Positions 1 through 64,000 of a DNA stretch of 64,000 bases are shown piece after piece. This stretch comes from Chloroflexota bacterium (GTDB taxonomy: Bacteria; Chloroflexota; Limnocylindria; P2-11E). Position 1 is the stretch's first letter; every line of letters begins with the position of its first letter. A program made the position numbers and the translations under genes. The notes below the pieces were generated by a model. The model was not told where the DNA came from. It worked only from the letters and a program-made list of their open reading frames with translations, and did no database searches. The stretch is from contig VBDU01000092.1 in assembly GCA_005883625.1 (NCBI GenBank), forward strand, positions 3,621 to 67,620, in the 5' to 3' direction.

Positions 1-73
1 GTCTGGCCTGATTACAGGCCACCGCTGCTGTCGATTTCGCTACTGTTCCCGCGTGATCTCGTCAGATTTCGGT

Positions 74-120
74 CGCCTGAATCGCACTCAAGAGGTCGGG
101 GGTTCGCCCCCCAGCTCCAC
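74..120 (+). pseudogene. Degenerate 3' half of tRNA-Ala(CGC), possible att scar
   Basis: CCTGA-AT-CGC-AC-TCAAG anticodon arm, AGGTC, GGGGG-TTCG-CCCCC T arm missing 3 loop nt, CAGCTCC-A acceptor 3' strand; no 5' half upstream. Confidence 0.7.
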
Positions 121-126
121 ACGACG

Positions 127-249
127 ATGAACCGCTTCACGCAGGGCGATCCCGAACGCGCCGCGAACATCGCGTTCATCCTCATCTTCCTCGGCATCAT
201 CGCCGTCGGCGCGCTCACGATCTGGCTCTTCTACGGAGCCAGCTTCTAG
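127..249 (+). CDS. Small single-TM protein, 40 aa (MNRFTQGDPERAANIAFILIFLGIIAVGALTIWLFYGASF)
   Basis: ATG..TAG read by hand; GC3-rich codons; one hydrophobic helix. Confidence 0.65.
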   Translation: MNRFTQGDPERAANIAFILIFLGIIAVGALTIWLFYGASF

Positions 250-292
250 CCGAGGACTCAGTACCATCCCTTCGACGAGAGGGGAGTCCCTG

Positions 293-1801
293 ATGGCCAC
301 CGAGCATCTCCAGAACTACATCGACGGCCGGTGGGTCGACGCGTCGACAGGCGATTCGTTCGCCGACATCGACCCTGCCACCGGCGAGACGATCGCGAGC
401 GTCACGAAGTCCGCGACCGCCGACGTCGACCGTGCGGTCGATGCGGCGCGGCGCGCTTCGGACCAGTGGCGCCTCTATCCGGCACCGAAGCGCGGCGAGA
501 TCCTCTACCGCGCGGGCGAGCTCATGCTCCGGCGCAAGGAGGAGCTCGCGCGCGAGATGACGAAGGAGATGGGCAAGGTCCTCCCCGAGGCCCGCGGCGA
601 CGTCCAAGAGGGCATCGACATGACCTACTACATCGCCGGCGAAGGCCGCCGCCAGTTCGGCGACGTCGTGCCCGCCGAGCTCCCGAACAAGTGGGCGATG
701 AGCATGCGACACCCCGTCGGCGTCGTCGCCGCCATTACGCCGTGGAACTTTCCCCTGGCCATTCCGACGTGGAAGATCATGCCCGCGCTCGTCCTCGGGA
801 ACGCCGTGGTGTTCAAGCCCGCGTCGTACACGCCGCTCCTCGCCGTGCGCCTCGTGCAGGTCCTCGAGGAGGCCGGCCTGCCGAAAGGCGTCCTCAACCT
901 CGTCCTCGGGTCGGGTGGCGAGCTCGGCGACCACCTCGTGACGCATCCGGGCGTCGACCTGATCTCGTTCACGGGCTCGTCGGACACGGGCTCGCACATC
1001 AGCGAGCTCGCCGGGCGCCTGCTCAAGCGCATCTCCTGCGAGCTCGGCGGAAAGAACGCGATCGTCGTCCTCGACGACGCGGACGTCGACCTCTCGCTCG
1101 ACGGGATCGTGTGGTCCGCGTTCGGAACGTCGGGACAGCGCTGCACCGCGGCGTCGCGCGTGATCGCGCAGCGCGGCGTCGCGCACGACCTCGTCGAGAA
1201 GCTCGTCGGTCGCGCGAAGAAGCTGAAGCTCGGTAACGGGCTCGAGGCGTCGACCGACGTCGGCCCGGTCGTCTCCGCGCAACAGCTCGAGCGAGTGCAC
1301 TCCTTCATCCCGGTCGCCGAAAAAGAGGGTGCGACGGTCGCGGCCGGCGGGCGCGTGTCCACGGAGGGTCCTCTGGCGAAGGGCTTCTTCCACGAGCCGA
1401 CCGTCATCGTCGACGTGAAGCCCAACATGCGCGTGGCGCAGGAGGAGATCTTCGGCCCGGTGACGGCGGTCATCGAGGTCACGGGGATCGACGAGGCGAT
1501 CAAGGTGCTGAACTCCACGAAGTACGGCCTGTCCTGTTCCGTGTACACGCGCAACGTGAACCACGCGTTCCGGTTCATGCGCGACGCCGAGACCGGGCTC
1601 GTGTACGTGAACGCGGGGACGATCGGTGCGGAGATCCAGCTTCCGTTCGGCGGCATGAAGGCGACCGGGAACGGCCACCGCGAGGCTGGGCGCGCAGCGC
1701 TCGACGTGTACTCGGAGTGGAAGTCGATCTACGTCGACTACTCCGGCAAGCTTCAGCGCGCTCAGATGGACACGGTGGAGGGCGTGAAGACCGCGCCCTG
1801 A
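293..1801 (+). CDS. Aldehyde dehydrogenase family protein
   Basis: ITPWNFP, FTGS, ELGGKN, GQRCTA, EEIFGP, PFGG motifs; SD GAGGGGAG. Confidence 0.95.
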   Translation: MATEHLQNYIDGRWVDASTGDSFADIDPATGETIASVTKSATADVDRAVDAARRASDQWRLYPAPKRGEILYRAGELMLRRKEELAREMTKEMGKVLPEARGDVQEGIDMTYYIAGEGRRQFGDVVPAELPNKWAMSMRHPVGVVAAITPWNFPLAIPTWKIMPALVLGNAVVFKPASYTPLLAVRLVQVLEEAGLPKGVLNLVLGSGGELGDHLVTHPGVDLISFTGSSDTGSHISELAGRLLKRISCELGGKNAIVVLDDADVDLSLDGIVWSAFGTSGQRCTAASRVIAQRGVAHDLVEKLVGRAKKLKLGNGLEASTDVGPVVSAQQLERVHSFIPVAEKEGATVAAGGRVSTEGPLAKGFFHEPTVIVDVKPNMRVAQEEIFGPVTAVIEVTGIDEAIKVLNSTKYGLSCSVYTRNVNHAFRFMRDAETGLVYVNAGTIGAEIQLPFGGMKATGNGHREAGRAALDVYSEWKSIYVDYSGKLQRAQMDTVEGVKTAP

Positions 1802-1855
1802 GATCGTCGGCCTTGTCGCGCTGGTCTGTCTGAGGCTGACGCCATCGCGCGCCGT

Positions 1856-2983
1856 TTAGCTCCGGCCGTCGTCAGCGCCCGACGGGCGTTCACGAGGCAG
1901 CGTGAACCGCACGTGCGTGCCGCGTCCGGGGTCGCTGCTCGCGGAGATCGTGCCGCCGTGGGCCTCGACGAGCTGCTTCGCGATCGCGAGGCCAAGTCCC
2001 GCGCCGCGCGACTCCGGGGACTTGTAGAACCGGTCGAAGACCCGCCCGAGCGCCTCAGGAGGGATGCCCGCACCAGTGTCGGTCACGCTGAGCGCGACCC
2101 CGCCCTCGCCGCCCGGCGCCGCTTCGACCTGTACCCGGCCGCCGCGCGGCGTGTAGCGGAGGGCGTTCGCCACGAGGTTCGTGAGGACCTCCCGCACTCG
2201 GACGGGGTCGACGTCGATGGCCGCGAGCTCTGACGAGGCGGCGGTCTCGAGCGACACACCTGCCTGCTCCGCCTGCGGCGCGAACGCTCCCGTCGTTTCG
2301 CGCGCGAGCGCGGCGAGGTCCGTGGGCTCGCGGTGCAAGGCGAGCGCGCCGGCCTCGGCGAGCGACAGCGTGCGCAGGTCCTCGACGAGCCGCGAGATCA
2401 CGTTCGTCTCGTCGAGGATGGTGCGCAGGTGCGGCTCGTCCGGCGGATAGACGCCGTCGAGCAGCGCCTCGAGGTTGCCCTGCACAACCGAGAGCGGCGT
2501 GCGTAGCTCGTGGCTCACGTCGGCGAGGAGGTGCCGCCGCTGCTCTTCGGCGGTCTCGAGCCGCGAGCTCATGGCGTTGAAGGCGCGGGCGAGCGAGCGG
2601 ACCTCTCGCGGGCCGCGCTCTTGCACGCGCGCCGAGAGGTCGCCGCCCTCGATGCGACCGGCCGCGTCGATGAGGTCGCCGAGCGGAGCCGTGAAGCCAC
2701 GAAGACCCCGGCCGGCGAACACGACCACGGCGAAACCCGCGGCGAGGATGAGCGCGACCAGCCAGCCGCCCCGCGGCCCTGCCAGCTCGAACGCTCGCAG
2801 CAGGGCCGCGATCGCGACGGCAAGGACCGCTAGGAAGACGAGCATCGCGCCGGTCGCGAACAACAGGACGCGACGCATGAAGCGTCGACGCATCGGTCGC
2901 CACTGGCCGCCCTGCGGGGGGAACGGCTCGTTCTCGGGCCACCACGGCGGTCGCCCCCGCCGGCCGTGCCAGCCTCTCCTCAT
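1856..2983 (-). CDS. HAMP-domain sensor histidine kinase (BaeS-like)
   Basis: Two TM helices, HAMP, SHELRTPL H-box, NLVANA, DTGAG, GLGL boxes. Confidence 0.95.
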   Translation of the reverse strand: MRRGWHGRRGRPPWWPENEPFPPQGGQWRPMRRRFMRRVLLFATGAMLVFLAVLAVAIAALLRAFELAGPRGGWLVALILAAGFAVVVFAGRGLRGFTAPLGDLIDAAGRIEGGDLSARVQERGPREVRSLARAFNAMSSRLETAEEQRRHLLADVSHELRTPLSVVQGNLEALLDGVYPPDEPHLRTILDETNVISRLVEDLRTLSLAEAGALALHREPTDLAALARETTGAFAPQAEQAGVSLETAASSELAAIDVDPVRVREVLTNLVANALRYTPRGGRVQVEAAPGGEGGVALSVTDTGAGIPPEALGRVFDRFYKSPESRGAGLGLAIAKQLVEAHGGTISASSDPGRGTHVRFTLPRERPSGADDGRS

Positions 2984-3675
2984 GCGTCCGGCTCCGCGAA
3001 CCGATAGCCGACGCCGTAGACGGTCTCCACGTAGCGCGGGGATCCCGGGTCGGGCTCGATCTTCCGGCGGATGTTCTTCACGTGCGCGTCGATCGCGCGC
3101 TCGTACGACTCGAACGCGACGCCCCGGATCGTGTCGAGCAGCTGCGCACGCGTGAACACGCGGCCCGGCTCGGCGGCGAGGGCGGCGAGGAGCTGGAACT
3201 CCGTCGGTGTGAGGTCAACGGCCCGGCCCGCGACCGCCGTCTTCATCCGCGGGAGATCGAGCGTCACGTCACCGACCGTGACGACCTCACTCTTCGTCGC
3301 CGGGCGCTCGGTCCGGCGCAACACCGCACGCACCCGTGCGACGAGCTCCTTCGGGCTGAACGGCTTCGTGACGTAGTCATCGGCACCGAGCTCCAGTCCG
3401 ACGAGCTTGTCCGACTCCTCGCTGCGCCCTGTGAGCATGACGATCGGTACCGCGGACTCCGCGCGGAGCGCCCGCGTCACGTCGAGGCCGTCGAGCTCGG
3501 GGAGGCCGAGGTCGAGGACGACGAGATCGGGACGTTCGGTCCGCGCGGACGCCAGCGCGGCCTTCCCGTCGTACGCGGTCACGACGGCGAAGCCCGCATG
3601 CTCGAGGTAGTCGCGCGCGAGCTGGAGGATCTTTGGCTCGTCGTCGACCACGAGGATCCGCTTCACCGCGGGCAT
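2980..3675 (-). CDS. OmpR-family response regulator
   Basis: ILVVDDE, VLDLGLP, KPFS and winged-helix ETVYGVGYRF. Confidence 0.95.
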   Translation of the reverse strand: MPAVKRILVVDDEPKILQLARDYLEHAGFAVVTAYDGKAALASARTERPDLVVLDLGLPELDGLDVTRALRAESAVPIVMLTGRSEESDKLVGLELGADDYVTKPFSPKELVARVRAVLRRTERPATKSEVVTVGDVTLDLPRMKTAVAGRAVDLTPTEFQLLAALAAEPGRVFTRAQLLDTIRGVAFESYERAIDAHVKNIRRKIEPDPGSPRYVETVYGVGYRFAEPDA

Positions 3676-3706
3676 CCTACGGAGCCCGCCGCACGACGAC
3701 GCGCGA

Positions 3707-3733
3707 AAGGACGGAGGCGGCGCCTCCGTCCTT
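3707..3733 (-). terminator. Hairpin, probable intrinsic terminator
   Basis: AAGGACGGAGGC-GGC-GCCTCCGTCCTT 12-bp stem after the 121-aa gene. Confidence 0.6.
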
Positions 3734-3754
3734 CGCCTCGCGGACGGGTCGGCG

Positions 3755-4120
3755 TCAGCGTCCGGTCGGCGGTGCGGAGCCGGGGCCGGCGTCCGCGCGC
3801 GGCGCCTCGCCGTGGGCCTGCTTGTGCCACTCCTCGAGACGCGCCTGCCGGTCGCCCCAGTAGCCGTGGCCGCCCGGCCCGCCGTAGCGGCGACCCCAGC
3901 CGCCCCAGAACGCGCTACGCAGCAAGAGGAAGATCAGGACGAAGAAGAGGAGCGGGAAGAAGAACCCGAATCCGAAGAAGAATGGGTGGTAGTAGACCGC
4001 GGGCGCCGCCACCGCGGTGCCGCTCGTTGCGACCCCCTGCGCGACGCCGAGGTTGTACGCGCCGACGCCCACGATGAGGGCGATGACGAGCGTGACGATG
4101 AGTCCGACGATGCCTCGCAT
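3755..4120 (-). CDS. Small membrane protein, probable target of the adjacent two-component system
   Basis: Two hydrophobic segments, Gly/aromatic-rich linker, EEWHKQAH tail; SD AAGGAG. Confidence 0.85.
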   Translation of the reverse strand: MRGIVGLIVTLVIALIVGVGAYNLGVAQGVATSGTAVAAPAVYYHPFFFGFGFFFPLLFFVLIFLLLRSAFWGGWGRRYGGPGGHGYWGDRQARLEEWHKQAHGEAPRADAGPGSAPPTGR

Positions 4121-4169
4121 GTCCTCGTGCTCCTTTCGTTTCGTGCGAGGCGAAGGCTGCGCTCCGATC

Positions 4170-4186
4170 GTGAAGCGGGTGTGAAG
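4170..4186. promoter_or_regulatory. Tandem GTGAAG-N5-GTGAAG, candidate OmpR-family binding site
   Basis: Direct hexamer repeat with 11-bp period upstream of the membrane protein/RR/HK genes. Confidence 0.5.
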
Positions 4187-4210
4187 GTGCTGGGGAGAGC
4201 TCTGCGCCGC

Positions 4211-4762
4211 CTAGCGCAGGATCGAGTCGAGCCAGCGCGCCGCGGCTTCGACCGCCTCCGGCTCGGCGGCGCCGAAGTCGTGGCCCGCGCCCGCGATGAC
4301 GACGAGGTCGATGCGCGGGTTGCGGCCCGCGATGCGCTCGAGCACGCCGAGCGGACCGAGCTCGTCGCGCTCGCCCTGCACCACGAGCGTGGGGCAGGCG
4401 ACGGCCTCGAGGGCGGCCTCGTCGTCGGTCCGCGGCCGGCCCGGCGGCGCGATCGGATGACCGAGGATGGCGAGCGCGTCCGGCGGCTCGGCCCGCGCGA
4501 GGAACGCGCACATCCGTCCGCCGAACGAACGGCCGACGAGCGCGATCCGCTCCGCTCCCTCCTCGCGCAACCGCTCGCGTGCGCCGCGCAGGTCCGCGAG
4601 CTCGCGCTCGTATGCTCGACTCGGCCGCGAGCCGCGCGTCGAGAAGGTGACCGCACGTGCCGCGATGCCGTCCTTCGCCAGGCGAGCGGCAAGAGCGCGG
4701 AGGATGGGCTGCCGGTCGTCGCCGCCGTACCCGGGCGCGAGCACCACCGCGCGCGCGCTCAG
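4211..4762 (-). CDS. Alpha/beta hydrolase family protein (start uncertain)
   Basis: LAPGYGG, GRSFGG nucleophile elbow, QGERD, GAGHDF; likely CTG start overlapping the ligD stop, or a downstream GTG. Confidence 0.8.
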   Translation of the reverse strand: MSARAVVLAPGYGGDDRQPILRALAARLAKDGIAARAVTFSTRGSRPSRAYERELADLRGARERLREEGAERIALVGRSFGGRMCAFLARAEPPDALAILGHPIAPPGRPRTDDEAALEAVACPTLVVQGERDELGPLGVLERIAGRNPRIDLVVIAGAGHDFGAAEPEAVEAAARWLDSILR

Positions 4763-7149
4763 GCCGGGACCTTCGGGAGCTTCTGCGCGAGCTCGAGCGA
4801 GGGCGCGAGCAGATCGCCGACCTGCTCGAGGCGCGTGGGCATGTTCGCCATCGTGAAGGCATCGGGACGACCGAGAGAGGGGATCTCGTCCCACCGCAGG
4901 GGCGCGGACACCGGCGCGCGGCGGATCGGGCGCACGCTGTAGGGACCAGCCGTCGACTTCATGCGCACGTTCTGCAGGTAGTCGATGTAGATGCCGCGCC
5001 GCCGCGCCTTCGCGAACTCGAGCGTCACGAGCTTGGGCAGCCGCTCGCGCGCGAGCTCCCCGACGCGCAGCGCGAACGCCCGCGTCTCGTCGAACGTGTA
5101 GCGGAGGACGATCGGGACGAGCACGTGGATCCCCCGCGAGCCCGTCGTCTTGGGGAAGCCCTCAAGGTGCAGATCATCGAGGACCTGCTTCACGACGCGG
5201 GCGACCTCCTTCACGTCGTCCCAGGTCGCGCCCTCGGCGGGATCGAGGTCGATCATCACGTTGTCCGGGTGGTCGGGGTCGTCGACGCGGGCGAGCCGTG
5301 GGTGGATCTCGATCGCCGTGTAGTTCGCCATCCACACCAGCGTCGCCATGTCGTTCGCGAGGATGTAGTCGTTCTCGGGCTCGTGGGGATCCTTCCAGCT
5401 CTTCACCCACTCCGGGGTGAACCCGGGCTTGTTCTTCTGGTAGAAGCTCTGCCCGCTGATCCCGTCGGGGAAGGGTTTCAGGGTGAGCGGCCTGTCGCGC
5501 AGCCACGGGATCAGGTACGGCGAGACCTCCGTGTAGTAGCGGATGAGATCCGCCTTCGTGTAGCCGTCCTCGGGCCAGAGCACCTTCTCGAGGTTCGTGA
5601 GCTTGACCCGCCTGCCCTCGACCTCGAGCACGGCGGGCACCCGCGGGGCCGGCGCGGTGCCGTCGCCAGAGGGCGGCTTCACCGCGGCCTGCTTCGCGGC
5701 GTGCTGCGCCTTCTTCGCCGATTCGACGCGCTCCTCGCCGGTGCAGTCCTTCGGATCGACGTCGGGTCGCAGGCCGCGATACGTGGGATGGCGAAGCGTG
5801 CCGTCTCGGGTGATCTCACCGTACGCGACCTCGCACACGAGCTCCGGCAGGCACCAGCGGGCGGGCTGGTTCACCCGCGGCGGCGTGGCGAAGGGGGAGG
5901 TTGGCGACTCGTGCTTCTCGAGCATCCCAAGCAGGTCGCGCAGGGTGCGTTCGTCGAAGCCGGTGCCGACGTGGCCGACAGGCTGCAGCTCTCCGTCGCG
6001 GTACACGCCCAGGAGGAGCGCGCCGAGCGTCTTCGCGCGCCCGCCCTGCCCCTCGGTCCAGCCGCCGATGACGCAGTCCATGGAGCGGAACGCCTTGATC
6101 TTCACCCACGCCGGCGAGCGCGCGCCCGGGACGTACACCGAGTCGAGGCGCTTGGCGACGATCCCTTCGAGACCCTGCTCACGCGCCGCAGCGAACAGCG
6201 CGAGGCCCGTCCCGACGAAGCCCTCGGAGCGCCGGATCGCGCCCATCGGCGTCAGCGCGGCGTCGAGCTTGGCGAGCCGCTCGCGCAGAGGACGGCGCGT
6301 GAGGTCCTCGCCGTCGAGATACAGGATGTCGAAGGCCTCGTAGACGACCGGCGTCGAGCGTCGGAGCTTGCGGATCGCGGACTCGTCGGTCTGGTGCATC
6401 CGGGGCTGCAGGCGCTGGAAGCTCGGCACGCCTTTCGGGTCGAGGGCCACGATCTCGCCGTCGACGATCGCCTGGTAGCCGCCGGTGAGCGCCTCGGCGA
6501 CCTGCGTGGCCTCGGGGTACTGCTTCGTGCAGTCGAGGAGGTTGCGCGTCTGCAGCCGCACCTCGCCCCCGTCGACGAACGCGAGCGTGCGCACGCCGTC
6601 CCATTTCGGCTCGTACACGAAGTCCGGCGAATCGAACGGCTCGTCCGCCGCGACCGCCATCATCGGGGGGACCTTCTGTGCGAGCGGGTCGGCCTTCGGC
6701 GGCGTCCCGTGCTTGATCATGAGCCAGTCACGGCCCTCGTTCTGGCGCGTCTTCACGAGGACCCACTCGCCCACGAGGCGCTTGCCCGCGAACTTGATCT
6801 TGAGCTCGTCGTCCTTCTCCTCGAGAGTCTCGAACGTCCCCGTGTCCCAGATCGTCATCGTCCCGGCGCCGTAGCCGTCGGGGATCACGCCGTGGAACGT
6901 GAGGTACTCGATCGGGTGGTCCTCGGTGTGGACCGCCAGCCGGCGCTTGCCCGCCTCGAGTGGCGGACCGTTCGGGACGGCCCACGACGCGAGGATCCCG
7001 CGCATCTCGAGACGCACGTCCCAGTGCAGGCGCGTCGCGTGATGGCGATGGACCACGTAGCGGCGTGTCGCCTCCCCCTTCGGCTGCCGACCCTTCGGCT
7101 CGGGCGTCCGGGCGAAGTCGCGTTTGCGCTGGTACTCGGTGAGGCTCAC
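4759..7149 (-). CDS. ligD: NHEJ DNA ligase D (phosphoesterase-ligase-polymerase)
   Basis: PE domain (YQRKRDF..TPEP, HATRLHWDVRLE), ligase EPKWDG/EGIVAK, primase-polymerase (TKADLIRYY, DLDP, KTTGSRGIH). Confidence 0.95.
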   Translation of the reverse strand: MSLTEYQRKRDFARTPEPKGRQPKGEATRRYVVHRHHATRLHWDVRLEMRGILASWAVPNGPPLEAGKRRLAVHTEDHPIEYLTFHGVIPDGYGAGTMTIWDTGTFETLEEKDDELKIKFAGKRLVGEWVLVKTRQNEGRDWLMIKHGTPPKADPLAQKVPPMMAVAADEPFDSPDFVYEPKWDGVRTLAFVDGGEVRLQTRNLLDCTKQYPEATQVAEALTGGYQAIVDGEIVALDPKGVPSFQRLQPRMHQTDESAIRKLRRSTPVVYEAFDILYLDGEDLTRRPLRERLAKLDAALTPMGAIRRSEGFVGTGLALFAAAREQGLEGIVAKRLDSVYVPGARSPAWVKIKAFRSMDCVIGGWTEGQGGRAKTLGALLLGVYRDGELQPVGHVGTGFDERTLRDLLGMLEKHESPTSPFATPPRVNQPARWCLPELVCEVAYGEITRDGTLRHPTYRGLRPDVDPKDCTGEERVESAKKAQHAAKQAAVKPPSGDGTAPAPRVPAVLEVEGRRVKLTNLEKVLWPEDGYTKADLIRYYTEVSPYLIPWLRDRPLTLKPFPDGISGQSFYQKNKPGFTPEWVKSWKDPHEPENDYILANDMATLVWMANYTAIEIHPRLARVDDPDHPDNVMIDLDPAEGATWDDVKEVARVVKQVLDDLHLEGFPKTTGSRGIHVLVPIVLRYTFDETRAFALRVGELARERLPKLVTLEFAKARRRGIYIDYLQNVRMKSTAGPYSVRPIRRAPVSAPLRWDEIPSLGRPDAFTMANMPTRLEQVGDLLAPSLELAQKLPKVPA

Positions 7150-7185
7150 TCTTGCTCTTCCGCCAATTGTCTCGGAGGTCCGTTC

Positions 7186-8817
7186 ATGGCGTCGGCCTCG
7201 TTCTCCGCCCTCGTCAAGAGCTACCTCGATGAGCGCTACGAGGAGTCACCGACGTGGGCCAGCATCCTCGGCCTGACCGAGTACGACGAGCGCTCGACGG
7301 ACCTCTCAGCCGAGGCGTTCCGCCGGCGCGACGCGCGCGTGCTCGAGTGGACCCGGCGCTTCCGCTCCGCGGTCGACGCGGAGCTCGCTCCGAACGAGCG
7401 GATCGATCGCGACGTCGTGCTCGCCTCGCTGCGCGGGCGCGAGCTCCTGCAGCCGCGCGAGGAGTGGCGGCGACAGCCGAGCGTCTACTTGAATCCGTCC
7501 CTTCAGGGGGTCTTCACGCTCTTCCTCCACCGCCTCCGTCCCGAGCGCGAGCTCGCCGACGCCGCGCGCGCGCGGCTCGAGGCCGTCCCCGAGCAGATCG
7601 GGCACGGCAAGGCGAACCTCGATCTGCCGAACGCCCCCCGCGTCTACATCGATCGCGCCATCGGCCAGGCGAAGGCCGCGGCCCGCTACGCGCGCGACCT
7701 GGTCCCCGCCGAGGTGAAGGACGCCTCGCTGCGGGAGCGGCTCGCCGGGGCCGGAGCCGTCGCGGGAGCGGCGTACGAGGACTTCGCGGCCTTCCTCGGA
7801 GGCAACAAGGAGCGCGCGACTGGCGACTACGCCATCGGCGCGGACCTCTACACCGCGCTGCTCAAGGATTCGGAGCTTCTCCCGTACGACGCGCGCGAGC
7901 TGCGCGAGCGCGGCGAGGAGCAGTACGAGCTGCTGTCGGCGGAAGCGAACAGGATCGCCGAGGACATCGACGGATCCGGCGACTGGGTGAAGACCTGCGC
8001 GACGCTCAACCGCGTCCACGCGCCGACGCCCGAAGCGATGCGCGCCGAGTACGAGGCGTGGACCGAGAAGGCGCGCACGTTCCTCCGTGAGACCGGCCTC
8101 GTGACGCTGCCGGCGGGCGAGCGCTGCAGTGTCGAGCCGTCGCCGCTCTTCCAGCGGCCGATCCTCGCTGTCGCGAGCTACAACGCGCCGCCCGCGTTCA
8201 GCGATTCGCGGCACGGCCACTTCTTCGTCCCGTACCCGCCCGACGGGACGCCGCCGGAGGAGGTGCAGAAGCGGCTCGAAGGCAATTCCAGCGCGGGCAT
8301 CCCCACGACCGCGGTCCACGAGGCGTACCCCGGCCATCACTGGCACCTCGTCATGGCCAAGGCGAACCCCTCCCCGATCCGCAGGACGCACTGGACGTCG
8401 TATTTCGGCGAGGGCTGGGCGCTCTACGCGGAGCGGGTGATGCGCGAGCAGGGCTTCTTCACTGACCCGAGGCAGCTCATCTTCCAGTACGAGGCGACAC
8501 TCTTCCGCGCCGCGCGGATCGTCGTCGACGTCGGGCTGCACTCCGGAGAGATGACCTTCGAGCAGGCCGTCGACTTCATGACCGAGAAGGGGAACCTCAC
8601 GCCACCGAACGCGCGCGCCGAGGTCGGCCGGTACTGCTCGTGGCCCACGCAGGCGTCCAGCTACCTCACCGGCATGCTCGAGATCGTGGACATCCGCACG
8701 CGCTGGCTCGCGCGGAAGGGCTCGAGCGACCGCGCGGCGCTCCGCGAGTTCCACGACGCGATCACGTCGACCGGCTCCATTCCGACCACGCTCGCGGAGC
8801 GGGCGATCGCCGCGTGA
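7186..8817 (+). CDS. DUF885 family protein
   Basis: HEAYPGHH and FGEGWALYAE motifs; ATG at 7186 with SD GGAGG. Confidence 0.9.
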   Translation: MASASFSALVKSYLDERYEESPTWASILGLTEYDERSTDLSAEAFRRRDARVLEWTRRFRSAVDAELAPNERIDRDVVLASLRGRELLQPREEWRRQPSVYLNPSLQGVFTLFLHRLRPERELADAARARLEAVPEQIGHGKANLDLPNAPRVYIDRAIGQAKAAARYARDLVPAEVKDASLRERLAGAGAVAGAAYEDFAAFLGGNKERATGDYAIGADLYTALLKDSELLPYDARELRERGEEQYELLSAEANRIAEDIDGSGDWVKTCATLNRVHAPTPEAMRAEYEAWTEKARTFLRETGLVTLPAGERCSVEPSPLFQRPILAVASYNAPPAFSDSRHGHFFVPYPPDGTPPEEVQKRLEGNSSAGIPTTAVHEAYPGHHWHLVMAKANPSPIRRTHWTSYFGEGWALYAERVMREQGFFTDPRQLIFQYEATLFRAARIVVDVGLHSGEMTFEQAVDFMTEKGNLTPPNARAEVGRYCSWPTQASSYLTGMLEIVDIRTRWLARKGSSDRAALREFHDAITSTGSIPTTLAERAIAA

Positions 8818-9236
8818 GCGATCTGCCCTGGTGGGCGATCGCGATCCTTGTGATCGTCGCGATCTGGATCGTGGCAGCCGTGGTCCTCGTCGCCCTCGGT
8901 CGGGTCGTCCTCGCGCGCGAGCTCGCGACGATCCTTCCCAACCTCATCCGTCTCTTCGCCGGGCTCCTCCGCGACGGGCGCGTTCCTCTGCGGGCGAAGA
9001 TCGTCCTCGCGATCGCGTCGCTTTACCTGGCGTCGCCGATCGACCTTATCCCCGATTTCGTCCCGCTGGCCGGAGGGCTCGACGACGCGGTCGTCGCCGG
9101 GTTCGCCCTGCGCTTCGTCCTGAGCACGACCGATCCGGCGCTCGTGCGGTCCCACTGGCGCGGCGATCCGGCGACGCTCGAACGGCTCACGCGCTGGCTG
9201 CGGGTCGGCGGTGTCATCCCGCCCGCGGTGCCTTGA
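8814..9236 (+). CDS. YkvA/DUF1232 family membrane protein
   Basis: YLASPIDLIPDFVPLAGGLDD signature; GTGA overlap with upstream stop. Confidence 0.9.
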   Translation: MSDLPWWAIAILVIVAIWIVAAVVLVALGRVVLARELATILPNLIRLFAGLLRDGRVPLRAKIVLAIASLYLASPIDLIPDFVPLAGGLDDAVVAGFALRFVLSTTDPALVRSHWRGDPATLERLTRWLRVGGVIPPAVP

Positions 9237-9309
9237 CGAGACCGGGTATGCTCGCGCGGCTGCGCCGCGCGGGAAAACCGAGAGAGACGGCGGCGGCGAG
9301 GTGTTCACG

Positions 9310-10149
9310 ATGCCACGGTCCATCTGGCGCGGCGTGATGAGCTTTGGGATGGTCGCGATCCCGGTGCGGCTGTATCTCGCCACCGAGAGCACCAGCAAGG
9401 TCTCGTTCAACCTCCTCTGCCCGGAGCACAAGAGCCGCATCAAGAACAAGCGCTGGTGCGTGGAGGGCGACCACGAGGTCGCCTGGGGCGACGTCGTCCG
9501 TGGGTACGAGTACGAGAAGGGAAGCTATGTCGAGCTCGATGACGCGGACCTCGAGAAGCTGCCGCTCCGGTCGAGCAAGGCGATCGACATCTCCGGCTTC
9601 ATCAAGGAGGAGGAGCTCCCGGGCTCCCTCTACTACCAGTCGGCGTATTACCTCGAGCCGGAGAAGTCTGCCGAGAAGCCGTACGCGCTCCTCAAAAAGA
9701 CGCTCGACAAGACGGGCCGGATCGCCATCGCGAAGTTCGCGCTGCGCGACCGCGAGCGGCTCGTCTCGGTGCGCCCCCACGACGGGGCGCTGCTCATGAA
9801 CACTCTGCACTGGCCCGACGAGATCCGTTCGACCGGGGACCTCGACATCCCGGAGGACGTGAAGGTGTCTCCGGCGGAGCTGAAGATGGCCGAGAACCTC
9901 GTGAACATGATGGCCACCGAGTTCGAGCCGGACGAATACAAGGACGAGTACAAGGAGGCGGTCCTGAAGGTCGTCGAGGCGAAGGTGGAGAAGCGCGAGG
10001 TCATCGAGGCCCCCGAGCCCGAGGCGGAGACGACGGTCGTCGACCTCATGTCGGCGCTCAAGGCGTCGGTCGAGAAGGCGAAGAAGGGCGAGGCGAAGAC
10101 GAAGCGATCCGCGGCCTCGTCTCGGAGCGCGCGCCGCAAGGCTTCGTAG
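9310..10149 (+). CDS. ku: NHEJ Ku protein
   Basis: RSIWRGVMSFGMVAIPVRL, VRGYEY, YYLEP, VVDLMSALKASV and basic tail. Confidence 0.95.
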   Translation: MPRSIWRGVMSFGMVAIPVRLYLATESTSKVSFNLLCPEHKSRIKNKRWCVEGDHEVAWGDVVRGYEYEKGSYVELDDADLEKLPLRSSKAIDISGFIKEEELPGSLYYQSAYYLEPEKSAEKPYALLKKTLDKTGRIAIAKFALRDRERLVSVRPHDGALLMNTLHWPDEIRSTGDLDIPEDVKVSPAELKMAENLVNMMATEFEPDEYKDEYKEAVLKVVEAKVEKREVIEAPEPEAETTVVDLMSALKASVEKAKKGEAKTKRSAASSRSARRKAS

Positions 10150-10167
10150 CCTCCTATCCTCGTCGTC

Positions 10168-11241
10168 GTGCCGCGCGAGACCGACGTCGCAGACGAGGCG
10201 CAGCACCCGACGCTCATCGACGTCGCGGCCGCGAGGAGCGGGCTCCCGCGCGGGCTCGTGCCGATGCGGCCACGCCTCGCGCGCCGCGCCTTCAACTCTC
10301 CTGACTTCGTCTTCGAGGTGAAGTGGGACGGCATCCGCGCGCTGGCGGCGCGCGACGCCGCCGGGCTGCGCGTCACGGACCGCGCGGGCGGGGACCTCCT
10401 CCCCGTCGTGCCCGAGCTGCGCGAGATGAGCCTCCCGGAGGGCACGCTCCTCGACGGCGAGATCGTCGTGTGCGACTCGCGCGGCCGCCCGAGCTACGAC
10501 CTCCTCGCCGGCCGCGTCGGGCCAAAGGCCGCGAAGCGCGGCCGGGGTCCCGTGTTCGTCGCCTTCGATCTGCTCTACGACCGCGGCCGCGAGCTCCTGC
10601 GCCGGCCCCTCGCGGACCGGCGCGCCCGCCTTCTCGCGGCCGGGCTCGGCAGCCGCGTCATCGCGACGCCGGAGCACCTCGACAGCGATGGCGAGCCGTT
10701 CCTCGAGGTCGTCGCCGAGTACGGTCTCGAGGGCATCGTGGCGAAGCGGCGCGACGGCCGCTACGTGCCGGGCGGGCGGAGCGCGGAGTGGCTGAAGTGC
10801 CCGGTGACGCCACGCGCGGACGTCGTCCTGTCCGGTCTCGTGGTCGAGGACCGGCGGGGGGCGACGCGGGCGCTCTGCGGTCTGCGCGCGGACGACGGCA
10901 CGCTGGGGTACGCCGGCGACGCGTACGTGCCCCCGTATCTCGGCGCCTGGCTCGAGGAGGCCACCCGCGACTTCGCGAGCGACACCTCCCCGTTCGGCGG
11001 CCCCATCGGGATGCGCACCGGCCTGCGCTTTCTTCGGCCGCGCCTCGTCGCCATCGTCGAACACTCGGGTCTTGTCGACGGCGAGCTGCGCGACGCGCGC
11101 TTTCGCGCGCTGCGGCTGGACGGCCGAATCGAGGACTGCCGGATCGAGGAACCGGTCGACGTGCCTTCGTCACCGCCGTCCGGCGCGCGTGATCGGCCGC
11201 GGCTCGTCGTCCTGCACAGCCTGCCGTTTCAGATGGAGTAG
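10168..11241 (+). CDS. ATP-dependent DNA ligase (stand-alone, LigC/LigD-ligase-like)
   Basis: FEVKWDG, LLDGEIV, AFDLLY, EGIVAK, WLK motifs. Confidence 0.88.
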   Translation: MPRETDVADEAQHPTLIDVAAARSGLPRGLVPMRPRLARRAFNSPDFVFEVKWDGIRALAARDAAGLRVTDRAGGDLLPVVPELREMSLPEGTLLDGEIVVCDSRGRPSYDLLAGRVGPKAAKRGRGPVFVAFDLLYDRGRELLRRPLADRRARLLAAGLGSRVIATPEHLDSDGEPFLEVVAEYGLEGIVAKRRDGRYVPGGRSAEWLKCPVTPRADVVLSGLVVEDRRGATRALCGLRADDGTLGYAGDAYVPPYLGAWLEEATRDFASDTSPFGGPIGMRTGLRFLRPRLVAIVEHSGLVDGELRDARFRALRLDGRIEDCRIEEPVDVPSSPPSGARDRPRLVVLHSLPFQME

Positions 11242-11264
11242 AGCCGCGGACCACGGTCGGCTAA

Positions 11265-13603
<2,339 letters not shown>

Positions 13604-13621
13604 CGACTTCGTCCGCGCCGG

Positions 13622-14734
13622 CTAGAGACGGCGCGGGGGCTCGACGAGGAGCATGTCGCGCAGGTCCGCGCCGGCGACGCCGCATAGGTCGAGGACGCAG
13701 AGCATCAGCGCCGCCCCGTCCGACTCGGCGCGGCCGGTCTTGATGACCTGATCCGTCGCGTAGATCGCCTCGTACGCGCGCAGGATGTCGACCCGCGTGA
13801 TACGGCGCGCGAAGGCCGTCGCGCGGGCGATCGCGCCGGGCGTGGAGCGGATCGCCTTGGCCATCCGCTCGGCGTCGGCGTTCGTCTTCATCGCCGAGGC
13901 GAACAGGAGGACGCGGAACTGCCAGAGCAGCAGGGCGAGGATCTGCTGCACCGCGTTACCGTCCGCGAGGAGCCGCTCGCACGTCGCGATCGCCGTGCGC
14001 GCGTCGCGCCGGACGACGGCCTGTGTGAGCTCGAAGACATCCGCCTCGATCGCGCCGCTGACGAGCGCCTGGACGTCGGCGCCGGAGACGGCCCTCCCGG
14101 CTGCGAACGCGCCGAGCTTGCGTACCTCCTGCTCGATGCGCTCCGTGTCCGGCCCGATCGCGGATGCGAGCATCGCGACGGCGTCCGGACCCATCGCGAT
14201 GCCGTGAAGCCGGGCGCGCGCCTCGATCCATGGGCCGACCTCCACCGGAAAGAGCCGCTCGATCCGTTCGACCGCGCCGCCCGCCGTGTCGACGGCGTCG
14301 ACGAGGCTCGTCGGCTGCGCGGGCGCCGGTCTGGCCCGCGCACCGCGCCGGCCGCGACCGGCGGCGAGCCGCTCGACCGAAACGAGGACGAGCGCGGCCT
14401 CGCGAGGGAAGCCGAGGACGACGTCCATCTCGCGGAGCGCTTCCGCGTGCTCGACGATGACGACTCGACGCTCGTCGACCGCGTCGAAGAGCCCCTGGCT
14501 CTGCCCCGCGAGCGCGATCGCCGACGCCGGATCGCTACGCGCGTCCAGGCGGGCCACGCCGAGCAGCGCGCCGAGCCGCGGCTCGGGGAGCGTACCGAGA
14601 CCGCCCGAGGCGGTGCTCTCTCCGCCGAGCAGCGCGCCAACGAGCTCACCGAGACGCAGGCGCGTGCGGAACGGATCCTCCCCGTGGAGGAGGAAGACCG
14701 TTCGCGTGGGTGCGGACGGCGAGGCCTGTGCCAC
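13622..14734 (-). CDS. holA: DNA polymerase III delta subunit
   Basis: FLLHGED N-terminus, EQEVRKL, VFELTQAV, D..IKTG C-terminus; follows comEC. Confidence 0.88.
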   Translation of the reverse strand: MAQASPSAPTRTVFLLHGEDPFRTRLRLGELVGALLGGESTASGGLGTLPEPRLGALLGVARLDARSDPASAIALAGQSQGLFDAVDERRVVIVEHAEALREMDVVLGFPREAALVLVSVERLAAGRGRRGARARPAPAQPTSLVDAVDTAGGAVERIERLFPVEVGPWIEARARLHGIAMGPDAVAMLASAIGPDTERIEQEVRKLGAFAAGRAVSGADVQALVSGAIEADVFELTQAVVRRDARTAIATCERLLADGNAVQQILALLLWQFRVLLFASAMKTNADAERMAKAIRSTPGAIARATAFARRITRVDILRAYEAIYATDQVIKTGRAESDGAALMLCVLDLCGVAGADLRDMLLVEPPRRL

Positions 14735-16772
14735 CCTGATCGATCTCCACGGTGCCGTCGCGGTCGGTCCGATACGTCCTGATACCGGAGAGCGCCGCGA
14801 GCGTCTCGGGCGTGGGATGACCATACCGGTTCCCCGCGCCGACCGAGATCAGCGCGGCTGCCGGCCGGACCGCGGCGACGAGCGCGCTGGCGTGCGGCGT
14901 CGCGGCACCGTGATGCGGTGGCACGTACACGCGCGCGGCGAGGGGCGCCGGATGCAATAGCAGATCCGCCTGCGCCTGGTCCGTGGCGTCGCCCATGAAG
15001 AGCGCCGAGAAGCCAGCCCGCTCGAGCCGCAGCACGAGCGAGGGGACGTCGACGCGGGGGTCTTCCTCCGGCGCGAGGACCGAGATGCTCGCGTCGCCGA
15101 GACGCAGGCGCGCTCCCGCGGCGAGCGCGCGACGTGCGATCCCCCCGCGTGCGATCCGGTCGTTCCAGGCGTCGGCGACGGGACCGGCGTTCAGGCCCAC
15201 GGGCTCGATCGCCAGCCCGACCTCATACCGCTCGAGTACCGCCAGCAGCCCCGCGGCGTGGTCGATGTGGGCATGCGTGAGCGCGACGAGGTCGATCCGC
15301 CGCGTCCACGGCGGCAGCGTCGCGCCGAGCTCGGCGAGCAGCCGATTCGGATCGGGCCCGCCATCCACGAGCGCCGTCGCGCCTGCGACCCGCACGAGGA
15401 ACGCGTCGCCTTGACCGACGTCGAGCGCGACCACTCGCAGAGGCGGCGGCGGCTCCGCGGTGACCGCGACGCACCCCGCGACCGCGATCGCCGCCAGGGC
15501 GCCGGCGACGATCCGCACGGCCGGCGTGCGCACGCCCGGCGAGACGCCCGGCGCGTACGACCGCGCACGCCGGAGAGCAGCGATCGCGAGCACGAGCGGC
15601 CGGCGCGCGATCGTGCCGGCCCGCACGAGAGCCGCGGGCAGGTAGCGCACCGCGAGCGCGACCACGACGGCGAAGGCGGCGCCCGCGATCGGTCCGTCCG
15701 GCACGGCCAGCGACGCGAGCGGCGTCGCGGCGCTGTGCTCGACCACCGCGCGGAACGCGAAGGCGAGGCCGTACGCAATGAGGGCGAGCGGGCGCGCGAG
15801 GTCGAGCGACACCGCGCCGGCGGCCGCGGTCGCCGCGCCGGCGACCATGAGCGGCGGGAACAGCGGCACGGCGATCAGGTTCGCGAGCGGCGAGATGAGC
15901 GAGACGCGCCCGAAGACGGCGGCGACGAGCGGGAGCGTCGGCAGCGTCGCGGCGAGCGTGGTAGCGAGGCCGTCGCGTATGAAGGGCGGCAGCGCTCCCA
16001 GACGGCGCGCGATGGGATCGTTCAGGAACAACAGGCCGGCGGTGGCGAGAGCGGAGAGCTCGAACCCGACGTCGGCGATCGCGCCGGGATCGATCAGCAG
16101 CATCGCCGCCACCGCCAGCGCCAGCGCGTTCGCGGTCGCGGCGCGCCGGCCGTACGCGAGCGCGAGCGAGGCGACGCCCGCCATGAGCGCCGCACGCAGC
16201 ACGCTCGGCCCGAGACCGACGAGGACGCTGTACGCAGCGACCGAGCTGACGGTCACGACCGCCGTGAGCGGGGGCCGCAGCCGTCCGCGCGCAAGGAGCG
16301 CGACGGCGGTCGCGACGAGCGTCATGTTGAACCCAGAGATCGCCAGTAGGTGCGTGGTCCCGCTGCGCGCGAACGCCGCCGCGAGGTCCGCGTCGACGCT
16401 CGCGCGCTCTCCGAGGACGATGCCGCGGAGGATCCCGCCCTCGGGCTCGGGGACGAGGCGGCGCAGGGGTTCGCCGAGCGCGTCGCGGACCGCGTCGAGC
16501 GGCCCCGCGTGCACCAGGTCGACCGGCATCAGGTCGAGCGGCACCAGCGCCCGGACGGCGGCGGCTCCCGCGACACACGCGGCTCCGGCCCACATGAGTC
16601 TCCTGCGGCGCTCGGCGCTCGCGAGGGCTAGCGCGGTCGCGAGCGCGACGCAGAGGATGCCGGACGCGAGCGCGGGCAGCGTGCCAGCGCGGGCCGCGAT
16701 GGCGATGCCGACGGCACACGCCGCGGCCGGCACGAGCGGCGCGGCGAGCAGGTGGCGACCATAGGCGCTCAT
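14646..16772 (-). CDS. comEC: ComEC/Rec2 competence protein with metallo-beta-lactamase domain
   Basis: GTTHLLAISGFN, SVLRA, GFELS, LDVGQGD, THAHIDH, PHHG, NRYGHP. Confidence 0.93.
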   Translation of the reverse strand: MSAYGRHLLAAPLVPAAACAVGIAIAARAGTLPALASGILCVALATALALASAERRRRLMWAGAACVAGAAAVRALVPLDLMPVDLVHAGPLDAVRDALGEPLRRLVPEPEGGILRGIVLGERASVDADLAAAFARSGTTHLLAISGFNMTLVATAVALLARGRLRPPLTAVVTVSSVAAYSVLVGLGPSVLRAALMAGVASLALAYGRRAATANALALAVAAMLLIDPGAIADVGFELSALATAGLLFLNDPIARRLGALPPFIRDGLATTLAATLPTLPLVAAVFGRVSLISPLANLIAVPLFPPLMVAGAATAAAGAVSLDLARPLALIAYGLAFAFRAVVEHSAATPLASLAVPDGPIAGAAFAVVVALAVRYLPAALVRAGTIARRPLVLAIAALRRARSYAPGVSPGVRTPAVRIVAGALAAIAVAGCVAVTAEPPPPLRVVALDVGQGDAFLVRVAGATALVDGGPDPNRLLAELGATLPPWTRRIDLVALTHAHIDHAAGLLAVLERYEVGLAIEPVGLNAGPVADAWNDRIARGGIARRALAAGARLRLGDASISVLAPEEDPRVDVPSLVLRLERAGFSALFMGDATDQAQADLLLHPAPLAARVYVPPHHGAATPHASALVAAVRPAAALISVGAGNRYGHPTPETLAALSGIRTYRTDRDGTVEIDQGGTGLAVRTHANGLPPPRGGSVPHAPASR

Positions 16773-17320
16773 CGCGTCGTCAGAAGGTCGCGGATGTCGG
16801 CGAACACGCGAGGCGGCACGAGCCCGCGTGTCTGGACCTCCTCGACCCTCGCGAAAGGCCGCGCGTCGCGGGAGCGGACGATCCGCGCTGCGGTGCTCGG
16901 GCCGATTCCCGGGAGGCCCTCGAGCTCGGCCGCGCTCGCATGGTTCAGGTCGACCTTCTTCTCGGCATCGCTGCCGAGGCTCCCAGCGGGGATCATCTCG
17001 CCGGGGCGAGGAACGTAGATGCGCATCCCGTCCCGCAGCGGGGCGGCCTTGTTCAGCGCGAACAGGTCCGCGTCGCCGGTCATCCCGCCCCCCGCAAGGA
17101 GGGCGTCGAGCACGCGCGACCCGGCCGGCAGGCGCACGACCCCCGGATGCGCGATCGCGCCCACCACGTCGACCACGACCATCGGCTCGGGCGTTCGGGT
17201 GGGAGCCGGCGTCGCCTCGGCGATCTCCACGGCGGGCGGCGCGGCACGGGCGCGCGAGAACGCGACACCGGCGACCGCGACCGCGAGACAGAGGACGGCG
17301 AGAAGCGCGAGGCGACGCAC
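16769..17320 (-). CDS. comEA: ComEA DNA uptake protein
   Basis: N-terminal TM, SLBB (VDVVGAIAHPGV), HhH (VDLN..LPGIGP). Confidence 0.92.
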   Translation of the reverse strand: MRRLALLAVLCLAVAVAGVAFSRARAAPPAVEIAEATPAPTRTPEPMVVVDVVGAIAHPGVVRLPAGSRVLDALLAGGGMTGDADLFALNKAAPLRDGMRIYVPRPGEMIPAGSLGSDAEKKVDLNHASAAELEGLPGIGPSTAARIVRSRDARPFARVEEVQTRGLVPPRVFADIRDLLTTR

Positions 17321-17362
17321 GACCGAGACGGTGAGCCGGCCGCGGCGTCGTGCCTAGTGCTC

Positions 17363-17397
17363 GGCTGTCCTCATTTTTGACGACAGCCTGTCGTCAA
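17363..17397. promoter_or_regulatory. Overlapping inverted repeats upstream of comEA
   Basis: GGCTGTCCTCA / TGACGACAGCC and TTGACGACAG-C-CTGTCGTCAA. Confidence 0.45.
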
Positions 17398-17801
17398 TTC
17401 GTGCGGCGACCCTGCGCGGGCTGCTGCATCTGGACGATGACGACCGGCAGGCCGCCGACCGCGCTGCCGTCGACGTCGAGCTCGAACCGGTGCACGCCGT
17501 AGGTCGTGAAGCTCATGTTGTTGAGCTCGACGATGACGTTCACGTCCTGTCCGGCAACGGCGTGCACCGAGATCTCCGGCGGGTTCGGCATCGCCTGGGC
17601 GCCGTCGGGCTTGAGCAGGCGGACGCGGACGGTGTGCGCGCCGACCTCGAGCCCGAGGATCGCCACCACGAACATTCGCGGGTGCTGGGCGGGCAGTCCG
17701 GTGACCGAGATGTTCCGGAAGATCCCCATGAGCGAGACCTTGCCGTCCTGACCGACCAGGGCGTGGTCGCAGAGCGCCGCGAGCCGGATCTCGGCGCTCA
17801 C
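17394..17801 (-). CDS. Conserved hypothetical protein (DUF6941-like)
   Basis: LCDHA..DGKVSLMGIF pattern; coupled to the leuS stop. Confidence 0.75.
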   Translation of the reverse strand: MSAEIRLAALCDHALVGQDGKVSLMGIFRNISVTGLPAQHPRMFVVAILGLEVGAHTVRVRLLKPDGAQAMPNPPEISVHAVAGQDVNVIVELNNMSFTTYGVHRFELDVDGSAVGGLPVVIVQMQQPAQGRRTN

Positions 17802-20236
17802 GAGCGGCGTCGCGTGACGATGTTCACCAGACGATCGGGTACGACGACCACGCGGTCGACGTCACGTCCGTCCAGCGCCGCCTTCGCGCGCGGGCTCGCC
17901 AGCGCCGCGTCGCTGGCGGCAGGCTTCGATAGCCCGGCTGGGACGGTCAACCGGTCGCGCACCTTGCCGTCCACCTGGACGACCAGCGTGACCTCCTCGG
18001 GCGCCGCCAGCGCGGGATCGAACGTCGGCCACGCCTGCGCGTGGATCGAGCCCGCCTGGCCCCAGCGGTGCCACAGCTCCTCGGACAGGTACGGCGCGAA
18101 CGGCGCCAGCAGGAGCGTGAGCGCGCGCACGCCCTCACGCCGGCTCGGGCCGCTCGCGTGCTGGAGCGCGTTCGACAGCTCCATCATCGCGGCGATCGCC
18201 GTGTTGAAGCGGTACGCGGCGAGGTCCTCCGTCACCTTCTCGACGGTGTGATGCACCGCGTGATCGATCGCGCGGTCCCGCGGTCCGTCGCCCGGTTCGC
18301 TCAGGCCGAGCGTCCAGACGCGGTTCAGGAAGCGGTGGACGCCTTCGATGCCCGAGGCGTCCCAGTCCGCGCCCTCGGTCCATGGCCCGAGGAACATCAT
18401 GAACAGGCGCAGCGTGTCGGCGCCGTACTTCGCGACGTACTCGTCCGGCGTCTGCACGTTGCCGCGCGACTTCGACATCTTGCGGCCGCCGAAGATGATC
18501 GTTCCCTGGTTCTGCAGGCGCAGCGCCGGCTCGTCGAACCACAGCTCCCCCAGGTCGCGCAGCGCCTTGCAGACGAAGCGCATGTACAGCAAGTGCAGGA
18601 TCGCGTGCTCGATACCGCCGGTGTACTGCGCGACCGGCAGCCAGCGCCGACCGACCGCCTTGTTCATGAACGCGGTGTCGATCTTCGGGTCCAGGTAGCG
18701 GTACATGTACCAGGACGAGTCGACGAACGTGTCCATCGTGTCGGTGTCGCGCTTCGCCGGCTTCCCACAGCGCGGGCAGGTCGTGTTCACGAACGACGCC
18801 ACGTGGGCCAGCGGCGAGCCGCCGCGCCCGGTGAACTCGACGTCCCGCGGCAGGACGATCGGCAGCTGGTCGTACGGGACCGGCACCTGGCCGCACGCAT
18901 CGCAGTACACGATCGGGATCGGCGTGCCCCAGTAGCGCTGGCGGGAGATCAGCCAGTCGCGCAGCCGGTAGGTCACCGCGGGCGCGCCGACGCCGCGCCG
19001 CCTCGCCTCCTCCGCGACCGCCCCCTTGCCCTCCTCGCTCCGCGTCCCGGCGAAGGGGCCGCTGCGGACCATCACGCCCTCGCCCACGTAGGCGGCGTCC
19101 AGCGCGGCATGCTCCTTCCCGTCGGGTGAGATGACCTCGCGGATCTCGAGGCCGTACTTCTGCGCGAACGCGAAGTCGCGCTCGTCGTGCGCCGGGACGG
19201 CCATGATCGCGCCCGTGCCGTAGGTCGCGAGCACGTAGTCGGCCACCCAGACCGGCACGCGCTCGCCCGTGAAGACGTTCCGTGCGAACGCGCCCGTGTC
19301 GACGCCGGTCTTCTCGCGCTCCGCGGCAGTGCGCTCGATCTCGGTCATGTTCCGCGCGCGCTCGACGTAGCGCTCGACGTCCGCCCTGCGCGCGGGCGCG
19401 GTGATCTTTGCCACGAGCGGATGCTCCGGCGCGAGGACCACGAAGGTCGCGCCGTAGATCGTGTCCGGCCGCGTCGTGAAGAAGCGGATCTCCTCCCCTG
19501 GCCGCCCCTCAATCGGGAACGCGAGCTCGGCGCCTTCGGAGCGGCCGATCCAGTTCGTCTGCATCACGCGCACGCGCTCGGGCCAGTCGAGCCCGTCGAA
19601 GCGCAGCAGCTCGTCCGCGTAGGCCGTGATCTTGAAGAACCACTGCGTCATCAGGCGCTTCACGACGGGCGTATCGCAGCGCTCGCAGCGGCCGGCGATG
19701 ACCTGTTCGTTCGCCAGCACGGTCTCGTCGCGAGGGCACCAGTTCACCGGCGCCTCGCCACGGTAGGCGAGGCCCTTCTCGTAGAGGCGCAGGAACATCC
19801 ACTGGTTCCACCGGTAGTACTCGGGGTAGCAGGTCACGACCTCCCGGCGCCAGTCGATCGCCGCGCCCATGCGGTGGAACTGGTCGCGCATGTGCGCCAT
19901 GTTCTTCTCGGTCCACGCCGCGGGATGGATCTTCCGATCGATCGCCGCGTTCTCCGCGTTGATGCCGAAGGCGTCGAAGCCCATCGGGAACAGCACGTTG
20001 TGCCCGCGCATGCGCAGGTAGCGGGCGGCGCAGTCGGCGGGCGCGAAGGCGTACCAGTGGCCGACGTGGATGTCGCCCGAGGGGTACGGGAACATCGTCA
20101 GGAAGTAGAAGTTGGGCTTGTCGGAGACGTCTGGCGTCTCGTGCGCGCGCGTGCGCGCCCACTCGTCGCGCCACATCGCCTCGATCGCCGACGGCGCGTA
20201 CCGCTCGATCTTCCTCTTCTTCACCTCGCTCGCCAC
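17798..20236 (-). CDS. leuS: Leucine--tRNA ligase
   Basis: MFPYPSGDIHVGH, NWIGRSEG, FTTRPDT, LRDWLISRQRYWG, KMSKS; SD AGAAAGGAGGT. Confidence 0.98.
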   Translation of the reverse strand: MASEVKKRKIERYAPSAIEAMWRDEWARTRAHETPDVSDKPNFYFLTMFPYPSGDIHVGHWYAFAPADCAARYLRMRGHNVLFPMGFDAFGINAENAAIDRKIHPAAWTEKNMAHMRDQFHRMGAAIDWRREVVTCYPEYYRWNQWMFLRLYEKGLAYRGEAPVNWCPRDETVLANEQVIAGRCERCDTPVVKRLMTQWFFKITAYADELLRFDGLDWPERVRVMQTNWIGRSEGAELAFPIEGRPGEEIRFFTTRPDTIYGATFVVLAPEHPLVAKITAPARRADVERYVERARNMTEIERTAAEREKTGVDTGAFARNVFTGERVPVWVADYVLATYGTGAIMAVPAHDERDFAFAQKYGLEIREVISPDGKEHAALDAAYVGEGVMVRSGPFAGTRSEEGKGAVAEEARRRGVGAPAVTYRLRDWLISRQRYWGTPIPIVYCDACGQVPVPYDQLPIVLPRDVEFTGRGGSPLAHVASFVNTTCPRCGKPAKRDTDTMDTFVDSSWYMYRYLDPKIDTAFMNKAVGRRWLPVAQYTGGIEHAILHLLYMRFVCKALRDLGELWFDEPALRLQNQGTIIFGGRKMSKSRGNVQTPDEYVAKYGADTLRLFMMFLGPWTEGADWDASGIEGVHRFLNRVWTLGLSEPGDGPRDRAIDHAVHHTVEKVTEDLAAYRFNTAIAAMMELSNALQHASGPSRREGVRALTLLLAPFAPYLSEELWHRWGQAGSIHAQAWPTFDPALAAPEEVTLVVQVDGKVRDRLTVPAGLSKPAASDAALASPRAKAALDGRDVDRVVVVPDRLVNIVTRRRS

Positions 20237-20254
20237 TCGCTACCTCCTTTCTTA

Positions 20255-20340
20255 TCGCAGGGGCGGGCCCCCGCACCCCCTTCTTATCGCAGGCACGCTT
20301 CGCTCGCAGGGGCCCCTGCCCCTGGGCCCCCGCACCCCCT
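20255..20340 (+). repeat. Two copies of the dispersed GC-rich intergenic repeat
   Basis: TCGCAGGGGCGGGCCCCCGCACCCCCT at 20255-20281; core GGGCCCCCGCACCCCCT at 20324-20340. Confidence 0.85.
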
Positions 20341-20347
20341 GGGTGCG

Positions 20348-20403
20348 AAAACAAAAAGCCCTTCTCGCCTACGCGCGCCGTCACGCGCGGGGACGAAAGG
20401 GCT
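20348..20403 (-). terminator. T-box intrinsic terminator
   Basis: AGCCCTTTCG...CGAGAAGGGCT stem followed by TTTTGTTTT, overlapping the antiterminator 3' strand. Confidence 0.9.
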
Positions 20404-20455
20404 CACGCCGTTCCGCGGTACCACCCCGATTGAGAGCCCGCCGGCCTGATCGCTG

Positions 20456-20527
20456 TGGACCTGGCGGGATTCGAACCCGCGACCCCCACACTGCCAGTGT
20501 GATGCGCTCCCACTGCGCCACAGGCCC
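20456..20527 (-). tRNA. tRNA-Ala(GGC), CCA not encoded, nested in the T-box leader
   Basis: GGGCCTG/CAGGTCC-A acceptor with G3:U70, GCGC D stem, CT-GGC-AG anticodon loop, GCGGG-TTCGAAT-CCCGC T arm. Confidence 0.96.
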
Positions 20528-20707
20528 GCTCGCTCTCCACTCGAGCACGCCGTTAACGAGGCGTCACGTCGGCGAGGGCTACCGTCCGGGTCACCCTCGC
20601 GGCTCCCGGGCGAGTTCGGCGCTCCCGCGACACCGGCTCGCACCAGCCACCGGCTCTCTTCGTCGAGGGATACGCGTACTGCTCCCGATCGTCGCCGTTG
20701 GATGAAA

Positions 20708-20713
20708 AGTATA
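20708..20713 (-). promoter_or_regulatory. -10 element TATACT for the T-box/tRNA/leuS transcript
   Basis: TATACT just upstream of Stem I; no clear -35. Confidence 0.6.
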
Positions 20714-20719
20714 CGAGCG

Positions 20720-21889
20720 TCAGAGCAGGACCGAGCGGTCCCCTTCGCGCCGCATCGAGATCGACTGAAGCACTCCGAGAGCAAAACAGATCGACACGAG
20801 CGAGCTGCCGCCGTGTGAGATGAACGGCAGCGGGATGCCGGTGATCGGCATGAGCGAGATCGCCATCCCGACGTTCACGACGATCTGGAACGCGAGCATC
20901 GTCGCGACTCCGCCGGCCACCAGGAGCCCGAACGGGTCGCGCGCGCGGAACGCGATCCTGAGCGCCGCGAGGAGGAGCACCGCGTAGAGCGCGAACAGGA
21001 TGACGGCGCCGACGAACCCGAGGTCTTCGGCGAGGCCCGCGAACACGAAGTCCGACTCCGCGATGGGCAGATACCCGAGCGGGGACTGCGTGCCGGCGGT
21101 GAGGCCCTTGCCGGTGGCGCCGCCCGAGCCCACCGCGATGAGCGACTGGATGATGTTCCAGCCGGCCCCCTGCGGGTCCCCGTACGGGTTCAGGAACGCG
21201 GTGAGCCGCGCGCGCTGGTACTCCTTGAGGAACGACCAGACGAGCGGCAGCGCGGCGATGGCGACCGCGACGAGCCCGGTGAGCTGCCAGGCGCGCGCGC
21301 CCGCGAGGAACGCGACGCCGAAAAAGATCGCGACGAAGACCAGGCTCGTCCCGAGATCGGGTTGCCGGTAGACGAGGAAGACCGCCGGGGCGAGGAGCCC
21401 GAGCCCCTGCAGGACGACGAGCGGCGAGCGGACGCGCTCTTCCCGATCGGCGAAGAACTTCGCGAGCACGATGATCATGAGCACCTTCGCGACCTCGCTG
21501 AACTGGAACGTCAGCCCGCCGAAGCTGACCGACCGCTGCGCGCCGAGCGTCGATGTGCCGATGACGAGGACGACGCCGAGGAGCCCGAGCATGAGAAGGT
21601 AGAGGAGCGGCGCGAACGCGCCGAGCCAGGCGTAATCGAAGAGCGCGACGGCCACCATCGCCGTGAGGCCGACGGTCGCCCAGATCGCGCCTCGGTAGAC
21701 GAACTGCATTGGATCTCCTGTGAACGTGCGGGTCTCGGCGGTGACCGAGTAGGTCATCACGAGGCCGTATCCGATGAGCAGGAGCGTCACGATGAGAAGA
21801 AAGGGATCGACGTGCTCCCAGCGGCTCGGGACCGGGCGGTCGTGGAACGGTGTCGCGGCGCGGGGGAGGGCGAGCGGCCGGACGCTCAC
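20720..21889 (-). CDS. rodA: Rod shape-determining protein RodA
   Basis: GAQRS, QPDLGT, YQRARL, QSLIAVGSGG, PITGIPLPFISHGGSS. Confidence 0.95.
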   Translation of the reverse strand: MSVRPLALPRAATPFHDRPVPSRWEHVDPFLLIVTLLLIGYGLVMTYSVTAETRTFTGDPMQFVYRGAIWATVGLTAMVAVALFDYAWLGAFAPLLYLLMLGLLGVVLVIGTSTLGAQRSVSFGGLTFQFSEVAKVLMIIVLAKFFADREERVRSPLVVLQGLGLLAPAVFLVYRQPDLGTSLVFVAIFFGVAFLAGARAWQLTGLVAVAIAALPLVWSFLKEYQRARLTAFLNPYGDPQGAGWNIIQSLIAVGSGGATGKGLTAGTQSPLGYLPIAESDFVFAGLAEDLGFVGAVILFALYAVLLLAALRIAFRARDPFGLLVAGGVATMLAFQIVVNVGMAISLMPITGIPLPFISHGGSSLVSICFALGVLQSISMRREGDRSVLL

Positions 21890-23766
21890 GGCTTCTCCAG
21901 GAGGTACTGCTCGAGGATCCGCTGCGACATACCGACGGCCGGGTTGAAACAGTTCTCGCAGAGCGACTTCGACGAGTTGAAGACGAAGATGATCATCGCG
22001 ATCTCAGCGGTCGGGTCGGTGTTGTCGGCCTTCGGCACGAACGAGACGAACCAGTTGTGGAAGCCGTAGATGTTGCGGCCGGCGCTGTCGTGGCCGCCGG
22101 AGGCGCCGAATTCCGCGGTGCCGGTCTTTCCCGCGATCGGCAGCTTCGGGTTCGGCATGTACGCGTGGCCGATCGTCACGACCCGCCTGGCCGACTCGCG
22201 AAGGAGGCGCAGGTTCTCGGCAGTGATGTCGAGCTTTCGGATCGGCGTCGGCGTCGCCGTCGCGACGACGGTTCCGCTCACGTCGCGAGCTTCTTTGAAA
22301 AGGTGCGGCCGCCAGAGCGTGCCGCCGTTCGCGACCGAAGCGTACGCGTTGAGGAGCTGGAGCGGCGTCACCGCGACGTAGCCCTGGCCGATCGCCTCGT
22401 GGTACGTGTTCCCGATCGACCACGGCTCGTCGAAGGTGCGCTGTTTCCACTGCGGGTCCGGCATGATCCCCGACGCCTCGTTCGGAATGTCGATGCCGGT
22501 CGGGGCGCCGAACCCGAGCATGCGTCCGTACTTCGCGATCGCGTCGGGCCCGACGCCCCGGACGCTCGGCGCGAACGGCGTCCCGGCGGCGAGCGTGTAG
22601 AAGTAGATGTCGCTCGAGTGGGCGAAGCCCGTGACGAAGTTCAGCGTCCCGTGGGCGCGCCAGTCGTAGAACGGGGTGCCGCTCACGCTGAACGACATCG
22701 CCGAGACGTTCACGGTCGTGTCGCGGTTCGCGGTCCCCTCCGACAGCGCGGACAGCCCGGTGACCAGCTTGAAGGTCGACCCCGGCGGGTAAATGTCGGA
22801 GGTGGCCTTGTTCACCAGGGGATGGCGGTCGTCGGCGTTGAGCGCCGCGATCTCCTTCGCGCTGATGCCACGCGCGAACGCATTGTTGTCGTAGCCCGGA
22901 ATCGAGACCATCGCGAGGATGTCGCCGTTCTGCGGGTTCAGGGCGATCCCGACGCCCTGGGTGAACTTGTCCTCGAGGACACCCTTTCGGAGCTCGCCGT
23001 CGAGGAGCTTCTGGAGGCGGTCGTCGATCGTGAGGACCACGGTGTTGCCGACCGTCGGCGCCCGCAGCGCGAGGGTCTTGATCTCACGCTGCGCCGCGTC
23101 GCGCTCGACCTCGCGCCAGCCGTAGGTGCCGCGAAGATATTTCTCGTAGGTCGCCTCGAGACCGGTGCGACCGATGTCGTCGTCGAGGAGGTACCCCTTC
23201 TCGCGGAGATCGTCGAGCTCGCCCTCGGTCACCGGGCCGGTGTAGCCGATGACCGGCGCGTACAGCTCGCCGTCCTGATAGAAGCGGATGCTTCCCGGTT
23301 CCACGCGGACGCCCGGGAAGAGCTCGCCCCGCTCGCTGACCGCTACCGCGATCTCCCGCGGGACGGGCGTCGGGGAGATGCGCACCGGCTCGTAGGGGTT
23401 GCGCTGGCGCTGCGCCGTGATCGCGCCTTGGACCGCCTCCGTGGGCAGTCCGAGCAGCGCGCCGAGGCGTAACGCGAGCTCCGACTCGCGCGCCCGCGGG
23501 AGGTCGACGGGGATGATGCTCACCTCGAAGCCGGGGATGTTCACGACAAGGGGGCGGCCGTTGCGGTCGGTGACGCTCCCCCGCTCCGCGCGGACCGGGA
23601 GACGGAGGATGCGGTTCTGTTGGGAAAGGGCGCCGTAGTAGTCGCCGCGCACGATCTGGAGGTCGTAGAGCCGGGCGGTCAGCCCGCCGAAAACGAGCAC
23701 GATGGCAAGCCCGACCGCGGCGAATCGCCGACCATGCACGAACGCGCGGGGCGCGCGTCTCACCAT
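21886..23766 (-). CDS. mrdA: Penicillin-binding protein 2
   Basis: RGSVTDRNG, GRTGLE, PGSTFK (SxxK), SSD, AGKTGTAE. Confidence 0.95.
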   Translation of the reverse strand: MVRRAPRAFVHGRRFAAVGLAIVLVFGGLTARLYDLQIVRGDYYGALSQQNRILRLPVRAERGSVTDRNGRPLVVNIPGFEVSIIPVDLPRARESELALRLGALLGLPTEAVQGAITAQRQRNPYEPVRISPTPVPREIAVAVSERGELFPGVRVEPGSIRFYQDGELYAPVIGYTGPVTEGELDDLREKGYLLDDDIGRTGLEATYEKYLRGTYGWREVERDAAQREIKTLALRAPTVGNTVVLTIDDRLQKLLDGELRKGVLEDKFTQGVGIALNPQNGDILAMVSIPGYDNNAFARGISAKEIAALNADDRHPLVNKATSDIYPPGSTFKLVTGLSALSEGTANRDTTVNVSAMSFSVSGTPFYDWRAHGTLNFVTGFAHSSDIYFYTLAAGTPFAPSVRGVGPDAIAKYGRMLGFGAPTGIDIPNEASGIMPDPQWKQRTFDEPWSIGNTYHEAIGQGYVAVTPLQLLNAYASVANGGTLWRPHLFKEARDVSGTVVATATPTPIRKLDITAENLRLLRESARRVVTIGHAYMPNPKLPIAGKTGTAEFGASGGHDSAGRNIYGFHNWFVSFVPKADNTDPTAEIAMIIFVFNSSKSLCENCFNPAVGMSQRILEQYLLEKP

Positions 23767-24266
23767 CCCGACGCTCCCTGTTTCTCCGTCACGCGACGCA
23801 CGAGCCGCGCGAGCGGGTAGACGACGAGCGCGAGCGCACCCGTGTAGATCGCCCCCGCGACGGCGGTGCCCGCCTCGAGCGGGAACGAGCCGATCGGCTG
23901 ACCCGTTACGGCGAGGATGCCCAGATAGAGCAGCGCCGCCGCGAGGGCGGCGATCCCCACGAGGAGCGCGCCCGCCAGCACCGGGGTCGGCCGGCCCGCT
24001 GCCCGATCACCGAGGCCGACGGCGGCGACCGGCGGTAGCGACGCGCACGCGAACGCTCCCAGCGGCCCGCCCGAGAGAAGATCGCTCGCCAGGCCACCCA
24101 CGAACGCCCACCACACGGCTTCGCGGGCGCCCGCGGCCACCGACCAGGCCGCCGCGACCAATAACGGTAGCGAGGGCCGGGCCCCGCCGATGGTGATGAA
24201 CGGCGCGACCGTGCCCTGCAGCAACGCGGCCGCGATCGGTATCAGCAGTCCGAGCGCGAGGCGCAC
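23760..24266 (-). CDS. mreD: Rod shape-determining protein MreD
   Basis: GARPSLPLL, GGLASDLLSGGPLG; hydrophobic; directly upstream of mrdA. Confidence 0.85.
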   Translation of the reverse strand: MRLALGLLIPIAAALLQGTVAPFITIGGARPSLPLLVAAAWSVAAGAREAVWWAFVGGLASDLLSGGPLGAFACASLPPVAAVGLGDRAAGRPTPVLAGALLVGIAALAAALLYLGILAVTGQPIGSFPLEAGTAVAGAIYTGALALVVYPLARLVRRVTEKQGASGW

Positions 24267-24323
24267 CGAGCTTCCCTCGCGTGACCAGGTCGTCGCGGCC
24301 ACGAACGGCTTCGGTCCTTTCGG

Positions 24324-25463
24324 TCAGGAATGCGCGCGCCTGCCCACGGGCCGCGCCGCGGGATGCTCCGATACCGGCTCGTGGACGCTCGCGAGCTCCT
24401 CCTCCAGCTTCGGGAACGGATCCTGGTCCCGCAGCTTCGCGCTTATGTAGATGAGCACGAGCCGCAGCGTGGCGGCGAACGGAACTGCGACGAAGACGCC
24501 GAGGAGGCCAAAGAGCGCACCGCCGCTCAGCAGAGAGAAGATGACGACGGCGGGATGGAGCCGGACGATCCGGCCGATGACGAACGGGATGACGAAATAG
24601 TCCTCCGCGTGCCGAAGGACCGTGTACATGATCGCCACGACGGCGACGTACACGATCTGCGACATTCCCCAGGGCGCGGGATGGCCGAGCGCGACGAGAC
24701 ACGCGATCGCGCCAGCGGTGATCGGGCCCACAATCGGAATGACCTCGAGGACACCCGTCGTCATCCCCAGGAGGAACGAGAACGGGACCTGGAGGATCGT
24801 CAGCCCGATGAACGTCGTCGTCCACATCACCAGGACCAGGAACAGCTGTCCGCGCACGTACCGCCCGAGGAGCGCGTTCACCTCGCCGAGCAGCGGCACG
24901 ATCTCCGCGCGCTGGCTCGAGGGAATGAGCCGGCGGATCCAGTCGAACAGCCGAGGCGCGTCGCGCAGGAAGAAGAACGTCGCGATCAGGAACACGAGGA
25001 ACTCGAGGAGAAACCGACCGAGACCCACGACGAACGGGACGGCCGTGCGCGCGATCGCCTGACCGACGTCTCCGCCGCCCGAGACGTTGTTGAGCAGCAG
25101 CTCGTCGAGGTCCGCGAGGCCGACCTGATCCGCCGTCTCCGCGAGGGTGCTCTGCGCGTTCGCGAGTAGGCTCGGGAGGGTCCGTTGCAGCTCGCGCACT
25201 TGGTCCACGATGACCGGTGCGAGCAGCCGCCCGCCACCGAAAATGAAAGCGAGCAGCGCGAGGAACACGAGGGCAGCCGCGAGCGTGCGCCGCATCGGCA
25301 GTCGCCGCTCGAGGAATCCCACGACCGGCAGCAGGACGTACGACAAGACCGCGGCCCAGACGAATGGCCGGACGATGTCGCCCGCGCGGTAGACGACATA
25401 GATCGCGCCGATCAGGAGAAGGGCCACCACCAGCCGCTTCGTCGTCCCGCTCCAACGAGCCAT
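24324..25463 (-). CDS. AI-2E family transporter
   Basis: PFVWAAVLSYVLLP, YVRGQL, IPIVGP, LHPAVV, GLLGVFVAVP. Confidence 0.92.
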   Translation of the reverse strand: MARWSGTTKRLVVALLLIGAIYVVYRAGDIVRPFVWAAVLSYVLLPVVGFLERRLPMRRTLAAALVFLALLAFIFGGGRLLAPVIVDQVRELQRTLPSLLANAQSTLAETADQVGLADLDELLLNNVSGGGDVGQAIARTAVPFVVGLGRFLLEFLVFLIATFFFLRDAPRLFDWIRRLIPSSQRAEIVPLLGEVNALLGRYVRGQLFLVLVMWTTTFIGLTILQVPFSFLLGMTTGVLEVIPIVGPITAGAIACLVALGHPAPWGMSQIVYVAVVAIMYTVLRHAEDYFVIPFVIGRIVRLHPAVVIFSLLSGGALFGLLGVFVAVPFAATLRLVLIYISAKLRDQDPFPKLEEELASVHEPVSEHPAARPVGRRAHS

Positions 25464-25740
25464 CGGCCGGATTATCAGCCTGCCTCGGATGATCGGGGGG
25501 TCGGCCGGGTCGCGGCTCAGAACCCATAAACGGTAGCGGCGCGCCGGCGGTTGCAGCTCGTCCCCAACGCAGCGAGCGGGCGCAGCCTGTGCAGCGAGAG
25601 TGCCTTTGGATGCATCCGAGCAGGTTCGGGAACGCGCGCCGGGGGACGCGTTCCGCTAGAATGGTGAGCACGACCGGTCACATTTCTCCGCCCAGTTTTA
25701 CCCAATATCGAACATCGCCTCGCGCTCTGGCCGGGAGGAA

Positions 25741-25756
25741 TGTTTCACGGGTGACA
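25741..25756. promoter_or_regulatory. parS-like site
   Basis: TGTTTCACGGGTGACA matches TGTTTCACGTGAAACA at 13/16, 11 nt before the parA start. Confidence 0.65.
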
Positions 25757-25767
25757 AGGATGCGCCG

Positions 25768-26558
25768 GTGACCGTTCTTGCGATCAGCAACCAGAAGGGC
25801 GGAGTGGGAAAGACCACAACCGCGATCAATGTGGGCGCCGCCCTGGCCAACCGTGGACAGCGAGTTCTTCTGGTCGACCTCGACCCTCAAGCCAACGCCA
25901 CCAGCGGTCTTGGAGCAAGCAAGGACTCGCCGAACGCTATCTATGGAGTGCTACTGAAGGAGCAGCCGATAACCGAAGCCATCGTGACAACGCCGGTGGA
26001 GGGCCTGCACCTTGTTCCCTCGGGTCCCGACATGGCGGGCGCGGAAGTCGAGCTCACGCCCCTCATGGCGCGTGAGTACCGCTTGCGTCAGGCGCTTCGT
26101 GGCGCTCGTGGCTACGACACCGTGTTCGTCGACTGCCCGCCGTCGCTTGGTCTGCTCACGATCAACGCACTCGCCGCGTGCGACGCCGTGCTGATTCCTG
26201 TCCAGTGCGAATACTTCGCGCTCGAGGGACTCGCACAGCTCCTCGACACCATCGAAGCGGTCCGCCTTCGTCTCAACGACCTGCTCGAGATCCTCGCGAT
26301 CGTGCTCACAATGGAGGACCGCAGGAACCGGCTCTCCGAGCAGGTGATCGACGAGGTCCGCCGGCATTTCCCCAAGCTCGTCACGCGCTCCCGCATTCCC
26401 AGGGCAGTCCGCCTCGCCGAGGCGCCCTCGCACGGGCTGCCGATCTCGCTTTACGACCGCCACTCCAGCGCTGCGAAGGCGTATGACGACTTGGCGCGAG
26501 AGCTCTCCGCTCGACTCAAGAGCCGCGCGCCGATCGCGCTCGGTGGGGCGATCGCCTG

Positions 26559-26559
<1 letters not shown>
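25768..26559 (+). CDS. parA: Chromosome partitioning ATPase ParA/Soj
   Basis: NQKGGVGKTTT, DLDPQAN, DCPPSLG, PVQCEY, LAEAPS. Confidence 0.97.
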
Positions 26560-29595
<3,036 letters not shown>

Positions 29596-29596
<1 letters not shown>

Positions 29597-30126
29597 TGGC
29601 GAGACTGTCGGAGCTCGGGATCGATTTCCAGCACTGGTGCTTCGCCTGCGGCCGGCTCAACCCGGGCGGGATGCACCTGGACTTCGAGGTGTCGCGAGAC
29701 CGCGCGGAGGCGCGCTACACCGCCCTCGAGCGCCACCAGGGCTACGACGGCCTGCTCCACGGTGGCGTCGTCACCGCAATGCTCGACGAGGCGATGGGCT
29801 GGGCGATCTTCCACCAGGGCATCTGGGGGGTGACCGCGCGTATCAGCGTCACGTTCCGGCAGCCCGTCCCCACCAACGAGGAGCTGCGCGTGGTGGGAGA
29901 GATCACGCGCGACCGCGGCCGCCTCATCGAGACGCATGGCACGGTGACGCGCGCCGCGGACGGGAGCGTGCTCGCCGAGGCCGACGCGACGTTCCTGCGC
30001 ATGCCCGAGAGCCGCCGGCGCGAGCTCGAGCGCCGCTACTCGCGGACCGACGAAGCGTTCGCGCGCGTCCGGGCGGCGATTGCCGCGGAAGAGGCGGCAC
30101 AGCCCGTAGAGCACGGGCGCACGTGA
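29596..30126 (+). CDS. PaaI family (hot-dog fold) thioesterase
   Basis: CFACG..NP.G, HQGY.G.LHGG....LDE; GTG overlaps the gyrB stop. Confidence 0.9.
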
Positions 30127-30136
30127 GGGTGACGGC

Positions 30137-33031
<2,895 letters not shown>

Positions 33032-33039
33032 CGAGGGCA

Positions 33040-33160
33040 CGCTCGCTCGTTACATAAGGGAGCCACGCCCAACTCGCATGTCAACCTGTCCGGCAGGCGT
33101 ACGTTCCGTGGCCTGGCAGTACCAGGTTGAGACGTTTAGGCGTTGTGCTGGAGACGCGAC
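33040..33160. ncRNA. Candidate structured RNA between gyrA and ftsE
   Basis: Nested inverted repeats TCAACCTG/CAGGTTGA and ACGCCCAA/TTAGGCGT in a lower-GC spacer. Confidence 0.3.
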
Positions 33161-33201
33161 GTTGGTTACGGTATCCGCCAACCGCGTGAGGGAGTCGACC
33201 A

Positions 33202-33882
33202 CTGATCGCGCTCGATGACGTCAGCAAGCGCTATCCGAACGGCACCCAGGCGCTCCGCGACGTCGACCTGTCGATCGATTCCGGGGACTTCGTCTTCCTC
33301 GTCGGCTCGTCCGGCGCGGGCAAATCGACCCTCATCCGCCTGCTCATCCGCGAGGAGGTCCCCTCCAGCGGGAAAGTCTGGGTGGACGGCCAGGATGTCG
33401 TCCGGATGCGCCACTCGCACGTGCCGCGCCTGCGCCGAAAGGTGGGCGTGGTCTTCCAGGACTTCAAGCTGCTCCCGACGAGGACCGTCGCCGAGAACGT
33501 CGCCTTCGCGCTCCTCGTGACCGGTCACTCGGGAGACGAGGTCCGCGAGGAGACCGACCGCGTGCTCTCGCTGGTCGGGCTGGCCCAGCGGCGCGACCAC
33601 TTTCCCGATCAGCTTTCGGGCGGCGAGCAGCAGCGGACCGCGATGGCGAGGGCGCTCGTGAACAGGCCGCGCATCCTCATCGCGGACGAGCCCACCGGCA
33701 ACCTCGATCCGGTCACGAGCTGGGAGATCATCAAGCTCCTCGTGCGGGTGAACGAGCTCGGCACGACGCTCGTGATGGCGACGCACAACGCGGAGATCGT
33801 CAACGCCCTCCGCCGGCGCGTCGTCCACCTTGACCACGGCGCCGTCGTGCGCGACGAGCGCGAAGGCCTCTACGCCGCATGA
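33202..33882 (+). CDS. ftsE: Cell division ATP-binding protein FtsE (CTG start)
   Basis: LIALDDVSKRY, GSSGAGKST, VFQDFKLL, LSGGEQQR, ADEPTGNLD; SD GAGGGAG; in-frame TGA at 33187. Confidence 0.93.
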   Translation: MIALDDVSKRYPNGTQALRDVDLSIDSGDFVFLVGSSGAGKSTLIRLLIREEVPSSGKVWVDGQDVVRMRHSHVPRLRRKVGVVFQDFKLLPTRTVAENVAFALLVTGHSGDEVREETDRVLSLVGLAQRRDHFPDQLSGGEQQRTAMARALVNRPRILIADEPTGNLDPVTSWEIIKLLVRVNELGTTLVMATHNAEIVNALRRRVVHLDHGAVVRDEREGLYAA

Positions 33883-34769
33883 AGCGCCTGAGCTACGTGC
33901 TCCTCGCGGCGTGGCAGGGCTTCTGGCGCAACCCGGTGATGAGCCTCGCCTCGACGCTGACCGTGAGCCTCATGCTCCTGCTCTTCGCGTTCTTCTTCGC
34001 CACCGACCGCGGGCTGCAGGCGGCCGTCGGCATCCTCGAGTCGAAGGTCGAGTTGGGGCTCTTCCTCGAGGACGACGCCAAGGTCTCCGACATCCTCGCG
34101 CTCAAGGCGCGCATCGAGGCCGACCCCGCGGTCGCCCGCGTCGACTACGTCACGAAGGATCAGGCCCTCGCGCGTCTGGTGGCGATCGCCGAGCGCCGCC
34201 CCGACCTGGCGATCGAGGACGTCGGGCCGAACCCGCTCCCCGCGTCGCTCGAGATCAAGCTCGCGCGGGCGCAGGAGGCCGCGCGCGTCGGCGCGCTCCT
34301 CCGTGAGGAGCTCGGCAAGGGCGTCGTGTACGACGTCGTCGACAACCCCTCCGTCGTCGACAAGCTCCTCACGATCACGCGCGTGCTCTCGATCGGCGGC
34401 GTCGCCGTGCTCGGGATCATGCTCTTCGTCGCCTTGTTCGTGATCGTGAACACGATCCGCATCGCGGTCCACGCGCGACGCGACGAGATCGAGATCATGA
34501 AGCTCGTCGGCGCCAGCGACTGGTTCGTGCGCTGGCCGTTCATCCTCGAGGGCATGCTCGTCGGCGCGCTCGGCGCGGCCGCGTCGCTCACCGTCCTGTT
34601 CCTGGCGTCGGGAGCGGTGACGTCCTCGCTGCTCGCCTTCCTCGACATCCTCCCGGTCTCGTTCGGACCGACGTTCCTCGCCGAGCTCGCGGCCACGGTG
34701 GTGGGTATCGCGCTCGTCGTGGGAGGGGGCGGGGCCACCTGGGCCGTCCGCTCGCACCTGGCGAAGTGA
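33879..34769 (+). CDS. ftsX: Cell division permease FtsX
   Basis: NPLPAS, NTIRIAVHARRDEIEIMKLVGA, PFILEG. Confidence 0.95.
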   Translation: MKRLSYVLLAAWQGFWRNPVMSLASTLTVSLMLLLFAFFFATDRGLQAAVGILESKVELGLFLEDDAKVSDILALKARIEADPAVARVDYVTKDQALARLVAIAERRPDLAIEDVGPNPLPASLEIKLARAQEAARVGALLREELGKGVVYDVVDNPSVVDKLLTITRVLSIGGVAVLGIMLFVALFVIVNTIRIAVHARRDEIEIMKLVGASDWFVRWPFILEGMLVGALGAAASLTVLFLASGAVTSSLLAFLDILPVSFGPTFLAELAATVVGIALVVGGGGATWAVRSHLAK

Positions 34770-34816
34770 GTCTCCCCTTGACCGCGTCCCATTCCGGGTG
34801 CGACGATGCGCGCCTG

Positions 34817-36139
34817 ATGGGAGCTCCCCGGACCCGCCGGGGAGGTGGGGGTTGGAGGACGCACGCGGCGCGCGCGATCTCGGTCGCGCTGGTTGCGGCC
34901 GCCGTCCTTTCCTCGTTCGCCAGCCCCGCTCGCGCCGACGACCCGCTGACCGAGGCCCTCAAGCGCAAGGAGGAGCTCGAGCGCGCCGTCCAGGTCGCGC
35001 GTCAGAACACGCAGCGCTACCAGACGGCCGCGGGCCAGTTCCAGGCCGCCATCAACGCGGCGAACGCGCGGATCGCCGCGCTCGCCGGCAAGCAGGCCGA
35101 CGCCCAGTCCGAGGCGGAAGCCCTGGGCTACGAGATCCAGATCGCCGAGGAGCAGCTCGCGCTCGTCGCGTTCCAGCTCGACGAGACCAAGGCCCTCGCG
35201 GATTCGCTCAAGGCACAGGCCGACGAGCAGACCCGCCAGCTCCTCCGTCGGCAGGAGCTCTACGCGCGCCACCTTCGCACCACGTACCGCCAGGCGCTCG
35301 TCTCGCCGCTCGAGATGCTGCTGGGGTCCTCGTCGCTCACCGAGTTCGCGAGCCGCCTGCAGGCGATGATCTTCGTGAACCGTCAGGACACCCGTCTCGC
35401 GAACGAGATCCGCGCGCTCCGTGCCGACACCGCGCGGAAGCAGGACGAGGCCTCCGCGAAGGAGAAGGAGATCCTCGGCCTGCAGGACGAGATCGGCCTC
35501 ACCCGCCAGCGCCTCACCGTGGAGAAGACGCTCTACGACAAGCTCGTCGCCGACGCGGAGGCGGCGATGGACGAGCAGGCCCAGGCGCGCGCCGGCGCCG
35601 CCGCGGACCGCAACTCGGCACAGAACGCCGCGCGCCGGTCGGATCGCCAGAGGCAGGACCTGCAGCGACAGCTCGATCAGGCCGAGGCGTACTACGAGCA
35701 GCTCGCCGCGGCGCAGGCCGGCAAGAGCGGGCTTGGCGCCTTCAACGGGAAGCTCTTCATGTGGCCGGTGCGCGGACCCATCACGTCGTACTTCGGTCCG
35801 CGCTGGGGCGGCTTCCACAACGGTCTCGACATCGCGGCGCCGATGTACACGCCCGTCCGCGCGCCCTCGACCGGCGTCGTGACCACGGTCGGGCGCCCGT
35901 ACATCGCGTCGGGCGACACGGCGGTCGTCGTGATCATCGCGCACGGCAACAACTTCGCGACGCTCTCCGGTCACCTGGCCGACGGCGGCCGCTGGCCGCC
36001 GGTGCACGTAGGCCAGCGCGTCGCGGCGGGCGAGATCATCGGCTATATCGGCATGACAGGCTGGACGACCGGCCCGCACGACCACTTCATGACGATCGTC
36101 GACGGTCGCGCGCAGAACCCGCTCAGCTACCTCCCGTAG
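34817..36139 (+). CDS. Coiled-coil M23 peptidase (FtsEX-associated murein hydrolase)
   Basis: Signal peptide, long coiled coil, HNGLD and GPHDH zinc ligands. Confidence 0.9.
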   Translation: MGAPRTRRGGGGWRTHAARAISVALVAAAVLSSFASPARADDPLTEALKRKEELERAVQVARQNTQRYQTAAGQFQAAINAANARIAALAGKQADAQSEAEALGYEIQIAEEQLALVAFQLDETKALADSLKAQADEQTRQLLRRQELYARHLRTTYRQALVSPLEMLLGSSSLTEFASRLQAMIFVNRQDTRLANEIRALRADTARKQDEASAKEKEILGLQDEIGLTRQRLTVEKTLYDKLVADAEAAMDEQAQARAGAAADRNSAQNAARRSDRQRQDLQRQLDQAEAYYEQLAAAQAGKSGLGAFNGKLFMWPVRGPITSYFGPRWGGFHNGLDIAAPMYTPVRAPSTGVVTTVGRPYIASGDTAVVVIIAHGNNFATLSGHLADGGRWPPVHVGQRVAAGEIIGYIGMTGWTTGPHDHFMTIVDGRAQNPLSYLP

Positions 36140-36191
36140 CAGCGCGAAAAGAGCCCACGGGCGCTGCGTCCCCTCTGTCACCGCCGTCACG

Positions 36192-36220
36192 TTGACGCGC
36201 GCCCGGGGGGATGACACGAT
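36192..36220 (+). promoter_or_regulatory. Sigma70-type promoter
   Basis: TTGACG-17 nt-CACGAT with extended TG. Confidence 0.6.
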
Positions 36221-36225
36221 CCATG

Positions 36226-36402
36226 GCGAAAGAAAGGAGGTGATGTGGAGTGGGCGATGCCAGTGGGAATCCAAAGACCCAGGCGGCTCACTTCAGCCTT
36301 TCGGAATGCATCCAACTGAGGTGATCGCGAGCTAACGCCAAGGGTCTTTGGTGACCCCGGCAAACGACAGCGGCGGCAGCGGTGCCGCCGCTGTCGTGTT
36401 TC
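36226..36402 (+). ncRNA. Candidate small structured RNA (or small-peptide mRNA) upstream of smpB
   Basis: Own promoter, AGAAAGGAGGTGAT 5' region, long rod 36258-36362, terminator. Confidence 0.5.
36364..36402 (+). terminator. Intrinsic terminator
   Basis: ACGACAGCGGCGGCA-GCGG-TGCCGCCGCTGTCGT then GTTT. Confidence 0.75.
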
Positions 36403-36418
36403 CCCCTAACCTCTCCGC

Positions 36419-36913
36419 ATGGCCACGAGGACCGGGAGCGAGTCCGACGCGGAGCGCACGATCGTGCTCGCCGACAACCGCAAAGCGCGCTTCGATTACC
36501 ACATCGAGGACTCGCTCGAGGCGGGCATCGCCCTGCAGGGCACCGAGATCAAGTCGCTACGGGCAGGGCACGCGAACCTCCGCGACGGCTACGCGCGCGT
36601 CGAGAAGGGCGAGGTCTGGCTGCGCAACGTCCACATCGCCCCGTGGGCGAACGCGGCCCACGACAATCACGATCCGCTACGGCCGCGCAAGCTCCTCCTG
36701 CACCGCGAGCAGATCGGCCAGCTCGCCGGCGCGGTCTCGCAGAAGGGCTACACGCTGGTGCCGCTACGGATGTACATACGGAAGGGCCGCGCGAAGATCG
36801 AGCTCGGTCTCGCGCGTGGCAAGAAGCGCTACGACAAGCGGCAGGCGATCAAGGAGCGCGAGCACATCCGCGAGATGGACGCGGCGATCCGCCGCCGCAT
36901 CGGGCGCGGCTAG
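36419..36913 (+). CDS. smpB: SsrA-binding protein
   Basis: NRKARFDY, EAGIALQGTEIKSLR, RKLLLH, GKKRYDKR. Confidence 0.98.
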   Translation: MATRTGSESDAERTIVLADNRKARFDYHIEDSLEAGIALQGTEIKSLRAGHANLRDGYARVEKGEVWLRNVHIAPWANAAHDNHDPLRPRKLLLHREQIGQLAGAVSQKGYTLVPLRMYIRKGRAKIELGLARGKKRYDKRQAIKEREHIREMDAAIRRRIGRG

Positions 36914-36952
36914 CGGGAGGTCCGGCCGCGGCCGAAGCGGTCGCGGCGAGTA

Positions 36953-38548
36953 CTAGTCGCCGAAGGCCGGCACGGCCTCGCGCGGCGCGCCGCGCTCCCT
37001 CCCGCGCAGCGGCACGTCCTCGAGGAAGACGGACGCGACGAGGGCGACGATGAGCACGAGCGCACCGACCACGAAGATGTCGTGCAGCGCCGAGGCGAGG
37101 GCGCCGCGGATCGCCAGGAGCAGCTGGTCGAAGACCGGCTGCAGCTGGGGCGGGAGCGCGGCCCGCGTCGCGGCGATCTGCGCCGGATCGAAGATCGCCT
37201 GGACGTTGCCGCTCGCGCCGATCGCGCCCTGCGCCTGCGGCGGCAGGCTCACCGAGGCGACGGCCGCGCGGATCTTGTCCGGCAGCTCGTGCGAGAGGAC
37301 GGCGCCGAGGATCGCGATCCCCACGGTCCCACCGATGTTCCGCCAGAACTGCATCTGGCTCGATGAGACGCCGAGGTACTCGCGCGGCAGCGCGCTCTGC
37401 ACCGCGTTCAGGTAGAGGGGCATCGTCGTGCCGAGCCCGATGCCGACGAGGACGAGGTCCCGCACCACCTCCACCTGCTCGGTGGATGTCGTCACCTGCC
37501 CGAGCAGCCAGAGACCGATGCCCATGACCGTGATGCCCACCGTGCCGAGGTAGCGGTAGCGCGGGATGCGGGTCATGAGCTGTCCGGTGACGATGCTCGA
37601 GCCGATCAGGCCGACCATGAGCGGCGTGATGAGCAGGCCCGAGTTCGTCGCGGGGATCCCGAGGACCCCCTGGTAGATGAGCGCGACGTACGTGATCGCG
37701 CCGAACATCCCGAACGCGACGAAGAATCCGGTGATGACGGAGACGCTGAACGTGCGGTTCCGGAAGAGCGTGAACGGGACCATGGGGTGCGGCGTCCGCC
37801 GCTCGATGAAGAAGAACCCGACCAGGACGACCGCCGCGACGAGGAGCAGGCCGAGCACTTCCGGCGAGAAGATGTCGTGGTCGCGCGTGATCGACAGCGC
37901 GACGAGCAGCGGCACCAGGCCGGCGGCGAGGGTGAACGCGCCGAGGAAGTCGATGTCGCGCCACGACGCCTTGTGGGCGACCTTTGGCATCGTGAGCGCG
38001 ACCGCGGCGATCGCGAGCGCGCCGACGGGCACGTTGACGTAGAAGACCCAGCGCCACCCGACGTTGTCCGTCAGGTAGCCGCCGATGACCGGGCCGACGA
38101 CGGAGGCGAGGCCGAAGATGCTCGCGAAGACGCCCTGCAGGCGCGCGCGGACGTGCGGCGGGAAGAGGTCGCCGAGGGCGGCGAAGACGCTCGCGAAGAG
38201 GACGCCGCCGAACAGGCCCTGGATGCCGCGGAACGCGACGAGCTCCGCCATGTTCTGGGCCTGGCCGCAGAGCGCCGAGGCGGCGACGAAGCCGGCCATT
38301 CCCCCGAGGAGGAAGGGCCTGCGCCCGAACAGATCGGAGAGCTTCCCGGCGACGGGCGTCATCGTGGTCGACGCGACCATGTACGCGGTGATCACCCAGG
38401 CGTAGTAGTCGAGGCCGTTCAGCTCCGCGACGATGCGAGGGAGCGCGGTGCCCACGATGGTCTGGTCGAGGGCCGCCAGGAACAGGCCCAGCGCGATCCC
38501 GATGGTGACGAAGACCGTGCGGCGGCGGCCGAGCGTTTCAACGGACAT
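36953..38548 (-). CDS. DHA2/MDR family MFS efflux transporter
   Basis: LDQTIVGTALP, GKLSDLFGRR, WRWVFYVNVP; ~14 TM. Confidence 0.93.
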   Translation of the reverse strand: MSVETLGRRRTVFVTIGIALGLFLAALDQTIVGTALPRIVAELNGLDYYAWVITAYMVASTTMTPVAGKLSDLFGRRPFLLGGMAGFVAASALCGQAQNMAELVAFRGIQGLFGGVLFASVFAALGDLFPPHVRARLQGVFASIFGLASVVGPVIGGYLTDNVGWRWVFYVNVPVGALAIAAVALTMPKVAHKASWRDIDFLGAFTLAAGLVPLLVALSITRDHDIFSPEVLGLLLVAAVVLVGFFFIERRTPHPMVPFTLFRNRTFSVSVITGFFVAFGMFGAITYVALIYQGVLGIPATNSGLLITPLMVGLIGSSIVTGQLMTRIPRYRYLGTVGITVMGIGLWLLGQVTTSTEQVEVVRDLVLVGIGLGTTMPLYLNAVQSALPREYLGVSSSQMQFWRNIGGTVGIAILGAVLSHELPDKIRAAVASVSLPPQAQGAIGASGNVQAIFDPAQIAATRAALPPQLQPVFDQLLLAIRGALASALHDIFVVGALVLIVALVASVFLEDVPLRGRERGAPREAVPAFGD

Positions 38549-39032
38549 GAGGAGCCTCCTTGTCGGCGGGCTGCGCGAGCGCCTGCTGAAGGTCGGTCAG
38601 CGCGGCGGCGAGACGGTCCCGCTTCTCGGCGGAGAGGGTCGACAGGATCTTGGCGACGGGCTCGGTCATGTACTCGCCGACGCGCTCGATCTCGCGCCGG
38701 CCGCGCGCGGTCATTTCGACGACCACCACGCGCCGGTCCGATGGGTCCTCCGAGCGGCGCACGAAGCCGTCGCGCTCGAGCGAGTCGACGAGCTCCGAGA
38801 GCGAGGCCGGCGTCAGCACGCATTTCTGCGCGAGGTCGCCGCTCCGGCGCGGGACGTCGGTCAGCTGCCAGAGGACGCGCGCGCGCTCGAGGCTGATCGC
38901 CCCGCGCTCGTGCGCGACGTGCGAGGCGAGGCGGCCGATCCGCGGCAGGAGCGACAGGACCAGGCGCGCGAGACGGACGTCGTCGGCGCCGGGTCGGTAC
39001 GCGGACGGGCGCTCAGGCGAAGCGGTCGGCAT
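38538..39032 (-). CDS. MarR family regulator
   Basis: LVDSLERDGFVRR..DPSDRR..VEMT..G. Confidence 0.92.
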   Translation of the reverse strand: MPTASPERPSAYRPGADDVRLARLVLSLLPRIGRLASHVAHERGAISLERARVLWQLTDVPRRSGDLAQKCVLTPASLSELVDSLERDGFVRRSEDPSDRRVVVVEMTARGRREIERVGEYMTEPVAKILSTLSAEKRDRLAAALTDLQQALAQPADKEAPHVR

Positions 39033-39048
39033 GTCGTTCGGTCTCCAA

Positions 39049-39094
39049 ATAGTTAGGTCGCCGAACTATAAGGGCGCCGTACCAATCGGGGCAA
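39049..39094 (-). promoter_or_regulatory. marR promoter with palindromic operator
   Basis: TTGCCC-18 nt-TATAGT; ATAGTTAGG-N3-CCGAACTAT inverted repeat over the -10/+1 region. Confidence 0.65.
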
Positions 39095-39122
39095 GTCCCG
39101 CGAATGTCTCGTTCGCGACAGA

Positions 39123-39419
39123 TCAGCCCGCGCCCGACTCCACGAAGGGCTGCTCGATGTCCGCGACGAAGAACCGCTCTGCGCCGCAGGTGGGGCAGCG
39201 TGCCGGCGGCGCCATGCCATGGACGGTCGTCCCGCAGGCCTCGCAGCGGAAATGCCGCTGATCGCCGGGCGTACGGATGATCGACGGCGAGGCCGCGAGC
39301 ATCTGGCGGATCTTCCCGAGCTCGTTCGCCACGCGCAGCGGCTCGATCCCCGCGCCCGTCTGGTCGGCCTCCACGAGCCGGTTCATGAGCGCGTCAAGAC
39401 GCTCGAGCGCTTCCTTCAT
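39123..39419 (-). CDS. Small protein with rubredoxin-like metal ribbon
   Basis: CEAC...PPARCPTCG; SD GGGGAGG. Confidence 0.8.
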   Translation of the reverse strand: MKEALERLDALMNRLVEADQTGAGIEPLRVANELGKIRQMLAASPSIIRTPGDQRHFRCEACGTTVHGMAPPARCPTCGAERFFVADIEQPFVESGAG

Positions 39420-39490
39420 GGCGGACCTCCCCAGGTGAGAAGAGGATAGGGGAGCGCCGCAGCTCGCGGCGCTGCGTTCGCGTGTTCCTG

Positions 39491-39840
39491 TGGAGATGGG
39501 GGAGGGTCGAACTCCCCGTCCAAGGCCTGCTCGCGGATCGCGTCTACGAGCGTGTTCGGCGATTTTTTTCTCGCGGACCCGGTCGCACACCGACGCGCTA
39601 CCGGATCGCGCACAGGCCGTGAACTTGAGCCCGCCTACCGGCCGATCGGCGGGCCGCACCTCCGCTTTATTCGTCCTCGAGGCCCGCGGAGGGGAGACCT
39701 CGAGGACGCTCACTGACTAGGCAGCGAGAGCGTAAGAAGTGTTGCCAGTTATCTGGCAGCCGTTCGGATTAACGAGGGGGAACGGCGTTCCTCGGCTCGC
39801 AGCGGTCCGTCCGCCTGCCCTGTCGAAGCCACGCATCCCC
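39491..39840 (-). ncRNA. ssrA: tmRNA (one-piece), tag (A)GNTSYALAA
   Basis: 5' GGGGATG..TTCGAC, 3' GGGGAG-TTCGAC-CCTCCCCCATCTCCA, ATAACT before resume codon, tag frame 39746-39717. Confidence 0.96.
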
Positions 39841-39874
39841 GTGGCCCTTTCGGGCACCATCGATTGTACCGGCC

Positions 39875-40651
39875 GTGCGTACGCCCCGACACCTCTTCGC
39901 GCTCGCGATCGCGGTGGCCGCGGTCGCCTGTTCGAATGCGCCACGTGCGAACGTGCCCACGCCGCCCGCGTCGACGACGCCGACCGTCGCAACACCGTCG
40001 CCGACGCCGACCGCCGCCCCGAGCTCCTCGCCCGCTCCGGCCGCCGCGGCGATCGTCCGCTACGTCGCGATCGGCGCCTCGGACACGGTAGGCGTGGGCG
40101 CGGCCGATCCCGCGACCGGATCGTGGCCCGCGCGCCTGGCCGCGAAGCTGCCGGCAGGCGCGACCTATCTGAACCTCGGCGTGTCCGGTTCGCTCGCCGC
40201 CGGCGCGCGCGAGCAGCAGCTGCCGAAGGCGCTCGAGGCGAGGCCGACGGTCGCGACGGTCTGGCTCGCGGTGAACGACCTCAACGCGGGCCTGGGACCC
40301 GGCGACTACGGGATGGCGCTGCGGTCGATCGTCACGGCGCTGGTGGACCGGACCGATGCGCGGATCTTCGTCGGCAACGTGCCGGACCTACGGGCCGTCC
40401 CGGCGTATGCGGGGGTCGACCAGGCGGCGCTCGCGGCGCGGATCGCCGACTACAACCTCCAGATCGCCGCGCTCCAGCGGGCCTATCCCGCCCGCGTCGT
40501 GGTCGTCGACCTCTTCACGGGAAGCGCCGTCCTCGTGTCGAGCGGGACCGTCGCCGCGGACGGCTTCCATCCGTCCGACGCGGGCTACCAGCTCATCGCG
40601 GACCGCTTCGTCGCTGCGTTGCGCGACGCGGGGGTGCCGCTCCGCGCCTAG
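39875..40651 (+). CDS. SGNH/GDSL hydrolase lipoprotein
   Basis: Lipobox AVAC, Pro/Thr linker, AIGASDT, NLGVSG, DGFHP. Confidence 0.88.
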   Translation: MRTPRHLFALAIAVAAVACSNAPRANVPTPPASTTPTVATPSPTPTAAPSSSPAPAAAAIVRYVAIGASDTVGVGAADPATGSWPARLAAKLPAGATYLNLGVSGSLAAGAREQQLPKALEARPTVATVWLAVNDLNAGLGPGDYGMALRSIVTALVDRTDARIFVGNVPDLRAVPAYAGVDQAALAARIADYNLQIAALQRAYPARVVVVDLFTGSAVLVSSGTVAADGFHPSDAGYQLIADRFVAALRDAGVPLRA

Positions 40652-41880
40652 CTCGAGCCGGTCTCGGCCGGCCGCGCCGCCGCGGGGACGACCGGCGCGA
40701 CCGCGCGCTTCGGCTCGCGCAGCGCGCCCGCGAAGATCGCGCACCCCGCGACCATGAAGAAGACGCCGAGCAGGAGCACCGCCTTTGGCTCGACGGACGC
40801 GAGAAGGCCAGAGGCGATGAAGGGCGCGGCGGTGCCGCGTATCCCGAGGAGCAGCGACTGCGCAGCCGCGTACTGAACGACGCGCTCGCGCGGCGCGAGC
40901 TGGACGACGTTCGTATAGAAGGTGATCTCGCCGCCGGCCACGATGATCCCGGTCACGACGGCGACGGGGAGCAGCGCCCACGTGTTCGGCGCGACGAGAT
41001 AGCCGAGCGGGACCAGCACGACGAGGACCTGATTGAGGAGCGAGAGTCGCAGCGACGAGCCGCGATCGATGACGCGCCCCCAGACGAAGTAGGCGGCGAT
41101 CATCGTCGCCGACTGCACCGCGTACATGATCCCGATGAACGTGTTCGGCGCGTCGAAGTGGTCGACGAGCATGATCGGATAGATGGCCGCGTTCATGAGG
41201 TTCCCGGTGCCGAAGACGGTCGACGCGATGAGCAGGCGCCGGAAGCGCAGATCCCCCCACAGGTCGCGCGCGATCGAGACGGCCGACCGCCGCCGCGGCG
41301 GCGCCGGCAGATCGTCGTGGCGCACCCAGAAGAACGCGACCGCTCCGGGAAGCGCGAGGGCCGTGGCGGCGGCGAAGACGTACGCAGCCGGGATCACGTC
41401 GATCCAGGCGCCGGCGACGGCCGCGCTCGCGATGCCTGCGATGGACGCGCCGATCCGCACGTTCGCCATCGCCTGCGCGCGCTCGCGGTCCGGATACATC
41501 CCCTGCATGAGCGCGGTGTACGCGGCGACGTTCGCGACGGTGATGACGAAGAAGACGACCGTCGTGGCCGCGAGCATGAGCGGTGTCGCGGCGACGAGGA
41601 CGCCGGCGATGAGCACGACGCGCGCGAGGGTCGTGGTCCCGGCGACGACGCGTGCCACCGGAATGCCGGACAGGAGGTACGCGAACACCGGGGCGAGGAG
41701 GTGGCCGATGAAAGGCGCGGCGACGACGAGCGCGACTTCGCCGGCGCTGCCGCCGAGGCGGCGCACGACGACAGGCATGAAGGTGACGAGCACCGAGATG
41801 TAGAGGCCCGAGCAGACCGCGCTGAAGAGGTCGATGCGAAAATTCCGCCGGACGCGCGCGGGCGCCCAGTTCCCGTCCAT
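40648..41880 (-). CDS. MFS transporter
   Basis: ~12 TM, WGRVIDRG, YPDRERAQ loops. Confidence 0.85.
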   Translation of the reverse strand: MDGNWAPARVRRNFRIDLFSAVCSGLYISVLVTFMPVVVRRLGGSAGEVALVVAAPFIGHLLAPVFAYLLSGIPVARVVAGTTTLARVVLIAGVLVAATPLMLAATTVVFFVITVANVAAYTALMQGMYPDRERAQAMANVRIGASIAGIASAAVAGAWIDVIPAAYVFAAATALALPGAVAFFWVRHDDLPAPPRRRSAVSIARDLWGDLRFRRLLIASTVFGTGNLMNAAIYPIMLVDHFDAPNTFIGIMYAVQSATMIAAYFVWGRVIDRGSSLRLSLLNQVLVVLVPLGYLVAPNTWALLPVAVVTGIIVAGGEITFYTNVVQLAPRERVVQYAAAQSLLLGIRGTAAPFIASGLLASVEPKAVLLLGVFFMVAGCAIFAGALREPKRAVAPVVPAAARPAETGSS

Positions 41881-41934
41881 GAGAAGACAAACGGTAACGC
41901 GCTCGGTCCGTCGCCTGGAAGGCGTACGTACGGG

Positions 41935-42846
41935 CTAGGGCCGCTCTGGTCTCGGCCTGTAACCCCCTGGCCGCGGTCCGAAGCCACGACGGGGCCCATA
42001 GCCGCCGGGCCGCGTCCCCCCGGTCGGGGGACGGCCCGGGCCGCCGCGATATGGCGGGCGGGGCCGGAATACCGCGGGCCCGCGCGCGCCCGGCGCCGTC
42101 GAGCTGATGACGACGCGGCGATTCGGGTCCACGCCCACCGACTCCGTCCGCACCCCGGGGCTGTCCTGAACCGCCAGGTGCACGATCCGCCGCTCGTAGG
42201 CGAGCATCGGCTCGAGCGTCACGGCCTGCCCCGTCGTCCGCACCCGCACGGCGACGCGGCGCGCGACCTCGCGCAGCTGCTCCTCGCGACGACGCCGGTA
42301 GCCCTCGATGTCGAGCGGGATGTGAACGGTGCGGCCGACGCGCCGCGACGTCATGGCCGAGGTGATCTGCTGAAGCGCAACGAGGTTCTCGCCGCCGCGG
42401 CCGATGAGCGCACCGAGGTCGGTCCCGACCACGTCGACCCCCTCGCGGCCCGGCCGGTCGTCCATCGTGACCTCCGCCTCGATCCCCATGAGCTCGAGGA
42501 GCTCCTTGAGCACCGGGACCGCAGCCGCGAGCTCCTCCGAGAGGACGGGCGCCGCTTCCTCGCGCTCCTCCTCGCGCTCATCGAGATGCTCGCGCAGCGC
42601 GTCGGGGCGTCGCGGCACCTCGGCCTCGTCGACCGTGGGCTGCGGCTCGGGCTCGCGCTCGTCCTCCTGGAACGAGAGGAGCACGCGCGCATCCTCACCG
42701 CCCATCCCGAGCATGTTCGCGGGCTTTCCCTTCTCGAGGACCTCGATGTCGACCTCCGTCCGTTTGCGCCCGAGCACCCTCAGGCCGCGCTCGACCGCCT
42801 CCTCGACCGTTCGACCGGTGAATTCCTCTCCACGCAGCGGGCTCAT
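41935..42846 (-). CDS. jag: Jag/EloR (KhpB) RNA-binding protein
   Basis: Jag_N GRTVEEA, KH LIGRGGE, R3H ERRIVH; RGG-rich tail. Confidence 0.95.
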   Translation of the reverse strand: MSPLRGEEFTGRTVEEAVERGLRVLGRKRTEVDIEVLEKGKPANMLGMGGEDARVLLSFQEDEREPEPQPTVDEAEVPRRPDALREHLDEREEEREEAAPVLSEELAAAVPVLKELLELMGIEAEVTMDDRPGREGVDVVGTDLGALIGRGGENLVALQQITSAMTSRRVGRTVHIPLDIEGYRRRREEQLREVARRVAVRVRTTGQAVTLEPMLAYERRIVHLAVQDSPGVRTESVGVDPNRRVVISSTAPGARGPAVFRPRPPYRGGPGRPPTGGTRPGGYGPRRGFGPRPGGYRPRPERP

Positions 42847-43808
42847 CGTTTCCGCCTCCTCCCTCTACGCCGTCCCCCTTCGGCCGCGCGCGCTGACGGC
42901 TCCGCGACCGCCTCCATGTCCGCCTCCGCCTCCGCGATCGCCGCGCGCTCCCGCCGCCGCATCTCACGATCCGCCGGCGTGGGGATCTGCTCCAGGAACG
43001 GTAGCCAGCGCGGTAGCTGTCCCCATCCCGTGACGAAGTACTGCTGCACCATCTGGAAGACCGTCGTCGTGATGTAGTAGAGGAAGACACCGGCCGACAG
43101 CTGCCTGAAGAAGACGAGCGTGATGAGCGGCAGGTAGTAGGTCATCGACTGCATCGTTCGCTGGGTCGGGTCGTTCGTCTGCGGCGGGTTCCGCGGCAGC
43201 GCCATGATCGACGCGACGAGCTGCAGCAGGGCCGAAACGATCGGCAGGATCCCGATGACCTCGGGTCCGCCGAAGGCCGTGAAGAAGAAGTAGTCCGGAT
43301 GGGCGAGGTTGCCGATCCACGGCAGCCAGTGCGCCGTGAGATCCAGGGCCTGGTCATCGGCCAGGCCCGGCGGCGTCGGCACGAACGCGAAGAGGACATG
43401 GTCGCGCAGCTCGTGGACGGTAAGCGCGGGTACGCCGCCGAGCCCGCCCACCTGCTGGAACGCGGCGTACATCGCGAACAGCACCGGGAAGAACACGACC
43501 ATCGGGAGGCAGCCCGCGAGCGGGCTGATGCCGCGCTCCTGGTACAGCTTCATCTGCTCCTGCTGCAGGCGGACGCGGTCCTTCTCGTACTTCTTCTTGA
43601 TGTCGTTCAGCGCCGGCGCAAGCTCCTGCATCGCGCGGGAGGAGCGCAGCTGCTGCCGGAACAATGGGATGAGCGCAAGCCGGATCGCGATCGTGACGAT
43701 GACGACGGCGAGGCCGAAGTCCGGGACGAAGTCGTACGCGAGCACCAGGAGCGAGATGAGCGGATGAACGAGGAGCGCATTCCAGACGTCGGTAACGATT
43801 GGCGGCAC
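42843..43808 (-). CDS. yidC: Membrane protein insertase YidC
   Basis: FGLAVVIVTIAIR, MQELAP, KLYQE.G.SP.AGCLP. Confidence 0.95.
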   Translation of the reverse strand: MPPIVTDVWNALLVHPLISLLVLAYDFVPDFGLAVVIVTIAIRLALIPLFRQQLRSSRAMQELAPALNDIKKKYEKDRVRLQQEQMKLYQERGISPLAGCLPMVVFFPVLFAMYAAFQQVGGLGGVPALTVHELRDHVLFAFVPTPPGLADDQALDLTAHWLPWIGNLAHPDYFFFTAFGGPEVIGILPIVSALLQLVASIMALPRNPPQTNDPTQRTMQSMTYYLPLITLVFFRQLSAGVFLYYITTTVFQMVQQYFVTGWGQLPRWLPFLEQIPTPADREMRRRERAAIAEAEADMEAVAEPSARAAEGGRRRGRRRKR

Positions 43809-44032
43809 TATCGCGACTCCAGCTCGGGAACGGGGTCATACCCCCCGTGACTGAACGGATTGCACGAGAGCACCCGCCGGGCGGCGAGAAGGCTCCCCCG
43901 CAGCACGCCGTGGCGGTCTACGGCCTCGATCGCGTACTCCGAGCAGGTGGGGGTGTAGCGGCAGGCCGGCGGGAGCAGCGGGCTCACCGCGGACTTGTAG
44001 AAGCGGAGCGCGGCCAGGACCGCGATCTTCAC
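43808..44032 (-). CDS. yidD: Membrane protein insertion efficiency factor YidD
   Basis: [23 protein letters not shown]. Confidence 0.96.
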
Positions 44033-44379
44033 GGTGCGAGGGCCTCACCCGATCCGAGGGCGGCGAGCGCCCTCGCGGCGGCCTCGCGCACCGCGGCCGG
44101 CGAAGCGGCGACCACGTCGCGCCGCGCGGTCACGAGGATGTCGCGCCCTATCGCGGGTCGACGGTCCTTCACCACGATGCGAAATGCCTCGCGAAGACGC
44201 CGACGCGCGCGGTTCCGCGCGACGGCGGTACCCAGCGAGCGCGGAGCGGACACCGCAAGGCGCGTCATGCCGAGGTCGTTGGCACGCGCGCGCAGCGCGA
44301 ACAGCCGATGCTGGACCGCGACGTTCGCCTCCCGCACCGCGGCGATGTCCCCATTGCGCCGCAATCGTGCGGCGTCCAC
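44029..44379 (-). CDS. rnpA: Ribonuclease P protein component
   Basis: [13 protein letters not shown] (RNR motif); synteny. Confidence 0.93.
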
Positions 44380-44392
44380 CGATGTCGCGCCG

Positions 44393-44530
44393 TTAGACGA
44401 CGGTAAGCCGCTTGCGACCGCGCGCCCGACGCGTCGCGAGCACTTTGCGTCCGCCCGTGGTCCTCATCCGCGCGCGAAAACCGTGCACGCGCGCACGCCG
44501 ACGTGTCTTTGGCTGATAGGTGCGCTTCAC
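44393..44530 (-). CDS. rpmH: 50S ribosomal protein L34
   Basis: Read by hand: [45 protein letters not shown]. Confidence 0.97.
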
Positions 44531-44784
44531 GATCGGATCCCTTCTCCCGCTGGAAACGGAACGAACAAGCGATCAAGAGATATCGGGTGGCCCGCGCACG
44601 AGTCTATCAATACGTACGCGCGTTGCCCCAGAGGCGCTTTGGGTCTATCGTTCGCGCGCTTCCACGCGTCGCGCTCCGACCTTCGCACATTCCCATCCGG
44701 TGTGGCGGGCGAGCGATCTTGTTTTCGCGTCACGAGTTCGTGGGGAGCGTCGTTGTGCACGAGCGGGGGAGATTAGGGGAGCCG

Positions 44785-46161
44785 TTGAACACCAAGCAGC
44801 TCTGGTCGGCCGCCCTTGGAGAACTGCAGCTCGGGCTCTCCCACGCGAACTACGACACCTGGTTCAAGGACACGTCGATCGTGTCAGAGGAAGATGACGT
44901 CTACTTCGTCGCCGTCCCGAACGCGTTCGCTCGCGAATGGCTCGAGAACAAGTACCGCCCGCAGGTCCGGGCCGCGCTGCAGCACCTGCTTGGCCGCACA
45001 GTCGACGTCCGCTTCGTGACGCAGCCTGCGCCGCTCGCCGGGATGAGGCCGGGTGCCGCTGTCGCGAACGGGGCGCAGGCCGGCGCGCCCCCGCAGAGCC
45101 CGTCGCTCCCCGAGCGGCGAGATGCCCAGGCGAGCGCGCTGCTCAATCCGCGGTACACGTTCTCGACATTCGTCGTCGGCTCCAACAACCGCCTCGCGCA
45201 CGCCGCGGCGCTCTCCGTCGCGGAGCGACCGGGACACAGCTACAACCCGCTGTTCGTGTACGGCGGGTCGGGTCTGGGCAAGACGCACCTGATGCACGCC
45301 ATCGGGCACGCGGTGATCGCTCGTCATCCGAAGAAGCGCGTCGCCTACGCCACGAGCGAGAAGTTCACGAACGAGTTCATCAACTCGATCCGCGGTCAGA
45401 AGAGCGAGGAGTTCCGTGAGCGCTACCGCCGGATCGACGTCCTCCTCATCGACGACATCCAGTTCATCGCGGGCAAGGAGGGGACGCAGGAGGAGTTCTT
45501 CCACACGTTCAACGCGATCCACGAGGAAGGCAAGCAGATCGTGCTTTCGAGCGACCGGCCGCCCAAGGCGATCACCCAGCTCGAGGACCGCCTGCGCTCC
45601 CGCTTCGAGTGGGGGCTCATCGCCGACATCTCCGCCCCCGATCTCGAGACGCGCATCGCGATCCTCCGCGCGAAGGCCGAGGCGCAGAACATCGCCGTGC
45701 CGCCTCCGGTCATCGACTTCCTGGCCCAGCGGATCGTATCCAACATCCGCGAGCTCGAGGGCGCGCTCACCCGGATCGTCGCTTACGCGACGCTGAACGC
45801 GCTCCCGGTCACGACCCAGCTCGCCCAGGACATGCTCCAGAACATCCTCTACAACCCGCAGCGCAAGACCCTGAGCCCCGAACGCATCGTCGAGACGGTG
45901 GCCCGCTACTACGGCGTGCCGCTCGACCAGATCAAGGGCAAGGCCCGCGACAAGCAGGTCGTCCTCCCGCGCCAGATCGCCATGTACCTCATGCGCGAGG
46001 AGACGGAGGCCCCGCTCCTTCGGATCGGCGAGGCCCTGGGCGGCCGGGATCACTCCACGGTGCTGCACGGCTGCGAGAAGATCGAGCGAGAGATGGCCGA
46101 GAACGACGATTTCCGGCGGGACGTCGGCGCTTTGCGCGAGATGCTGTACACCGACAGCTAG
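44785..46161 (+). CDS. dnaA: Chromosomal replication initiator DnaA (TTG start)
   Basis: YNPLFVYGGSGLGKTHL, LLIDDIQF, QEEFFHTFN, SNIRELEG, GGRDHSTV. Confidence 0.98.
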   Translation: MNTKQLWSAALGELQLGLSHANYDTWFKDTSIVSEEDDVYFVAVPNAFAREWLENKYRPQVRAALQHLLGRTVDVRFVTQPAPLAGMRPGAAVANGAQAGAPPQSPSLPERRDAQASALLNPRYTFSTFVVGSNNRLAHAAALSVAERPGHSYNPLFVYGGSGLGKTHLMHAIGHAVIARHPKKRVAYATSEKFTNEFINSIRGQKSEEFRERYRRIDVLLIDDIQFIAGKEGTQEEFFHTFNAIHEEGKQIVLSSDRPPKAITQLEDRLRSRFEWGLIADISAPDLETRIAILRAKAEAQNIAVPPPVIDFLAQRIVSNIRELEGALTRIVAYATLNALPVTTQLAQDMLQNILYNPQRKTLSPERIVETVARYYGVPLDQIKGKARDKQVVLPRQIAMYLMREETEAPLLRIGEALGGRDHSTVLHGCEKIEREMAENDDFRRDVGALREMLYTDS

Positions 46162-46178
46162 CTAAGGAAGTCGTCGTA

Positions 46179-46206
46179 AGGGGGTGCGGGGGCCCACCCC
46201 CGCGAC
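46179..46206 (-). repeat. Copy of the dispersed intergenic repeat
   Basis: Reverse complement GTCGCGGGGGTGGGCCCCCGCACCCCCT. Confidence 0.8.
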
Positions 46207-46254
46207 GAACCGAGGCTATGGAGGTTGCATCCTCCGAAAAGGAGCAAGCCCGGC

Positions 46255-46495
46255 AAGCTGTGGATAAGGCGTTCGCGCCTGTGGATAAAGACCTCCATTT
46301 GTGGATAGATGCATCATTTCCATGTTCGCTCTGGCTACGTGTGTCGCTCGGAACGACGTCGCTCCCGAGTCCGCTCACAGTGGTCCCCGTAACGTCCACA
46401 GCCCGCGAACAACGACACCGAGCGCGTACGGTGCGGGAGACCGCATAGTCCACACGACTACTGCTACTGGCGACGCTTTCTATCTAGATCACCAA
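46255..46495. other. Replication origin oriC
   Basis: DnaA boxes TGTGGATAA 46259 and 46280, TGTGGATAG 46300; opposite-strand weak boxes including TAGTCCACA 46446, then trio-like ACTACTGCTACTG and an AT-richer patch. Confidence 0.88.
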
Positions 46496-46517
46496 GGGTA
46501 CGACCGGGGAGGGTCGC

Positions 46518-47539
46518 GTGAAGGTCACCTGTCTACAAGAGAACCTCGCGCACGGGCTCGCCATCGTCGGGCGAGGGGTCTCGACGCGGGGTAGTCTCCC
46601 GATCCTCTCAAATATCCTTCTTCGGACGGACGCCGGCCGCCTCAAGCTGACGGCGACGAACCTTGAGGTGGGCATCAACTGCTGGGTCCCCGCCAAGGTC
46701 GAGGATGAAGGCGCTATCACGCTTCCGGCGAAGCTCTTCATCGACTTCGTGAACTCGCTTCCCGCCGGCCAGGTGGAGCTCTCGCTGAACGTCCGGACGA
46801 AGACCGTGCACCTGAGGAGCGGCCCCTACGAAGCGAACATCAAGGGCATGGACGCCGAGGAATTCCCGATCATCCCGGCGATTCCGGACAAACCGACGAC
46901 CCGGATGGGCCAGGGAACGCTCCGCCGGATGATCGCCGAAGTCGCGTTCGTCGCCGCGACCGACGACAGCCGTCCGGTGCTCACCGGGGTGCTCACGACG
47001 TTCGGTGGCGAGCTGGTGACGATGGCCGCGGCGGATCCGTACCGCCTGTCCGTCCGACACGCTCGTCTCCTCGAGCGGGTCGATCCGCCCGTCGAGGTCA
47101 TCATCCCGGCGAAGAGCCTCTTCGAGGGATCATCGAGGGTCAATTCCCGAACTACCGGCAGGTCATCCCGACGAGCCATGCGACCCGCGTCCTGGCGCAG
47201 CGTGAGGAGCTCCTCAAGGCCACGCGCCTCGCGTCGTATTTCGCCCGCGATGCGGCGAACATGCTCCGCTTTCAGGTCGACCCCGCCAGCGATCCGCCCC
47301 TTGTCATCACCGCGAACGCGGCCGAGGTCGGCGACAACACCGGCCGCGTCGATGCGACGGTCGAGGGCCAGCCGACGACCATCGCTTTCAACTCGCGGTT
47401 CGTGGCCGACGCGCTCCAGAGCCTGTCGGCGGCCGAGATCTCGCTCGAGCTCGGCGGTCCCCTCGCTCCGGGCGTCGTCAAGATCGTCGGCGACGACAGC
47501 TACCTCCACGTGGTGATGCCGCTCCGCATCCCCGCCTAG
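46518..47539 (+). CDS. dnaN: DNA polymerase III beta clamp, frameshifted near 47127 in this sequence
   Basis: First frame MKVTCLQENL..IIPAKSLFE; second frame IIEGQFPNYRQVIP..VVMPLR. Confidence 0.92.
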
Positions 47540-47546
47540 CGCCGCG

Positions 47547-48665
47547 ATGCGCCTCACGGCGATCGCCCTCGAGGATTTCCGCAGTTATTCGAGCGCGACC
47601 ATTGCCCTCGCCCCCGGCCTCACGGCGTTCATCGGCCCCAACGGCGCCGGAAAGACGAACCTCCTCGAGGCGGTACACGTCGTGGCGCGAGGCGACAGCT
47701 CTCGCGCCGGTGACGATGCCGAAATGATCCGCTGGGGCGCGTCGGTGGCCCGCGTCGCTGTCGAGACGGCGAGCGAGGACGGCGCCTCGCGTTGGCTTGA
47801 GGTCACGCTCTTCGCGCCGGCGCCCGAGGCGCGTCGACGCTCCCGCCGCTACGCGGCCGACGGTGCGCCGAAGCGTGCGGACGACGTCCTGGGAGCGGTC
47901 ACCGTCGTCGCGTTCTTCCCCCAGGACACCGATCTGCTGGCCTCCGCGCCCGCCGCCCGGCGCCGCTACCTCGACGCGATGGTCGCGCAGATCGATCGAG
48001 CCCACCGCTCCGACCTGCGCGCATATGCGCGCGTCCTCGAGCAGCGCAACGCGCTGCTCCGGGCCGGCCGCGACGAGGAACCGATCCCCGAGAGCGAGAT
48101 CGCCTTCTGGGACAGCGAGCTGGTGCGCCTCGCCACCGAGATATCGCTCCGTCGCGAGCGCGCCGTCGCGGAGCTCCGTCCTGCGTTCCGCGAAGGTGCG
48201 GCGCGCCTGGGCGCGGATGCCGGCATCGACGTCGCGTATGCGGGTCAGGTCGCGGGGTCCGACCCGGACGCGCGCGCCGATGGATATCGGCGCCTCCTCG
48301 CGGAGAAACGCGACCGGGAGCGCTGGCAGGGCACGACACTTGTCGGCCCCCATCGGGAGGACCTCGCGGTCGCGCTCGGCGAGCGTCCCCTCCCCACGTT
48401 CGCTTCGCGGGGCGAGCAGCGGACCGCCGTCCTCGCGCTGAAGCTCGCGGAAGCACAGTGGCTGCGGGCCCACACCGGGACCCCGCCGGTCTTCCTGCTC
48501 GACGACGTGTTGTCCGAGCTCGACACCGCCCGTCGCGAAGCGCTCGCCGGCGCGCTTCCCGACGACGCGCAGGCGCTGCTCACCGCGGCGATCCCGACGA
48601 GCCTTCCCGAGCGGATGCGCGAGCGCGCCACCCTCGTGCCGGTGGCCCTCGGGGCGGTCGGGTGA
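47547..48665 (+). CDS. recF: DNA replication/repair protein RecF
   Basis: FRSY, GPNGAGKTNLLEA, GPHRED, SRGEQR, LLDDVLSELD. Confidence 0.97.
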   Translation: MRLTAIALEDFRSYSSATIALAPGLTAFIGPNGAGKTNLLEAVHVVARGDSSRAGDDAEMIRWGASVARVAVETASEDGASRWLEVTLFAPAPEARRRSRRYAADGAPKRADDVLGAVTVVAFFPQDTDLLASAPAARRRYLDAMVAQIDRAHRSDLRAYARVLEQRNALLRAGRDEEPIPESEIAFWDSELVRLATEISLRRERAVAELRPAFREGAARLGADAGIDVAYAGQVAGSDPDARADGYRRLLAEKRDRERWQGTTLVGPHREDLAVALGERPLPTFASRGEQRTAVLALKLAEAQWLRAHTGTPPVFLLDDVLSELDTARREALAGALPDDAQALLTAAIPTSLPERMRERATLVPVALGAVG

Positions 48666-48955
48666 GGCCGCTCGCGGGAGCGCTCGCTCGCGCGCTCCGG
48701 ACGCTCGGACTCGATACGGACGTCGCGCGCGCAGGCGCGGTGCGCGCGTGGGCGGACGCGGCGGCGCGGGTGATCGGCGCCGACGCCGCCCGCACGACGG
48801 CGCTGCGCATGGACGACGGCACCCTGGTCGTAGCCGTCCCGACCGTGCAGTGGGCCGCCGAGATCCGCCTCCGCGAGCGCGAGCTGGTGGCCGAGATCGC
48901 CGCGCGCGCGCCGCGGAGCGGCATCACGAAGATTCGCTCCGTGCCCGCGACCTAG
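48662..48955 (+). CDS. DciA/DUF721 family protein
   Basis: W...IG..A...T......GTLVV....WA.E pattern; position after recF. Confidence 0.85.
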   Translation: MRPLAGALARALRTLGLDTDVARAGAVRAWADAAARVIGADAARTTALRMDDGTLVVAVPTVQWAAEIRLRERELVAEIAARAPRSGITKIRSVPAT

Positions 48956-48966
48956 ACTCGGCAGAG

Positions 48967-51048
48967 GTGCGAGCCGCCAGCTTCGTCACGAAGGTCGGTT
49001 CCACCGCGGGGCTGCGTCCCAATTCTCCCGACGTCGCGGTCGTGAGTGAGCCGACGCTCGGGGCGACGCTCCGCACAAAGGGCCGGTTCTATTTCCTCTG
49101 CGAGGTCGCGCCGGCGGCCGCGCCCGCCGGACAGCTCGCGCGCGAGGTCGCCGACCTCGCGCGCCAGGAGTACTACTACGACCTTTCGGCGGGCATCGAG
49201 GTCTCGCTGCGCCGCGCCCTGCGGCAGGCGAACCGCCGTGCGGCGCAGCGTCTTCGCGATCAGCGCGGGCGCGTGACGCTCCACTGCGCGTGCGCGGTCT
49301 TCGTGAACAACGAGCTGTACGCCTCGCGAATCGGCGCCGCCCGGGTCTTCCTCGTACGGCGTGCGCGCCTCTTCCTCCCCGGCGACCAGCCCGGGGAGCT
49401 CGCGGACTTCGTCCACCGCACGACCACCCGGGAGGCCGCGTCCCTCGGGGTCGAGGCCGACGTGCTGCCCGACGTCTGGCGACAGACGATCGAGCCCGGC
49501 GACACGCTCATCCTCGCGGCGGGCGCGCTCACCGAGCGCCTCGGTGCGGAAGCACTCAAGAACGCCGCGGTCACGCTGCACCCGCGCGCGGCCGCGGAGC
49601 ACATCCACAACCGCGCGATCGCCGACGGCGTCGCGGGCAGCGACGCCGCGCTGTTCATCGAGATCACCGCCGCGCCCGCCGCGGCCGAGCGCCTTCGAGC
49701 GGAGCCCGCCCCGCTGCCGGAGGCCGAGGAGGTCGTGATCGCGGAGACGATCCGTTCGCGCCTCGACTGGATCTGGCGGCGCCGGCCACACCTCGGCCGC
49801 GCCATCGAGGCAGCGGCAGCGCCGGCGACGCGCGCGGTGGGGAAGGGCGTGGCGGTGGGGCTCGAGCTCATGCCGCGCCGCTCGACCGCCCTGCCTCGCC
49901 ACCCCGACACCGCGCGGCAGCGGTCGCGCCGCCAGCGGCGCGCGGCGAGCCTGCTCGCGGTCGTCCTTCTCCTCGTTGCCGGGGGCATCGGGGCGCTCGC
50001 ATACCGCGACTACGCGGCGCAGCGCGTCGGCGGCGACTACACGCTCGCGATCATCGCCGTCGAGAACGATCTCTCATCGGCACGACGCTCGGCGGACCGC
50101 AAGCCGCCCGACGTCGACGCCGCGCGAGACCGTCTCACGCACGCGCAGGCGAAGCTCGATGAGGCGGCCCGGTCACCGATCGCGGATCAGGCGAAGGTCG
50201 CCGCGCTCCGCGACGAGCTCGCGAAGATCGACGACGACATCACCGGCGTCGTGGTCGACCTCGCGCGCGTCCTTCCCGGAGCGAAGCCGGCCGCGATCGT
50301 CGGCAACCTGAACGGCCTCTACGTGACGGACCCGGGTGTCGGACGGCTCTGGCGGATCTTCGGCGATCCCGCGCAGACGGGCGTCGTGCTGGCGCAGGGC
50401 GCGCGCGACGTCGGGGTGCCCCGGCTCGTCGCGACGTTCGGCGACGCGGTGTACGCGCTGGATGACCAGCAGCATCTCTGGCGCGCGCAGGGCGACAAGG
50501 TCGCCGACGTCACGCCCGACGCCGCCGCCGACACCTGGAAGAGGGTCGCGTCGTTCTCGGTCTTCGCCGCGAACCTCTACGTGCTCGACGCCGCGAGCGG
50601 ACAGGTCTGGAAGCACGAGTCGAGCGACGGCATCGACTTCGATCGGAACCGCGTCCAGGGCTACCTCGAGACGGCCGTCGCGCCGAATGCCGCCGCCTCC
50701 CTCGCCGTCGACGGCGACGTCTGGATCGTGACTACGGCGGGCGAGGTGATCCGCTACCGGCGGCTCACCACGTCGTTCACGGCGACGCGCGTCGACTTCA
50801 CCGCACGCTGGGCCGAGCCGGTGAGACCGGCGGCGATCCAGGCGATCGACGTCCAGCGCTCGATCTACTTCCTCGACGCCCAGGGCAAGAAGGTCATCCA
50901 GATGGGCCGCGACGGGCGCGAGGTCGCTCGCTTCAACCTCCCCACGACGCTCCCCGCGCCGAATGGGTTCTACGTCTCCGAGGGCGGACGCGCGATCTAC
51001 ACGCTGCACGGCTCCAAGATCGTCGTCACCGAGCTCACGGCTCGGTGA
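48967..51048 (+). CDS. Membrane protein: degenerate PP2C-like N-terminus, one TM, C-terminal beta-propeller
   Basis: SLRRALRQAN, YASRIG..RVFLVR, SLG, GDTLIL segments; TM; repeated LYVTD/VYALD/LYVLD/IYFLD strands. Confidence 0.75.
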   Translation: MRAASFVTKVGSTAGLRPNSPDVAVVSEPTLGATLRTKGRFYFLCEVAPAAAPAGQLAREVADLARQEYYYDLSAGIEVSLRRALRQANRRAAQRLRDQRGRVTLHCACAVFVNNELYASRIGAARVFLVRRARLFLPGDQPGELADFVHRTTTREAASLGVEADVLPDVWRQTIEPGDTLILAAGALTERLGAEALKNAAVTLHPRAAAEHIHNRAIADGVAGSDAALFIEITAAPAAAERLRAEPAPLPEAEEVVIAETIRSRLDWIWRRRPHLGRAIEAAAAPATRAVGKGVAVGLELMPRRSTALPRHPDTARQRSRRQRRAASLLAVVLLLVAGGIGALAYRDYAAQRVGGDYTLAIIAVENDLSSARRSADRKPPDVDAARDRLTHAQAKLDEAARSPIADQAKVAALRDELAKIDDDITGVVVDLARVLPGAKPAAIVGNLNGLYVTDPGVGRLWRIFGDPAQTGVVLAQGARDVGVPRLVATFGDAVYALDDQQHLWRAQGDKVADVTPDAAADTWKRVASFSVFAANLYVLDAASGQVWKHESSDGIDFDRNRVQGYLETAVAPNAAASLAVDGDVWIVTTAGEVIRYRRLTTSFTATRVDFTARWAEPVRPAAIQAIDVQRSIYFLDAQGKKVIQMGRDGREVARFNLPTTLPAPNGFYVSEGGRAIYTLHGSKIVVTELTAR

Positions 51049-51743
51049 TCCCGCTCCACGACGCGAACCCTGCGGGGCGCGCCCCGGTGGTGAACCGCCT
51101 GCTCATCGCCGCGAACGTTCTCGTCTGGCTCTACACGCTCAGCCTCGCGCGAACGCCAGCCGCGCTCGACGCGTTCTACGACCGGTACTCGTTCGACTGG
51201 TCCACGTTCGCGGGCGCGATCTCGCACGGGCAGCTCACCGTCGCGCTGTTCGTGCCCCTCTTCACGCACATCTTCCTGCACGGCGGCTGGCTGCACATCC
51301 TTGGGAACATGCTCTATCTCTGGATCTTCGGCGACAACGTGGAGGACCGCTTGGGCAGCGGGCCATACCTGATCTTCTATCTCCTCTGCGGGATCGTCGC
51401 CGCGATCGGCCAGGGGCTCATCGCGCCCGAGGCGATGGTCGGCGCGTCGGGTGCGATCGCGGGCGTGCTCGGGGCGTACCTCGTCATGTATCCGACCGCG
51501 CGCGTGTCGACCCTCATCTTCCTGGGGATCTTCATCAGCGTCGTGCAGCTGCCCGCGCTCATCGTCATCGGTTTTTTCATCGTCCTGCAGGTCATCGACG
51601 CGCTCGCCGAGCTCCGCATGACGGACCATCAGGCGGCGTCCAATATCGCGTACGTCGCGCACATCTTCGGATTCGTCGCAGGCGTGCTCTTGCTCTTTCT
51701 CTTCCGTCAGCAACGCGACGCAAGGCGATTCCGATACGACTGA
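51045..51743 (+). CDS. Rhomboid intramembrane serine protease
   Basis: FLHGGWLHILGNM, GASG, AHIFG. Confidence 0.95.
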   Translation: MIPLHDANPAGRAPVVNRLLIAANVLVWLYTLSLARTPAALDAFYDRYSFDWSTFAGAISHGQLTVALFVPLFTHIFLHGGWLHILGNMLYLWIFGDNVEDRLGSGPYLIFYLLCGIVAAIGQGLIAPEAMVGASGAIAGVLGAYLVMYPTARVSTLIFLGIFISVVQLPALIVIGFFIVLQVIDALAELRMTDHQAASNIAYVAHIFGFVAGVLLLFLFRQQRDARRFRYD

Positions 51744-51787
51744 GAGACATGCGAGCGGCACGTACCTTGCGGCTCTGGCGCTAGGCT

Positions 51788-52291
51788 TTGACGAAGATGC
51801 TCGTCCCGTGCACGGTCGAGTCGGTCCGGGTCCACGTCCTGACGAACCAGCACGTCGTCCTGCTTCAAGCCGAGGGGACCACCAGGCTCCTTCCCATCTG
51901 GATCGGACCCGACCAGGCGCACAGCATCGCCACGCGGATCGCCGGGATCCCGAGCGAGCGTCCCCTCACCCACGACCTCATGGTCGACATGCTCACGAAG
52001 GTCGGCGCGGAGATCACGCGCGTGGTCGTGAAGGACCTCGTCGCCGACGACGCCGGGGGCGGCGTCTTCCACGGCAGCGTCTTTCTCCAGGTGGCCGACC
52101 GCGAGATCGAGGTCGACTGCCGACCGTCGGATGCGATCGCGCTCGCGGTCCGCTGCACCGCACGCATCCTCGTCTCCGATACGGTCCTCGACCGCTCCGC
52201 GATCTCGGCGGAGTCGAGCGACGACCATGAGCTCTCGGTCTTCAAGCAGTTCATCGAATCGCTCCCGGACGATCCGCCGCAGACGTCCTGA
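51788..52291 (+). CDS. Bifunctional nuclease family (DUF151)
   Basis: LPIWIG, RPLTHDL, DCRPSDAIALA. Confidence 0.93.
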   Translation: MTKMLVPCTVESVRVHVLTNQHVVLLQAEGTTRLLPIWIGPDQAHSIATRIAGIPSERPLTHDLMVDMLTKVGAEITRVVVKDLVADDAGGGVFHGSVFLQVADREIEVDCRPSDAIALAVRCTARILVSDTVLDRSAISAESSDDHELSVFKQFIESLPDDPPQTS

Positions 52292-52294
52292 TCA

Positions 52295-52352
52295 TCGCGG
52301 GGGTGGGCCCTCTGCTTGTCGCAGGGGCGGGCCCCCGCACCCCCTAGGTACG
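52295..52352 (+). repeat. Half copy plus full copy of the dispersed repeat
   Basis: TCGCGGGGGTGGGCCC 52295-52310; 27-mer at 52319-52345 identical to 20255-20281. Confidence 0.85.
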
Positions 52353-53072
52353 GTGATTCACTCCTAGCCAGAGGCGCAGGCGCAGCTGCAGGAGATCGCG
52401 GATCGCGCGGAGGATGACGCGCGGCGGCGCGCCCTTCGGTTCGTGTTTGGTCCGCGGGAAGTGGCGCACCGCGACTTGGCGGATCCGGACTCCCGCGCGG
52501 GCGAGCGTGATGAGCAGCTCGGGCGAGAAGAAGGCGCCGTTCGAGCGCACGCGCGTGAGCGGGACACGCGCGAAGACGTCGCGGCGGAAGAGCTTGAATC
52601 CGCAGTCGACGTCACGCCAAGGGCCACCGAACAGCACGCGGATGAGCCGGTTGTAGACCCAGGCGACGAACAGGCGGCGCCAGGGGTCCGCTCGCTTCTC
52701 GCGAAAGCCGACCACCGCGTCGGCCCCGTCGCTCGCCGCGAGGAGCCTCGAGAGATCGGTGAGGTCGAACTGCCGGTCGCCGTCCGTGTAGAAGATCCAC
52801 GCCTTCGTGGCGGCGAGGAGCCCCGAGCGGACGGCGCCGCCGTAGCCGCGGCGTGCGCCGTGGTGGATGACGCGGATACGCCGCTCGCGCGCGGCCAGCT
52901 CGTCCGCGATCGCGCCGGTGCGATCGGTGCTCCCGTCGTCGACGATCGTCACCTCGAGGTCGTCGGTGAAGCGCGGCAGTACCTCGAGGGCGGATGCGAC
53001 GAGGGGGGCGATGTTCTCCTCTTCGTTCAGCGCGGGGAAGAAGAACGAGAGCCCCACGAGCCGTGCGGGCAA
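52344..53072 (-). CDS. GT2 glycosyltransferase (polyprenol-phosphate sugar synthase-like)
   Basis: PALNEE, VDDGSTD, YTDGD, DVDCGFKL. Confidence 0.92.
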   Translation of the reverse strand: MPARLVGLSFFFPALNEEENIAPLVASALEVLPRFTDDLEVTIVDDGSTDRTGAIADELAARERRIRVIHHGARRGYGGAVRSGLLAATKAWIFYTDGDRQFDLTDLSRLLAASDGADAVVGFREKRADPWRRLFVAWVYNRLIRVLFGGPWRDVDCGFKLFRRDVFARVPLTRVRSNGAFFSPELLITLARAGVRIRQVAVRHFPRTKHEPKGAPPRVILRAIRDLLQLRLRLWLGVNHRT

Positions 53073-53102
53073 GGTCGTTGAAGGTTAGCGTGTTCCCGTC
53101 AC

Positions 53103-54293
53103 ATGTCGGTCTCCGACCGCGTGATCGCGATCTCGGTCGGCGCGTTCGCTGCGGTCGCGTACCTCGTTGCCGGCGCCGGGCTCGCGACGGACTACGACTA
53201 CTTCGGCCGTCTCGCGGCCGCATTCCTGGCGGGCCACTGGTGGCTCGACGAGGCGCCGTCCTGGCTCAACGAGCTGATCGCGTGCGGCGACGGCCGCTGG
53301 TGCGTCGTCTATCCGCCCCTGCCGGCGATCCTCTCGCTGCCGTTCGTGCCGTTCGTCCCAAGCGCGTACGCCCAGGTCCTGGCGTCGCGCGTCGCCGGCG
53401 GCGCGTCCGCGACGCCGCTCTACCTCGCGCTGCGGGCCTACGGAGCGCCGAAGGCGTGGTCCATCGCCGGAACGCTCCTCTCGGCGTTCGGCACGACGCT
53501 CTTTTTCTCGAGCGTCGACGGGCGTGCGTGGTACGCGGCGCACGCCGCGTCGATCGGCTTCGCGGCCTCGGGCTTCCTCGTAGCGGCGCGTGGCGGGCGG
53601 CCGGCGCTCGCGGGCGCGCTCCTCGGGATCGCCGCGCTCGGGCGCCTTCCCGTGGCCGCGGCGACGCCGGGCCTCGCGCTCCTGCTCGCGCGCCGCGCGG
53701 GACTCTCGTATCGCCGCGCGCTCGGGGGCATGGTCCTGGGGGGCCTGCCGTTCGTCCTCGTGTACGCCGGCTACAACCTGCTGCGCTGGGGCACGCCCTT
53801 CGACGCCGGGTACGCACGCCTCATCGAGGACGATGTCTTCTTCACGCAGGGCCTCTTCTCGCCGCTTTACCTGCCGCGACAGCTCGTCGCGCTGTTCCTC
53901 GAGCCGCCCGATATCGTCCCGGCCACGCCGTTCTTCCTCATCCCGCACTACGTCGGCATGAGCCTCTTCCTCACGACGCCGGCGTTCCTGTGGATCTTTC
54001 TCGCGCTTCGAGAGGTGCGCCGCGACGCGGTCGTGGCGGCGACGGGAGTCGCGGCGCTCGGCGCCCTCCTGCCGGACCTGCTCCATGGGACCGTCGGCTT
54101 CCAGCAGTTCGGCTATCGCTTCTCGATCGACGCCCAGCCCTTCCTCGTGGCGCTCGCGATCAGCGGTGACGGACTGCGGCACGGCGCCTGGCGCCGCTGG
54201 CCGCGCCTGCTGTTCATCGTCGCGATCGTCGTTTCGTTCGCGGTGAATCTCTACGCGACGATCGCCATCACGCGCTTCGGATACTGGGATTGA
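53103..54293 (+). CDS. Polytopic membrane protein, probable GT-C glycosyltransferase
   Basis: YPPLPA, YNLLRWGTPF, QFGYRFSID; many TM. Confidence 0.65.
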   Translation: MSVSDRVIAISVGAFAAVAYLVAGAGLATDYDYFGRLAAAFLAGHWWLDEAPSWLNELIACGDGRWCVVYPPLPAILSLPFVPFVPSAYAQVLASRVAGGASATPLYLALRAYGAPKAWSIAGTLLSAFGTTLFFSSVDGRAWYAAHAASIGFAASGFLVAARGGRPALAGALLGIAALGRLPVAAATPGLALLLARRAGLSYRRALGGMVLGGLPFVLVYAGYNLLRWGTPFDAGYARLIEDDVFFTQGLFSPLYLPRQLVALFLEPPDIVPATPFFLIPHYVGMSLFLTTPAFLWIFLALREVRRDAVVAATGVAALGALLPDLLHGTVGFQQFGYRFSIDAQPFLVALAISGDGLRHGAWRRWPRLLFIVAIVVSFAVNLYATIAITRFGYWD

Positions 54294-57200
54294 GCTCCGC
54301 GCCGTCACGCGATCGGGATGCCCGCCTCGCGATCGCGGGGGTGATCGCGCTTGGCGTCGTGCTGCGCCTCCTCGTGGTGCGCGCGCAGGGGTTCCCCACC
54401 GACGTCGGAACGTTCGAGGCGTGGGGCGAGCGTATCGCGCAGGTGGGCCCGGGAGGGTTCTACGAGCCGGGATACTTCAGCGACTACCCGCCTGCGTTCC
54501 TCTACGTCCTCTGGCTGCTCGGCGCGCTCTTCGACGGCGAGATCCTCCGCCTCGCCGTGAAGGCGATCAGCATCCCCGCCGACGTCGTCATCGCCGCGCT
54601 CGCCGCAGCCGTCGCGTGGCGTCACGCCGGCCGCGGCCCGGCGGTCGCCGCCGCCACGCTGTGGTCGCTCCAACCGGGGCCGATCTTCGCCGGGCCGTAC
54701 TGGGGACAGGTGGACGCGGTCGGCACGCTGCCGCTGGTCGGTGCCCTCGTGGCTGCAGGCGCGCGACGCTGGTCGACCGCAGGCGCGCTCGCCGCGCTCG
54801 CCGCGCTCGTGAAGCCGCAGTTCGGGATCGCTCTCGGTGTCATCGTCGTCGCCGTCGCGATCGACTTCGTGCGCGATGCGGCGTGGCGTCCGGCGGCCCG
54901 CGTGATCGGGGCGGCCGTCGCCACCGCCTACGTCATCGCCGCCCCGTTCTACGGTCTCGATCCGCTCGGGGTCGGGAGTCGGCTGGTCGACCTCGTGCGG
55001 AGCGCGTCGGAGACCTATCCGTACACGTCGCTGTACGCCTTCAACGGCTGGTCCATCTTCTTCGACTTCTGGCAGCCGGACGAGGCGCTCGTCCGCTACG
55101 GCGCGCTGCTTCTCGTGGCCGGGCTCGTCGTCTCCTGCGCGCCCCTGTGGTGGCGCCGCGACCTCGCCGGCCTACTCGCCGCGACGGCATTCGCGGCCTT
55201 CGCCTTCTACTTCTTGCCGACCCGCGCGCACGAGCGTTACCTCTTCCCGGCGTTCGCCCTGCTCCTGCCGTTCGCCGCGGCGCGTTCGCGGATCCTCGGG
55301 CCGTATCTCGTGCTCGCGGCCGGCTTCGCCACGACGCTCTACTTCGCCTTCACGCGCTATCAGCAGATCGTCGACCTGCGGGCGCCCGACGTCCTCGAAG
55401 CGACGCTCTTCGGACGGTACGGTCAGATCGCGCTCGCGCTCCTCATGATCGCCACCGCCGCGCTCATCGTCTGGCGCCTCGCGCGGGGCGAGGCCAGGCT
55501 CGACAGCGACCGCCGCTACGAGCTCGCGCTCGCCGCCCCGCGCCCGACGTGGACGCTCCCACCGGGTCTCGGGCTGGGGCGCGTTCCTTCGCGGGGGGAT
55601 CTCATGGTGGCGCTCTGCGTCGCGCTCGCCGTCCTCGCGACGCGCGGCTACCGCCTCGATTTCCCGCGCGACATGTACTTCGACGAGGTCTATCACGCGC
55701 GCACCGCGTTCGAGCTGCTCGCGCAGCGCGAGCCGTACGAGTGGACGCACCCGCACCTCGCGAAGGAGATCATGGCCCTCGGGATCCTCGCGTTCGGCGA
55801 CGACCGCGTGATCGGGCACGAGGTCGGCCTCGGCGCGCAGACGCTCTTCACCGTCACGAACGACGGCATACGCCTGACGGCCGGGGACGACGGCAACCTG
55901 TACGTACGCGACCGCCTCGGACGAGGCGGTCCGTTCGCGCGCACGACGGACCCGCCCCGGGCCCTCGCCGCGACCGACGGACGGATCGTCGTCGCGACCG
56001 ACCGCCAGGTGTGCCAGCTGGCGATCCCCGTGCCGTCGTCGCGGACCGGCCTCCGCGACCCGCTGCCGTTCGATCGCTGCCTGGTCTCCCCGTTCGCGCG
56101 CACGCTGGGCCTCGCGATCGGCGGCACGAGCGTCTCCCTCGCGTCGGCAGGCGGGCTCGCGACCTGGAAGGACTTCACCGGCGACCCGGTCGTCTACCAG
56201 GGGGACCTCGTGGCGGCGACCGCGAAAGCCGACGGCAGCGAGGTCTACGTCCTGGACCCGAAGGGGAACGTCGAGGTGGTCGACACGACGAAGGGCTCCG
56301 TGTCGCGAACGCTTTCCGGCGGCGGCCCCGGGAGCGCGATCGCCTACGCGCTCGGCCCGAACCGCGTCTTCGTCGCGCGCGCGAAGGAGCCCGTCCTCGA
56401 CGTCTACGACCTGGAGGGCGGCTCGCACGAGGGGGTGCCGCTCGCGAACGCGCGCACCGGCGCGTTCGCGTCCGGTGTGACCGCGCTCGCAGTGGTGACG
56501 CGCACGCAGTTCCTCTATGCGCTCGCCGACGGCCGCGTCGTCGTCGTGGAGACGCATGGCGCCTCGCCGTTCGCGGCGATCGCGACCGGCGCGACGCAGC
56601 TCGGCATCGACGGCGAAGGCGACGCGCTCGTCGCCGCGGGCCCGACCGGCGCCGACGTCGTCGAGACGGGCCGGCACGCCTTCGCGTGGCGACTCCCGGG
56701 CGTCGTCTTCGCCGCGCTGCTGGCCTTCTGTGTCGTACTGCTCGCGCGGCGCCTCTTCGCGTCGGGGCTCGTGCCGGCGCTCGCGGGCTCGGCGATCGTG
56801 CTCGACGGCTCGATGTTCGCCCAGGCGCGCATCGGCATGAACGACGTCTACGTCGGCGCGCTCATCGTCGCCGGCTGGTACTTCGTCGTCGCGGCGTATC
56901 GTCCGCGCCGCTCGGCCACCACGGACATCCTCATCGCGGGCGTCCTCTTGGGGCTCGCCTCCGCCACAAAGTGGGCCGCGTTCTACGCGGTCGCGGGCGT
57001 TGCCATCGCGTCGCTCGCGGTGACCGTGCACGCGTACCGGCGCGGCCGGTCGGGGTCCGGGGGAGCGCTCGACCTTGCCGGCGTTCCAGAGGTGCTCGCC
57101 CGGCGGGGCGTCGCGCTCGCGGGGCTGAACGCGGTGCTGCTGTTCGTTGCGTTCGCGGTCATACCGGTGATCCTCTACGTCGGCTCGTACGTGCCGTGGT

Positions 57201-57940
57201 TCGGCGGTCCGACGATCCCGTTCCACTGGGACCTCGTCGAGCTCACGAAGCAGATGTACTGGTACCACTCGGGGCTCACCGCCCCGCACCCGGCGGGCTC
57301 GCCGTGGTGGAGCTGGCCGCTCGTGCTCAAGCCCGTCTACTGGTACTTCGGCTCGTCGTCAGCCGGAGACAACGCGTACATCTACGACGCCGGCAACGTC
57401 GTCTTGTTCTGGGGAGGCCTCGTCGCGTTCGGCTGGTGCGCCGTCGCGGCGGTGCGCGCCCGGTCGGTCGCTCTCGGCTTCGTCCTGTTCGCCGCGCTCG
57501 TCCAGTACGTCGCCTGGATCCCGATCACCCGCGTGCTCTTCTTCTATCACTTCTTCACGGCGCTGCCCTTCTACCTCCTCGCGCTCGCGGCGGCTCTGGC
57601 CTTTCTCTGGGAGACCGGCCGCGCGCGGTTCGTCGTGGGTTACATCGCCCTCGCCGGGGCGGCGTTCGTCTACTTCTACCCGTTCATCTCGGCGCAGCCG
57701 GTCGCGGGCGCGCAGGCCGGCATGTTCTTCGTCCTTCCGACCTGGACGTACGACTGCCAGTTCTATCCGACGTTCGTGTGCAACGTGGCGCTCGGCGGCT
57801 CGTTCAGCGTCGGCGCGCTCGCGCTGCGACTCGCGCTCGCGCTCGCGGTCGCCGGAGGTCTCGCGCTCCTCGCGGTCGGTATCGCGCCGCCGCTCAGCGA
57901 GCGGCTTCGCCTCAGGGCGAGCTCGGAAGCGCGCCGCTAG
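54290..57940 (+). CDS. Large lipid-carrier-dependent glycosyltransferase: GT-C module plus PMT-like module with inserted beta-propeller
   Basis: DYPP, WGQVD, KPQ, HERY; then YFDEVY, HPHLAKEI, QARIGMND, ATKW, HP..SPWWSWP, FFYHF. Confidence 0.85.
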   Translation: MSSAPSRDRDARLAIAGVIALGVVLRLLVVRAQGFPTDVGTFEAWGERIAQVGPGGFYEPGYFSDYPPAFLYVLWLLGALFDGEILRLAVKAISIPADVVIAALAAAVAWRHAGRGPAVAAATLWSLQPGPIFAGPYWGQVDAVGTLPLVGALVAAGARRWSTAGALAALAALVKPQFGIALGVIVVAVAIDFVRDAAWRPAARVIGAAVATAYVIAAPFYGLDPLGVGSRLVDLVRSASETYPYTSLYAFNGWSIFFDFWQPDEALVRYGALLLVAGLVVSCAPLWWRRDLAGLLAATAFAAFAFYFLPTRAHERYLFPAFALLLPFAAARSRILGPYLVLAAGFATTLYFAFTRYQQIVDLRAPDVLEATLFGRYGQIALALLMIATAALIVWRLARGEARLDSDRRYELALAAPRPTWTLPPGLGLGRVPSRGDLMVALCVALAVLATRGYRLDFPRDMYFDEVYHARTAFELLAQREPYEWTHPHLAKEIMALGILAFGDDRVIGHEVGLGAQTLFTVTNDGIRLTAGDDGNLYVRDRLGRGGPFARTTDPPRALAATDGRIVVATDRQVCQLAIPVPSSRTGLRDPLPFDRCLVSPFARTLGLAIGGTSVSLASAGGLATWKDFTGDPVVYQGDLVAATAKADGSEVYVLDPKGNVEVVDTTKGSVSRTLSGGGPGSAIAYALGPNRVFVARAKEPVLDVYDLEGGSHEGVPLANARTGAFASGVTALAVVTRTQFLYALADGRVVVVETHGASPFAAIATGATQLGIDGEGDALVAAGPTGADVVETGRHAFAWRLPGVVFAALLAFCVVLLARRLFASGLVPALAGSAIVLDGSMFAQARIGMNDVYVGALIVAGWYFVVAAYRPRRSATTDILIAGVLLGLASATKWAAFYAVAGVAIASLAVTVHAYRRGRSGSGGALDLAGVPEVLARRGVALAGLNAVLLFVAFAVIPVILYVGSYVPWFGGPTIPFHWDLVELTKQMYWYHSGLTAPHPAGSPWWSWPLVLKPVYWYFGSSSAGDNAYIYDAGNVVLFWGGLVAFGWCAVAAVRARSVALGFVLFAALVQYVAWIPITRVLFFYHFFTALPFYLLALAAALAFLWETGRARFVVGYIALAGAAFVYFYPFISAQPVAGAQAGMFFVLPTWTYDCQFYPTFVCNVALGGSFSVGALALRLALALAVAGGLALLAVGIAPPLSERLRLRASSEARR

Positions 57941-58706
57941 CGAAGAGCACGGCCGCGACCGCCCCGGCGATGACGATCGCGACGAGGAGCGCGAGCGCCG
58001 CGTTCACGAGCGCGCCACCCACCGACGCGACGACCATCCCGCGCGGCGCCGCCGCGTAGAGGACGACCGTCACGTTGTCCTCGCCGCCACGCGCGTTTGC
58101 GAGATCCACGAGCGTGCCGGCGGCGCGGTCCAGGCTCGCCTCGCTCACCTGCGCCGCGATCTCCTCGTCGGAAACGTAGCGCGTGAGGCCGTCCGAGCAG
58201 AGCACGAGACGATCCCCGGGCAACAGCTCCTCGACGAAGACGTCGGGCTGTACCCCGCGCGGGTCGCCGACGAAACGCGTGATCGAATTCGGCGCGTCGC
58301 CGGAATGGTCGGCGGTGAGTCGTCGCACCGCGCGGTCGCGGACCAGGTACGCGCGGCTGTCGCCCAGGTTGCCGACCGCGGCGTCGTTCGCGCCGATCGC
58401 GGCGGCGACGAGCGTGGACGCCGCCCCGTGCTGGTCCGCGGTCCCCGTCGCCGCGAGGACGGCGTCGTTCGCCTCGCGCATCGCGGCCGCGAGCGCCTCG
58501 GCGCGACCGCTCCGCGCGACCGTGGCGAAGAACCGGGCCGCAAGCGCGTCGACGGCGACGGCGCTCGCGATCTCGCCACCGGCGACCCCGCCGACGCCGT
58601 CCGCGACCGCGAGGAGCGTCGCGCGCGCGTCCTCACGGACGACGTAGCGATCCTCGTTGATCTTGCGAACGCGACCGGCGTCGCTGCGGCTCGCGGTCCT
58701 CGTCGT
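57912..58706 (-). CDS. PP2C-family Ser/Thr phosphatase with C-terminal TM (start uncertain)
   Basis: GRVRKINED, VADGVGG, GDSRAY, CSDGL, GEDNVT. Confidence 0.9.
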   Translation of the reverse strand, partial: TTRTASRSDAGRVRKINEDRYVVREDARATLLAVADGVGGVAGGEIASAVAVDALAARFFATVARSGRAEALAAAMREANDAVLAATGTADQHGAASTLVAAAIGANDAAVGNLGDSRAYLVRDRAVRRLTADHSGDAPNSITRFVGDPRGVQPDVFVEELLPGDRLVLCSDGLTRYVSDEEIAAQVSEASLDRAAGTLVDLANARGGEDNVTVVLYAAAPRGMVVASVGGALVNAALALLVAIVIAGAVAAVLFASGALPSSP

Positions 58707-59971
58707 TAGTCGCCCTTGCCCGCGCAGTCCTTGCCCGGCACGTACGCGAGCGTAGCGTTCTGGCCCCGGTCGAACTGCGCCCCCGCCGCGGGATCCTGCC
58801 GCGTGACCGTACATGCGGATCCACGCGACGTCGTGTCCGGTCCCCACTGCACCACGCCGAAGCCGCTCCCGCGGAGGTCGCCGATCGCCTCCGCGAGCCT
58901 CTTGCCGACGACGTTCGGCGCGGCGAGCCGCGCGGGCCCGGTCGCGGACGCCGCCGGCGTCGGCGCGGGCGCGAGCCCGCGCGGGAAGGAGGCGAAGAAC
59001 ACGAGGAGCGTGACGAGCACCGCGACCATGGCGAGCAGCGCGACCGTGCTGTCGAGGCGCGGGAACGACCAGCGGCGGATCGTCCGCGGAAGGGCGACCA
59101 TTCCGAGCGGGGCGGTCTCGTCGCCGCGCTCGGTGGCGCTCGCGAGCGCCCGCGCGAATTCGCCGGCGCTCGCTTGACGGCGCCCCGGATCGCGCGAGAG
59201 GGCGCGCGTCACGACGCCGTCGATCGCGTCGTCGATCCCGACCCGCACGAACCGCAGGGAGGGCGGCGGGCTTTCGAGACGGAGTCGCATGAGCTCCTCG
59301 GTCGAGACGCCTTCGAAGGCCGGACGCCCGGCCAGGAGCTCGTAGGCGAGGAGTCCGAGGCCGTACACGTCGGTGCGCGCCGTCACCTCGCCGCCCTCGA
59401 TGCGTTCCGGCGCGATGTAGCGCGCGGTGCCCAGGAGCTCCTGGTCGTCGCGATCGCGCGCCGCGCGGGCGATGCCGAAGTCGGTGAGCTTGACCAGGCC
59501 CGCCCGATCGACGATGACGTTCGCCGGCTTCACGTCGCAGTGGATGACGCCCGCCGCGTTCGCCGCGTCGAGCCCGGCCGCGACCTGGGCGACCAGGCGC
59601 GAGGCTTCGTGCGGCGGCAGCGGTCCGCGCTCGGCAACGAGGTCGCGGAGCGTCTTCCCCGGCACGTACTCCATCACCATGAAGGCGTCCGCGCCGTCGC
59701 GGCCCTCGTCGAAGACCGTCACGACGTTCGGGTGGACGACCGCCGCGGCGCGGCGTGCCTCGTCGGCGAAGCGTGCGCGGAACGCGTCGTCGGCGTCCGC
59801 GCCGAGCAGCTTGATCGCAACGTCGCGATCGAGCTTCTCGTCGCGCCCGCGCCAGACCTCGCCGGCGCCGCCTTCGTCGATGCGCTCGAACAGGCGGTAG
59901 CGGTGCGCGAGGACGCGTCCTTCGTCCGAGGCGGGGCGCCGGACCACCGCCGTCCGCTCTTCGCTCGGCAT
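58706..59971 (-). CDS. Hanks-type Ser/Thr kinase with TM and one PASTA domain
   Basis: VAIK, HPNVV, HCDVKPAN, DFG, APE; PNVVGK..A..L PASTA. Confidence 0.93.
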   Translation of the reverse strand: MPSEERTAVVRRPASDEGRVLAHRYRLFERIDEGGAGEVWRGRDEKLDRDVAIKLLGADADDAFRARFADEARRAAAVVHPNVVTVFDEGRDGADAFMVMEYVPGKTLRDLVAERGPLPPHEASRLVAQVAAGLDAANAAGVIHCDVKPANVIVDRAGLVKLTDFGIARAARDRDDQELLGTARYIAPERIEGGEVTARTDVYGLGLLAYELLAGRPAFEGVSTEELMRLRLESPPPSLRFVRVGIDDAIDGVVTRALSRDPGRRQASAGEFARALASATERGDETAPLGMVALPRTIRRWSFPRLDSTVALLAMVAVLVTLLVFFASFPRGLAPAPTPAASATGPARLAAPNVVGKRLAEAIGDLRGSGFGVVQWGPDTTSRGSACTVTRQDPAAGAQFDRGQNATLAYVPGKDCAGKGD

Positions 59972-60023
59972 GCCCTCGCTCGCCCGCAAGTCGCACGCCA
60001 TCACCGGCGCCTCAGAAAAGACG

Positions 60024-60082
60024 CGTACCTAGGGGGTGCGGGGGCCGCCCCTGCGATGAGCAGGTCCCCGCACCCCCTGGGT
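60024..60082. repeat. Two copies of the dispersed repeat in opposite orientations
   Basis: Minus copy TCGCAGGGGCGGCCCCCGCACCCCCTAGGTACG 60056-60024; plus core CCCCGCACCCCCTGGGT to 60082. Confidence 0.85.
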
Positions 60083-60133
60083 CGGCTCCTCTAACTGCAG
60101 GCGGGCCTCCGTGCCCCCTTGTGTCGCGCAGGA

Positions 60134-61297
60134 CTACGTCAGCGAGACGAGCGCCTGGAGCGCGTCCTCGTAGATCGCGTCGCTGCCCACGATCGCGAGC
60201 TCCTCGCCGAGCAGCTCGACCACGTCCGGAGAAGGAAGCGGGACCACGCGCTCGCCGCGCCGCTCGCCGTTCAGGATCGTCGTCGCGGTCACGTGTCGCG
60301 GATCCGGCTGGCGCTTCACGACGAACTCCGCCATGACGGCGCCCGTGCCCGACTGGATGCGTACGCCCGACACGTCGCCCTCGTCGAGGCCGCGCTCGAA
60401 GCGCGGCCGCACGCGGACCATCATCGGCGCGCCGTCCCCCCGCGCCATGGCGAAGAGGAGTCCCCCCGCCTCGGCCGGCGCGAGCGACTGCGTCGCGCGC
60501 CAGCCGAGCCGCGACGCGAGCCAGCCGACGAACAGGAGCGCCTGCGACGGGTGGATGTCGCGGCCGTCCATATCGACCGCGAAACCCACGCGGACGCCGG
60601 TGATGACGTCGAGGAATGGGCGGTACGCCGGCACGTCGAAGAACGTGGACACGATCTCGCGCCACGGCGTGAGCCGCGTCCAGTTGAGGTCGGTGATGCC
60701 GAAGCGTCCGCGGGCCTGCTCGCTGACCCGCGCGATCGCCGGGAGAACCTGGTCGGGCCGCGCGAAGTCGGCCGAGTCGAAGATGAGGCGGTCGGCGAGC
60801 GCGGTGAGGCCTTCGAAATGCCGGCGGCCGAACGGCGGGTTTCCGGTCCACCAGAGGAACACCGGGAGGTCGGGCACGAGCAGCGGGATGACCGCGCTCG
60901 CCAGGCGCTCGTCGGAGTCGCCGCGTGCGCGGAGCAGGATCTGCTCGTAGCAGACCTGCTGGAGCGAGTCGGCCGACGGGAGGTGGCAGTGCATGTCGAT
61001 GCGGCCTTCGACACCCTCCCGCGCGCCCCGATCCGCGAGGAGCACGATCGCCCGCGAGGGGTGGCGGAGGGACAGCTCGCTGATGCTGAGCGCCGCGCGG
61101 CGCGCGTGGACCTCGCGTTCCGCGTACACGACGAGGTTGAGGACCGACGCCCGCGCGATCGTGCGTCCTTGCTCGCGCGCGTGCGCGGTCTGCGCGCGAC
61201 GGAGCCTGGCGAGCTCGCGCTCGAGGGCCGCCACCCCCGCTGCGCGTGTGCCCCAGAAGCCGGTGTCGACCGGCCCCTGGGCTAGGGCTTGCGCCAT
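60134..61297 (-). CDS. opcA: Glucose-6-phosphate dehydrogenase assembly protein OpcA
   Basis: [37 protein letters not shown]. Confidence 0.93.
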
Positions 61298-62802
61298 TCG
61301 CGGCCGTCCCGCTCGACGATTCGATCCGCCTCGGCCGGCCCCCACGACCCCGCTTCGTAGCGTGGCGGCGCGCCGGCGTTCGACCAGGCGTCGATGATCG
61401 GGTCCACGAACGTCCATTGCTGCTCGACCTCATCGCGGCGGGTGAACAGCGTCGCGTCGCCGCGGAGGGCGTCGAGGATGAGCGTCTCGTACGCGTCGGG
61501 CGCGTCGACCATGAACGACGCGCCGTAGACGAAGTCCATGTTCACCGAACGGATGCGGATGCCCTGCACGGGGACCTTCGCGCCGAACTTGAGCGAGATG
61601 CCCTCGTCGGGCTGGATCCGCAGGACGAGGGCGTTCGGCTCGAGCCCGGCCGAGGCCTCACGGGAGAAGACACGGTGCGGCGCGATGCGGAACTGGATCG
61701 CGATCTCGGTCGATCGCTTCGGCAGCCGCTTCCCGGTGCGGACGTAGAACGGCGTGCCCTCCCACCGCCAGTTGTCGACGAAGCACTTCAGCGCGACGAA
61801 CGTCTCGGTGCTGGACGTCCGCGCGACGTCCGGCTCCTGCCGGTAGCCGACCACGCGCGTCCCCTCGATGAACCCGGCGTCGTACTGACCGCGCACCGCC
61901 CGCTCGGCCATCTCCTCGCGACGGATCGGGCGCAACGCGCGGAGCACCTTGACCTTCTCGTCGCGCACCGCGCGGTCGTCGAAGGCGGCCGGGGGCTCCA
62001 TGGCGACGAGCGCGAGCAGCTGGAGGAGGTGGTTCTGGACGATGTCGCGCATCGCGCCGGCCTGCTCGTAGTAGCCGGCGCGCTCCTCGACCCCCAGCGA
62101 CTCGGCCACGGTGATCTGCACGTGGTCGACGTACTGGCGGTTCCACACGGGCTCGAAGATCCCGTTCGCGAACCGCAGGACGAGGATGTTCTGGACGGTC
62201 TCCTTGCCGAGGTAGTGGTCGATGCGGAAGACCTCATCCTCGCGGAAGACGGAGTGCACGATCTCCGTGAGCTTCATCGCGGTCGCAAGGTCCCGGCCGA
62301 ACGGCTTCTCGACGACGACCCGCGCCCAACCCGTCTCGCCCCGGAGGCCATGCGCGCCGATGGCCTCGATGATCGCCGCATAGGCCGGCGGCGGCGTCGC
62401 GAGGTAGAAGAGCCGGTTCGCGTGCGTGCCGAGCTCTCGGTCGACGTCGTCGAGCCGCCTCCGCAGGTCGTCGTACGCCGCGTCGTTCGGCGTCGCGACG
62501 AAGTGGATGTGCTCGGCGAAGCTCTTCCAGACCTCTTCGTTCAGCGGCTTCGTCCGCGAATGCCGCGCGACCGCGTCGCGGAGCTCCGCGCGGAAGCGGT
62601 CGTCGGTCATCGGTTGGCGCGCCGCGCCGACGACGGCGAACGCGGCCGGGAGGAGACGCTGGAGCGCGAGGTTGTACAGGGCGGGAAGGAGCTTGCGCTG
62701 CGCGAGGTCGCCGGAGCCGCCGAAGATGACGATCGTCGAGGGCTCGGGCGTACGAGCGAGGCGCAGCCCCTCGCGGAGCGGGTTGACGACCGTGGTCGCC
62801 AC
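61282..62802 (-). CDS. zwf: Glucose-6-phosphate 1-dehydrogenase
   Basis: [28 protein letters not shown]. Confidence 0.98.
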
Positions 62803-62900
62803 GACGCCCTACCCCTGACTGATCTCGGCGCTTCGCGCCGGAGACGCGCCCATGGCTGGTCGACTCGCTCGTCCGGGCAGAGCCCGTCCTCGCTCGGCCT

Positions 62901-63812
<912 letters not shown>

Positions 63813-64000
63813 CCAGCCCCCTCACTTGTGGAAGTCGACCAGCGCCCTTGAATCGGCTTGCGGCCCTCTTTTCAGTTCGCGCCCGCGCGACGCCTCGGCG
63901 CTACTTCGTACCGCCGCCATTCTGCGGTCAGTCGCTCTTGCGACCGACTGACCGTCCTGCTACGCACTCCGTGCTGGTAGTAGGGTGTCGGCATGGCGAC

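What the first reader, a model, noticed from the sequence alone, without database searches (positions are those of the whole stretch)
20348..20713. Complete tRNA-Ala(GGC) gene nested inside Stem III of the leuS T-box riboswitch
Seen: on the minus strand a -10 box (TATACT) is followed by Stem I with AGUA, AGAGAG, distal loop and Leu specifier CUC, then Stem II, then GAGAGC (20537-20532), a full tRNA-Ala (20527-20456), GCTCTC (20437-20432), the UGGU antiterminator and a terminator. The tRNA is therefore the loop of Stem III. Established: a T-box needs Stem I and the antiterminator to clamp one uncharged tRNA-Leu, and RNase P plus 3' nucleases excise tRNAs. Inference: terminated leaders would still yield tRNA-Ala, and excision would cut the riboswitch between its sensor domains, leaving the halves joined only by the 6-bp Stem III base. 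This could couple tRNA-Ala maturation to leucine sensing. I cannot confirm from the sequence whether it has been described.
Basis: partly seen in the sequence, partly recalled or inferred. Interest (0 to 1): 0.9.

Follow-up and report, generated by a model that had tools for sequence, protein, structure and literature searches.

The report
tRNA gene nested inside leuS T-box
A leucine-sensing T-box riboswitch in front of the leucyl-tRNA synthetase gene carries a complete, apparently essential alanine tRNA gene inside one of its own hairpins, an arrangement conserved across a whole bacterial phylum and beyond and apparently not described before.

Summary
Window 20386-20701 (minus strand) matches the whole Rfam T-box model (64 bits, E 1.2e-13). 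It falls below the gathering score only because 94 nt sit in the Stem III loop. That insert is tRNA-Ala(GGC), 20456-20527. leuS follows, the specifier is CUC (Leu), and an intrinsic terminator is present.

This tRNA is the only Ala-GGC gene in the window's assembly and in 5 of 5 well-assembled relatives. Stem III around it covaries strongly.

A pattern that named neither alanine nor leuS found 120 public loci. Of these, 111 hold tRNA-Ala(GGC) and 108 have leuS downstream. They come mostly from Chloroflexota and Syntrophomonadaceae-type Bacillota.

RNA-library contigs bridge the leader and the tRNA. Relatives that lost the T-box keep promoter, tRNA-Ala(GGC) and leuS in that order. In 24 of 112 loci a tRNA-Ala(CGC) gene sits directly before Stem I.

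Best reading: the tRNA is co-transcribed from the leader promoter, and the T-box terminator gates only leuS. Any coupling between tRNA excision and leucine sensing is untested. Ten literature searches found no description.

The parts
20708..20713 (-). -10-like promoter hexamer TATACT, about 7-12 nt upstream of the start of the T-box match. It lies just past the rodA stop codon (20722-20720).
   Evidence: Sequence. The hexamer is kept at the same place before Stem I through the genus and family while its surroundings diverge. The consensus scan called no sigma-70 site because no -35 match is present.
20386..20701 (-). T-box leader (Stem I, Stem II, IIA/B with F-box, Stem III, antiterminator), interrupted by a 94-nt insertion in the Stem III loop.
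   Evidence: RF00230, model 1-219, 64.0 bits (gathering score 93), E 1.2e-13, insertion of 94 nt between GGAGAGC and GCUCUC.
20612..20614 (-). Specifier codon CUC (leucine) in the Stem I specifier loop, preceded by GAA and followed by G.
   Evidence: cmscan alignment. A regex found CTC in all 98 of its hits among 105 nested loci. Among 40 further loci it found CTC in 33, CCC in 1 and no hit in 6.
20532..20537 (-). Stem III 5' strand GAGAGC, preceded by GAGUG (the RRRNG motif).
20456..20527 (-). tRNA-Ala, anticodon GGC, with G3:U70. CCA is not encoded (the discriminator A is followed by CAG). It is the sole Ala-GGC gene of the assembly.
   Evidence: ARAGORN. RF00005 65.6 bits. 1 of 42 tRNAs in G000. 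G3:U70 in 92 of 92 aligned loci, and 15 of 26 cloverleaf pairs with compensatory changes.
20432..20437 (-). Stem III 3' strand GCUCUC, followed by AA.
20414..20427 (-). Conserved T-box sequence GGGGUGGUACCGCG. Its bulge UGGU (20423-20420) would pair with the ACCA end of uncharged tRNA.
   Evidence: cmscan alignment.
20348..20404 (-). Intrinsic terminator: a long hairpin plus UUUUUGUUUU. Its 5' strand overlaps the 3' strand of the antiterminator.
   Evidence: Fold of 20340-20445 and sequence.
20237..20347 (-). About 110-nt spacer between terminator and leuS start, absent in relatives. It holds two copies of a 16-nt dispersed repeat and two copies of a 12-nt word.
17798..20236 (-). leuS (leucine--tRNA ligase), GTG start. 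This is the regulated gene.
   Evidence: TIGR00396 968 bits against a cut-off of 548.4; ORF list.

Best explanation
This is a working leucine-specific T-box transcription attenuator of leuS whose dispensable Stem III loop hosts the cell's only tRNA-Ala(GGC) gene.

One promoter (-10 TATACT, 20713-20708) starts every transcript. RNA polymerase makes Stem I, Stem II and IIA/B, then the 5' strand of Stem III, then the tRNA, which folds on its own. Next come the 3' strand of Stem III, which closes the helix, then the T-box bulge and the terminator. Because the tRNA sits in a hairpin loop, the through-space geometry between Stem I and the discriminator is unchanged. Uncharged tRNA-Leu (anticodon GAG) can therefore still bridge the specifier CUC and the UGGU bulge and favour the antiterminator.

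The tRNA lies upstream of the terminator. Each initiation thus yields one tRNA-Ala precursor whatever the leucine status, while only read-through transcripts carry leuS. The terminator serves both as the end of a tRNA transcription unit and as the leucine-controlled gate to leuS.

RNase P and a 3' nuclease followed by CCA addition then excise the tRNA. This cuts the leader between its two sensor domains, most likely after the termination decision.

Shown here: the anatomy, conservation, covariation, sole-copy status, and RNA-library contigs that join leader and tRNA. Inferred: the order of events, the processing enzymes, and that regulation is otherwise ordinary.
For: T-box and downstream gene
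- The full-length T-box match has its insertion confined to the Stem III loop.
- leuS is downstream and the specifier is Leu CUC.
- The terminator overlaps the antiterminator.

The tRNA
- It scores 65.6 bits, has G3:U70 in 92 of 92 loci, and 15 of 26 cloverleaf pairs show compensatory changes.
- It is the only Ala-GGC gene in G000, out of 42 tRNAs.
- In 5 of 5 relatives assembled in 1-8 contigs, the next best matches are Ala-UGC and Ala-CGC.
- GCC makes up 40 of 145 Ala codons in leuS plus rodA.

Stem III
- In 60 rows, 84.8% of cells are paired against 63.9 +/- 1.7% shuffled (0 of 500 shuffles reach it). There are 86 double-change cells against 29 +/- 6, and slid controls give 31-43%.
- Among 105 loci there are 56 different stem sequences. 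The median is 6 consecutive pairs, against 2 when flanks of different loci are paired.

Conservation
- 26 of 26 related loci hold the tRNA.
- 10 of the 11 leuS-type loci tested show a full-length T-box; the eleventh is cut by a contig end.
- 7 of 7 f4 genomes examined have the nesting.
- 111 of 120 pattern hits are Ala-GGC and 108 of 120 have leuS downstream.
- 10 of 10 named loci tested have a full-length T-box, 8 of them above the gathering score and up to 133 bits.

Promoter
- TATACT is conserved before Stem I, and nothing comparable is conserved before the tRNA.
- In three relatives without a T-box, a -10-like box (TATACT in two, GATACA in the third) sits about 12-15 nt before the tRNA, and leuS follows.

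RNA
- In two metatranscriptome runs of one study, contigs with 0 mismatches cover 20494-20581 (34 nt of tRNA plus 54 nt of leader) and 20552-20682 or 20552-20667. Neither run has an exact contig on leuS or rodA.
- A 260-nt contig of a relative, from another study, spans Stem I, the whole tRNA and the Stem III 3' strand.

Processing machinery in G000
- RNase P RNA is present at 208 bits.
- A CCA-adding-family enzyme is present at 124.6 bits.
Against: - No experiment shows antitermination, the transcription start, or the processing sites.
- The window's T-box score is below Rfam's gathering score (64 against 93).
- No -35 element is recognisable, and the promoter scan found nothing.
- The cognate tRNA-Leu(GAG) was not found in the assembly, which is 92.5% complete.
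- RNA-library contigs cannot prove a single transcript, and DNA carry-over cannot be fully excluded. They do not show starts, ends or strand.
- No RNase Z equivalog passes its cut-off: the best match is 63 bits against 293. The 3' nuclease is therefore unknown.
- Single-sequence folding is not better than shuffles (z -0.7 and -1.1). The structure rests on comparative evidence.
Confidence: 0.72

Rival explanations
1. Interlocked device. Excision of the tRNA by RNase P and a 3' nuclease is part of the regulation. It races with, or follows, the termination decision. It releases the bound tRNA-Leu and leaves leuS mRNA with the terminator hairpin at its new 5' end. LeuRS output would then depend on tRNA-processing capacity as well as on leucine.
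For: - The cut sites lie between the two sensor domains, which follows from the anatomy.
- The 5' spacer between Stem III and the tRNA is short and conserved in length: median 4 nt, with 87 of 105 loci having a helix of at least 5 pairs.
- In 24 of 112 loci a second Ala tRNA directly precedes Stem I. Processing would then free the 5' sensor half as a separate RNA.
- Leader cleavage that alters mRNA stability is known for the thrS and met T-boxes, and RNase P cleaves the pbuE riboswitch (passages of PMC7913692).
- The arrangement has been kept over very long evolutionary distances.
Against: - No data here bear on kinetics or mRNA stability.
- Three relatives without a T-box keep the tRNA-leuS unit, so the linkage does not need the riboswitch.
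- The 3' spacer is very variable (0-110 nt). Extra 80-110-nt inserts are tolerated in 6 related loci, which argues against a finely tuned geometry.
- Conservation may only reflect the difficulty of moving a sole-copy essential gene.
Confidence: 0.2
2. Two independent units. The tRNA has its own promoter inside the leader, and the flanking T-box halves are either separately transcribed or a relic.
For: - The promoter scan is insensitive; it also missed the conserved TATACT before Stem I.
- Some genus members have TATCAA about 25 nt before the tRNA.
Against: - That hexamer is part of the F-box region of the T-box. It lacks the final T and is not kept in the window or in several relatives.
- Exact RNA-library contigs run from inside the tRNA to 54 nt upstream and overlap a contig reaching Stem I.
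- All T-box elements, including the specifier CUC, are conserved across phyla. A relic would not show this.
Confidence: 0.05
3. The nested tRNA acts in cis as a ligand or mimic for the T-box, for example by offering its elbow to the Stem I platform or its ACCA end to the UGGU bulge.
For: - The discriminator base is A, as the UGGU bulge requires.
- CCA is encoded in 73 of 105 loci.
Against: - Anticodon GGC cannot pair with the specifier CUC.
- CCA is not encoded in the window or in 32 of 105 loci.
- The 3' end is not free until it is processed.
- The tRNA is the only Ala-GGC gene, so it must leave the leader to serve translation.
Confidence: 0.02
4. Assembly or binning artefact, in which a tRNA was wrongly joined into a leader.
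For: - The genome is a fragmented assembly of 129 contigs.
- Unitigs of both DNA and RNA runs break inside the tRNA, at 20490/20494.
Against: - The same order of parts is found in 120 independent public records. These include isolates (Tengunoibacter, Dictyobacter, Thermosyntropha, Desulfallas) and closed chromosomes.
- DNA runs from several studies hold 75-98% of the stretch's words.
Confidence: 0.01

Closest known systems
Canonical T-box leaders of aminoacyl-tRNA synthetase genes (Rfam RF00230; the leuS, tyrS and glyQS leaders of Bacillus are recalled)
   Same: - Stem I with GA motif, AG bulge, distal loop and specifier loop.
- Stem II and IIA/B with F-box.
- Stem III flanked by RRRNG and AA.
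- UGGN bulge in an antiterminator that competes with an intrinsic terminator.
- The specifier matches the downstream synthetase (TBDB passages in PMC7778990).
   Different: The Stem III loop, a few nt in the model, holds a 72-nt functional tRNA gene plus spacers: 94 nt in the window and up to about 190 nt in relatives. The Rfam score therefore often falls below the gathering threshold. In the class-wide T-box scan, only 9 of 151 genomes had any T-box match over the cut-off.
Staphylococcus aureus met-leader T-box with a 150-nt insertion and RNase III cleavage (PMC7913692, passages read)
   Same: It is a functional T-box that tolerates a large structured insertion upstream of the discriminator. 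Endonucleolytic cleavage of the leader affects the fate of the mRNA.
   Different: There the insertion is three stem-loops between IIA/B and Stem III, not inside Stem III. It encodes no separate RNA product. The cleavage is in the terminator and is made by RNase III.
GOLLD RNA with an embedded tRNA (passage in PMC12990946)
   Same: A complete tRNA is embedded in a larger structured non-coding RNA and lies within tRNA arrays.
   Different: GOLLD is a large RNA of unknown function, often in prophages, and is not a riboswitch. The identity of its embedded tRNA varies. Here the host is a defined cis-regulator and the guest is always tRNA-Ala(GGC).
tRNA genes co-transcribed with a protein gene, such as the thrU-tyrU-glyT-thrT-tufB operon of E. 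coli (recalled, not checked here)
   Same: tRNAs and an mRNA of the translation apparatus share one promoter. RNase P separates them.
   Different: In that operon no riboswitch is interleaved with the tRNAs. Here the two halves of the riboswitch flank the tRNA, and the terminator between tRNA and gene is ligand-controlled.
Processing of the Bacillus subtilis thrS T-box leader, and RNase P cleavage of the pbuE adenine riboswitch (both as cited in PMC7913692; the original papers were not read)
   Same: A riboswitch leader is cut after its decision. The cut leaves a hairpin at the 5' end of the mRNA, or otherwise changes its stability.
   Different: Those cuts release no functional RNA. Here the cuts are those of ordinary tRNA maturation. 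Their effect on leuS mRNA is unknown.

Membership tests
T-box leader (RF00230) | Stem I with GA/K-turn motif (AGUA), AG bulge (AGAGA), distal loop, and a specifier loop with GAA-codon-purine | tested here: met
   The cmscan alignment covers model positions 1-103 with these motifs: AGUA at 20680-77, AGAGAG at 20659-54, GAA-CUC-G at 20617-11.
T-box leader (RF00230) | Stem II, IIA/B region and F-box (CGUUA) | tested here: met
   Aligned at model positions 104-150, with CUCGUUA at 20560-54. The pseudoknot itself was not tested.
T-box leader (RF00230) | Stem III flanked by 5'-RRRNG and AA-3' | tested here: met
   GAGUG-GAGAGC...GCUCUC-AA. All 6 pairs show compensatory changes, with 84.8% of cells paired against 63.9% shuffled. 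Motif as defined in the TBDB passage. RRRNG is present in 87 of 87 loci with a helix of at least 5 pairs; the AG-N-G part was required by my own search.
T-box leader (RF00230) | Conserved T-box sequence with UGGN bulge in an antiterminator that excludes a terminator | tested here: met
   GGGGUGGUACCGCG at 20427-14. The antiterminator 3' strand at 20397-20389 lies inside the terminator 5' strand at 20404-20392. The U-tract is at 20357-48.
T-box leader (RF00230) | Score at or above Rfam's gathering threshold (93 bits) | tested here: not met
   The window scores 64.0 bits; the shortfall is the cost of the 94-nt insertion. Orthologous nested leaders do pass: 108.2 and 96.7 bits; 133.2, 112.5, 102, 100.7, 95.2 and 93.7 bits; 129.3 and 104.2 bits.
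T-box leader (RF00230) | Specifier matches the amino acid of the regulated gene | tested here: met
   The specifier is CUC (Leu) and leuS is downstream. leuS is downstream in 108 of 120 loci.
T-box leader (RF00230) | Read-through induced by uncharged cognate tRNA | not testable with these tools
   This needs in vitro transcription or reporter assays. The cognate tRNA-Leu(GAG) gene was not found in the incomplete assembly.
tRNA-Ala (RF00005; elongator tRNA) | Cloverleaf above the gathering score, 7-nt anticodon loop with GGC | tested here: met
   65.6 bits against 29. ARAGORN calls Ala, anticodon ggc. 15 of 26 pairs have compensatory changes in 92 loci.
tRNA-Ala (RF00005; elongator tRNA) | G3:U70 pair, the alanyl-tRNA synthetase identity element (the role of the pair is recalled) | tested here: met
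   Alignment columns 67/135 are G:U in 92 of 92 sequences.
tRNA-Ala (RF00005; elongator tRNA) | Needed by the cell: no other gene for this isoacceptor | tested here: met
   G000 has one Ala-GGC among 42 tRNAs. In 5 of 5 f4 genomes the only near-identical copy is the nested one.
tRNA-Ala (RF00005; elongator tRNA) | Mature, aminoacylated tRNA present in cells | not testable with these tools
   Only precursor-like RNA-library contigs were seen.
Polycistronic tRNA-mRNA transcription unit | One transcript spans the upstream RNA, the tRNA and the downstream gene | tested here: inconclusive
   RNA-library contigs bridge leader and tRNA, and in a relative run on to the Stem III 3' strand. None reaches leuS. 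Contigs cannot prove single molecules.

The most novel reading that the evidence does not exclude
The riboswitch and a tRNA operon are one interlocked device. The 5' sensor half of the T-box is the spacer before, or between, alanine tRNA genes. The 3' half is the trailer. Ordinary tRNA maturation by RNase P and a 3' nuclease then dismantles the riboswitch. leuS output would be set by a race between antitermination and tRNA processing. The ligand-controlled terminator would divide the flux of a strong tRNA promoter between tRNA-Ala and LeuRS. This would be an ancient design, kept since before the classes of Chloroflexota diverged and shared with some Bacillota.
Probability: 0.25. Interest if true: 0.9.

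Novelty: new variant of a known kind. Interest (0 to 1): 0.78.

Why it matters
T-box riboswitches are a textbook case of RNA sensing RNA. Their Stem III has been treated as a short helper helix. Here a whole, sole-copy tRNA gene lives inside it, and this holds across a phylum and beyond.

Four consequences follow.
1. A cis-regulatory RNA can host an essential gene for another RNA, so both are made from one promoter.
2. Ordinary tRNA maturation must cut a riboswitch in two. This makes questions about the timing of co-transcriptional folding, ligand sensing and RNA processing directly testable in a natural system.
3. Because the insertion lowers covariance-model scores below threshold, these T-boxes are probably missed by automatic annotation. 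In a class-wide T-box scan only 9 of 151 genomes had any T-box match over the cut-off. T-box regulation in Chloroflexota may therefore be under-counted.
4. Relatives that lost the T-box but kept tRNA-leuS provide a natural comparison of regulated and unregulated forms.

If the excision proves to be part of the regulation, this would be a new way of linking tRNA-processing capacity to synthetase supply.

Tried and rejected
Single-sequence folding. Folds of the terminator region and of the whole leader were no better than shuffles (z -1.08 and -0.70). They were used only to read the terminator hairpin.

Consensus promoter and terminator scan. It found nothing in 20150-20900, not even the conserved TATACT or the evident terminator. 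It therefore gives no evidence either way.

RNAalifold on 92 loci. It recovered the cloverleaf but not Stem III, because MAFFT put the short flanks out of register. I replaced it with an anchored analysis and with the count of structure pairs on the 60 rows that shared the window's register. Rows were chosen by the position of the AA dinucleotide, not by pairing. Thirty-two rows were dropped for that reason. In the 60-row alignment about 11 rows are still misaligned on the 5' side and count as unpaired.

Twenty other long T-box hits of families f3 and f4. Eighteen hold no tRNA; they are other T-boxes with long inserts. L173 is a Trp T-box before trpE.

Chance estimate. My rough estimate of 30-45 chance matches for the collection-wide pattern was too high. 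Only L066 (a tmRNA) and L148 (tRNA-Ser, no T-box) look like chance among the 120. L166 has only a weak 38-bit T-box and no ARAGORN tRNA, and is unresolved. L063, L084, L089, L153 and L157 are cut by the locus end. In the phylum sample, 3 of 43 matches look like chance (G222, G475, G070), and the reversed-pattern control matched once.

RNA runs. Parts of the stretch without cover in X15-X17 (antiterminator, terminator, leuS, rodA) say nothing.

RNase Z. No match over the cut-off, so I do not name the 3' nuclease.

tRNA-Leu(GAG). Not found in G000. I read this as an assembly gap, because CUC is the commonest Leu codon in leuS plus rodA (61 of 115). This is not shown.

Cis-ligand idea. Rejected; see the rival explanations.

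Literature. Ten searches found no paper that describes a tRNA gene inside a T-box. One search was badly framed and useless. Vitreschak et al. 2008 could not be opened, either by DOI or by a recalled PMC id. Subscription papers and supplementary files were not visible and might hold a mention. Papers actually seen:
- PMC12990946: one passage.
- PMC7778990: passages.
- PMC1262725: passages, not relevant.
- PMC7913692: passages.
- PMC9433436: search-listing abstract only.

Not attempted: a LeuS or leader phylogeny to separate vertical descent from transfer between Chloroflexota and Bacillota. No structure or complex prediction was needed.

Unpublished genomes. G011 and G021 (loci L009, L008) enter only three things. 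One is the count of 21 of 21 same-genus genomes (19 of 19 without them). Another is the 26 of 26 loci (24 of 24 without them). The third is the flank print. They were left out. The family tallies include eight unpublished genomes (G115, G021, G102, G121, G135, G101, G109, G159).
Full report
WHAT IS THERE. On the minus strand of the window, ARAGORN finds one tRNA, tRNA-Ala with anticodon GGC, at 20455-20527. Rfam's tRNA model scores it at 65.6 bits against a gathering score of 29. At Rfam's gathering thresholds the only other hit in the 64 kb is a tmRNA.

With E-value reporting on 20250-20800, the T-box model RF00230 aligns over its full length (positions 1-219) to 20386-20701. The score is 64.0 bits, E 1.2e-13, against a gathering score of 93. 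The alignment shows these features:
- the GA motif;
- the AGAGA bulge;
- the distal loop;
- GAA-CUC-G in the specifier loop;
- Stem II and the F-box;
- the motif GAGUG before GGAGAGC, then an insertion of 94 nt, then GCUCUC-AA;
- the T-box sequence GGGGUGGUACCGCG and the antiterminator.

The insertion is the tRNA plus a 4-nt leader and an 18-nt trailer. A long hairpin followed by UUUUUGUUUU (20404-20348) overlaps the antiterminator's 3' strand. The next gene (17798-20236) is leuS, at 968 bits against a cut-off of 548.4. The gene upstream is rodA.

IS THE tRNA REAL AND NEEDED? Across 92 aligned loci the cloverleaf shows compensatory changes at 15 of 26 pairs. The G3:U70 pair is present in 92 of 92. 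The window's own assembly (129 contigs, 92.5% complete) has 42 tRNA genes, and only this one has anticodon GGC. Five relatives assembled in 1-8 contigs each have a single 99-100% identical copy, the nested one. The next matches are tRNA-Ala(UGC) at 88% and tRNA-Ala(CGC) at 84%.

GCC makes up 40 of 145 alanine codons in leuS plus rodA, so the tRNA must be made in quantity. CCA is not encoded. The same holds for 38 of the assembly's 42 tRNA genes. A CCA-adding-family enzyme and RNase P RNA are present. No RNase Z passes its cut-off.

IS STEM III REAL? In 105 loci I anchored the 5' strand after AG-N-G and the 3' strand before AA. The helix then has a median of 6 consecutive pairs, and 87 of 105 have at least 5. 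It occurs in 56 different sequences. Pairing the 5' flank of one locus with the 3' flank of another gives a median of 2, with 270 of 2032 reaching 5.

On a MAFFT alignment of the 60 loci in the window's register, the count of structure pairs gives the following:
- 84.8% of 349 cells are paired, against 63.9 +/- 1.7% in shuffles (0 of 500 reach the observed value).
- 86 cells have changes on both sides, against 29 +/- 6 (0 of 500).
- The covariation score is 0.530 against 0.192.
- Slid controls give 31-43% paired.
- All six pairs show compensatory change.

The spacer from the helix to tRNA +1 has a median of 4 nt. The 3' spacer has a median of 8 nt but ranges from 0 to 110.

HOW WIDESPREAD? A DNA search of 41 related genomes found the leader with its tRNA in the following:
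- 21 of 21 genomes of the genus (19 of 19 published ones);
- 3 of 3 other genera of the family;
- one of two genomes of a second family. The genome without a match is 64% complete.

ARAGORN finds tRNA-Ala(GGC) in 26 of 26 of these loci. Rfam finds a full-length T-box around it in 10 of the 11 tested; the eleventh is cut by a contig end. Two score above the gathering threshold. In a second family of the class (f4), 7 of 7 genomes examined have it.

I then scanned 185,579 species genomes for a generic tRNA T-arm word followed within 25-55 nt by the T-box sequence. This pattern names neither alanine nor leuS. Results for those 120 loci:
- 111 hold tRNA-Ala(GGC) at the match, and no other tRNA sits inside a T-box.
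- 108 have leuS downstream. Most of the others are cut.
- The specifier regex gives CTC in 98 of 98 hits among 105 loci. Among 40 more loci it gives CTC in 33, CCC in 1 (L159, unverified) and no hit in 6.

Ten named loci were tested with Rfam: Tengunoibacter, Ktedonobacter, Dictyobacter, Thermosyntropha, Gelria, Desulfallas, and MAGs labelled Chloroflexia, Anaerolineae, Limnocylindria and Solirubrobacterales. All ten have a full-length T-box around the tRNA. Eight are above the gathering score, up to 133.2 bits.

By record titles, most loci are Chloroflexota. About twenty-five are labelled Bacillota (Syntrophomonas, Syntrophomonadaceae, Thermosyntropha, Gelria, Desulfallas and unnamed Bacillota or Clostridia). 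A few carry other labels. Two of those other labels (proteobacterial, L055 and L105) have the same matched stretch as genomes that the genome tool places in the window's phylum. They are probably mislabelled.

In an even sample of the phylum the strict pattern matches 43 of 401 genomes. Three of these look like chance, and the reversed control matched once. The distribution by family is patchy: f4 15/16, f8 4/4, f18 7/12, and several large families 0 of 17-25. Named records with the same leader and 72-80% identical LeuS are labelled Chloroflexi or Candidatus Limnocylindria. The window's organism is therefore probably a soil member of that class. This is an inference from labels.

ONE TRANSCRIPT OR TWO? 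The hexamer TATACT sits a fixed short distance before Stem I throughout the genus and family, while the rodA end and the intergenic DNA diverge. No such element is conserved before the tRNA.

Two metatranscriptome runs of one study hold contigs identical to the window over 20494-20581. That is 34 nt of tRNA and 54 nt of leader, across the RNase P site. They also hold contigs over 20552-20682 or 20552-20667. Neither run has an exact contig on leuS or rodA, which argues against DNA carry-over. A run from another study holds a 260-nt contig of a relative that covers Stem I, the whole tRNA and the 3' strand of Stem III. The contig break at 20490/20494 is also seen in a DNA run, so it is a graph break. 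Contigs cannot show starts, ends or single molecules.

A natural experiment points the same way. In two genomes of family f3 and one of f5, Rfam finds no T-box at E up to 0.01. Yet tRNA-Ala(GGC) still lies about 60-160 nt before leuS. A -10-like box (TATACT in the two f3 genomes, GATACA in the f5 genome) sits about 12-15 nt before the tRNA. Two other f3 genomes have no tRNA within 1.5 kb of leuS.

In 24 of 112 loci a tRNA-Ala(CGC) gene lies on the same strand 183-371 nt before the nested tRNA, that is, directly before Stem I. These loci are labelled mainly Ktedonobacteria, Anaerolineae and Chloroflexia or unclassified Chloroflexota. In L106 only 18 nt separate it from the T-box match. There the 5' half of the riboswitch is the spacer between two alanine tRNA genes. 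It can hardly have a promoter of its own.

HOW IT MOST LIKELY WORKS. One promoter drives the leader. The tRNA sits in a hairpin loop, so it does not lengthen the path between Stem I and the discriminator once Stem III closes. Large insertions near this place are tolerated in a working T-box, the S. aureus met leader (passages). Uncharged tRNA-Leu would bridge CUC and UGGU and prevent termination. That is the established T-box mechanism and was not tested here.

Because the tRNA precedes the terminator, tRNA-Ala output follows promoter activity alone, and leuS output follows leucine charging. The terminator thus also ends a tRNA transcription unit. Excision by RNase P and a 3' nuclease then separates the two sensor halves. 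I take this to happen after the decision, because the remaining 110 nt or so are transcribed in seconds. That is inference.

The abstract of PMC9433436, seen only in a search listing, states that pairing which extends the acceptor stem inhibits RNase P. A closed Stem III next to the acceptor stem might therefore slow cleavage. That is a lead, not a result. Whether the cut changes leuS mRNA stability, as leader cleavage does for thrS and met, is open.

NOVELTY. Both parts are known kinds, but their nesting appears to be new. Ten full-text searches found no description. The nearest parallel is a tRNA embedded in GOLLD RNA.

VERDICT. The co-transcription reading is well supported. The proposed coupling between tRNA-Ala maturation and leucine sensing remains an attractive, testable, unproven idea.

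Noticed in passing
L053, L067, L078-L081, L091, L092, L101, L102, L106, L108, L115, L121, L130, L134, L135, L143, L151, L152, L158, L159, L161, L164: A tRNA-Ala(CGC) gene lies on the same strand 183-371 nt before the nested tRNA-Ala(GGC), directly before T-box Stem I (24 of 112 loci, always Ala-CGC). In L106 only 18 nt separate it from the T-box match. In f4 genomes G047, G082 and G032 the Ala-CGC gene is 1.4-2.9 kb upstream.
   Followed up: partly
L176 (G060), L179 (G027), L178 (G033); L177 (G035), L180 (G039): Relatives of the same class have no detectable leuS T-box. Three of five still have tRNA-Ala(GGC) 60-160 nt before leuS, with a -10-like box just before the tRNA. L179 keeps a terminator-like hairpin between tRNA and leuS. 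The other two have no tRNA within 1.5 kb, and L177 has a fluoride riboswitch on the other strand.
   Followed up: partly
L012, L016, L018, L021, L024, L025 (between the tRNA and the Stem III 3' strand): An extra 80-110-nt insert with two conserved hairpins lies inside the Stem III loop, 3' of the tRNA, in some species of the genus and family but not in others. Rfam found no family for it in the five of these loci given.
   Followed up: no
window 20237-20347 (-); also near window 46180, 52329 and 60034: The window has a spacer of about 110 nt between terminator and leuS start that relatives lack. It holds two copies of a 16-nt G+C-rich word that occurs 10 times in the 3.2-Mb assembly, which looks like a REP-like dispersed repeat. 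It also holds two copies of a 12-nt word found nowhere else.
   Followed up: partly
window 39488-39840 (-): tmRNA gene, Rfam 120.5 bits. ARAGORN reads the tag peptide as GNTSYALAA.
   Followed up: no
G000 whole assembly: 38 of 42 tRNA genes do not encode CCA, and in many the discriminator is followed by CAG, as in the nested tRNA. No tRNA-Leu(GAG) and no tRNA-Ala(UGC) were found, although CUC is the commonest Leu codon in leuS plus rodA (61 of 115). These are probably assembly gaps.
   Followed up: partly
G000 C70:1353-1440, C74:10925-11024 and one tRNA-Pro(GGG) call of 97 nt: ARAGORN calls over-long tRNAs (Ala-CGC of 88 and 100 nt, Pro-GGG of 97 nt). They may be intron-containing genes or false calls. 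Not examined.
   Followed up: no
L045 1843-2406; L058 5241-5819 and 5582-6625: In f4-type and many Chloroflexia-labelled loci, a GNAT acetyltransferase gene lies between the T-box terminator and leuS. In L058 a SAM-dependent methyltransferase gene lies there too. Both would fall under the same leucine control.
   Followed up: partly
L173 (G027) 1465-1559: A T-box with specifier UGG lies before a trpE-like gene. Rfam matched only its Stem I half, although a T-box sequence and terminator are visible further on.
   Followed up: no
L166 4055-4235: A Syntrophomonadaceae-labelled locus has leuS downstream but only a weak, short T-box match (38 bits) and a tRNA-like stretch that ARAGORN does not call. 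It may be a decaying copy of the nested element.
   Followed up: no
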